Positions 1 through 53,998 of a stretch of 53,998 bases of DNA are shown piece by piece. The DNA lies in NCBI GenBank assembly GCA_026025075.1, contig JAPEUI010000052.1, forward strand, positions 62,001 through 115,998, given 5' to 3'. The stretch is from Vezdaea acicularis (taxonomy: Eukaryota). Each line of letters opens with the position of its first letter. The first letter of the stretch is position 1. Under the pieces are notes generated by a model. It was given only the letters and a program-made list of their open reading frames with translations. It searched no databases and was not told the origin of the DNA. The translations under genes were made by a program, and so were the position numbers.

Positions 1-615
1 ATCGACGGTCTTTTCATATGCGCGTTGGAGATACGCCGTAGGGTCGGGGCTGGCATCTTCGCCGGTTTTGTTGAGCAGAGCCCGCTCTGCCTCGAGAGCC
101 CAGAAGTGCAGTATCAGTCGCGACCACAAGCTGCATGAATGGTCAGTTGTATTCCGACGACGATGATCGTTCGGGCGGGCATACGCTGCATGTCCCTTCG
201 GCTTGCTAGACCACTGCCCCACTCCATCGTTGGCCCCGATGAAATTCTCTCCCGCCAACACGGCGTCGTCTCCGTTGGTCAGCCCACGGATGACTTCTCC
301 ATTGACGTGGGGCCGTCGGTCCCTGCTCCGATGATGCGTGCTCAATGGATCCGAAAAGGAGCCGGACGGCGGCGAGAGAAAGGGGGGAGGGAAGGGTCGC
401 GAGGGGCGCTTGGCGAAGAGGGCGTAGCCCGTCTCGAAGTAGAACGGGGTCTTGGAAAGCTTTGCGTCGAGGATGGCATCTTCGGGCTCGGCTTCGATCG
501 CATAGGCGGTTGCGGATCCCGATGACGAGTGTCTTGAAAAAGGAAGCACCCTCGGGCCAAGGATGGCGCCTCGGAAGGTGTGCAACGCTCGAAGGCTTGT
601 GGCCTGACCATGCAT
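1..615 (-). CDS. PP2C-family phosphatase, PTC7/Azr1-like, N-terminal part (runs off the left edge)
   Basis: Not in the ORF track. Manual translation from ATG 615 gives MHGQATSLRALHTFRG...TPFYFETGYALFAKRPSRPFPPPFLSPPSGSFSDPLST...GLTNGDDAVLAGENFIGANDGVGQWSSKPKGHA|ALWSRLILHFW. Intron 184-131 (GTATGC...CTGAC...CAG). GDDA and NDGVGxW are the PTC7-type metal-binding motifs. The Arg/Ser/Leu-rich N-terminus resembles a mitochondrial presequence. Confidence 0.85.
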   Translation of the reverse strand, partial: MHGQATSLRALHTFRGAILGPRVLPFSRHSSSGSATAYAIEAEPEDAILDAKLSKTPFYFETGYALFAKRPSRPFPPPFLSPPSGSFSDPLSTHHRSRDRRPHVNGEVIRGLTNGDDAVLAGENFIGANDGVGQWSSKPKGHAAYARPNDHRRRNTTDHSCSLWSRLILHFWALEAERALLNKTGEDASPDPTAYLQRAYEKTVD

Positions 616-1800
616 GCCAGCTTTATCCCCTCGGCGAGCCCAGGCTTTCGACTTGGTCGCGGGTTGAGAGACGGGGACGGAGGAGGGCGACGGTCCGAAT
701 CGTCTCGTGGAGGGCGAGAGTCCAGCAGGTCGGACGTGCGTCCGAGGCTCAAGGCCGCAAGCCCCCCCGCAGAATCGCGAAATCTTTAGCCCCAAAGTCA
801 ATTCGCTGCGGCGAGCAACGCACGTGATGTTACATCACTGCCCAGGTGAGCTTTCCCGCCGCACCGCTGCCTCTGGCCCGAATTCTACCTTTACGTCATC
901 AACCTTAATTTGTTGACCGACAAAATCCAATTTGAAAGCGGACCGAATGGGTCCGGATGGAGTGCCCGCGAGCCCATCGTCGGCCAATGCCAAGGTGGAG
1001 TTCGTGGTTCATATTTGTTGTCGACGCGCCGGAAGTGGAAACGACCTTGAGCCAGCATTCCCAAAGGGACGAGCAGCCAGATCGATTGGGGCGACGTGGA
1101 CTTGGGACGTCAATTGGGACCTTCGGGGCTTCCGTGGAGAGGGTCCAGCAACTCCGAAGTTGTTCGTGGTACGCCACATGTACCAAGTCGGACGCGGTGG
1201 CGCCCGTTATGCTCACGGTCAAGCAAGATGCACTGTCTCCTGCTGCTGGCGGTTTGCCGCATTCCCCTGCGTTTTGCCTTGTGGCGGTCGAGCAGAATGC
1301 TGACGTTCCCGACCGGCCACCGCACGCCTCCTTCCTTGATGCGGGCCACCTCCGTCTCACGATCTTCGCGGGACAAGGTGGTCAAGACGATGGTGATGCG
1401 TACCGTGGCTTGTAGGAGCTCTGTTGCTCCTGCTCAAAGCACGGCGGGAACGGTTGAAGCTCCTCCGTCTCCAGCAAGTGAACACGTAGCACGTGCACCA
1501 TACGCTCTTCGAGGAGAGCGATGGTGTCGTGGGTGCGGTGCGTGTGGCTGGGGCAACGTGCCCTTGCTTGCCTTGGCCTGTTTTGCTCTTTCCCTGCTTG
1601 GGTGCACACACGCGCAAGCCCCATGGGGAGGGCGCGGCCCTGAGCTCCTTCCGAGCTGGTTCCTTCGCTGCTGCCGCGGCCGGTCGAGCAGCTCGCTTGA
1701 GCCTTCCGCCCTGGTCCTGCTGGGTCTTGCCTATTCTTGTCTCGTCGTCCTTAGCTTGCCCTGCCCTGGCCTATCTCTCATCGTCCTCTTCGTCATCACC

Positions 1801-1818
1801 CTCTCTCTCTCTCTCTCT
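1801..1818 (+). repeat. (CT)n microsatellite in a pyrimidine-rich promoter/5'UTR tract
   Basis: ctctctctctctctctct, upstream of the PH-domain gene. Confidence 0.8.
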
Positions 1819-2194
1819 TTCCTCTCGACGCCCTCACCATTCTCCCGCCCGCCTTCCTCCTCTCCCTTCATCTCATCTCACCGTGGTATCCGGACATTCG
1901 TTACGTGGTGGAACGTTCCCTGCTGAAACACTATCGGCCGTCGTTTCGATTAGGCGTGTCGCCGCGCGCGTTTCCCGCTGCGTCCAATCCCGGATCCCGA
2001 ATCGCTGTCCAAATCGCCCAGAAAAGAGCTTGCGTGGATCCTGGAGCCATTGGGGCAGTAGCTCACATCCGACCTTCCGTCATCCGAGCACCGTGATCTG
2101 CTTCCCAAAAAAAAGTCGCTCGCTCGCATCACTTCTCTCCTTCATCCCTCGCCCGGACCATCCGACGCTCGTTGCTTCCCCCTTATCACCGCCC

Positions 2195-5100
2195 ATGATG
2201 GCTCGGAACAGAAGTAGGTGTTGTTTTTATTTGGCTCCTGTTTGGTCTCGGATCGCCTGACCTCGTTCGTGCGTGCAGTATCTTCGTTCATGTCCCACTT
2301 CTCGAGCGCGCCCAAATCCCCAACGTCCTCACCATCGCCGCCGTATGGAAGACCGGAGCCTCAGTCGAACTCTTCGTCGCCGCAGCACTCGACCGGACCG
2401 TCCCGAGACTCACCGCCACCTCAAAGAACTCGGACCGACCGACCGCCGTCGAGGCCAACGTCAATGATCCAGACGTATCATCCTCCGCTGATGGAGATAG
2501 CACAGGACACCCTGCCAGAGCTACAACCGATCTTTACCTACCTCAACAGTCACGCGAATAAGCTGTATCAGGAAGGTTACTTTCTGAAGCTCAATGACCT
2601 GGATACACGTGAGTTGAGCCCTGATCACTCTCGACACTGCCCATGCTCATGCTCATGCTCATGACTATCAGATGGGCGACCAAATGGAGATCGGACTTGG
2701 ACCGAGTGCTTCGCACAGCTCGTGGGTACAGTCCTTTCGCTTTGGGATGCCGCCGCGTTGGACGCTGCGGGCCAGGATGGGGAAGTCGTGCCAACCTTCG
2801 TGAACCTGACGGACGCTTCGATAAAGATGGTGAGTCCTTGGAAGGACTTCGATCAAACACAACTAACCATACTCACCAGATTGACACATTGCCAACGCGC
2901 AATCAAGACCAGATGCCTCTACAGAACGTTTTGAGTATTTCGACGGCCGGCAAGAATCGATATCTTCTACACTTTAATTCCACCCATTCTCTTACCCAGT
3001 GGACTGCAGGCATTCGACTGGCAATGTACGAGCATGCGACTTTACAGGAAGCATATACGGGGTCGTTAATCGCGGGGAAGGGGAAAGCCCTGAATAGCAT
3101 TAAAGTAATAATGGATCGCAATAGATTCAAGGCCGAGGATTGGGCCCGGGTTCGGTTTGGTGCTGGCACACCTTGGAGACGGTGTTGGTACGTGATCTCA
3201 CCTCCGGATGAGAAGGCATACCAGAAGCAACAGAAGGAGTTCAAGAAGAAGTCGGCCTATGGACAGAAGATGCCACCTCTAAAAGGGAACATCAAATTTT
3301 ACGACACTAAGAAGACGAAGAAGACGCAACCGATTGCAACCATCACGGACGCATTCTCTGCATATGCAATCTATCCGCAGTCAAAGCCACTCATCGATCA
3401 ATCAACCTTGGTTAAGGTGGAGGGGACTATTACGATCCATGCAAAGCCAGCGTCGACGACGGAAGGTTTCGTCTTTGTCATGCCAGAGGTGCATCCGGCC
3501 GTCAGTGGATTCGAGATGATGCTTCGATGGTTGTTCCCCGTCTTTGATACGTTTGCCCTATACGGTCGGCCGAACCGCCTCATCGCAGACACGCGAGATA
3601 GCAGAGGGCTCATGTTCGCCATGCCGACGGACAGGCGTTATGGCTATCTGGAGATTCTTGATGTCGCTACACTCATTCATACCCCAGGAAGTCAAGACTG
3701 GAAAGAAGCCGACTGGAGAAAACAAATGAAAGATCTGACCGCGAAGCGGGTTGCGGCTCTGAACGAAAACGGGAGCAGACGTAATAGTGGGCAAATAAAT
3801 CGACGAGCGAAGAGGAGTAGTCTGCCACCATCCCGTGGCGTCGGCGTTGCCTTTGACGATGGATCTTCAACACGCTCCGGTCCAGCTCAAGTCTTTGGTG
3901 CATATCCAGGGCAACATCCCGTATATGGTGGTGCGCCTAACAATGGGGCTGCTGTACCCTTGGACGGCTCTTTCCCTCATCACGGACATCAACGCTCCGT
4001 GTCTGAATCGCAAGGTCTCGATATTTATTCCCACGAGTTGCCATCGCAACTCGATCAACCACCCCCACCTCCGCTCCATGGGTCAGGCGTGGGTCAATCG
4101 ACCTACAATGACTCAAAGGAGGCTCTGAATGATAGGAGTAGCTCCGATAGCGAGAACCGATTTAACAGCGCGCTTCCACAAACCCCCGCAGAGCTCGAGC
4201 CTTCTCCAGCGCCGGAACCAGTCGTCATGCCTCCAGCCTTTGCTCACCCGCCCGGTGCCATGCCTCCGGCCAAACCCTATCACTCGCCCGAGCTACGCAG
4301 AGCCAACAGCCGCATGTCAACTGATACACTTTCTCACCTGACCAAGCAAGGAGGAGCGTCAGTGGCTGCTGCTGGTGCTGCTGCGGCTTGGAATAAGGCA
4401 AACGGTAACAGAGACGAACAACCTCGCGAAGGCGCATCGAGACGCTCCATGGATGCGAACCAGAGACCGATGTTCCACGACTCGGAGTCCGGCGGATTCG
4501 ATGCTGTTGCCGACCGAGGCGAAGAGCTGGTAGGATCTCGTGCGTTGTATGACCGAGGGCTGCCTCCTCCCCCTCAAGAGTTCCGCCAAGGGCCAAGCCC
4601 CCTCTCCCAAACTACCGCATACTCACCACCTGTCCCGCAGCATACTCAATATGGCCAAGCTATAGATTATCAACCACCAAACTACAGTGAAGCAGGTCAA
4701 GAATATACTCCCCTGAAGAAGACAGTTTCGCAACATTCCTCGACTTATCAATCTTCCCCAAGACCCTCGGCAGACGCTATCCGACACCGAGCGGTGGGTG
4801 TGGACATTGGTAATCGCTCGCGGAGCCCATCCAAGTCACCCTATAATCGCTCAACGGAGTCACTTCCACAATCGGCATCAAGGCATAGTATTCACCGCAA
4901 ACCACTTCCTTTACCCAAGAGTGTACAGGGAGCAGATAGACCAAACACAGCATCGAGTACTGAGAGTTTTCGGAATCCCGCAGTCGATCAAGCAGCTTTG
5001 GATCGAGTTGTGGCTCGTCCAGGCACTCTAGCCGTCGATAGACCCGCTCATCCTAGATTAAGACGTCAACTCACGGATGCGAGTAGCAACTACGGCGATA

Positions 5101-5276
5101 ACGAGTCTACTGATTCTCCAGATTACGCGAGTACAAGAAAGTCTACCGAGACGGGGAGATCCGACAAGTCGGTCGAGAGGCAACGAGCGGGCGTTATGAA
5201 AACTGTTGGTACACGTGAGCCTTTTGAGAAAGATGTTGTCATCGGTAATACGCATTACCGCGCTGACTATGTATGA
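2195..5276 (+). CDS. PH-domain protein, Skg3/Caf120-like
   Basis: Exons 2195-2213, 2279-2608, 2672-2829, 2880-5276, all with GT-AG introns. The spliced protein contains KLYQEGYFLKLNDLD.HGRPNGDRTWTECFAQLVGTVLSLWDA, WTAGIRLAMYEHATLQEAYTGSLIAGKG and EDWARVRFGAGTPWRRCW, followed by a long S/P-rich tail. Confidence 0.85.
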
Positions 5277-5498
5277 GGATTCGAGACTATTTGAGGCTTT
5301 GATGGAGTAGGGCGTTGAAGAGAAAGAAAGGGTGGGGTCATGTTTTGGAGGATGGGGTTGACGGAGGGAGGATACCAAGCGATAGTAATATAACCCAAGC
5401 CATCGGAGGGGAAGGAGACTATGATATCGTCTAGAAACCCATTGATCCACAAGGGGTCAAGAACCATCGCATCCTCTCGTCATGTGATGGCGCTCGAA

Positions 5499-6736
5499 TC
5501 AGCTTTCTGACACGTCCACCGCGTGCCTTTCCCCCTCGCCGACACTTCCCGCCGCCGTACTAACACCAGGTTTATGCCGCCTTTTCCGTTTCCTCTTCGC
5601 CGCCGGCTCGCCGCCTGGTCCGACATTTTCCTTCTCGTCGGTGCTATGATGTATTGATGGCCGCTCTTCAAGGCTCTTTTCTGTGGCGGGAAGGGCTGTC
5701 TTGCTCACCGTCTCCTCTTCCCGCTGCTTCTTTGGCTTCTTGATGCTGAGGGGGTTCGGACCTTTCGGGCCTCTTGCTCGCTTCTTCTTTGGTTTATCCT
5801 CTGTCTTTGCCTCTGCTCCACCTTCCCGCTCCCCTCCCTCTCCCGCCACAGCCTGCACCTCCTCCCTCTTCCGCTTCCGCCCCACCAAGCCGGAGCGCAA
5901 CTTCCCCCTCTCCCCTCCCTCCCGCACCACCTCACTCCGCTCGCTCATCGGCTCCATCACCATCACGCTCCGGTTGACATACACCAGCGGCACCCCCGTC
6001 TTCGCCCGCATCGCCTTGCGCACGCCGACGTCCTGGCTGGCAACCACGTACCGGTGTTTGTTCGTATTCGTGCTCTTCGGGTCGACGACGGAGGAGAGGC
6101 AGTCGAGCGTGCTGAGGGGCGAGGGCAGCGTATGGTGGTCGCAGCGGCGCCGCTCGAAGGTGCGGGCGAGCGCGATGAGAGCTTGAGCGTCGACTTGTGG
6201 GGAGCTCGGGAGCGCGTATAGGTGCCGCATGCTACACTGTGTAATCACTAGAAATTATCAATCTTGGATCAGCCTTCCCATTCCAGTTTGTTCCTTTTTT
6301 CGTCGTCCTCCTTCTCCTCCCAACAAAGCAAGAGCGGGCCCGCCAGAAAAGTTGGGTCCAGACCGCGCGCGGGAAAATGGGGAGTCAACATACTCGGTTT
6401 TATCTCGCCGTGTAACGTCCGCCGAAGCCCGCCCTCCACATCCATCTTGAACCGCGCCGTATCTTGCAGCATTTCCGCGTCCACTATATATGCCCATACA
6501 CCACAATCATTAGCAATCAATCAATCAATCGCATCCCACAAGTCCTCAACTCCCTTCTCCCCATCCCCCCTGCTTCTCTCTCTCTCTCACAAGCTTCCAC
6601 ACTTCCAAGGAAAGAACGATCGAGAAGAGACACACAAGGAGAACTCACCCAGCACCTGATACGGTTCGCGGAAGCCGAAGGTTAGGCCGTACTGCTGCAT
6701 CAGCTTGCGGTACTGCTTCGAGCGTTTCCCGCGCAT
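5499..6736 (-). CDS. UTP23: SSU processome PIN-domain protein Utp23
   Basis: Exons 6736-6649, 6483-6394, 6247-5499. MRGKRSKQYRKLMQQYGLTFGFREPYQVLVDAEM..GEIKPMITQCSMRHLY..FERRRCDH..HRYVVASQD..GVPLVY and the C-terminal KGPNPLSIKKPK motif. Confidence 0.95.
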
Positions 6737-7199
6737 GGCTGGCGGTTCTTCGGCGTGGTGTGGTTGGTTGTTGTAAGGTAACTGCCCAGAAGTGAATTGT
6801 GCGAGGTGGTGAGGCGGGGGGGTTTTTTTGGGTGCGAGGGAAAATGGGTTCGCGTGTCACGACGCGAGTGCCGTCATGGGCGGCGACTTGAGCTTGAAGG
6901 GGTGGGGATACGCGGATGTGAGGATGGGGATGAGGCTTCTTGAATAGATTTGCAAGCTCCTGAAGAAGTGGATTACTTGTAGATTTGAACATTAATTACA
7001 TTTACAACAATTAGCATTCAGGGTGGTTCCTGGTGGTCGCAGCGCCACTTCCTTCGTTTTGGGGGAGACTTTCTGGTCTTGCGGGGGAATTGACAGCAAC
7101 TCCCTCGCCTCGCTGGTTAAAGTGCCAAAACGAAAGTTCTCAGCTGATAAGCAAACCCGTTGAGTCTTTGGACTAAAATAAGAGGATAGCTGAAATAGC

Positions 7200-7205
7200 A
7201 AAAAA
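7200..7205 (-). terminator. RNA Pol III oligo-T terminator of the tRNA-Lys gene
   Basis: TTTTTT on the minus strand, about 24 nt after the discriminator base at 7230. Confidence 0.75.
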
Positions 7206-7229
7206 GGTAATTCGCGTATGCGTCATACT

Positions 7230-7351
7230 AGCCGAAGGCGCTGTACTGAATTAGCGAAAGTTATTGGATTAGATAGGAGTATAACTCACGGGCTCGAACC
7301 CGCGACCTTGAGGTTAAGAGCCACACGCTCTACCGATTGAGCTACCCCGGC
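7230..7351 (-). tRNA. tRNA-Lys(CUU) split by a 49-nt GT-AG insert in the T-stem (exons 7351-7290 and 7240-7230)
   Basis: Spliced sequence: GCCGGGG TA GCTC AATCGGTA GAGC G TGTGG CT CTT AA CCTCA AGGTC GCGGG TTCGAGC CC|CGC CTTCGGC T. Acceptor stem 7/7 (two G-U), D stem 4/4, anticodon stem 4/5 (U29-U41), T stem 5/5 only after removing 7289-7241. A box TAGCTCAATCGG and B box GGTTCGAGCCC are intact. Anticodon at 7318-7316. Confidence 0.9.
7241..7289 (-). other. Putative U2-type spliceosomal intron within tRNA-Lys
   Basis: GTGAGTTATACTCCTATCTAATCCAATAACTTTCGCTAATTCAGTACAG: donor GTGAGT, branch GCTAAT, acceptor TACAG. At 49 nt it matches the size of mRNA introns in this window. Confidence 0.8.
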
Positions 7352-7378
7352 GGATTATTGGTGATTTAGCTACTACTT

Positions 7379-7388
7379 GAATATATAA
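7379..7388 (-). promoter_or_regulatory. TATA-like element about 30 nt upstream of the tRNA 5' end
   Basis: Minus strand reads TTATATATTC at about -28 to -37 relative to G1 (7351). Confidence 0.5.
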
Positions 7389-8197
7389 TCAATAAAAAAT
7401 ATCTGCCATAAGAACTCGGTCAGTTTGGGGCTCAATGGCCATCGCAGAAATAGAACTCTCCGTAAGACGACATCTCTCAGGTTTGACGATCCAGCCACAA
7501 TGAAGCGACATGCTGGAAGGCACAGCGGCACGTACATCTACACGTTGAAACGGGAATACATAGTCGTCGCTTGTCTATGACGCCCCGGAACGCTGAAATG
7601 GCCCCTATCTAGATATTACATGACACTTAGGTACGGGTTTTGGCCCATGATGCGGGCGATCTTAGTACATACGGCTCGTGGTATCAGCAATCTCTCATAA
7701 TGCAATACTCGTCACACGGAAAAGGCACCATGGCATGACCCTCACTCCTTCGGCTGGTTTATACTATAGCGGTCTCTAACACGAAGCGGGAATGGAGCCA
7801 TCTCAAAAGATCGTCGTTCGCCCCTGTCTTGTATGTGTGCTTTATATTGTACCATGTGCATAGTGTATCATTCAGGTAAAGATCGAAGACCACTGGATGA
7901 ATATTGAGTGAAGCGTCTTCAAGCGTGGGCAAGGGTCCGCAAATCATCACGGCGTGCAAGGTTGAATTTCCCTCTTGCAGAGACCATCTATACTGAAGGT
8001 TCTGAGGCTGCAAAATAACAGTTGGAGAGCACTATAAACTCTGAAGTATGCTCATCTATCGAGTAAGCACAGACTCTCCGGCCGGGGAGTTAAGCTGTAC
8101 CGTCGACCTAATCCCTCGAACTTAGGATGTCCGACGGATGAGGCAAAACAAGCGCAGGCCCGCATTAGGCGAGTCAGGACGTTGACAAGACTGATCT

Positions 8198-11100
8198 CTA
8201 CTCAAATTTCAATCCTCCCATCTTCGCCCTCGGCGTCAGAGGTCTCTTGACTGCGCTCTGCGTTGCCACTCTCTTGACTGCGGCAGTCAGAGGTCTCTTA
8301 ATCTTTAAGCCGTCACCCAGCTCGTTCTCCTTTGCGATTCGCTGCGCTTCTTTCTCCTTATCTTCTGCCATCTGCGCCTCAATCTCACTCTTACGATTAA
8401 ATTCTTGCTCCTTCATGCGTTTGTCGCGCGCTGAATATCCTTTCTCTTTAATGGAGTAGAACACGGAACCGAGTTGTTGGAGCCACTGCAAATGAAAAGA
8501 CGTAATTAGCACGATACACGATGAGGTACAATTAAAAGCGGTTGCTTACGTGTGGGTCGACCGAAGTCACTGTTGACATGTACTCCTTCGAAGTCAGAAT
8601 GAGCTCGTGATAGACGACATAGTCTGGTAGGTAGCCCAGGCCGTAAAGTGCGCTTGTGGGATGCAGCTGTACAGTAACGCTTGTCCTCAAGTTGATGTAT
8701 TCTCCAATACCCTTCACCTTCGCTGCCTGGTGGTAGTATCCTGAACATATACACTTCCTGATCACATCCCAATCAGTCCCACAACTCGTCAATACTAATC
8801 TCTGTTGCATCATAATCACGAGCAGTTGTTCCCTGATCTCCTTCGCCCGCCTCAAAGCCTTTGGGTGGAGGAAGTGACGAACGCACCACCCATCTGAATA
8901 ACCGTTTGCTTTCCATTGCGTATAGACGTGGAGCAAAGTCAGGTGGTCGGATTCGGGAACAAAAAATTTCTCACGGGCGGAGTCAGACTCTTCTTGTCGC
9001 TCTTTCGGCCGGTAGAAAACGCTAGGGACTGAGAGCATCGACACGATCGTCAGAACTTCCTCGCTGCAGCCGTATTCCTCGGATGTAAGTATTAGCTTCG
9101 CAAGAGAAGGATCCATGGGAAATGCTGTCATCTTGCGGCCCATCGAGGTAAGATTGCCAATGTTGTCAAGAGCACCAAGCGCCCAGAGGTCGAAGAGGGA
9201 GGTCGTGATCGTGTCTTGAGGGGGAGGGTCCATGAAATCAAAATCAAGAAGGTCTTTAACGCCGAGAGACTTTAGAAGTAAGACGATGTTGCTGAGATTG
9301 GTTCGTTGAATCTCAGGAATTGTTTGTATGTAGAGATCGTTTTTAAATGCACCCTCTGTGAACAAATGAAACGCTTTTCCAGGACCTGTACGACCTGCAC
9401 GGCCTGCACGTTGAGACGCGTTGGCTTGTGAGATCGGCGTAATCTGCAGAGTGTCCATTCCCATCCGAGGATTATAGACCTTCAACTTGGAATATCCGCC
9501 GTCAACCACGTACATAATGCCGTCTACCGTCAAACTTGTCTCAGCAATGTTGGTGGCCACTATGACTTTACGTACACCAGGCGCAGCTCGCTCGAATATT
9601 TTGGCTTGGAGGTCTGCTGGCATTTGACTGTATATGGGTAGTACGCTGAGCTTCGGGGGATCATTAAGCAGCTTTAGCCGCTCTTCAATTAGTTCGCAGG
9701 TAACTTCAATGTCTTCCTGGCCAGTCATAAATACCAGAATATCGCCTGCACCTTGAGAGACATGTATGGCAAGCACCTGTTTAACGGCACTGTCCACATA
9801 GTCCTCACAGGGAGAGCGTGAAAATTGGACATCAACAGGAAAGGTACGTCCGGGGATGAAGAACTGAGGTGCACCTCCATAAAAACGGGAGAATCGTTCA
9901 GAGTTCATCGTAGCCGACGTTACGATGAGCTTTAGGTCTCTCCTGCGAGCCAGCTTCTTCTTCATTAGGCCCATAAGCACGTCGGTATTTAATGCACGCT
10001 CATGGGCCTCATCCATGATTATGCATGAATAATCATCGAATTCAGGTTTATCTTCATTGAGAGATTCACGAAGGAGTACACCATCAGTCATATCTATAGA
10101 TTGTGATCAGTATTGTGCCTTTACATCCGGTTCATCTTAAAACTTACATTTGATTACCGTCTCATCCTTATCTGTACAGTCCTCAAATCTGATTGCATAT
10201 CCAACTAAGCCACCCAGCCTTACACCCATTTCCTCGCTCACGCGCTTTGCGACACTCATAGCAGCAACTCGACGCGGTTGTGTGCAGCCTATCATGCCAA
10301 TCTTACCATATCCGTCTTCATAGAGAAATTGTGTAAGTTGAGTGGTCTTTCCGGAACCAGTCTCACCAACAACGATGACGACCTGGTTATCCCGGATGAC
10401 CCGTAGAAGCTCTTCCCGCACAGCAAATGCTGGTAGAAACTCGCGCTGTTCCCGCAATGTTTTACTCTTACTGAAGGCACTCTGGCCCTCATTAGTCTTC
10501 AAGTGGGTCGCAAACTTGCTCCCTCCTTTACTGTCTTCTTCACCTGGTATAGGCGCAGCACTGTCACCCTCATCTTCTTTAACGCCCATGATGTTGCCCA
10601 GAGCGGTGCCAGTCATATTTGTTGCTTCCTGGGCCTGCTTCTGCCGCTCCTTCTGTTGCCGCTTCTCCTTGACAACTTTACTTCCCTTCCTGCTAAAGAC
10701 TGCCATGTCGCTCTGTGGATCTCGAATGGCTGAAACTGGCTCGAGCTGCTTTGTGAAGACTTTCCTGCCGTCTAAAAATGGCGGTCGGATATCATGAACC
10801 AGTAAATGAACCCTCATTGCCTCCTCCTCGTCCTCTAACCCCTCGTCCGCAAAATCCCGTCGCTGCGCCACCCCTGATGTGAGCATACGGTTCGTTTCCC
10901 ATGCGTCAACATCCCTCTGCTTCTGGGCAGCCCTTGCCGTAACACGTTTGCCGGTTTTGCGTTCCAACAGCGCCGTTTCTCGCTGATGATCCGCCCACGA
11001 GTTGTCACCGGGCCCAAAGGGGTTATGAGTTTCGTCGCCAAAAGTGTGTCCAAACTCATCTCCAGCATACCAGTCTCGATCGAGGGCGTCTGAATCTTCC

Positions 11101-11339
11101 TGGTCAATGCCAGGCTCTGGCCCATCAAACTCTTTCTGGCTAGGGGTTGACCGATATTGCTGAAGTCGAGGCGTAGACGCTCTTGAGCCGTTCATGAAAC
11201 GATCGCGCGTATGAAGAGGTGTCCGCGCTGGTCGTGAATGTCTTATAGTGGCGGGTCGAGATGGTACCTCGAACCCATCTTCCGCTCCGCCTGGGGTAGT
11301 ATCAATTCTCCTCCTTTTAGGACTATAGTGATTCGACAT
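8198..11339 (-). CDS. PRP16: Pre-mRNA splicing DEAH-box helicase Prp16
   Basis: Exons 11339-10148, 10093-8550, 8485-8198. Motifs [43 protein letters not shown], plus the Prp16-specific [17 protein letters not shown] and [16 protein letters not shown]. Confidence 0.96.
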
Positions 11340-11608
11340 AGCTCTGTGACCTCCCTGACATGAAGGAGTAGAGCTGAACTGAGCTGACTCAAGGTAGCCG
11401 GGGGAGTTGGAATCTTCTGTCTAGCGGCGGAGCGCGAAGGTCAACTGTAAATCTTCGTTGCTCTTGAAAGTAGAAGGTCTTACCGAGAGAACTCGCGTAA
11501 AAAAGCCATCCCTCCAAAAAAGAATATCGTCTGCCGAAGCATTTGTGGCCCAATGATGGCCTTGACCCTTAGTTCTCATGTCTACGTTGGAGCTCTCAGG
11601 CATCGAAT

Positions 11609-13402
11609 ATGTCAATAATCACAGCAACCTTATGGGTCCCTCGAGGTTTCGCGGCGCAATTTCCAACGAAATATGATATTGACGAAGCAGAATTCAGCCG
11701 GATTTCAAAGCTTGCAAAGCTCCAACTGGATGATGCCAGGGAAGATCTCAAGGAAGCGCGTCAGGACGATGGGTCAGAAGAGGAAATAGACAGCTTGCGT
11801 GATGGAGTTGAGCATAATGTAAAGATATCTGTATCTACGTTGTTCGTTGGCACCTAGTATATCATCCATATAATCTTGGCTCACCTTCTCAGAGACGCAG
11901 ATGACGATCTAAAGGAATATGACCTAGAGCATTACGATGATGATACCCATGAGGGCGAGGGCGAAGTGGCGGGAATGTTTGGAAACGTGAAGTCTTTAGC
12001 ATTTCATGAATCTAATGAGGAGGATCCTTATATTACGCTAGAAAATGTACGAAATGCTCCTCCTCATACATAGTGAAAGTGCGCTGATCTCTTGGTGTCT
12101 TCAGGATGAGGAGGAGAACGAGGAGAAAGAAGAGCTTCAAATCCTTGCGACAGATAACCTGGTCTTAGCCGCGAAACTAGAGGATGAAGTGGCTCATTTG
12201 GAGGTTTACGTATATGAGGACGAGGCAGACAACCTCTATGTTCACCATGACATCATGTTGCCGGCCATACCGCTCTGTGCCGAATGGCTTGATATTCCTG
12301 TTGGTGCCAAGAAAGCGGATAAAGATTCGAGGGGCAATTTCGTGGCGGTTGGAACTTTCGACCCCGATATTGAGATATGGGATCTAGACACAATCGACTG
12401 TATGTATCCCAGTGCAATATTAGGAGAAGGGGGACAGGAAGTCGCTGCAAGCGATAAATCCACGAAGAAGAAGCAGAAAAAGAAGAAGAAATCGAGAAAG
12501 CTAAATGACAGTTATCATGTCGACGCAGTCCTATCACTCGCAGCAAACCGACAGCACAGAAACTTGTTGGCCTCTGCTTCTGCAGATAATACTGTCAAGC
12601 TTTGGGACCTTAATACAACACAATGTGCAAAATCATATTCTTTTCACACAGATAAAGCCTGTACTCTTTCATGGCATCCACGAGAGTCGACGATATTACT
12701 CAGTGGGAGCTACGATCGAACAGTAGTCGCTGCGGACATGCGAGCCCCTGATGCGAAGATTCCGCGATGGAAGGTAGAAAGTGATGTTGAGACTGTACGA
12801 TGGGATCCTCACGACCCTAATTTCTTCTACGTATGTGGATCAGGGATACCTCAGAAGTCAGCGCGTTAACATCCCACTAGATATCTACTGAGAACGGCAT
12901 CATCCATTACCACGATGCTAGAATGATACCTAGTACCCTAGAATCCACGAAACCTATCTGGACCCTTCAAGCACACGATGAGTCCGTGTCTTCGTTTGAC
13001 GTCAATCCTATCATACCGGGTTTTTTAGCAACTGGCTCCACAGACAAGGAAGTCAAGTTATGGAATGTTCAATCATCAGGACCAAGCATGATAGTCTCAC
13101 GAAATCTTGACGTCGGGAAAGTCTTCTCGACCAATTTTGCTCCTGATAAGGAAGTTGGTTTCAGGCTTGCTGTAGCAGGGAGCAACGGAGTCATACAAAT
13201 TTGGGATACGTCTACCAACGCTGCTGTCCGGAAAGCTTTTGCAGGTAGAGTTGCACTACCTTCACCGGAAGCCAAGATGAAGGAGAGGCTTGTGAAAGTG
13301 AAAGATGATAGTAGTGATTCGGAGATAGAAGGGGGTGAAGAACCCGGGGGTGAAAGTCATACTGGCCGGGATGGATGGGACACTATGGACGAGGACGATT
13401 AA
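11609..13402 (+). CDS. PWP1: WD40 ribosome-biogenesis protein Pwp1
   Basis: Exons 11609-11841 (donor GTTCGT inferred from phase), 11893-12046, 12105-12830, 12881-13402. Motifs MSIITATLWVPRG, DDDLKEYDLEHYD, NLYVHHDIMLPAIPLCAEWLD and NFVAVGTFDPDIEIWDLD. Confidence 0.95.
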
Positions 13403-14143
13403 CGCTCCTTGTTTCAACAGCGTCTATCAATATCCTGGAATTGTATTCGACATTGTTACTAAAAGAATACACTTCTTGTTCCTTCCATCAAACTGGAACT
13501 CTAAGCCCTCAAAAGTTCTCTCGATTATCTCCGAAAAGTCTAAGGTGTTGCGATTCCAGTAGCATTGGCTAAAATCTCTCGCGACGGAGAGAAAAACATA
13601 TTACGACGGACTCAGCCAACTGAATCTTCCCTACAGCTATAAAGATCCATCATGTATAGAGGTGAGAATGTCAAAGGAGGTCTTAGAATGGCCGAGGGCC
13701 TTTTCATATTGGCCTTCGTTTCTATATGGTCGTGAAGAACAGAACGAACTTACGGCTCCTCATTAAAGGATATCCAAGCCCTCATACATATATGCTCCCC
13801 GTACGTCCAAATACTTCCAGGCAACGAAAGCTTTAGCTGAGCAAGACATTTGCCAGAAATCAAAGACTTAGATGCGACAACGAATGAGATATTATGGAAG
13901 GTCCATAATAAATTATTCTTTAGATATGTGGATCGTGAGTGTGCATTAAGGGCGATGAACAAGCTCCCGAGCCACATCAAGCCGGAGAGCGAGCATAGGA
14001 GCTGGGCAAAGATTCAAAGATATCCGAAAGGAACGCTGTACTGGCTTGATCCTGTCATGGTCCAAGATGTGTATCGAGCGTGCAGGAAGGCATTACAGGA
14101 GATATATGGAACGCTCTGACGCAGTGATCAAGTGAACACCTTT

Positions 14144-15665
14144 TTATTTGGTGAACCGCACGATAAACCTCAATGTCACGCCGGTTCCTCTATCTTTTTC
14201 TGTCCCAGCATCCGTGACATCTAATTCTTCCGCCTCTTCCACAAAATCCTTCAAGTTTTTCTCCAGATTACCATTTGTCTGCGCTTCCATGAAATTTGCC
14301 CAAATAGTCGTATTGCGCCCGGTCCTGATCGAGCTGACTTTCTTCACCTGCGCCTCCGGCATCTCAACCAGTCTATCGATAAATTCCTCCACCGTCCATG
14401 CTGGATCAACGCCGATATCCTTGGGTAGATTACCGCACACCGGACAGTCTGGCTTTTGCTCGTGTCGGAACGTGAATGTATATGCGCCTGCATCGCCAAC
14501 ATACATCATGTAATTATCCAGATAGGGGTTGCACCCTGTAGCAATCTTTAATGCTTCAGCACAGCAAGCAGCGGCAATAGTGGCGTTCGTCGACGCGATG
14601 GCTGGGATGATATTCTTGACCACGCCCTGCGTCAGTGAGTAGGTAACCCCTGAGATGTTGTAACTTTCGGCGCGCGCAAGCGCTTTATCATACAACCAAG
14701 TAATATGTGCTGGGTCGTCATTGTCTAATTCTTCCCCTTTACGCTCCTCTGGCCAGGCCATGATCTTCGCCCATTCGATACAGTGTTCCGGCTGCCTCGG
14801 TATTGTGGCGAGGGTGCAAAGCGGCACGGCGGCGCGTGGGGCGTGCATCTCCATCTGGCACTCGATGCAAGACGAGAGTGTTGGCAGGATCACTTTGGCT
14901 TGGCCTTTGAATCCCTCAGTACCGCCGTCAATCAAGGGTTTCAGGCTTTCGGGGTTTTCATCGTCAACCAAGGAGACGAGCTTGTTGTTGATCCAGCGCC
15001 GCGCAGATATACTGTCCAGCCCGCTAAGGATCATCTTGAATTGCATATAGAATTCATCAGGCTTCTCTTCGATCCGCATGCAGTGAGGAGTGACCTTAAT
15101 GCCGGGAATACGCTTCGACACGAAGTCAGCCGCCACTTCGGCTTTGTACTTGCCCACGTCTGCCTGACGGAACAGGAATTGCCGATTGAGGTTTGAGACG
15201 TCAATCGTGTCTTTTGAGCACGATGAGATGTTAGCCGGAGTTGAAATGGTGAAATGACTCTTGGGCATACCCATGTCTATGACATGTATATCTTTGAAGC
15301 CCGAAAGGGCCAAGTCTTTCAACATCTCACATCCAAGTCCTCCTGCGCCTCTTCTCATAGTCAGTAACCCCGCCTTCTTGCGGAGCAGGACGCGTACATG
15401 ACCCTTGAATCGCATTAGTACACCTGTACTTTCTCAACAGAGGCGCAGCACATACAGCACCCTTGAATCCTCAAGCTGCGTTATAGCTTCCTTCCCTGGA
15501 ACCCAGTCCGCGTCTGTGAAAGGACCCCGCGTATTCAAAATCTTCTTGATCGTGCTGCTGCGACATAATCAGATCCTATGAATCCAGAACACCGGCAGTG
15601 AGAGCATACTGCTGCCTTCTACTGAGCCCGTTCCCATTTATCAGAGGCTCTGCAGTTGTGGCCAT
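14144..15665 (-). CDS. UBA3: NEDD8-activating enzyme E1 catalytic subunit Uba3
   Basis: Exons 15665-15610, 15557-15456, 15403-15398 (6 nt), 15350-15271, 15210-14144. Motifs [39 protein letters not shown] and the catalytic PLCTLATIPRQPEHC. Confidence 0.94.
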
Positions 15666-15888
15666 AGCTGATGCGCACAAATCCTGCAGTCGTGAAGTGG
15701 GATGAAGTTTCCGCTATAACACGCAGAGCGGAATCAATGTCGCGAAAGCGGAAGGTACTCCGCCTCAAACTTTCCAAACTTCAGCCTGAGTAAAATAAAA
15801 CCGGCTCCACCTAAAGTGCTTCAGTCTCAAATATGTGTCAGGGTGTTGTCATGGAAGAAAATGCAACTGTAGTCTCGAGATCAAAGAA

Positions 15889-18800
15889 ATGGAAGACCTG
15901 CTCACCCCCTTGAAGATGACCGTTATATCTGTCTCAACTCATCAGCAAGAGCCGTCCTTGCTCCAGAATGCCGCGAAGAAGACGTCTACCGCCCAGCCCC
16001 CAAAAGGATACGAAAGCAAAAAATATGTGACCTACTCCAATCCAGATGAGGTTTTAGAAGCTCTCCGGTCGAAACCTCAGGTCGAGGAATTGAGATCCGC
16101 GTTACGGTTTCTCCGAAAACAACCTGCAGAAGGCAGCTTTGATATCACTGACCTGGGTCCTAAAGCTGCCCAGATTATTAATGTACTTGTCGTATCTATA
16201 ATCCCAGACTTCTGGGATTCTTTGGTTCCGTCTGAAGTTGGCAATCAAGTTCAAATCCTCCCAGTAGAGATCAAATTGCTTCTGGAATGCCTCACAAGTG
16301 TCACTGGCCTCGGCGCCATTGTCGCCAAGCTGCGCTCGTTATGTATCTTGTACAAAGATGGCAAAGCTAATATCCAACGCTTGGATGTGACCGCACAGCT
16401 GGCTGCTCTACATCACGCATTGAGCCTCATTGTATCTACTCCAACATTCCTCAAAACACTGTACGAGAACGCCTGGATCAAGACAAAGGATCCCGTGAAG
16501 CAGGCCGGTCTATGGCGGGAGACCCTCGCGGTTGTTTCCTCCGGAAAACTCGTATCTGCTGCCATAGAAGCGGAAGATATCATAAAAGCAGAAGCTAAGG
16601 AGATACGACAGAAGAGTTCTAGTCCCCTTCAGAGTGGAGAGCGATACAGTCAATTGTTGGCAACATTCACCGCAGAGTTGGCTCTCAAATCAAACGCAGA
16701 AACTGAGGAGGATTTGCCGTGGAGACCACTTGCACAACTACTAGGGAAAGCAGGAAGCATAGGTTTCAGAGGTTTGTCCCCCATTCCAATCCACCATATA
16801 AGGCAGCGTTCTAACAGCTCCCAGACGAGTTGTTCGAACAATTCTACTCTCGGGTCCTATTGGAAAATAATCGTGCAGCATGGCCACAATTTCATGCTGT
16901 TTTCAGTAAATTGGTCATGCATGAGCAGCGGAATGCACTGGTATCAATGCTTAGGACGCTGTCAAAGTGGTTGCCAGATAAGATTCAGAATTGGGTTGAG
17001 GATCGTGCCTGGCATGAGAGGGAATCAGACGAAATAGCGGGTATTGCGGCAGTGATTAGCGGTATTATAAAACACAATGATGTGCTCAAGGACTTTATTG
17101 TAAGCTGGTTGACTGGGAATTCGGGGGGCCTTGCAAGTGGCATCGGTATCAAAAGGACTGTTCTTGCGGCCTTGCTTCCCCATGAAGGTGAGATAAATGG
17201 CTAGTGCTTATGTTTTTTGCTCCTACTGACGCCCCTTAGACAAAATTCAAGCTGTGCTTGAGAAGACTTTGCAAGACTTTGCCGACAAGCTCTACATCAA
17301 ACACGCCCCTGTTCTCGAGCAAGAAGGTACTCCGACCTCCAGCCCCTTTTGGCGCATTACTAATTCCTGAGAAAGCGAACGCGCAAACATTACTCCTCTC
17401 AGCAGGTTACATAAACCGCGTCTTCCCCCAATTCGTGTCCAACCTAGCCAGATCAGGCCTCTACCTGAACGGAATATCCAACCGCCTAGCCGCGTCATCG
17501 GAACGAAGTCGCTTCCTTGGAATGATCGTCGGAACCGCAATATCTGAGCTTGTGGATAAGCCAGACAAGCGGATGAACTTCGGACTTGAAGAATTAGAGA
17601 ATGACGAGTCCAAGTGGTATCGCAGCCTGATCCAAGTTCAAGATCGGATAGGCGAGATCAAAGACCTTGTAGGCAGGCAGATAGAGAGGAAAGGCGTCAA
17701 AGGGAAGAAGCCCATGAAGAGAAAAGAGACTCTTGCAGTAGTACCAGTCTCTGCAAAGTCCAAAATCACTAGTATCGAAGAAGTTGCAAGTGGCTCGGAC
17801 ACAGAAGACGACCTAGTCCCTTACGACAAGCCCGACTCGGACCCCGAAGACTCTGACGATGACCCAACCCTGGTTAGGCGCGGTAAACCCACCGCTCCTG
17901 TCTATGTCAGGGACCTCGTAACCTACTTGCGCTCCACTGACAATTTCGACCACCAACGTCTCGCTCTCCTCACTGCCCCCAATCTCATCCGCCGAAAAGC
18001 AAACTTCGGCACCGAAGTCTCCTCCCACGCCGAGGAGCTTGCCACCTTACTCACCGGTTTATCGGATAAATTTGAAATCGCCGACTTCGCCAAGATGCGC
18101 CTACAGGGCATGATCGCCATCCTGATCTCGCAGCCCCTGAAAATGGGGCAGTGGTTCGCCAAAACCTTCTTCGACGGCGACTACTCCCTTTCGCAGCGCC
18201 TCTCCATCCTAACCACGCTTGGTCTTGGTGCGCGCGAGCTCGGCGGGCTCAAAGGCGAGGACGGAGATCTGACCGGCGCGAACATCCCCCCTGAAGCATT
18301 ATTCCCGAGCAAGCTACTACCCTCAAAACTACACAAAATATACGCAGGCCCCTCAACCTCCCTGATCGACAGTATTGCCTCTCAGCTCGAGTCGACCATG
18401 ATCCAGCCCCTCGCCATCGAAGCAGCCGACCAACTCTCCGGCCCCAACGCGCTCAAAGTCCGCACCTTCAGCTCCCGCCTCGCCGTCAACGCAAAGCGCA
18501 CTAAAGCAATCCCGAACGCGCTCGCCAAGGTCGTCGCAGATGGCTTCTTCTTCCCCCTGACGGGCCGTTGGTGGGTCCAAATGCGCACCTACGGCGATAA
18601 GCACGTCCAATATACCCCTATGGTGCTCGCACACTTCCTCAAGACGCTCGCACTGATCCTACACGCGAGCGGGCGTGCAACACTCGCCCTAACGCAGATG
18701 ACACGCGAATTCTGGGACCTGCTCCTAGCCATACGTGCGGAGGCGCTGGGGGCAGAGAGTAATGTGCTCGAGGCCCTACTCTTTGCGTTCCTGACCCTGC

Positions 18801-19015
18801 TTGATGTCAACGAGGATAAGCGCCGTCTGGCAGACGACCATGCGCGCGAGTTGCTCGAGACGATGAAGTGGGCGGAGATGGTTATGGCACAGCATCGCGG
18901 TGAGGAGGCGGAGGGTGACCGCGTCAGGGGCTTGGCGGCTGGTGTCCTGGTTAGGTGTCAGCAGGTCGTGGAGAAGTATCAGAGGTTGTTGATGGGGGAT
19001 ATGGTCGCGCTGTGA
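15889..19015 (+). CDS. TEL2: Telomere length regulation / TTT complex protein Tel2
   Basis: Exons 15889-16771, 16825-17187, 17240-17326, 17376-19015. Motifs YLNGISNRLAASSERSRFLGMIVG, the acidic DSDPEDSDDDPT and PTAPVYVRDLVTYL..APNLIRRKANFGTEV. Confidence 0.9.
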
Positions 19016-20312
19016 TTGGCTTTGGGGGGGGGCGCTTGGAACCTGGAGTTACGCGGAAAGAGATGGGCAGTCTGGTCTCTACGCTAGGCTAGATTCTACA
19101 CATGTAGTGAAGAAGTAACTTGTAAGGCCACCTACTCTTCATGCATCCGGCGTTGGAAATAGACTGGAAAAAGTCGGGGACAGGCGAGAGCTCCTCACAT
19201 GAGAAAGCTACTTGTAAAGTTCTTTTTACCGTGTCTCGCTCAGAGAGCTCCACGAGGCAGGACACCGCTTCCGTAACAAACCAAGTCTGCACTCCACTTA
19301 TGCTCGTTCTCTCTGGAGAGGGCCACGATATGCATCACTCACCAAACAGGATATGTGAAAAGACGTACTGACCAGCGTGTTCGAAACACAGAAATCGACT
19401 TGTCAAGACTCGAAAAAGAATTGCGGATGGATGAACGTAGCCCCAACTGATCAAGCCCCGACTTGGGGTTCCTATCAATCAAGCCCCTAGTTCAGCTGGA
19501 GTAGTAGAGTAAGTCTAGGTTCAAGGAAAAAAGGCCATAGATGCAGAACATCTACTGATTCTATACAGAGGAGAAACGGAAAACACACATCCAGCACAGA
19601 TAGCAAGAGAGAGAGAGAGAACAGGCAAAACGTCCCAGGAATCAACAACGATTCTGGCGCTGCAACCCCCCCCCCCCCTCTCTGGTGCTACGACCTCTGC
19701 CAGGAATAATGACGCTTCCCCCGCGTCTCCACCGGAGATGGCGTGAGTGCAAGTTCAAGTAATTAAACATGCTGCGGTTATTGACGATGTGTGGTGAAGA
19801 GATGGACGACGGGCGTACAGCTCTCAGCGACACCTGCTACGAGAGGAGTGGTGGGAGGATCACAACGCCACCGCTACATTAGATCTGCTTTTATACCTGC
19901 TCGCCTGATCGAGATCAGCTGAAGCAATTCCCGTATATAGTGGCAAGGGTGCCGGTGTTAGAAGAGGATGGTGGGGTGGCTTGAAGGGGGCTAGCTGCTT
20001 TATCATCGCAGTAGAGCGCATTCAATGCAGAAATTTGGTAGTAAGCACAGAACGATGTTTCTAAGCCCGTCACATAAAGTTCAATCACTGGATTTGGCCT
20101 CTAGTAGCACTATCGTGACACAAACAGATTGCAGTCTCCTACACTAACGCTCGCTGCCAAATGGACTAAGAAATCCATGAGAATGACATCCAAGAACACC
20201 GTCCATTTCCCGCTAAATGGCATGAGATGAAGTCGAGGTCAGGACTATGGAAAATGTACAGAGGAAGAGAAAGACACCCAGGTCCCAGGAAACCAGTCCC
20301 GAAGGGTCAAAA

Positions 20313-21041
20313 TCATATCCATCTTGGCACCCTTGGGGGTGCTCTGCCTCCAAAGGCAACACCGAAAAGATCCTGGATCTCTGAGATGTAATCGTCGACA
20401 CCAAATTTGTAAAGCCCCTTCCGCCGCAACAGTAGCTCCTCTTCGTCCTCGACACGCTCAGCTAGACCCATTTCCTCTGCAAGCTCGTTGACTTGAGCCA
20501 GTTCCCGGCCGAAGGGGTGGTTGCTAATGCTGAAGTTGCTCGTCATCGGGCTGATGGGAATTGTCGTTTGAGAGGCAGTTGGTAGAGATGTTGGAGGTGC
20601 TTCTCTCAACGACCGTTGCCGCGCAACAGCGACATGTTTGGCAACGGTATGTGTATTTGCGCGCTCGGGGACAGCGGGCGCGGGAGTGATGATGCTGCTC
20701 TTCTTCATCCCTGTTTCGGATCGATCAAAGTACTCGGTGAGGTGATTCGGTGCTGGAGAACCAGGCGGCGAGTCTAGGGACGAGGTACTTGAGCCGCGAG
20801 TCGAGAAGACTGGTGAGTTGTCCGAGTCGTCATCGGAATTTGACGGTGACAATCCATGAAGATCTGGAGCATTGTATGAGAGCATGTTCGTCGACGAGAT
20901 TAGCTCTACCGGAGCGGAGATCTTTGCTCGAATATCCAAATCGTTTGCGGGGTGTCGCTGACTGAACGAACGCGACGGCATAGGTGCTGAGATCTCCGGG
21001 CGCTTTGCGCGCCTTGATGTGAAAGCTCTTGCTAGAGACAT
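20313..21041 (-). CDS. Conserved fungal hypothetical protein (S/P-rich, 242 aa)
   Basis: Single ORF with ATG. The blocks MSLARAFTSRR, KISAPVELISSTNMLSYNAPDL, HPFGRELAQVNELAEE and KGLYKFGVDDYISEI resemble an uncharacterised Pezizomycotina family (recognised from memory). Confidence 0.8.
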   Translation of the reverse strand: MSLARAFTSRRAKRPEISAPMPSRSFSQRHPANDLDIRAKISAPVELISSTNMLSYNAPDLHGLSPSNSDDDSDNSPVFSTRGSSTSSLDSPPGSPAPNHLTEYFDRSETGMKKSSIITPAPAVPERANTHTVAKHVAVARQRSLREAPPTSLPTASQTTIPISPMTSNFSISNHPFGRELAQVNELAEEMGLAERVEDEEELLLRRKGLYKFGVDDYISEIQDLFGVAFGGRAPPRVPRWI

Positions 21042-24000
21042 TGTATCTATGTGATGGTGTTATGAGATGTTGCCGTAAAGGCTCTATATAGCTAGAAGTT
21101 GACAGCCAGTGCCAAAAAGAAGTTGATTGTCCAAGTTTGCGCTTCGCCAAGCGCGGTGGGCACACGTTCAGATCTTTCAGAGACAAAGCTGATGCTGCGG
21201 CTCTCCGATGTTTCCAAAAATGTGAATCTGCACGTTGGGAGTGTGCGCTTATCGAGACCCAAACCTGGTGGGATGTTTATGCGGATCTACAAAACGTTTC
21301 GTCTTGTCGGTGGGGCAGCGCTTAGCTTGTTATCGCGATTGGATTTGAGTGTCGTGGTTATGCTGCTCGCCGGATGGTGACCCGGTCAGCGCAGAGAAGT
21401 GTGCCTTGACGTTTGAGTTTGTATAGTATCTTAATGATGGGGTTACAGGACAGGCTGAAGTTCTGTCGTCGCGACGTGGAGTCACGGTCTGAGATATGCG
21501 ACCGATGTCTCGATGATGCGATGGTCTATGTGTCGTCCCAAGCGCAAGGGGTGCACGGTCACCTCGTGATGTGCCTCACAGAGACAGTGAAGATATACAG
21601 TGGGTAGGGAGGGTGTTGTGGATAGGATTGTGTGGTATGCCTTGATCGGCAAAAAACTGATGAATCTGCGTGGATCCAGCGGACGCAGCCCGAGAATGAA
21701 TGTCAGTCACAGCTAGGTGACGCCTGGTGAAAGGGAGTGTATAAGACGGCGGAGAGAAAAGAGCGCACCACCGGCGGGGCAAAAAAGAAGGTGAAGTTCA
21801 AGACAACAGCAGACAGCGAAGAGGTCCGTGTGGAAAGAAGGAAAGCGAGCGGGGAGGGGGGAAGGGACAAGAGATAGAGAGCGGAGGAGAAAGGGAAAAA
21901 AAGAGTATGAGGGATTTGAGACGCGGTCGGGAGAGACGGGGGGAGCGGCGGCCAACGGGCGGTGCGTGCGTGGCCGAACGCAGAAGGATGTGGGTGCTCG
22001 GGGGAGGAAGTGACGAGGGAGTGGGAGTGCCGTGGACCATTCCGCCTTCGTCCTGGTGGGGGAAGCGCGACCGAGGGGGAGGCTGCCGTGGCCCATCAGG
22101 AGAGCGCGCTCGGCTATCGACGTGAAAGCGGCAAGAGGATTCTGTCACCGTCGGCGCCGGCGCAGGGGCGGCCCATAGGCATCACGCCGCGGTGCCAAGC
22201 CCTCCCCCACTGATTGGCGTTGGGCGAGCCACGGCGACCGGGCCCGCAGCCTCGCTAGACCCGAAGAGGGCTAAGGACAACGCCCTAGCCGGGATCGGGG
22301 TTTGCCCACTCAGGGGCGTGAAACCGACCGGCCGGCTCGCAGGCAAAGCAACTCCACCGCCAATCCCAAGGTCCCGCCGCTCCCACGCCGACATCTTCAT
22401 CGCATCGCAATCGCCGTTGGTGATGGAGCCGCCCACCGGGCCAGCACGTTTCAAAGTTTCAAACCGCCCGCCAGCCAAGCGAATCATCGCTTCGACCCTC
22501 CAGGCCGCGCGCGGGTCACGGCCAGGAGCTGAGCGAGCCTGGCCTTTTGCCTGTGCTCCCCGTTTCAATGCCCTGGATGCTGTCTGCCTGGCGAGCAGGT
22601 GGCTTGGCTCAACATTTGCGCGGGCACCGAGTATGCTGTAGGTGTAGGACAAGACCAGGTAGGACCCGGACGCAGTATTGATTCTGGGTGGGGAGCGGCG
22701 ACGCCATGCTGGGCTCAGGGGCGCAGAAGCCTCAATGAAGCTTGGCAAGGAAGACGCGGACTCCAAAGCCTCAAGCATCCCCACCGTCCCAGCCAAGAGG
22801 TGGAGTCAGCGTGCGATTATCGAGTCGAAGTATTGAGGACGCAAGATTGCTGCATCGGATGTGTAGGCCCGCAGATCTACCATGTGTTGTCGATACTTTT
22901 CGACAAGGCAACCCTCGTAATAGCAAGAAAGAGGAGGATTTGGACAGTTGCAGCTACCTTACCTCGTGCACTCCTCAACTCTTGAATGCATTCAGGACTG
23001 AGGCGTAGTACCGCGCTGCAGGAGCCGTGACTCTGGTTTACAGGGGTCAAAAAAGAAAAACTTGAAACCAGAACTTCCAGCCGTGGCTATCCTTGATAGC
23101 CAATGAACCGAAGAAAAGAAAGAGGGAAAAAAAAGATCGATGGCCCTCGTATCTTGGAATTAATCGCCAAAAGATATCTTGGTCAGGCTCAGTCGAATAC
23201 GCTATACCTGGAGCACAATGGATGACGATCTCCTGCTGGTGAATTGGCCGAAGGATCCTTCATACTGAGCAGGCCTGCGGGGCAGCCGGCGAAGGATCGC
23301 ACTGTGGGCTTGTCAGGGCAGGGTTTGGGGGGAAGCGAAGAACGCGTTCGCCGTTGTGGACGCGATTGTTGGGGTACATGCTTCCGGCGTGCACTGAAGT
23401 GACCTTTCCGCTTCCTTCCCAGGGTATATGACCTTGGAATGTTGCTGATGCTGGCATCAGGCTGCAGCTATCCCTGACCGGAGACCAGTTTGGGACCAAA
23501 AGGATTAATTCACTTATGCTCTGTATTCCTCTCTATGGAACACTCGGCCGTGGTTTTCAAGAGATTGGAGGGGTTGATATCGTATTGATGTATCCAGTGC
23601 AAGAGTCCTCCATACTTCTTTTCTTGGACGGCTACGTATGGGATCCACAGTGGGGCAGATTAAGGATTACCATGACTAGGTAATGGGCTGTATGAAAACC
23701 ACCATGGACCGGCCAGCCACCTCCTGTCATCAACATCAAGGAGCTCTTAGTTCTGAAGTTTTCTTCGAGACTTAGTAATATCATTGCCATTTATATCTAA
23801 CCTCCGCGCAGATAAAAGAAAAGTTTGGACAGCAAAAATTTCCCTGTTGCAGCCCTCGCAAAGGGGCCGAGTTCAACAAGGAAGCAGCATCTGCTAAGAA
23901 GTGGTTCCCGAGTGCCCAGTTATCTTAGCCTTGAGCTTGTCAGCCAGTCCCACATGTGCCTGGCCGTCCTCCTTGTGCCCCTCGGGCTCTGGAGTTCTGT

Positions 24001-25541
24001 CTTCGTTGCCTGCTCCACCTCGCTATTAACAACCAAAGTTAGCGATAGTAGTACATGGAATGGAAGTTGAAAGCTTCTTACACCAAAGTGATGAGGCTCA
24101 TCCAGGCTTTTACGGACTGCAGTCTCAGGGACCACTTCTCCGTCAGCGCGGGGCTGAGAAGGCTTCACGCCTGGTGCCGCGATATTGCCTGCTCCGCCAA
24201 CCTATAGGCAGATCAGCGACTGGTGGGGTCGGTCTTCGAGATTAAGAGAAACCTACGCCTGTAGAGAAGGCACCGCCGTCAGTCGAGACGCCTTGCACTC
24301 CTTCACGTACAATCTCTCCGTCCGCATACCTGAGAACCTGTCAGAAAGCAAAATTTATGTGGCAAGCTCACAAACGGCGTTTCATGGATGGACGAATGAG
24401 TAGGCAGATAATCTTTTCTAGTCTACTTACGGTTGCGTATCGGGAGTGAGATTGCCAGCACCTAAAGATGGCCTTGCATCAGTTCTGACAAACATGTCAA
24501 CTAGGACAACGCCCGGACTGACCTCCGCGGCCATGGCTAACTGGCTGTGCGCTCATGATCGACCAAATAGAAAATCTTTGATGTGATATACGTCTACAGT
24601 GTCCAATCGAAAGCAGAAAGAGCAATGATGAAGGACTGGGGGCGCGAGGATCGGGTTTTTGTAGCTAGTAGCTCGTGCCCTGATGCCTCATAAAAGCAAA
24701 TCTCGCAATCCTATGACGCAAGAATTTTTGCGAGGCAAGAACGTCGCCATCGTAAACACTGAACCTACCAGGCTGCGCCAAGGAGACGCTACATACTTTA
24801 GATGGTGCTTAAACTTTCGTGTTCTAATGGTCAGAGATAAGAACAATGGCCTCTGACAGATCGTAATAGCTAAGTAGTAGAAAAGTACTGTAATGGATAG
24901 GATGGTGAGTAGAGCCAAGCTACACAGTGACGAGAGGGGCACTTTTTCCCCATGACGAGAGGTGGCCTCCCATATTTGGCCCGGTCTCCTCAGAGCAAAA
25001 AGATTTCCACTGCAGGCACCACAAGCAGCGAGAGATCGTCCTTCACATACAGATAAGATGGTATGACTCCTACGCAGCCATGCGAGCATACTGTATGTTC
25101 TAGTACCTTTGTGACCGCAGGGAATATCTCGGAGCCTCGAGTGCTTCCGCTCCATTGGAAGCAGATGGAAGAGAGGAAGGAACTCGATTACGCCAGCAAA
25201 TGCTACAGAGAATGGAGAAGCATGCCATTTCACAGTATCGCAGGTACTCCTAGTTAGCGTTGTCCCAAGTCCAGATCAATGTGTAGACATCCGGGAAACC
25301 TGCCCATGTAACTCATTTCGCAATATCTCTTTACGATTCTTGTATTCAAGGGACTCTTCCTGCAACCGGAAACCACGCACTGACTACGCTATACAAGATA
25401 TGCTAGGGTATAAAGCTTCTTCCTTAGACACTTACACCGCGTGACAGTATCCGAGTGAGCCACCCAATGCGACCGTTAACCCATGCTCCAATGTCCATCC
25501 AAATGCATCGTGACCGTCATCGTAGGATCATTAGGTGAACA

Positions 25542-28500
25542 CTATGCTTTGAGTCCATCAATGGACCCGTTCCCACCGTGCTTTGATCCCTGCTCGTAAT
25601 TCCTGCGTATGTCATAGGCGGACCCAAAAGTTTTCAGGGCACCAGCCCATTCTCCCAACAAGCGATCAAGCTCTGAATCCACACAGGCTTTAGAGGCTCC
25701 AGCACGAAGTGCCGACGGAGATATCGGTTGAGGAAGAGGAATATGGAAAACGCCGCCAGGGAGAAAGGCACGATAAGACTGCGTCCCGGCTGGGCTGGGT
25801 GGCTCGCTTGAGTCCGCTGCCGCCACATCAAACGTGCCCTCTTCCTCAACTTTCTCCGCAGCTCGAGCTTTTGTCATCTCTTTACGCCTCGGTTTATCGG
25901 CCTCGATCCCGTCACGAATCCTTCCCTCGAGTCCCATCTTGCGGCGCTCCTGCTGAGCCCTCAATATTTCTGGCTCCTTAGCGAGTCCTTGATGAGCCTG
26001 ATACCCCGTGAAGAATGACATACTCCGGGGGATTGAAGTAGCCGGGAAGCCCTCGTCTTCAATATTCGGAACTGAGCCCCAGGGCTGAGGCCATAGGTCT
26101 TGATTGGGCGAATTCCAGTTGGCATACTTCTCATACGTTGGACCCGGCTTCCACCCCGGCATACGAGATTCTCCCCTATTTACAAAGAGTCCATCCTCGT
26201 CATTATCGGATTCAGAAGTTGATCCGTCGAAGTCGAAGTCCTCTCCAACTTCGTCAAGAAAGCGCTGGCGACGTTCAGATATAATCCTCTTGTTAGGTTG
26301 ATCGTCTTGAGCGGTTATCGGTTCGCGACTATAAGCTTCACTAGTTGAACTCTTGTACACATCAAGGTCCGGAGGTACTGAGCGAGACTGTCGATGAGAA
26401 GATGCATGCGAGTTTGGCCGCACTGTTGATGGATCAAACATAGCTGAGCGAGCGGTGACTGGTTCAGGGCCAACGAGCGACCCATTGTAACGCTCAAGGG
26501 AAAATGGATCGCCTTGAACGGAAGACGCCATAGAGTCGCCACCGTCATAGGAGGAAGCAGCTGTGGATGGTCGAGGTTCCATCATTTCCCCAAGATCAAT
26601 CATAGACCCAGGTGGAGAGACAGGAGCCGACATAGTTTCTGGCGGGTACTGATTTACAGGAAAACCGGGAGCCGGCGCAGGACTAGAAGCAAATTGGCTG
26701 CCAGAGAAAACCATGCCTGCAGGCTCGGTCGTCATATGTGGCAGGCCCGGGCGTGCTGCAGATCCGCTCGAAATCTGATCAGTATCGGAAGCACGCGCCG
26801 TGCCGGCAGCCTCATCGTCGGAAGACTGCTCAGTAGAGGCCATTGTGGGAAATTTCCAATCTTGGGTCCTTGGGCGATTAGACCAATCTTTCGTTGACCG
26901 CTTGAATGTTGCTCCTTCGTTGTTGTCGTCAAACTGAAAATAATCATCATCATCTTGGTAAAACCTGGATTTATTGTTGCCCTTAATAGTGTTGAGGTCA
27001 AGGTCAGGAATAATAACCATACCCGTCTCTGAATCGTATTCACCCAAGTCTATCGTCGTGTCTCGAATTGATGAAGGCTGAGTAGTGGCGTTTCGAAGAG
27101 GAAGGTCGGAAGAGGGTTCCATGAAATGATAACCACGAGAATCGGCTAAGTAGTTTGAGCTATCGTTTTTATCAAAAATACGCTCTAGAGGATGTGCTAG
27201 CTGCCGTGGATGAGGCTTTCGGGCCTTGGTAGTTGGGATGCTGTCTTTATTTGAGGTCGGGGAAGAGATTTCGTCAAGGTTAGAATTCAATTCCATTCCG
27301 AAGGACGTCGTTGCACCACTAATCAGCTGCTCATCAAATGAATCCGAAGTAGAGAATATCCAATCATCATCTTCCAGTTGTTTGGCTGGTAGTTCTGCCG
27401 CAGGCGCTCCTCCTGCCATGAAGAGGGACTGCCTCTGCCCGCCTTGGTATTCCCATAAGAAGTATTCTTGAACGAGTTTCTTCAGAATAGCCGTCGGATG
27501 GGTCTTTCGAGTGCCAGCGAGGTAATTATGATGTTGCACAGAGTCGATATCAGGGCGATCTTGCGGTCGCTCTTCGAGGCAGAGTGATATGATACTACGG
27601 AGGCCTTGGCTGTATTGGCCTCCTTCAAGCCGTGGGACTGATTTTTGCAGTTGAGCGCCGAGATCTTCCGGATGGACCTTGAAATTTGGCGGGTGCCCAC
27701 AAGCAAGCTCATAGAGAGTGCAACCGTAAGCCCAGATATCGACCTGCACGTTTTCCCTTGCGTTAGCCGTGAATGCAAGCAGATTACCAAAGCCGATGCG
27801 GAGAGAAATAGCGCTCATTTACCTCTCTACCATAGCTGACATTTATTGGAACGCTCTCGTCCAACCCGATTGCAAGTTCTGGCGGCATCCACCAGGGTGT
27901 GCCCAAAACAGTTGTTCTTTTGTCTACTTTGTTCTCTAGCATAGCTGAAACGCCAAAGTCACATAGTTGAACTTCGCCCTTTTCTGAAATTAAAACGTTG
28001 GCAGCTGAGCATGACATTAGCTGATTTAGTCCGTTTGGCTCGCTCGCCGAGTACTGACCTTTGATATCGCGGTGCAATAAACCTGCGTCATGAACAAACC
28101 AGATAGCTTCTGCCAACTCACGAGCTATTGGTATAATATAATTCTCCCTCAAGCCTGGTGGATTGGATGCTTTCATCTAGAAATATTTAGCATTAGGCTC
28201 ATTAGGCTCGAACGTTGTCAAAGAGCAGGGCACAAAAGGTTTCACGCATATGTTTGTGCTGTAGAGAGATTCCTTATTTTTGTTGCTTTTGCAAGGTGAT
28301 TGCATTTGAAAATGTAGGACCTACAAGAGTGGAAACGCTCCCGCCTGTGCAATACTCGGAAACTATCCAAACGCCGGTATCAAACGAGAATGCATCAAAT
28401 ATGACGTTAACGTTCTTCGCTCTCTTCTCCTTCAATAGCCTCAGTGCAGCTGTTTCTCGCATGAAATCTGTAACTGTATCGTTTGCTTGTCGAGCGTCTG

Positions 28501-28845
28501 AATCGGCTTTATCTACATCAACTACCTTGATGGCAACCACACGACTCGAGTCTTTTTGCTTTCTCAGTCTAAGCTAATTGTTAGCAAAATATATGGAGTA
28601 GATTTTACAGGCCTAAAGTAAGAGTATGAGGCAGTATGAGCATAAAATTACCCTTTGAAAACCCGCCCATAGCTGCCTTTGCCAATGAGCTCCAAAAGCT
28701 CGTACGGCGGTTTATCGATGCCAAGTCTTTCAGCCTTCTCATTTACGACCGCTTGCATATCCATGGCAGCCTTAATGACTTTGGTCTTCGTCCGCTCTTC
28801 AAGCTTTCCGCTATGTGCCGTGCGAGGATGAAGTGACAGAGCCAT
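25542..28845 (-). CDS. Ste20/GCK-family kinase, Kic1/Nak1/Pod6-like
   Basis: Exons 28845-28652, 28568-28325, 28176-28059, 28004-27823, 27743-25542. Motifs LIGKGSYGRVFKG, VAIKVVD, HRDIKAANVL, CDFGVS, GTPWWMPPE and VDIWAYGCT, with a C-terminal RPRTQDWKFP and a long disordered tail. Confidence 0.88.
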
Positions 28846-29448
28846 AGTCGGTTGCCGCGACGACCGCGTTCACGTAAACGTTTTGAAATGTGTTGGAACA
28901 CACAAGTGGACATCACTCCTAAGCAGCCATTGGAGGTGAATTGACCGGATTTGAACTTTATTAGGCCAAAATCTTGACTATTAGTAGGAGGTCCATGATT
29001 CTAGAGACTTTGCAGAGGTAACTACAGCATCTATAACGTCCCCTTTCAACCCCTGTCAAGCCATTCGCTTCTCTCCGCCAATTGCGGGGCCGGATTCTGC
29101 TATCTTAGCCCTGCAAGCCGCTACCTGCAACGTCGTAGGATGCCCCTTCAATTGCTCTAAACCGCGACTTTGACTTTCATGAAGCCTGTCGCTCAGCGCA
29201 AGGGGGTTGAGTCGTCGCGGCTAGCTTGCTCGGAATGGAGTCTTTCTGGCAACTAAGTTTTATATTGACGTCCTCTCACTAAGTTATACCGCACTTTGAT
29301 GCACCAGAATGTTGCGGCTGCACTGCCCATGCGCTTTCTCCCTGAACAGTTTTCATCGTGGTGAAAAGGTTGCGAAACCTAAAGACTGAGCCAAACTTGA
29401 CGCCCCCGATTCCACTTATTGCCAAATATTTGATCGGCTGCGATGAGC

Positions 29449-31529
29449 TCAGGCATCAAAATGTTCATTTCCCTCCGACTCTGTTTCTGTACCCTCTTCT
29501 ACCTCCACATCCACTAAGCCCTTCTCCTCACTATCACTATTATCTCCTTCTAGCGGATCTAATCCAGGAATATCGCGCCATTCGACATAGTCTCCTTTGA
29601 CCCATCTCTTACTCCTCGGCAGTTGATATGGGTCGAACGGAAAGTACGGCTCCAATTGTAGCCAAGACTCGTCCTTCCTTGCCGAGAGAGCTGTTTCACG
29701 AATTGGATGGTTCAAAGCATTAGCAGAGGCGTGAATACTGATGAGTGATGACCAGCGTAGGCGTTTATTAGTTTCGATCTTTGAGTAGACGTACATGAAT
29801 CCGAGGTGCCGTGCGATACGTGCAAATTCGTTGACGATGCTTGGAGAACATATTTTCAATGGATTGAACTTCGAGTGAAGCAGGTGTTTCGTGAGTGTGT
29901 CTTTGATGCCTGGCGTCCAAGTGATTTCCAGTCCATCGAAAAAACCTTGATCTTCTTCGTCTGCCAAGAAGATTTGTGGACTAGACACAAGATCTTTCCA
30001 ACGGAAGCAGAAAATGTACATCAGCGCCTGTACCAAAGAGTAATAAACGCCGTACTTTTTTAAGTTTGGCCCTCTACAAGTCATCTCTTCGGCCCTGCTT
30101 ATCACTCCTAGTTGGTATTCAATCACCTTGACCACATCGCGAACAACATTCGCTGGTACATTGGCCCCACGAGCTACAAAGCTAGAAAGATACGCCACAG
30201 CTGACTGTCTAAGAACAGCAGTCTTTCTAGTGTCTTGCGCAATTTTCATGCAAGCAGTGTTGAAATCTTCGATAAAAAAAAGCGAAGTCTGCGCGAAGTG
30301 AAAGAGCAGAAACTGGGCATGACGTGATTTGTAAGTTGGTAGAATGATACTGTCAAATTGAGAAAGAAGGAGCCTAAAGGCTTTTTGGCTTTCCATATTG
30401 GTCGGTGATGAGAATGCTGGCGCATAGTAACCGAACAACATATCGAGTATTGCATCCATCTTCTCGACATTCGACTTTAATTCTTTGGCACGCTTCATTC
30501 CTTCGTCGGCGTCCGAGCTTTCTTCACTAAATAAGGACTCCAGATCACTTTCATAATCTTCTTCGTCGTCTGTCTTTGCAGCACCATTGATCAGGGATTC
30601 GCCCGTCTCTTCTTCTACATCCTCCAAATCTGCCTGCACCTGAGCGTCAATCTTGACGAGCTTGTCGGTTATCAGCGCAAGTATGTCATTCTTGAGCTCT
30701 GGGGAGTATGCAATTATCCTTAAGAGATTCTGGACGTAATCAAGATGTCTCCTCTTGCTGTCGGATGTAGGAGGGAAAGTATCTTGGAGAACTGAAACTA
30801 ACACAGTGCTAGCGTAAGGTATGAGTTGCAAGAGATACCTCAGTGCCTTGTGTATACGACCAAATATCATCGCGCGATGCATCGTCGGGCTACTAGGCAT
30901 GCGCCCTATCGCACCCAAGCCTATAGCTAGTTAGCGTGACCTCGTACTGTGACAGGAGTTTTCTCACACCCAGAAAGCCTCTCCACTAGTCCTCTCAGCA
31001 CAAGCGGAACCCATATTCCTTGACTTGATACTAGGTTTCCTAAAAACTTGATATAAAGTGTCACAAGAGCCTCGTCCCTTCCAATCCAGCTAAATTCGAG
31101 AATTGCGTTCACCAAGTCCCTTGACTTCCTGTCTAGCTGGCTCACACGACCCATGAGCACCATCAAGTAGTTTTTAAGAGTGTTCTCTGATGGAGCATCC
31201 TCAGCATCTACAGCCGTCTTGAAAATCCGCACGATTCTATCATAAACATCATCATCGCCCAATTTATGTTTCTCAAGCCCCTGCCGAACTTCCTCCCGGA
31301 TGAGCTCTACACTCTTTTCCCAGTTTGATTCCATAATATATACCTGCGGGGTGTCGTTGAAAGCCACTCGTGGTCGCTTGGGCGGGCTTGCAGGTCTGGG
31401 AGGTAATTCCATGTCCATATCAGCTTCTTCTCTAGAGCGCACACTGCCTGCACGCAACAGCGGTTTGGGGCGTGGTTTAGGAGACATTGATGGCATGTGC
31501 GCCGACGAGCGTATCGTGGTTGAATTCAT
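29449..31529 (-). CDS. RRN3: RNA polymerase I initiation factor Rrn3
   Basis: Exons 31529-30968 and 30920-29449. Motifs LITDKLVKIDAQVQ, ILPTYKSRHAQFLLF, YSLVQALMYIFCFRWKDL, NPLKICSPSIVNEFA and YFPFDPYQLPRS. Confidence 0.95.
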
Positions 31530-31899
31530 GAGAAGTGTTGACTCTCTCTCAGAAGTGCAAGTTCAGAGAGTGGAAGTGGAGTAGAATTCTGCAGGCCTCT
31601 GTGCGCTTAACAAAAGTTCCCATTCGAAATCATGTTCGATTCGGGAATTTTTCGCGCTACCCTGGACTAAAGAGGCTCGTTGGTCGGTTGTACACGGGTG
31701 TGACCTATAGCTAGAGGTCATAAGTGTTGTACTCGAGTAGCACATATATCCACAGCCATGATCATTCAGTGCGATTAGATGGGCTAGATAGCTAAGAAAA
31801 ATCCTCGAAGCTCATAAATATTCTATATACCATCAGTGTATAGCCCTTACCGTCTCACAGCAGTTTTCAACCTTGATGAAGATCTTCATCAAAAGTTCT

Positions 31900-32350
31900 C
31901 GTGAAAAACCATCACAAACACCCACAAAACAACTAAATATGTTTATTTTATATACTTTTTAAATATTATATAATATTTAAAAATTAGAATTTTGATACTG
32001 ATTTATATAAATTTTTCCTCTGTATGGTTCAAAATTTCTGAAATATTCTTTCTCTAGATCTTCAAAAAGAAAAAATCTGATGTGAAGCAATGTATGGGTG
32101 GAGTTTTAAATTCAAACACCTTTTCTATCCTATTTATTAAAAGATTAAAGAAGTATCTAGTACACAATATTTAGGTGCAAACAATGTTGTCAAAACTGTT
32201 TATATTCCAGCTGCCCCTTTTCTTACTAGATACTTGTTCGAACCCAACAACAGCTCAGATCAAAAAAGTTGTGGTGTGCGGGAGGTGTACAATTTCATTG
32301 TGTGTTATAAGTCTTTGTTCAAATTTGAAATAAGTAAAAAAATTGCCCCC
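31900..32350. repeat. AT-rich island, probable decayed repeat/transposon remnant
   Basis: Abrupt drop in GC relative to the flanks (e.g. tatactttttaaatattatataatatttaaaaattag), no coherent ORF, and internal inverted repeats. Confidence 0.45.
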
Positions 32351-33545
32351 TATCCAAGGGATTCTATTGGCGTTGATACCTAGTACACTATCCTTCTGCT
32401 TCAGCTGTACCGTTAATCGGAAGAAGACGGGCACTGTATGTGGTATTCTGGAAGGAGAAGACCCAATGGTTCTTAAGACTTATGATACCAACTGTACTAA
32501 CTGAACATTCCCTGGAAGAGTGCGTGCGGCCTGCTTTTTGAATCCAAATTGCCACATTTGCTCTATGGACGAGAGATATAAGTTGCGACGTAGTTTCTCT
32601 CAAAAAATGTGACCAAAGAGTATGTGAAACTCCTGAAACCCTTTCTTTGATAACACCCTTTCTGTCTTTAGAGCTATAGAGCGTGTGAGAATCTGGATAA
32701 CTAGAATCTAATTTTCCCATGAGTTGATCTACAGTGTTAGCTTCGAGGAAAATACGAAAAACCTTCCTACAACAGCCATCGTATATTCCGCAACCTAGCT
32801 TCACCATTCGATTGCTCTTGTAGCTGTGAAAAACCTAAGATGGCAATCCAGACACTGATGGTATCCAAAGAATTTGCATGCCCCGTTCCAGTCCCTTGCG
32901 GTGGTCCACTAACCCCTATTTCCTTCTGGAACCTTTCTTTAGGCTCCCAAGCTCTTCTCCTCAGCAGCTCGCTTGCTAACTCACCTAGCTCGTGCTTGTG
33001 CACAGGGCCAAACAGGACTAGACCATCATCATTCTCCAAGCCAACGAAGCGACCAAAGCGCCGCCTCTTGGTCTTCGAGCCTTCTATTTTTGATCGAAGG
33101 ATGATACGGGAATAACGGCTTGAGAAAGGATTAGTTATGCGTTGAGCATAATGGCGAGCCAGCTCCTCTGGTTCATCCGGCACTAGTATTTTGGTCGTTG
33201 GGAATAATCCAGTTTTTCTTAAAAAAGTCTTCGAGCCGAAACAAAGATTGCAAGTAGATCTTCAGGTGTGCTATCGTTTCCCCGAACCCACTTAGGGCGA
33301 AAGGCGACTCATCATGCGTACAAAAAGAGAGGTGCTGGTCTCGGCGACAGCTCCATTCTATTCCCCTGCACCGAAGTCTTGGATATGGCGTTTCAAAGTG
33401 AAGGGAGAAGGGGCAAGATGTTGAGAGTCATTACAACCGATCCCTCTTGTTCGAGAGCGCCAACAAACCGTGTCAATTTGAGAAGTGCTACCTCGAGCAT
33501 GCCTTGTCCCAGAGAGGAAGCCATTTGCGCCAAAAAAATATTAGG

Positions 33546-34889
33546 TTATTCCTCCGACCCATCATCAGGTAGCTCTTCAATCACCTGTTCTACGATTGTG
33601 ATTAGGTCGTCAACATCGGGCCTGTCAGCAGGCTCAACACTCAAACATTTCCTCACAACGTTCCGTACACCATCATTGATGCCGCCTTCTTCCCTGCGTT
33701 TACCCTTCACACCCGTCTCATTCGGGAACCTCCAATCGCCGCCCATGATGCACATATTGAGACTTCCACCAGTCTCTTCACTTCGCGCCTCAAACGGCGA
33801 CTTTCCAACGAGACAGGCGTAGAGAGTGCAGCCGAGAGACCATATGTCAACTTTGGTGTCTATTATCGAGCCAGTTTTGACGTCGAAGAGTTCCGGCGCA
33901 CGGTATGGCAAAGTTGAATGCTCAGCTGCTGTATCTTGTACGGCTAAGGCTAGTGAGCGAGATGTGATCGGTGTTGGAGAAGGTGCCATGGAGCCCAAAT
34001 CCATAAGGATAGGAGTCGTGCCATCATCATCAATCATGATGTTCCCTTGTGAGATCATAGCCTATCAACTTGAGGGATCTTCGAGTAATCAGAGGAGTGT
34101 TACTTACCTGGCTTTATGTCGCGATGAGCAAACGCGCGTAATTCACCAGGTCCAACACCCTCTTGACTCCTTGTGATCTCTCCCTCCATCAAGGGCTCTT
34201 GCTCTATGTCCCCTTCATCCCTATCATGCAATCGAGGTCTCCTACCACGATCTTCACTCTCTTCAGCCGCATCATGGTCTGCTTCCGCCGCTTCGTTCCT
34301 TATACGCCTCGCATTCCTTTCACTAACCTCGCCGCCTGGTCCTGCCTTCATGCAATATTGATGCATCGCCTTCAGGGCTTTACACACGCCAAGGAAGAGC
34401 ACCATTAACCTCTTCTCGGGGAGCTTCGTATGGTTTACAAGATTGGCGTTGATGATATCTTGGAGGTTTCCTCGTCGATAGTAAGGCAATAGGATATACA
34501 CTGTTTTGGCGCCAGGATCTGATTTGTCAGACGCGACGCTGTAGTCTATACTATGGATGATGTTGGGGTGGGGCGAGAAGAGGGTGTATGCTTCGACTTC
34601 CTTCATGGCCAAAGAGACAGATTCTTGTCCGAAAGGGCATCGAATCTTTTTCAGGGCGTACAGCGCATCGCTCGACGTGTCCGAAACAAGATAAACGTAT
34701 GAGAAACCACCCTGCAGAGCTATCAGAAATGACATTGGCTCACGCCGTTTTGGACTGAGAGCTTCTTACTTCTCCGAGTAGGCGTAAAATCTTCAGCCTT
34801 CGACTATTGATCTTAAGCTGCGGCGAGCCTGGAAAGCAGCAGAAGCAATTTGTCAATGAATATATCAGGTCAAGGAAATATTGAGCCAT
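33546..34889 (-). CDS. ENV7: NAK-family kinase Env7/STK16-like
   Basis: Exons 34889-34770, 34711-34108, 34045-33546. N-terminal Cys cluster NCFCCFPGSPQLKIN, then LLGEGGFSYVYLV, ALKKIRCPFG, HRDIKPGNIMI, LMDLGS and YRAPELFDVK. Confidence 0.9.
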
Positions 34890-35540
34890 GGCAGAAGTGC
34901 TGGAAAGGTATGTTTGATATAGCTTCAAGATCGCCGGTCAAAAGCCTGGTCTTGTCGGGAGCTTAGAGCGGGCTCGCAGGGGTTGCTGCACTAGGAACTT
35001 TGTATGGCGCTTCCTAATGATGTCTACCGGAATATCTGATTCGGAGGCTACCGCAGGGGAAAATAGAACAACCAATGACTAAAGATTGGTTATCGTTGTG
35101 CTGTTGAAACTTCAGCATTACAACGCGCGTCCGTCCTTTACAGGTGCTTCGATCTCAGCGTGGCTGTGCCATTGGGTGTCGCGCCTCTACAACGCGCTAC
35201 GCGCTAAATATACACCTCCTTCGCATACAGTCACAGATGACTGATGCATAGGGAATGACGCTTCGAGTCAGCTCAAGCAAAGAGATCTAGTTTCAAATGT
35301 CCATTTTTGTGGCTCCCAACTATCATTACAGCTTACATCATGAGCTATGTTCAAGTACTCATCAAATGGATATAACATAGACCAATACAGCTTTCCTTGC
35401 AGCGTGTCAAACTCTTTAGGATATCATCGCAAGAAGTTGAATAGAGGGGTTGCGCTTCAAGGATGCGCCTAGAACCCAAAGTAATGCATGTGAAGGATCG
35501 GATAAAACTAAAATTCAGTTGCTCAGTCTTGATGAAACGC

Positions 35541-38288
35541 TCAGAACGCATCTTCGAAGGGGCAGTCCACGCTATCGTGCCCATCGCGTTCACATAGCGC
35601 ACACCATTTCTCTGGATCCACAATTCCAGTGCTCTTCCCAGGAATCATTCCCGTATCCGATGGGTTTGGCATCGGATGAGGCAGCGGCTGAACTTTTACA
35701 GCTGGAGACACCACAGGCGATTTCTTTCCAGGGGAGAGCGGTGCAACTTTATCCTCAGCATGCGGAGCAGGAACAGAGAGCCCCTTGAGACCTTCAACTA
35801 CTGCATCTTTCCCAGTTCGCTGGATATGGGGAGATGATTTATTCATATGCGGGCTTTTTTGCTGCTCGTCCGGGACTTGGTTGCCGAACATGTTGGTGCA
35901 TGTGAGGATATCGTGTCCACTTGTTTCGCATATCTCGCACCATAAAATGCTGCCGTCCGCATCAGAGGAGTATGTATCACTGGTCTCCTGCATCGTCTCG
36001 AGAGTGCCCGACCTATGACCTTCAGGCTGTTGACCGTTTTCTCTCCAACTGACGACAGTCCCTTTAGAGTCTCGACCCGACGATCTTTTGCTCTGCGTCA
36101 AAGTCCGTTCTGAAATGCCGTTGCTCCCCAATGTTCCTGCACTTGCTCGCTCTGGTGCTGAGCCACCTTTTCTAAGCCGTTCAATCTCCCGTTCGAGCTC
36201 CTCCTCCCTATAGGACTTGCGCTCTATAAGGCCTTCCAATTCTTTGACATTGCGGGCCAGCTTTTCCTTTGCATTACGTTCCTCTTCTAGTTCTGCACTT
36301 CTTCTCTGAACTGCGCCATTAGATTTAGAGTTTTGTGAGTTGCGCTGGCTTGATCTTCGGCCAGTGACGTCCATGCCAGTGGTAATGAGATCTGGCACGG
36401 CATCTCTGCTCAATGAGTGAATGATAGCCTTTAGTCCCCGAATTTCGTCATCCCGCTGCTCAACTTCTTTAGCTCCTCCTGCGCCAGCGGCGCCATCGAC
36501 AGCCCCAGCAGCACCCTTCAGTGCTGCTGCTGCTTTTTCCCTCTCTCTTCGAAGCTCGGATCGACCTCTCTCAACTTCCCCCCTGAGGAATTCGACTTCC
36601 CCACGAGCTTCGGCTTCGCCTCGCCGGGCATCTTCAAGCCCTTCCTCTAGCTCCTGCACAAGCTCTTCGAGCTGCTTCAGTTGGCGCGCCACACTTTCCA
36701 CGTCCTCCCCTCGGCCTTGAAGTTCTCGGACTTCTTCGAGTAGATCTTCTACACGCTTCTCATAGACTCGTTCGGTTTCGGTACTGGCCATTTCCAAGGT
36801 GTCGATTGTACTCCGGAAGTCCGCTCTATGAGCGTCGAACTCAGCAGTCAACATTGCAATCTTCTCGTTCTTCTCTCTTAGGAGGGCTCGCAGAGAGGAT
36901 GCATCCATATCTTCGTTTCCACTTCCTCTGCTGCCTCTAGCTCCGCCATCCGAATTTGCACCCATCAAGGATTGCAGTTCAGCGAAGCTATTCTCCATCT
37001 CAGCAAGGCTTGAAGCTTGCTCTTTAAGTTGCTTGTCACGTTCCTGTAACTTCTCCTTCAACCGCTCAAACTCTTCATCTGAATGACTTGATCCCCTTTG
37101 CGTCTTGAGATCGAATGCTGCAATTGACCCATCATTTGTGCGGGCCACACCAATGGGAGTAGTGTCATTGTCGACTTCATCTAGGTCTTGATGGTTCTCA
37201 GTGGCCGACGTACTGCGTGGAGGCCCAGGTCCTTTACCACTTGCTTTGGGTGTAAAGGCGAGCTTCTTGCCCGGGTCGCCGCTGTATGTATTACCTGTTG
37301 AATCTCGCTTGCCTCTAAAGCTTGCACCAAATCTCCCTGGAGTAGGGCTTGGTGCGTATCGAGAAACCGCAACCTTTACCCCAGGTGTTTGCCCAGCAAC
37401 TGAAGGCCGAGTCGAGGGATTTACGAGTGAGTTCTGATTTTTGCGTAAAGGTGATTCCGGTCTAGGTAGAGATGGCCTTGCCCTCGGCTTAAAGTGTGGA
37501 CTCGGAGCTCGTCCGGGTCCAACAGACTGGCTGAATTTGGGAAGTGACGGAGTTGGTGGCGTGTACGCATTATGACCAACTGCATCATTTTGACTAACGT
37601 TGAAACCGCGAAGAGAAGGTGTCGTTGGTGTAGGTGGGAAAGAGTCAGATGATATCGTTGGAGATGACCTTTTCGAGGCTCTATTAAGAGGTAAGAAGAT
37701 GCCCGAATTTGGTACAGATGTGGTGAAATATCGGACACTATCCAAATTGAATCAGCCAATTGTCCAAGGGTCCGTTCCAAAGTCCGTTGAATTAACTCAC
37801 CCATCGACATCACCGTCATTCTTGCCCCGCGGAGCCCATTCTCTGCTCAGCTCCACACCGGCGAACGTGCCATTCTTGCCCTCGATTGATCCGACATACT
37901 TGACGATACCGTGCATACCTCCAGGTACGTCGACCGTATCACCTACATCGATCCCCTCTTCACCCCCGTTCATCTTCCTCGTCGCCGGTGTTTTCGGCAT
38001 CATGTTTGCTGGCGACGAGATTTGACCCTGCACTGAACTTAGGCCGTAGCCCGCACTCGCGTCGGGGATTGTTGCCAGCGAGTTTGATGTGAGCTGATTA
38101 AAGCTGGCCTTTCGAGCGATGACCGCGCTCACGCTTAGGCCCTCTTGCGATCCCGACTGCGATGCGGACGCGTTCGGTAATGGAGGATGCTGCTGTAATG
38201 AATAGGCGGCGCCGAGGTTAGGAGACGAAGCTGTCAGGAGCGTTTGTCGTGGGCGCGCCAAAGACCGTCGCGGCGTCTGTGTTGACAT
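35541..38288 (-). CDS. CAP-Gly microtubule plus-end protein, CLIP-170/Bik1/Tip1-like
   Basis: Exons 38288-37801 and 37737-35541. CAP-Gly motif FAGVEL...GKNDGDVDGVRYF, a long coiled coil, two zinc knuckles (WCEICETSGHDILTC, WCALCERDGHDSVDC) and a C-terminal EDAF. Confidence 0.92.
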
Positions 38289-39316
38289 GAGGACGTCTTA
38301 CTTCCCGACCTTTTCTGTAGTGGCCGAGCTGGTTGTGGTACTACAGCTCACAGCGCGTGATACTCTTTAGCGCAGGCTTAGGAGGACGGTGAGCGCCGCA
38401 GGCACGATCGGACATAGCACTTATACGACAACATGAATTAAGACACAATTACGAGAGAAGGAGCTTGACCTGGCAGCCGATCTGATAGACTCACGGCGTT
38501 ATACAAGCCTCGAGATTGATAGCTGTGAGAAGTTGTTGCGTTAGGCTGAGTTCACGTCGACCGGCAGGCGCAAAGCCATCCCCCCCTGCGGCGCGCAGGG
38601 GGAGCCGAGCCAACGCAGTGCCTTGGATCTGGCAGACAGGGCTCCCGCACTGCCGCGTTTTAACCTTCTCGCCACCAGATAATCTCCGTCCGACTCCACC
38701 TTATGAACTAAACAACTTTCATTGCTCTGCAGTTCTACAATTCTACGCCGCGCACGGAACAAGTGTTCAGTGCTCGGGACGCCTCCACTTACGCACCCCA
38801 GGCATCCTGCTGAGGATCGCGTTCGATTCCAGGGTGTGGGGAGGACCTGATCAACGACCCTCACTGTTGGAAATTTTTAAAAAAAGCATCAAAGTCGCCG
38901 TGCTGATGTTGCGCCAAAAGTGTCAAAGGCTCCGTGGCTTACCAGGCTTTACGTGTGGATCTTCGAAGCTTCATTTTCTTTCTCTCTTCTAGGCCAATAG
39001 TCAATCGTTGCAACCTCCTGACACGTTGCGGTTCTGCATTGTGCAGTAAAATTGGCCTCAGCTTCGACGGCCTTTTCAACCAGCCACCTAGTTGAGGATT
39101 GGCTGTAAATGCGTTGTATGACGGCCGGCTGTATCTAATTGAACCTTAATCCATTCTCTGCATACTCTTTCCCTGGCTCATCGATGGCTTTCATGATGGC
39201 GTTCATTTCCGCGTCTAAAGCGGACGTTCAAGCCTTGTACATATCATGCGATGCTCTATCCTCTCTGGATAGCTTTCGGACTTTCGATCTTAGGTTCAGA
39301 TAGGTGCAAATACAGC

Positions 39317-40528
39317 TCATACGAGTTTTCGCCCTGTATTCCCAAATCCTCGGCCTACAACACTTACCACCACGTTGTCTTCTTGCACCCCATTCGCGTC
39401 ACGTAACCCCCAGCCGCTGCAGCCAAAACGTTTGAGATCCCTTGCCAGGCCTACCATCTCTTCTCTCCCAAGCACATTTCTGCCAAGCTGGACGCGACTA
39501 ACGTCTTCCGAACCCATCGCCATCAAGGTCAATACGGTTGCAGCGCCAATTCGGGATACACTGCCACCATCAGATATGCATTCCAGCAGCTGATGGGCGC
39601 ATTGTCTCCCTACATCTTCGGGTGGCTGGCCTCCTGAAGGCGGACATGCAACATCGGCGGACCAAAGTGACCCTGTGGATGATTCGGCGACTAACGACAG
39701 ACCGAAACAGATACCGATCTTCCTTTTCACACCCTGGTTTACCTTATCTAGCTGACTGTAGAATGGGGCAGAAGACACGTCGGAAAAGATGTACGTGTCA
39801 GCAATAATTGGATTGAGGATGCTCCTTGCAGCATCAATCATTCGAGCGTTATTCGATGCGGAAACGCCTATGCAATACGCAACACCACGAACTCGCTTTA
39901 TTCTGCCTGAATTTAGTAGATGTATCGTTTTTGGTAGTCGGACCTGATGTCCAAACATGAATTGGACCTCCCCAGCGCCTCCTCTCCCGTCACTCCCAGG
40001 CCCCGAACGCCGAAGTATTCGGAGCTCAATATTGTTTGTGATAGCGAATTGTTTGTAAAGAGGTAATATGGCTGTCCGAACAGTGTCCACTGATATGTCT
40101 CCTGTCGCAGTAGCAGATGTTATTACGCCGGGGCCAGTGAACTTGACGTTGATCGGAAATTTAGAAAATGGAGCCAGCAGTGACAGTGGAATGAGGAAAA
40201 AGCTCACGCCACGGTTGCAGCCGGCAGCAAGCTCGTGGTGGATGACGCCTCCGCTGGCGCTTGTTCCGGATACACTTCCAGTAATCAATCCAGGTCGATA
40301 GATCAAAGCTGTACCCGTATATGAGATTTCAATGACGGAACCATTCGTTACAGCTTCGAGTAATCGAAGGAAGGAGATCTCGTGGCTGGCAAGCCCTGGA
40401 TTTGTGGGAGAGGCGGAGCGTATTTGGGATATGTGCACAGATCGTCCGGTCAGAGTTGCCAGAACGAGTCTCGATATCAGCGCCTTATGAGTCGTGAACC
40501 GCAGGGGCGGGGGGTAATTTATAGACAT
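39317..40528 (-). CDS. RCL1: RNA 3'-terminal phosphate cyclase-like protein Rcl1
   Basis: Intronless ORF. Motifs RLVLATLTGRSVHISQIRS..PGLASHEISFLRLLEAVTNGS.IEISYTGT..YRPGLI and GRIKRVRGVAY, ending GRGFGNTGRKLV. Confidence 0.95.
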   Translation of the reverse strand: MSINYPPPLRFTTHKALISRLVLATLTGRSVHISQIRSASPTNPGLASHEISFLRLLEAVTNGSVIEISYTGTALIYRPGLITGSVSGTSASGGVIHHELAAGCNRGVSFFLIPLSLLAPFSKFPINVKFTGPGVITSATATGDISVDTVRTAILPLYKQFAITNNIELRILRRSGPGSDGRGGAGEVQFMFGHQVRLPKTIHLLNSGRIKRVRGVAYCIGVSASNNARMIDAARSILNPIIADTYIFSDVSSAPFYSQLDKVNQGVKRKIGICFGLSLVAESSTGSLWSADVACPPSGGQPPEDVGRQCAHQLLECISDGGSVSRIGAATVLTLMAMGSEDVSRVQLGRNVLGREEMVGLARDLKRFGCSGWGLRDANGVQEDNVVVSVVGRGFGNTGRKLV

Positions 40529-41165
40529 TTCAAATATGCTCTGCTTGCCATAATCAAGCCGAGTGTATCATAGCAAGAAAGCAACAACGCCTCGAAATTC
40601 TAAGCTAGACTCGGAGATTTCCGTATCACGTGTCGATCCCGTCCCAGCGCCCCGCGCAAGCCTATTTTGGCTTTCCATATTGCAGTTGCTTGTTCTCTTT
40701 CAGCAGCACACATTCCATGTCAGAGTACTCTATTGGAGCAATTCCTCACCAAGCGAAAAACACGCGGTCAGATCATCGCTATCACCTTTCATTCAAGTCT
40801 CTATCTTTGGCTTGTGATCCAAAGAGTTAACTTCAGAAACGGGTCAGGTCACGTTCTGTAAAAGCTTACCCGTCAAGCGAGGAACTGAGTCGCCCGAAAT
40901 CTACATTTGTTACTCTACAGTAGTCAGGTCTCGCCATTGTGGTCGGACTTTAACACAACGCTCGCCATCCTTCCAATTCCATTAACCCCAACAACATTTA
41001 TCTGGAGGTCGCGTCAACTGAAAGTTTTCTGTCATCTCTGACTTCTGCCCAATTGCCCTGCGCTAGCAGCCCTCGCGTCGGACATTTACGATCGCAACGC
41101 GTCACCATTACCTCGCGACACCCACAACACCTTCTGGTCATTCATTGCCCTATCGCCAATTCATC

Positions 41166-43393
41166 ATGTCAAATCACGAAGACGCCGATGCCACTCTACC
41201 AAACGTCGCACCTGCTAAGCCAGGCTCTACGGACGTGACCTCACCCAATCCAGCTAAGAATGAATCTTCTGAATCGAAAGAGGCGGTCCTGGCGAAGGAA
41301 ACAAATCCTACCTTAAAGGGTATCTCTTTCCTTTCCCGCTTTGAGGCAACGAGGATTTGCTCACTCCATAATCTGAATGTTGGCTAATGTCAAACGGACA
41401 TAAAGACTCCCCGCAGCCAGTTGAAGCTGACTCTAGGGGGGTCTTAGAACCTTCAGGCGTAGCACAACCCAGTTCGGATCCTCCTCCAGAGATGAAAAGT
41501 GAAGATGCCGAGACAAAACCTGATGCCGATTCTAATGAAGCTCCAGCACAATCATTTGCACGGGGCACTGTTACGGCGACCAACGGAACTCCAGCGAGCG
41601 CGAAAAAGGGCAAGCGCAAGTCTGTATCTGGAGTCCCAGAGCATAAGACTAAGAAGCTGCAAAAGAAAAAGTCCCAAGTAGGTCTCTCACATATTGATGC
41701 GCAACCTGGCGACTACTTCCTCGTCAAAATAAAGGGATATCCTCCCTGGCCAGCTGTCGTTGCCGACGACGTGATGCTTCCTGGTGCACTGTTGTCGAGT
41801 CGTCCAATCACCGCCAAGCGCCCTGATGGAAGCTGGAATGAACCATACAGAGACGGCGGTAAGAAGGTTGCTGAGCGTAGTTTCCCTGTCATGTATATGG
41901 GAACAAACGAATTGTGAGTGTGCACCCCTCGTTCCACGTACTTGGTCAGACTTTAACATTCCGCTTTCAACTTTATCGGAGTATACCATTAACAGAAATA
42001 ATTTCAGTTCATGGACGACCAACACGGACCTCGTCGATTATGACTTTACTAGCAACGAGCCACCAAAGGCCAAGGCTAAAGGCCTCCTTGAGGCGTACAG
42101 ATTTGCTGCAGAAAATTTCGACCTCAAGCACTGGAAAGATATCCTTGTGGAGCACCAGCAAGCACTGAATGCTGACAAAGAGCGCAAGGCGTCAAAGAAA
42201 TCAACCCCTAAGGGAAAGAGAAAAAGCTCGGAGCTCGTGGGGGATGATGATGAGGAGGATCTAGAGATGCCTGATGCGGCAGATGGGATGGAATTCGACG
42301 GCGAAGAAGCTGGAGTTGATACAAAAAGTAAATCGAAGAAGCGGAAAAAGGCTGTTGATAGCGATGGCGAGGCAGGAAAGGTATGTGACCGCGCTACATC
42401 GTGCGAGGAATTTCGAAACAGGGCAAATGTCTAACATTATTTCGAAGGCTCCGAAGCGAGTGGACTCTGGCAAGAAAGGCACTAAGCTTAAGCTCTCAAA
42501 GCCAAAAACCCCTAATGGAACTCCTGTGCCCAAATCAGCATCTAAAGCCAAAAGTGCCTCTGCTTCAAAAACCGCGAAGCCTAAGGGCTCTGTCAAGAAG
42601 TCGGCAGTAAAGGTTAAAGACAGCAGTGACGAAGACGCAGTTGAGGGGAATACGAAGTCAGAGGAGAAACCCATGACTGTTGCGGAGCTACAAGCCAAGA
42701 AAGAGAAGGAGATTCTGTGGCTCAGGTATAGCTTTACGAACATTCCTTTCGAATCCTATCCTAATTACCCAACAGGCACAAGCTACAGCGAGGATTCTTG
42801 ACAAGAGACCAGATGCCGAAGGAAGATGTGAGTTCCCGTGATTTGTCGTATTCATCTTTACAATACAAATCTAATTTGTTTCAATTTCCAAGGAGATGAA
42901 AATCATGTCTGATTACATCAGCCGGCTTGAAACATACTCTGATCTTGAGGTTAGCATAATTCGTGCTACAAAGATCAACAAGGTACTTAAGGCAATCATC
43001 AAACTCCCATCAATTCCACGAGACGAGGAGTTCAACTTCAAGACTCGATCCCACGACTTACTGGCGAAGTGGAATACCCTTCTAGCCAATGAACCGGAGG
43101 CATCTGCGGGCCTTGCTATTAGTGTGGACAAAGCTATCGTGAACGGAGTCGGGAAGCCGAGCAATGGTATTTCTACAGCAACATCTGGAGAGAAAAGGGA
43201 AAGTGGCGAAGAGGATGTATTGGAAGCGAAGCAGGAAAGTCTCGAAACAATGTTGATGAAGGATGAGATACACATCGAATCATCGGGTGGGGGCAAGATT
43301 GAGCCGACACTTGCACGCACGCCCACACACGAAGCCAAGTCTGCTGATCAGCAAGAGATGGTGGAAGCTTCTCCTGTCGAAGAAACTGCTTAA
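41166..43393 (+). CDS. PWWP-domain chromatin reader with C-terminal TFIIS-N/IBD-like domain (Pdp3-like)
   Basis: Exons 41166-41319, 41406-41913, 42008-42380, 42448-42725, 42776-42827, 42893-43393. Motifs LVKIKGYPPWPAVV, LRHKLQRGFLTRD and IIRATKINKVLKAIIKLPSIPRDEEFNFKTRS. Confidence 0.88.
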
Positions 43394-44019
43394 GCATGGC
43401 ATCATTTTGCACGCTTCTTCACTTGGTGAAAGAATTTCTCCCTTTCTCAGCGAGTTAAATGCCATAACAGGTGTCTAGCTGCTTAGCTCGTTTTGTAGCT
43501 GTACTCGAGGTGATGATTGTATTCTCCACCGCTTATCAAGCTGGCTTATAGCCCATCAGCTTTTCTGCAGCTGCGGAAGGATGGCATCGGTAGAATAGGG
43601 GTGGTGGATAGCGTTATTTGCATTGAAGATTTGTCCCCCCAAGGGGAAGGACAGGGCTACAGCTGGCCATGCGTTCCCAAATTACGAATGTACACCTTTG
43701 GCGATTGCTACAATGATGGAAATTGATTTTGTTACTCGACTATCTGGGGCTCATAGAAGGGTGAGAAGGCCTGGTCTATGTGAGAGGGGTTTGACGGAAA
43801 ACTGTAAAAATTACGCGAGGAAGCGCCTTGTATTATGTGGCATGTTTGTGTTTCGCGGTACCGATCTCCTGTCCATCTGCGCTAGGGGCAATCGCTTTGT
43901 GCAAATGAATGAAAAGCTACTTATACATGTACTAGACTCAATTGGCGCGCTGCTAAGGGACACTGCAATCTTCTCACACCTAGATCAGTATCTATGGCTG
44001 GCCGCAATCCTCACTCGTT

Positions 44020-45881
44020 TCAATCCTCAACTATTCGCTTCTTCAAGTTACTGACACTGTACAGCAAAGCCTGTAGCTGTGTTACTGTTGACTCATGGGC
44101 TTCAGAAAATTCAAAGCTTCCAACTTGGTTAATGGCAATTACATGAGGGCTGGTTCTCGTTGCATCCATCCAGATCGACTCGCCAGATTTACCTTCCAAT
44201 AGAAATTTCTGTACCAGGACATCATTTGTAAGGTCGTTCGGATTCTTCTGTTGCAGAACCAAAGTCGTAGAGCACTCCAGAATGTTATCTATCGAGACCA
44301 ATATTGCGCGGTGGTCATCAATGCAGGTGATATCGAGGGCATTCCCTTGGAGATATAACGTTTGTGCATAATGCAAATTTGACTTTGAGTCTGATCTAAA
44401 CACGAATAGAGCCGGAAGGCTAAGTTCAAGCTTTCAGCGTAGTCGAGCGAGATGGAGTTGTGATATCCTACCGTTCGCAAGCAATGATGACGAAGCCTTG
44501 CTGGCGTTCACTCGGCCTTCCCCCAGAAGGCGCCTTGTCTTCATTTTCTCGAAGTTTGAGGGGTATATCCCATATGCCGGATATCGGATTTGGGTTTTTC
44601 ACCTTCACGCCTTTGACTCTGCTAGCTTTCGTGGTACTCTCAGGAAGTGTACCATCTAGCGGTGTTAATTTGGTTGATATTGCTGCATCTGGCTCATTGG
44701 ACAAGCAGTCTGAGCCTTTAGTCTGCTCTTGCTTGCGTGTACGGGATGTTTCATGGACATTCTCAATGAAGTTACTCAGCTCTATTTTTTGAAGAAGCAT
44801 ACAATGCTCCCAGAGCCAGACATAGAATTCTGTTTCTCCCCCACCCGAGATAAGGAGCTCGGGGCGCCAGGTACAGACAGTCAATCTGCTCACAAAATCC
44901 GTATGGCCTAGACAAAAACCCTCGATTACGTGTGACTGGGGTGGCCCTCGCGAAATACGAATATGCTCATCCCGATCCGAGGTAATAATATACTGACGAG
45001 TTGGTCGTCCAGTGGATGGTTCTGCTGGCAATGTGACGAATTGCAAGTCAGTCAAAAGCGAGACGTGACCAAGAAGAAGCCTATGTTCAAATTTTGGCAC
45101 AACTTTCTGGGGAGATCTATTCCCAATTCGAAGTTGGTGCTCAAGAGCCCTCTGATTCCGGGCCGTGTGAACTGTTGAATTGTTTGCTGCTGGCATGGAC
45201 GGCCTAGGGGGAGAACCGAAAACACTGGATGAAACGACATCAGAAGCCCCAGTCGACAACCCTGGTGGGTTTCTATCTGATAAAAGAGGGATAGAATATA
45301 CATCTCCAAATTTGTCTCCGCAGATTATGTCAGACTCATCAGGGGTGACCACCAAAGCACATGGACGCTTTGGCATGCATCTGATTCGCATCTGTCAACA
45401 ATGCGTGACTCATCATGTTGCGGAACTCGCCTTACCGTTCTCGTAGCAGCTTCAGCCTCCCGTTTGACCCCAACTCAAAGGTCTTTACACATTTATCTTC
45501 ACCTGTGCCTACCACAACGTACCTCCCGCTATTGGATATAGTTAAATTGATGATTGGAGGGCCATCGGAATTCTCATCTTGAGCACCGGCCCCAGAGGGT
45601 TCGGCCGGCGTGGTACATGGTTCATTATCGGAAGCGAACTTTCGTTTCTCTCCTGGTTCTACGCTATGGCCAATTGATCTGCCTGGCTGTTCTGTTGTTG
45701 CCACACGCCGTCCATCCGAGGTCGGCTTTTCCGCATTATGCTGTGGCCAAGTGAAACAAAGGGATCCATCATGTAAATTGAAAACTTTGATTTGCGGTCC
45801 AGCCGCGGCAACCAAAAACGTATATTTTTGGTTGCCATGAGATAAAGAGCATGCCTCAAGACACTGGAAGGGGTGTCGCAT
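44020..45881 (-). CDS. TRM82: tRNA m7G46 methyltransferase WD40 subunit Trm82/WDR4
   Basis: Exons 45881-45436, 45380-44472, 44419-44020. Motifs TGEDKCV, RCMPKRP, CGDKFGDVYSIPL, LLGHVSLLTD and IITSDRDEHIRISRGPPQSHVIEGFCLGH. Confidence 0.93.
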
Positions 45882-46067
45882 TGTAAGGAGTGAGCAGGAT
45901 TGGCTTTAGCAAGGCTCGTGAACGGGTCAAAAAAGGATGCCACAATGGTTGGTAGTCGTCAGACATTTTATACAGGGTTTGGTCAGATCACGTTAATCCG
46001 AGTCCACAAGGTGGGCGCGGTATTGCCAAAAGAGCTTGCGACAGCATGCAAGTACCAAGCGAGGGCC

Positions 46068-46075
46068 AGCCCTAC
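46068..46075 (+). promoter_or_regulatory. Possible ribosomal-protein gene promoter element (AGCCCTA-type)
   Basis: AGCCCTAC about 145 nt upstream of the RPP0 ATG, resembling the GCCCTA/Homol-E-like motif of ascomycete RP promoters. Short motif with weak statistical support. Confidence 0.35.
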
Positions 46076-46215
46076 CTGACACTAATTTAGCGAGGAATTT
46101 TGAAATAGTTCGACCGTTCCAACGTCAATCTACTGCGAAATTTCCGGAGGTCATACAATTTACCTTTACATTCACGTCTTAGTCCTGAAAAATCCGATCT
46201 TCACTGCAAGAAGAT

Positions 46216-47376
46216 ATGGGGGGCAAGACCGGCAACAAAGCCGCTTACTTCGACAAGCTCAAAGCTCTGCTCGAAGAGTTTAAGAGCATTTTCATTGTCA
46301 CGGTAGACAATGTAAGCTCCCAGCAAATGCACGAGATACGTGCAAGTCTCCGCGGAGATGGGGTCGTTTTAATGGGCAAGAATACGATGGTGAGTAGGCT
46401 CCATGCTTCGTTCAAGATTCTTTTCTGGGCTGATCAATTTCGTTATTCAGGTCCGCCGTGCGATCAAGGGCTTCATTGGTGATAATCCCGAGTATGAGCG
46501 CCTCTTACCTCATGTCAAAGGTAATGTCGGTTTTTCACTGAACTCAGTGAATTCTTGCTTACTTAACGTCAGGCAACGTCGGATTCGTCTTCACGAACGC
46601 TGATCTCAAGGATACCCGAGAGAAGATTCTTTCCAATAAAGTTGCCGCGCCAGCGAGAGCTGGAGCCGTAGCTCCTCTTGACGTTAGTATCAATGAGACT
46701 ATAATCAGATAACTATCTAATGATAAGCAGGTCTATGTCCCAGCTGGCAACACTGGTATGGAACCTGGAAAAACCTCATTCTTCCAAGCCCTTGGAGTCC
46801 CTACAAAAATTGCTCGTGGAACAATCGAAATTACGACGGATTTGAAGCTTGTTGAAGCCGGTAACAAGGTTGGAGCATCCGAAGCAACGCTTCTTAACAT
46901 GCTTAACATCTCGCCTTTCACATATGGGATGGGCATCTCACAAGTTTATGACGACGGTCAGTGTTTTGGTCCAGACGTTCTAGACATAGAAGAAAAACAG
47001 CTTCTCGACGCTTTGGCATCTGCCATCAAGACTATCGCATGCGTCTCGTTAGCTACCAACTACCCAACCCTTCCCTCTGTTATCCATTCTGTGGTTAATG
47101 GCTACAAAAAGATCCTCGCCGTTGCGATTGAGACAGAGTATAGCTGGCCTGAAATAGAAGATCTCAAGGACCGTATTGCGAACCCGGATGCATATGCTGG
47201 TTCTGGTCCAGCTGCTGCAACAGCGGATGAACAGGGTAATACTGAAGCTAAAGAAGAGGAGAAGAAGGAAGAGGAGGATGAGGAGAGTGAAGAAGGTTCG
47301 ACATCCAATGAAAACCATCTTATTTTTTGATAAGCTAACTGTAAGCACAGATATGGGCTTTGGACTGTTTGATTAG
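46216..47376 (+). CDS. RPP0: 60S acidic ribosomal protein P0 (uL10)
   Basis: Exons 46216-46389, 46451-46520, 46573-46682, 46731-47295, 47351-47376. Motifs [24 protein letters not shown] and [22 protein letters not shown], with the C-terminal [13 protein letters not shown]. Confidence 0.98.
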
Positions 47377-48188
47377 GGTGTCTTAGCTTCGCAAGACTAC
47401 GTACACAGTCCCGGCAGGTTGCCCCGATTATCATGCTCCTGAAACGATAGGAAAACACAGGGTTAAGCTAGACTTGCGCTCCTCTCGAGGTAAGGGTAGT
47501 AACTTAATAAACCAAATATTCCGTGTCAAGAAGCTCTCTGCCTGTCCATGGCATGTGAGATTGTTGCTTTCGCTGTGAAATAAGGATTCAATCTACCGTC
47601 ATACATACTAGTAAGTTTTCCCCAGTCTGTCTTAGCGATCCGGCTCTCTTTTCCAAGTCCGCAGAAGATTAAATATTTTTAACCCTGACTCACCTTATGG
47701 AGAAGCACAAAAGCAACAAAACTCTAATTTTTTCATGATGCACTCCCTTTTGAGCACCAAAATATACAAATATGGGGGTAACTCTCGCTAATGTCTGTTT
47801 GCCTTCCAGATCATGTACAATAACGGCTCAGTCCATAATGACGGGAGTAGGCGCCTTATGATAGAATTTTAGCCATAGCTTAAGCTAGCGCCTCCCTAGT
47901 ACATCAACTATCTTACGTCAAAGATAGACATTTGCGCAAGCCCCGGCCAGCTGCTCCCTTTCTCCCTTCTCCTACGCTTATGTCTCGTGCCAGTGGCATA
48001 TTTTCTTGCATCCTTTCGAAGATAGCTATAGATAAGTTACGACTGTCTAAGCAAAGCTATGCAGATTCTCAAGTGCTAGAAATGGCTATTGACATGAGCG
48101 TCCACCCACGAGAGCCTAAAATGCCACCACCAAATGGTCACAAGCCACCAGCTATCATATGAGCTAATTTTAACCCTTCCTTAAACAA

Positions 48189-49355
48189 CTACTTTCCCGC
48201 TGAAGCAATAGCTGCTGTTAAGTTGAGCCCTATCTGTTGCGGATTGGCTTTCAAAGCTTCCTCGTAGTAAGTCAGATGCTGGCCATTGTAGATACAGTCG
48301 CTCCCAACTATATCGACAGGTACTAAGCCACTTGGAAAGGCACCCAGTTTTGAGAGCACAACTGATGTATTAGTAGTCGCGCGCATGTCGAGAGTATTGT
48401 TACCGGGCTTTAGCGTCAAATCAGGAATGAGAGCAGTGCCGATAGGCGTTCCCGTAATAGAAAGGCGCAAGGTCACATTACCCTAGTCAAAGAATTAGAA
48501 CCAGTCTTGTGAATCGGTCGAGATTTTTACCAGATCAAGGGTCATGACCGATGTGTTTGGAACGTACACGATCCCAACCAAATTCGAGCCATCTGGATTT
48601 GGAGTGAGACTGATCTTGAAGGTCGTGATATTGAATCCTTTCAGTCCATTTAGACCTACTCCGTAGTCAGTCATTGGCAACAGATAGGAGCTCGGCTAAT
48701 GACGGACCTTTCATCTTCGGGAACTCATTGTATGTAACAGTAGTTTTGGGGAGGCCGCTTTGGTGTAGACCAGTCCGGCCGTTGATGCCAAAGACAAAGT
48801 CTTCACTGCTCAATGCTAACTTAGCAAAGTCTGTGAACTGATCCACATCTACAAGCTGCAAACTTTGTTTGAAGTCGACTGGCGTCGCTCCAGTAGAGTG
48901 CACGGATGGAATATTGACGAAAGCGAATGGCTTGATATTAGGCTCTGTTCCCTGGAGGAAGAGCGATGCATTGAAAGCGTCAAGCTGTGGGTTGTACGAA
49001 CTATTGCTATGCAGCGTGCTAACTTGTTGGAGGACCACGGAATTACTTGTCGGACTTGTCAGGCTTAGGGCGGTGATCTCCAACTCCGAGTTGTTGACAT
49101 CTTTCTGCGCCTTATGTGGGTAGCCGACATAGATACTATCTAGCCGTTAGTGAAGCGAGGTCTATAGACCTAACAGAGGAATGGAACAAACATAGGTAGC
49201 ACGATTATAAGAGCAAGAAGTACGAAGATAACAAAGTAAATCCACCAGAATCTCTTGAGATGCCCCACGGATCTGTCTTTTGGCCGAGGTAAAGGAGTAC
49301 CACTTTCTATCGATTCTATTTTTTCTGTCATCGAGGATTCCTCGCCTTTCCCCAT
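48189..49355 (-). CDS. Single-pass membrane protein, DUF3712-like
   Basis: Exons 49355-49192, 49135-48708, 48655-48531, 48482-48189. Motifs HLKRFWWIY followed by a TM helix, YVGYPHKAQKDVNNS, KGLNGLKGFNIT, PNTSVMTLDLGNVT and YNGQHLTYYEEAL. Confidence 0.85.
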
Positions 49356-51143
49356 GTTGGACTTCGTGGTGAAGGATATAGGCAATTGGAGCGCGCCGCG
49401 TCTCTTGATTGAACACTTCTCAACTCCGAAAGAGAAAGATTGAGGAGGATGTAAGAGGGGAAGGCAACTGTTACAAAAGCAAGGTAGTCAGAAAAAAATT
49501 TAACGACAAGAAAGAGCGCCTATGTCGTTTCAAGGTTGCCTCAAAACACAGCGTTTTGCTTCAATTAGATTGGCCTCACAATATCGAATGAGAGAATGAG
49601 GTAGGAAGCGCCCTGCTTATCAACCTCACGAGGCCGATCTTTCCCCTCAGACCTCCAGGGTCTCATCCCCGCAACGACAATACATGCATCCTTGCGCTCG
49701 CGAAGGCAAAACGGTACCGTCCCGAAAAGGCGCTTCTTCCGAAGCCAGTCGCGAGTCCCATATACTACCTCAAGGGATAGCTGCGGAGCTACCGTGGAGG
49801 GTCTCACACCATGGCCTGGCAAACTTCGAATGGCTTCATCAATCGGTCCATGTCAGCCGAGGTACGCCGGATGCACGCATCACCAACACGAGTTTGATGG
49901 GCGTGACCAACATTAAAGGAAGGTGGCGATCATCTCGGGGCTCGCTAAAGCCGGAATTAGACCCATTTGTGGACAGGCGGACCGACGCCATCTCGCTTCC
50001 TCGTACCATTCACGACGAGCTCCTGCACCCCGCACCCCCAGATTTGACACCCGCCTTAGACCGCGATGGTGCCACAGTCGTGAACCTCGCAATGTCACCT
50101 CTGAATATTTAGCGAATGAAGATGGCTACGCTTTCCAAGCATTGGTACAGTACATCGTCGCCAACCCAACAAGGGATGAGGGGCGGAATCTCTCAGTTCA
50201 TCTAATTTTGCTTTCGAAGTTACCACGAATTGCGCTCAATTCGTGGATTCGAATGCACTGAATAGGGGCGGCAGCCGGCATCACGTGACTCGGTCTATGG
50301 GAGTATTTGTTGCTGTCCTCGTACAAGCAAGTAAGTCGTCATTAGGATACGGAGAGCAGGTAGTGTACAGTCGGTTAAAAAAAGTATCGGAACGCCCTAA
50401 AATTGCGTAAGTCGTTAGCGATTTGTGGGGTAGCGGGGATACTCGACCGCTTTGATTGAAGCTTTAGATAGTTGTAAAAACATTCAATTAAAATGATAGT
50501 GCATCGGCATATGACCCCTTGGAAGGCCTTGGCTGTTTTGGCACTCGTGAAGCACAAAATCCCTTATAAAACTATTGTGAGAAGTAAACATGTCTTGCTG
50601 GGCCAAATTTTGAGAGCAGTAGCTCGAGCCAAGGAGAACCCTGACAATCCTACAGTCCGCCGGCCTCAGGGCGGTTGGCCCAAGTGCTTTTCAATAAGAG
50701 ACAGACACAGGCTAGTCAGGATAGCTGTTTAGGATAGGCATATCTCAATAGTAAAATTATGCCGCGTTTTTTACTGCAGTGCACCCACAGTCAGAGCGGC
50801 TCTAGATGAATTTGGATATTACCGCAGGATTGCTAAATACAAACTATTCTTAAATCAAAGGCATAAAAATGCACGTCTAGCATTTGTTAAGGCATATGAA
50901 CATTGGACATCTAAAGATTGAGTTAAAGTACTCTTTAGTGATGAATGCAATATAGAACTGGGGTTAGACAGCAGAGTTATATAGATGTAGCGTAGATCAG
51001 AAGAAGAATATCCTGCTGAATGTTTAACACTAACATTTGAAAGTGACAGAACATCTATTGATATCTGAGCTTATATAAGAGGTGAAGAATTAGAATCTAT
51101 GATTATGCTGAATAGGAGGATAAATGAAGAAAAATATATGCAA

Positions 51144-51408
51144 TGTGAGGCATAGGCGTACGAGCAGGAAGCAGACTAAGCCGTATCCGGCGCAGCGCAA
51201 GCATCACTCAGGGGAGTCACCAAAGGTATCAAGAAGTATAGAACATAGTAGCAGTCAATGAATACGTCTATGTGGAGTGTGTATTGAATGCTGGGGAGCC
51301 ATGCCTCAGCGCTTCCCCGCATTCTTAGCTACTACGGTGCGTCACGTGACTCAAGCCTAGTGCAGGCATAGCGCAGGCTGCGATCACGGGATGGGTACGT
51401 TCGTGACA
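51144..51408. mobile_element. Solo LTR A (265 bp)
   Basis: TGTGAGG...CGTGACA termini flanked by a 5-bp TSD TGCAA (51139-51143 and 51409-51413). Removing it restores the transposase frame KYMQ|NVLK. Confidence 0.9.
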
Positions 51409-51566
51409 TGCAAAATGTTTTGAAAACTGCAGTATTGCCTAAATTGCCCCAACTTACACAAGAACACCAGAAATATTATTATATACATGATGGAGCATTA
51501 TGCCATAAGTTAAAACTTGTAAAAAATTAGCTTCAAAAGAATAAAATATCAATGTTAAACTAGCCA

Positions 51567-51908
51567 TGTCAGGACATGGGGCGTCTTGGCATCGATACGT
51601 CAGGGCACGGGGCGTCCTGTCAGTAAACAGTGTTTATGAAGAAGTTGTTCTAATTATCTAGCTAGGGAATTCATCTGTATATAGGGCAAAGAGCATCCGG
51701 TCATGACTGCCTGGACAAGACAGCGCTGCTAGTCGCGGCAAGCGCTGTCCGTCTCAGGGCAGTCGCATGACGTACAAACGCTGCCCCTATTAGTAGACGC
51801 CATACAATCGCTCCTTATCCTTGCGTTCAGATGCTACTACCCTTTAGCTCCTATGTCCGGGCAATGCTTTCTTCTGCCCAGACGCCCCCTACCTCGTGTC
51901 CCATAACA
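51567..51908 (-). mobile_element. Solo LTR B (342 bp), related to the LTR at 52084, opposite orientation
   Basis: TGTCAGG...ATAACA termini with TSD AGCCA (51562-51566 and 51909-51913). Its reverse complement shares blocks with 52084-52370 (TGTT.TGGGACA, ATAGGGGCAGCG, CATGC.ACTGCCCT...ACGGACAGCGCTT.CCGCG, CCTGACA). Confidence 0.9.
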
Positions 51909-52083
51909 AGCCAGCATGCTCTCCTGACCTCAATCCTATCAAAAATCTATAGCTATAACTCAAGCAAGCTATCAATAATTGTATAAAAGTGGCTAAAAAT
52001 GCGGCAAACCTTCAGAGAATTATTCAAGAAGAGTAGCATAAGCTAGATTACTTGTGTTTAAAGGAGCTGATTGAAAGCATGCC

Positions 52084-53998
52084 TGTTGTGGGACAGCGGG
52101 ATAGGGGCAGGAGCAGGAGCAGGTACGCTATATACTAACAGACGCAGCCTCCTTATAGCGCCTGCCCATAGGGGCAGCGCTATAAGGCATGCAACTGCCC
52201 TACAACGGACAGCGCTTACCGCGCTGTCCTGACCGGGCAGTCGTGACCGGGCACGTGATGGCCCATATATATAGCGTATCCTCCTAAATAGAAACAAGGC
52301 AATTTTTTCATCATAAAACCGTACCAGGACGCCTTGTCCTTGCAGTGTCTAGACACCCCGTGCCCTGACATATTGGTAGCAACACCGTGCCGCTTTGCAT
52401 ATAACAAAGCGTCCGGTCAACCCAGACGGCAGAGACGTTTCGTCTCGCCCGTCAAGCATATAAGTCTTGTGGGACGTGTAGTCCCTGTGATAGGCATATA
52501 GGCTTGTTGCGTGGGCATCTAGCTCACCTCAACACCGGGCATATAAGCTCTGTGAGGGCGTGCAGTCCTTGGAGGAGCATATAGGCCTCGTGTCTGAGCA
52601 GCGTCGTGTTTTTGGGAAGCTCTGATCATACGAGCTGCCCCATCGTCATCCTCTTACTACAACTAACTAGAGTCAGATAATCCTACTCATCTATCTCCTT
52701 ATCCATGTCCATCGATAGTCGAGCCGCCAGGTTAGAAAATCGAAACAGGCTGTCCAAGGACAGCAAGTCAGATCGAAGAGATCTAAATAGAAGGACACAG
52801 ACGACATCCTTAGACACCCTCGAACCTTCTCCTAATCTCCCCGTCCTGAAGGACACAACGCTTCCTGAAAGCTCTTCGGCATCGTCACCTCCTAGCCTAC
52901 ACAATACACCTATTGAACCGTCCCTCATGGCGGCCTCCTCTGCAACGGTACAAGTCGGTTCTAGGGATCTGGCTATGCCAGAAGATAGCGCTATCCCGAC
53001 GGTAGAAGGGGATACGTCAACCATTCGAGCTACAACAGGACGAAAGGACAGGGGCGGAGATGGCGCCGTTGCCTACGACAGAACATACGCCGACCGGGAT
53101 GCTAGAAGCCGACGGGATGATAGCTTAACCTATACCAAAACCGAATAGAAGAAGGACGCTGTGTTCCTTCGAGTCGCCATCCAGACAATGGAAAGGGAAG
53201 ACGGATACGAGGACTATTTGGAAGAATGGACAAACAACGACAGGGTCAGTACGAATGCTCTAGCAAGGATGCTGGACCCCGCTAGACTAGAAGAATATCA
53301 AGACTTGGCCTTGAAGAAGATGTGCTCAACCTTCAACCCCTTATCAAGTCGAAACGCCTTTCGCGCCCTAATAAGACAATATCGAAAGGGGCCAAACCAA
53401 ATGACTGATCCTGAAGCGGCCGAAAAGCCAGTCTCCAGAAGAAGGGACCATCAACGCTCGGACAGCAATGACCGGTACAATGACCCCTACCAGTGAGCTC
53501 CAAGAAGCCCCAGGCTATCCCGACAGGTCACCCGAAATAGAAGCATGTCTAGGGATCGTCGGGAGCTGGACAAGGCAGAGGAGGCGGCAAGGCATATCCG
53601 GGAGCGTATGTCCCGGAGACGCTATACTCGTAATGATGACAATCAAAGCGAGAGAAGCCGGTCTTCAGAACACGATAGGATGGATAGACGCCGGCAGACC
53701 CGGGATGGCTCAAGACGATACCACGACGAATTGGACGAGGACAAGGACGATATGCCGTCCGGACCAAGGACAAAGGTTACCCCGTCAGATATTAGAAAAT
53801 TTGATCCCCAAAAGGGTCCAGTGTCTGTCTTCATCAAACGGATAGAGCAGCTTGTCGAGATCTTTGGAAAAGAGGCGGTATTGATGCAACTTCCCCTCTG
53901 CCTACAGGGAGAAGCGCTAGAATGGCACACTAGCCTAAACCGGGCAGTGACGCGCCAAATGCAAAGAAGCCTCAGCTCCTGGATAGAACAGCTGGAAA
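52084..53998 (+). mobile_element. 5' part of a Ty3/gypsy-like LTR retrotransposon (5' LTR 52084-52370, PBS about 52374-52381, gag)
   Basis: LTR TGTTGTGGGACA...CCCTGACA is inserted after transposase codons SMP. It is followed by TAT-TGGTAGCA (tRNA primer-binding-site-like), a leader and a gag-like frame. Confidence 0.85.
52705..53998 (+). pseudogene. Retrotransposon gag, interrupted by two in-frame stops
   Basis: One continuous frame from ATG 52705 with stops at 53146-53148 (TAG) and 53494-53496 (TGA). The final part DIRKFDPQKGPVSVFIKRIEQLVEIFGKEAVLMQLPLCLQGEALEWH resembles a fungal gypsy gag capsid. Confidence 0.8.

Follow-up and report, generated by a model that had tools for sequence, protein, structure and literature searches.

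The locus and its neighbours

The window analysed here, that is, the whole stretch of 53,998 nucleotides (54 kb) from contig JAPEUI010000052.1 of Vezdaea acicularis (assembly GCA_026025075.1), carries on its minus strand a tRNA-Lys(CUU) gene broken by an insert of 49 nt, and a re-reading of the bases places the break exactly where the first-pass annotation had put it. The gene sits in the 1.46-kb spacer between PRP16 and UTP23, 847 nt beyond the PRP16 stop codon (8198-8200) and with its end 494 nt from the UTP23 ATG (6734-6736), and this spacer holds no supported ORF. The three genes follow one another on the same strand in the order PRP16, tRNA, UTP23. The features of the locus are as follows.

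8198..11420, minus strand: PRP16 (DEAH-box splicing helicase), upstream neighbour; Pfam Helicase_C, HA2, OB_NTP_bind
10094-10147 and 8486-8549, minus strand: PRP16 introns of 54 nt and 64 nt; frame-joining
7381..7387, minus strand: TATATAT, TATA-like element at -36..-30 relative to tRNA nt 1; sequence
7290..7351, minus strand: exon 1, tRNA-Lys(CUU) nt 1-62 (62 nt); Rfam match and ARAGORN cloverleaf after removal of the insert
7241..7289, minus strand: 49-nt intron, very probably of spliceosomal type, GTGAGT...CTAAT...TACAG; sequence
7230..7240, minus strand: exon 2, tRNA nt 63-73, CGCCTTCGGCT; pair count and ARAGORN cloverleaf
7200..7205, minus strand: T6 run at a distance of 25 nt beyond the discriminator, candidate Pol III terminator; sequence
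5499..6736, minus strand: UTP23, downstream neighbour; Pfam Fcf1, UTP23_sensor
6484-6648, minus strand: UTP23 intron of 165 nt, GTGAGT..GCTAAT..TAG; exon joins
6248-6393, minus strand: UTP23 intron of 146 nt, GTATGT..GCTGAT..TAG; exon joins

The limits given above for the 5' end of PRP16 and the 3' end of UTP23 are provisional. A PDB sequence search with the PRP16 gene retrieved the Prp16-like protein 8cnt_A (E 2e-302), and the last PRP16 exon alone gave no match in PDB. The window also carries a match to the snoRNA family Afu_298 and a fungal PH-like domain, and these two features and the style of the introns place the sequence with a Pezizomycotina-like fungus.

Together with the introns of the two neighbours, frame-joining introns of 50 nt (12831-12880), 63 nt (37738-37800) and 67 nt in the window describe the mRNA introns of this genome, which have the 5' sites GTGAGT, GTAAGT or GTATGT, the branches CTAAT, CTGAT or CTAAC, and a distance of 10-20 nt from the branch to the 3' end. 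The insert, with its branch 10 nt from the 3' end, resembles them in both size and signals, as had been proposed, and with 49 nt against 50-165 nt it stands at the short end of their range.

The interrupted tRNA gene and the signals of the insert

Exon 1 runs from the acceptor 5' strand through the D arm, the anticodon arm (CTT), the variable loop, the T-stem 5' strand and the T loop to the second nucleotide of the T-stem 3' strand, and exon 2 supplies 3 nt of the T stem, the 7 nt of the acceptor 3' strand and the discriminator T, CCA not being encoded. The insert thus separates tRNA nt 62 from nt 63 within the 3' strand of the T stem, and the anticodon loop is uninterrupted. Both internal promoter elements are intact, namely the A box (7333-7344, nt 8-19) and the B box (7290-7300, nt 52-62), when compared with the general consensus sequences, and no base separates the B box from the start of the insert. 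The TATA-like element and the T6 run, read from the sequence, are likewise present as the first-pass annotation had stated; the former is presumably a Pol III element, by analogy with fungal tRNA promoters. No T run of 4 or more occurs within the 122-nt gene, intron included.

ARAGORN, run on the whole window with five option sets that included its intron modes, found 0 tRNAs, and Rfam/Infernal returned only a local tRNA match at 7288-7344 (40.6 bits, gathering score 29), which covers model positions 8-63 of 71; no further tRNA fragment appeared in the whole-window Rfam search with E values up to 1. Both outcomes fit the prediction that tRNA finders would misjudge this gene. After in-script removal of the 49 nt, on the other hand, ARAGORN called a 73-nt tRNA-Lys(ctt), not marked as a pseudogene under the -rp option, so that a comparison of the kind proposed at the outset, with and without the insert, ends in a full tRNA call for the spliced form only. 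It is likewise only with the 49 nt removed that a complete cloverleaf, the conserved nucleotides and a 7-nt anticodon loop are found together. In this spliced form, the T stem has Watson-Crick pairs at 5 of 5 positions, the acceptor stem has 5 Watson-Crick pairs and two adjacent G-U pairs, and the anticodon stem has one U29.U41 mismatch.

An ARAGORN deletion scan was dropped as a test of exactness, given that it proved too tolerant (48 of 1085 deletion variants were called), and the stem pairs were therefore counted directly. When 10 stem pairs (T stem and acceptor) were scored at 300 offsets after nt 62, offset 49 alone gave 10/10 pairs, 8 of them Watson-Crick, and the runner-up offsets were three with 8/10 pairs. 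The boundaries of the insert, which are unambiguous and lack a target-site duplication (C|G...G|C in the sequence), stand as the first reading had described them. The 5' splice site GTGAGT (7284-7289) has its first base directly after tRNA nt 62, the 3' splice site CAG (7241-7243) falls at the exact downstream boundary, and the branch A of the 3'-proximal CTAAT (7250-7254) is at 7251, where it had been predicted.

The G+C content of the insert is 35%. It holds a second CTAAT, at 7268-7272, and also, at 7246-7248, a CAG that competes with the required 3' splice site from 5 nt upstream. In the MFE fold, GUGA, the opening four bases of the intron, is paired with nt 47-50, which would leave the 5' splice site partly hidden. 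The U29.U41 mismatch, the competing CAG and this predicted pairing are points that the first-pass annotation had not raised. No second copy of the insert was found within the 54-kb window, where the best non-self match was of 14 nt at 93% identity (E 1.6).

Because the boundaries set by the tRNA fold (offset 49) coincide with GTGAGT, CTAAT and CAG, the 49-nt insert is very probably a true spliceosomal-type (U2-type GT-AG) intron in a tRNA gene. A literature search, with subscription journals largely beyond its reach, brought up no published report of a tRNA gene with a spliceosomal intron. When a metagenome collection, from which the window's own contig is absent, was scanned for the end of exon 1 followed by GTNNGT, 10 loci were recovered, all with prokaryote-type tRNA- or tmRNA-like 3' ends and 0 eukaryote-like, and a scan of prokaryote genomes (for fungal contamination) with the pattern from the D arm to the anticodon loop gave 7 loci, all of them bacterial tRNA-Lys(CTT).

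Alternative origins and the fate of the insert

A chance insertion or a filler of DNA repair that happens to resemble an intron, or else an artefact of assembly, is close to refuted. A 49-mer was counted as carrying the splice signals if it started with GTRAGT, ended with YAG and had CTRAY at 5-30 nt from its end, and on both strands a single one of 107,898 did so, namely the insert itself; GTRAGT starts 43 of the same 107,898 positions, and the product of the marginal signal frequencies is 9e-7. The chance of such signals at boundaries fixed beforehand is thus about 1e-6 to 1e-5, although, with its position unconstrained, the strict motif GTRAGT..CTRAY..YAG is not especially rare, with 6 occurrences in the window vs 2.92 +/- 1.64 in 100 shuffles (maximum 7). 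As for the reality of the DNA, one contig of run X1 spans the insert-bearing gene (7059-7362) with 0 differences and one contig of run X2 spans it (7059-7466) with 1 difference, at 7391. Since the insert is present in contigs of two DNA runs, an assembly error is excluded. Both runs come from a single study, the public runs being four DNA runs from one moss-metagenome study, and it counts against the intron reading that the case is one locus on one metagenomic contig, with all four runs from that study. An intron-less paralogue was not seen in the run contigs at 80% likeness, a result that the low depth of these contigs makes uninformative either way.

It is scarcely credible that the insert is a non-canonical tRNA intron cut by TSEN in the manner of the bulge-helix-bulge introns of archaea and Cyanidioschyzon merolae. 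Canonical eukaryotic tRNA introns sit at position 37/38, where TSEN cuts and tRNA ligase joins the halves, and TSEN measures its cleavage sites by a ruler mechanism, so that position 62/63 would be beyond its reach. Like the insert, they interrupt a nuclear tRNA gene and their removal is needed for a functional tRNA; the insert, in contrast, lies outside 37/38, at 62/63 in the T stem, and carries GT-AG and branch signals, which tRNA introns lack. Bulge-helix-bulge geometry consists of two 3-nt bulges that hold the splice sites, with a helix of 4 bp between them, and this central helix is possible in 0 of 4 cleavage registers here; the motif is absent from both the MFE and the centroid folds, and the insert is mostly unstructured (-3.4 kcal/mol, z -0.47). 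The TSEN reading finds its precedent in the ectopic introns of archaea and C. merolae, which, according to PMC4090602 and PMC3978253, occupy non-canonical positions that include the T arm and, like the insert, hide their genes from tRNA finders. These introns are nevertheless defined by a bulge-helix-bulge or a bulge-helix-loop at their junctions, and neither can be formed at the insert.

The order of PRP16, tRNA and UTP23 on the minus strand would also suit an intron of a Pol II transcript that crosses the tRNA gene or its relic, such as a long UTP23 5' UTR, a PRP16 read-through or an unannotated non-coding RNA, any tRNA then being a by-product. This reading is improbable, given the distances of 847 and 494 nt to the two neighbours, with the T6 run and no supported ORF between, and given that the base-exact match of the intron boundaries to the tRNA halves would go unexplained, so that an intron gain inside a tRNA would be needed all the same.

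A stronger alternative, itself somewhat short of probable, gives the intron the same origin but has it land in one of several redundant tRNA-Lys(CUU) genes, a copy that would now be dead, its intron unspliced, or spliced too rarely or too imprecisely; the exons and signals would then look intact only because the gain is recent. tRNA-Lys(CUU) genes are normally multi-copy, and one copy would therefore be expendable without cost. The U29.U41 mismatch and the two adjacent acceptor G-U pairs count against a working gene and could represent early decay of a dead copy, and the competing CAG together with the upstream CTAAT could lengthen the product by 5 nt. The partial masking of the 5' splice site points in the same direction, and the exon context CCC|C, vs the usual AG|G, also counts against splicing. 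At least two haplotypes, distinguished by a difference a short way upstream of the gene, have the insert, and these are identical across 7059-7362, which includes 170 nt of plain flank; because the flank is equally invariant, the invariance of the gene is uninformative on constraint. Spliceosomes, moreover, act as a rule on Pol II transcripts, according to PMC8527467. Against a dead gene, and in favour of the intron reading, the A and B boxes, the cloverleaf, the three splice signals and the terminator are all intact at once. An intron that arrived by reverse splicing is, besides, necessarily a substrate for splicing in the RNA context concerned, and fungal spliceosomes do process Pol III (U6) and Pol I transcripts, as described in PMC5855946 and PMC8527467.

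Given this balance, it is possible, though likewise somewhat short of probable, that the insert is spliced out to give a working tRNA-Lys(CUU). Rather unlikely, on the sequence at hand, is the reading of a nuclear tRNA whose maturation requires the spliceosome, in which an mRNA-type intron in the T stem would be removed in a U1/U2-dependent manner before the T arm and the acceptor stem can form, the precursor being a Pol III pre-tRNA-Lys(CUU) or else RNA from Pol II read-through. If the insert is spliced to give a working tRNA, Pol III would start from the A and B boxes, both in exon 1, aided by the TATA-like element, would pass through the intron, where T runs of 4 or more are lacking, and would halt at the T6 run; a same-strand PRP16 transcript running through the locus may be the precursor instead. 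The spliceosome would recognise the short intron by intron definition, its signals being GUGAGU, the branch CUAAU at 7251 and, 10 nt beyond that, CAG, and the joining of C62 to C63 would complete the T stem and the acceptor stem, after which RNase P, RNase Z and CCA addition would yield the finished 73-nt tRNA.

The intron itself may have originated through reverse splicing by the spliceosome, its target being either the tRNA transcript or the sense strand displaced in an R-loop at the gene; tRNA genes are prone to R-loops. Reverse splicing would account for the sense orientation, the exact boundaries and the absence of a target-site duplication. Intron gain by reverse splicing into the single-stranded DNA of R-loops has been proposed (PMC11146597).

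Comparison with other ectopic introns and significance

According to the first-pass annotation, spliceosomal introns are also known in fungal SRP RNA genes. The background given in the first-pass annotation on introns in U6, other snRNAs and rRNA agrees with section 14 of the review PMC5855946, which describes the removal by the spliceosome of the intron of Schizosaccharomyces pombe U6, itself a Pol III transcript, and the survey of Canzler et al. 2016, in which many fungal U6 genes have spliceosomal introns. Like the insert, the fungal U6 introns are short GT-AG introns with canonical signals inside a small structured Pol III non-coding RNA gene, and reverse splicing is their proposed origin, as it is here; many of the U6 insertions are species-specific. 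U6, however, is located in the spliceosome's active site, a fact that accounts for its being hit, whereas a tRNA has no such contact. U6 is, in addition, often single-copy, so that its introns must be spliced, whereas tRNA-Lys(CUU) is probably multi-copy.

Another useful comparison is provided by the rRNA-gene introns of ascomycetes (Bhattacharya et al. 2000, cited in PMC5855946 and PMC8527467), which are, like the insert, ectopic spliceosomal introns outside Pol II genes. Even yeast excises a spliceosomal intron of lichen rDNA from Pol I transcripts (PMC8527467). These rDNA introns, especially those of lichens, belong to Pol I genes, occur in many species and are removed from the mature RNA, whereas the present case is one tRNA locus in one fungus.

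Similarities also exist with introner-like elements and spliceosome-mediated transposition (van der Burgt 2012, Collemare 2015, Simmons 2015, Lee and Stevens 2016, in PMC11146597). According to the same source, introners are, like the insert, recent, short (<200 nt), non-coding gains in fungi that have neither target-site duplications nor terminal repeats and that were possibly placed by the spliceosome; they form multi-copy families in protein-coding genes, whereas the insert is without a second copy in the window. Because the tRNA fold fixes the prior sequence, the boundaries of the present gain are known with single-base precision, and the absence of both a target-site duplication and any transposon feature favours spliceosome-mediated insertion over transposon-derived models.

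Textbooks treat the tRNA introns of eukaryotes and the introns of the spliceosome as two distinct systems, each with its own enzymes. If the intron reading is true, the tRNA joins the short list of non-mRNA hosts of spliceosomal introns, which comprises U6, other snRNAs, U3 and rRNA. If the intron is spliced, the spliceosome would serve a third class of Pol III genes, one without a physical link to the spliceosome, and such genes would escape the standard tRNA finders; a partial tRNA match that ends at the B box and is followed by GTRAGT is the pattern to look for in fungal genomes. Even a dead gene would be a base-exact record of a recent intron gain. Finally, if its maturation is spliceosome-dependent, this would be the first such class of intron reported in tRNA genes, and fresh evidence from nature that the spliceosome can insert introns into Pol III genes.

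The split tRNA-Lys(CUU) gene

The tRNA-Lys(CUU) gene is complete only once a 49-nt element with the full set of spliceosomal signals has been removed. The coordinates and letters that the first-pass annotation had assigned to the tRNA parts and the insert match the sequence as read on the minus strand.

Parts of the tRNA-Lys(CUU) gene, read from the sequence
7351-7290, minus strand: exon 1, the 5' part of tRNA-Lys in textbook form, anticodon CTT, up to nt 62
7289-7241, minus strand: insert, 49 nt, GTGAGT...TACAG
7240-7230, minus strand: exon 2, 11 nt, CGCCTTCGGCT

Exon 1 stops at position 62 of the standard numbering, i.e., the second base of the 3' strand of the T-stem. Over the whole 53,998-base window, ARAGORN returned zero tRNAs under five option sets, including intron modes, and the Rfam tRNA model gave only a local match at 7288-7344 (40.6 bits, gathering score 29; model positions 8-63 of 71), lacking the acceptor stem and the last part of the T-stem. 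Following script excision of the 49 bases, ARAGORN called a 73-base tRNA-Lys(ctt), while the uncut DNA gave none. In its fold, the T stem has 5/5 Watson-Crick pairs, the acceptor stem has five Watson-Crick and two G-U pairs, the discriminator is T, and the anticodon stem has a single U29.U41 mismatch.

Given that ARAGORN is tolerant (48 of 1085 nearby deletion variants were also called), exactness was assessed by a direct count of pairs at three T-stem and seven acceptor positions over 300 offsets after nt 62. Offset 49 alone reached 10/10, with 8 Watson-Crick pairs, the runners-up being three offsets at 8/10, mostly through G-U pairs in T-rich sequence, so both insert boundaries are fixed to the base by the tRNA fold, without the use of splice signals.

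At these boundaries stand GTGAGT and CAG, with a CTAAT 10 nt before the end of the insert; this motif occurs twice, making 7269 and 7251 the candidate branch A residues. Among the 107,898 49-mers on both strands of the window, 43 start with GTRAGT, 2963 end in YAG and 8987 carry CTRAY at 5-30 nt before their end (marginal frequencies multiplied, 9e-7), and the only one with all three signals is the insert. The splice motif is less exceptional when its position is left free (6 occurrences within the window vs 2.92 +/- 1.64 in 100 shuffles), and the case for an intron therefore rests on the coincidence of the signals with the break in the tRNA, not on the motif alone.

Introns, promoter and neighboring genes

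The window looks like that of a Pezizomycotina-type fungus, given an Afu_298 snoRNA family match, a fungal PH-like domain protein, and UTP23, UBA3-like and Tel2-like genes. In its short introns, the 5' site is GTRAGT or GTATGT and the branch CTRAY; those that join reading frames have a branch-to-3' distance of 10-20 nt.

Frame-joining introns of the window
12831-12880: 50 nt, GTATGT
10094-10147: PRP16 intron, 54 nt, GTAAGT, CTGAT, TAG
37738-37800: 63 nt, GTGAGT, CTGAT, TAG
8486-8549: PRP16 intron, 64 nt, GTAAGC, CTAAT, CAG
42381-42447: 67 nt, GTATGT, CTAAC
6248-6393, minus strand: UTP23 intron, 146 nt, GTATGT, GCTGAT, TAG
6484-6648, minus strand: UTP23 first intron, 165 nt, GTGAGT, GCTAAT, TAG

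The insert resembles these mRNA introns in size and signals, as had been proposed, although at the short end of the range (49 nt, GTGAGT, GCTAAT, CAG, branch distance 10 nt). The two UTP23 introns (165 and 146 nt) are unusually long for the window, where the others have 50-67 nt; the first starts with GTGAGTT and has a GCTAAT branch, as does the tRNA insert, with no wider similarity by BLAST. A 50-nt stretch at 2830-2879 (plus strand) with perfect GTGAGT..CTAAC..CAG signals lies within the long open frame of the PH-like-domain gene (ATG 2643), and as 50 is not divisible by three, either the annotated start may be wrong or the stretch may be a chance or alternative intron.

The Pol III features reported earlier are also in place, i.e., intact A and B boxes (nt 8-19 and 52-62) at normal spacing, TATATAT at -36..-30, and T6 at 25 nt beyond the discriminator, and T runs of four or more are absent from the 122-nt unit; these are the features required of a Pol III gene. 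The insert starts at the first base past the B box, which leaves the internal promoter untouched, and this is weak evidence of selection, given that an insert in the last 11 or first 7 nt, about a quarter of positions, would spare the promoter by chance.

Genes flanking the tRNA gene
8198-11420, minus strand: PRP16, DEAH-box helicase of the second splicing step (best PDB match 8cnt_A, E 2e-302), upstream
ATG 6736-6734, minus strand: UTP23, downstream

The tRNA gene lies in the 1.46-kb spacer between these two genes of the same strand, starting 847 bases after the PRP16 stop at 8198 and ending 494 bases before the UTP23 start. The presence of a splicing helicase upstream of a split tRNA is probably a coincidence, and read-through of PRP16 could furnish a Pol II precursor of the tRNA. 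Elsewhere, a C/D-box snoRNA of the Afu_298 family (47661-47740, plus strand; 48.3 bits, gathering score 40) may lie in or beside a host-gene intron, given a nearby 46-nt GT-AG candidate intron at 47341-47386.

Identity of the insert

The region is present in four public DNA runs from one moss-metagenome study. The insert-bearing gene is covered entirely by a contig of one run, X1 (7059-7362, zero differences from the window), and by one of a second, X2 (7059-7466, one difference, at 7391). Two 96-base X1 contigs over 7333-7428, with depths of 2.9 and 2.7, differ at 7363, 7364, 7388 and 7398, while the one X1 contig that crosses the gene has a depth of 5.9, which suggests two or more haplotypes that have the insert-bearing gene in common and diverge just upstream. 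As 170 bases of plain 3' flank show no variation either, invariance of the gene is uninformative on selection. In X1 contigs, single-base differences number five within 36 bases just upstream of the gene (7363, 7364, 7388, 7391 and 7398) and none in 7059-7362, position 7391 being C in every X1 and X2 contig compared and A in the window; the pattern resembles variation between haplotypes or strains that is focused on the 5' flank.

The insert is very probably a genuine spliceosomal-type intron. It is not at 37/38, the site of the canonical tRNA intron, and the bulge-helix-bulge fold of ectopic archaeal and Cyanidioschyzon tRNA introns cannot form, being absent from the minimum-free-energy and centroid folds of the 122-nt precursor, with a 4-bp central helix between the first bases of the intron and of exon 2 in 0/4 cleavage registers; on its own the intron has next to no structure (-3.4 kcal/mol, z -0.47), and removal in the fashion of TSEN, the tRNA splicing endonuclease, is scarcely credible. 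Its length of 49 nt is far below that of any group I or group II intron. Chance insertion or artefact is highly improbable. The insert has no second copy anywhere in the window, where the best non-self match has 14 nt (E 1.6), and target-site duplications, whose absence had been noted, and terminal repeats are both lacking. An intron of an overlapping Pol II transcript is unlikely. No CCA follows the discriminator, so the tRNA gene did not arise by retro-copying of mature tRNA. A metagenome scan for relatives yielded 10 loci, all prokaryote-type and none a relative, and a prokaryote-genome scan yielded 7, all bacterial tRNA-Lys genes.

Splicing, origin and significance

That the intron is spliced to yield a usable tRNA has somewhat less than an even chance. 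The precursor would come from Pol III, or from Pol II read-through of PRP16, after which the spliceosome would define the short intron, with the branch at 7251 and CAG at 7241-7243, and ordinary tRNA end processing would follow. According to PMC5855946 (section 14), the spliceosome removes an intron from S. pombe U6, a Pol III transcript, many fungal U6 genes have unrelated, often species-specific introns with canonical signals, and spliceosomal introns also occur in U1, U2, U5 and rRNA genes. A spliceosomal intron of lichen rDNA, when put into yeast rDNA, was removed from Pol I transcripts (passages of PMC8527467). By analogy with these precedents, spliceosomal removal from a tRNA precursor would be possible and not exotic.

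It is also quite possible, if short of an even bet, that the same intron sits in a dead or neutral tRNA copy. The U29.U41 mismatch and the two neighboring G-U pairs may mark the onset of decay. Splicing could also go to another CAG, five bases before the correct 3' site, with the help of the upstream CTAAT, and the product would then have five extra bases. The exons meet as CCC|C, unlike AG|G, and nt 47-50 are predicted to pair with the GUGA of the 5' splice site. Such a copy would carry no cost, as Lys(CUU) genes are normally multi-copy.

As for the origin of the intron, the favored route is that the spliceosome reverse-spliced it into the tRNA transcript, which was then reverse-transcribed. 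Genes for tRNAs are prone to R-loops. Alternatively, it may have been reverse-spliced straight into R-loop DNA, on the displaced sense strand, a route put forward for non-transposon introners (passages of PMC11146597). Either route would give the sense orientation, exact boundaries and lack of duplication.

A full-text literature search, conducted largely outside subscription journals, found no description of a spliceosomal intron in a tRNA gene; it did find published spliceosomal introns in U6, other snRNA, U3 and rRNA genes, and non-canonical bulge-helix-bulge tRNA introns. The tRNA insert is classed with the ectopic spliceosomal introns of fungal non-mRNA genes. Proof of splicing would make the case highly interesting, and even a dead gene would be moderately so, since it records a gain of an intron to the exact base.
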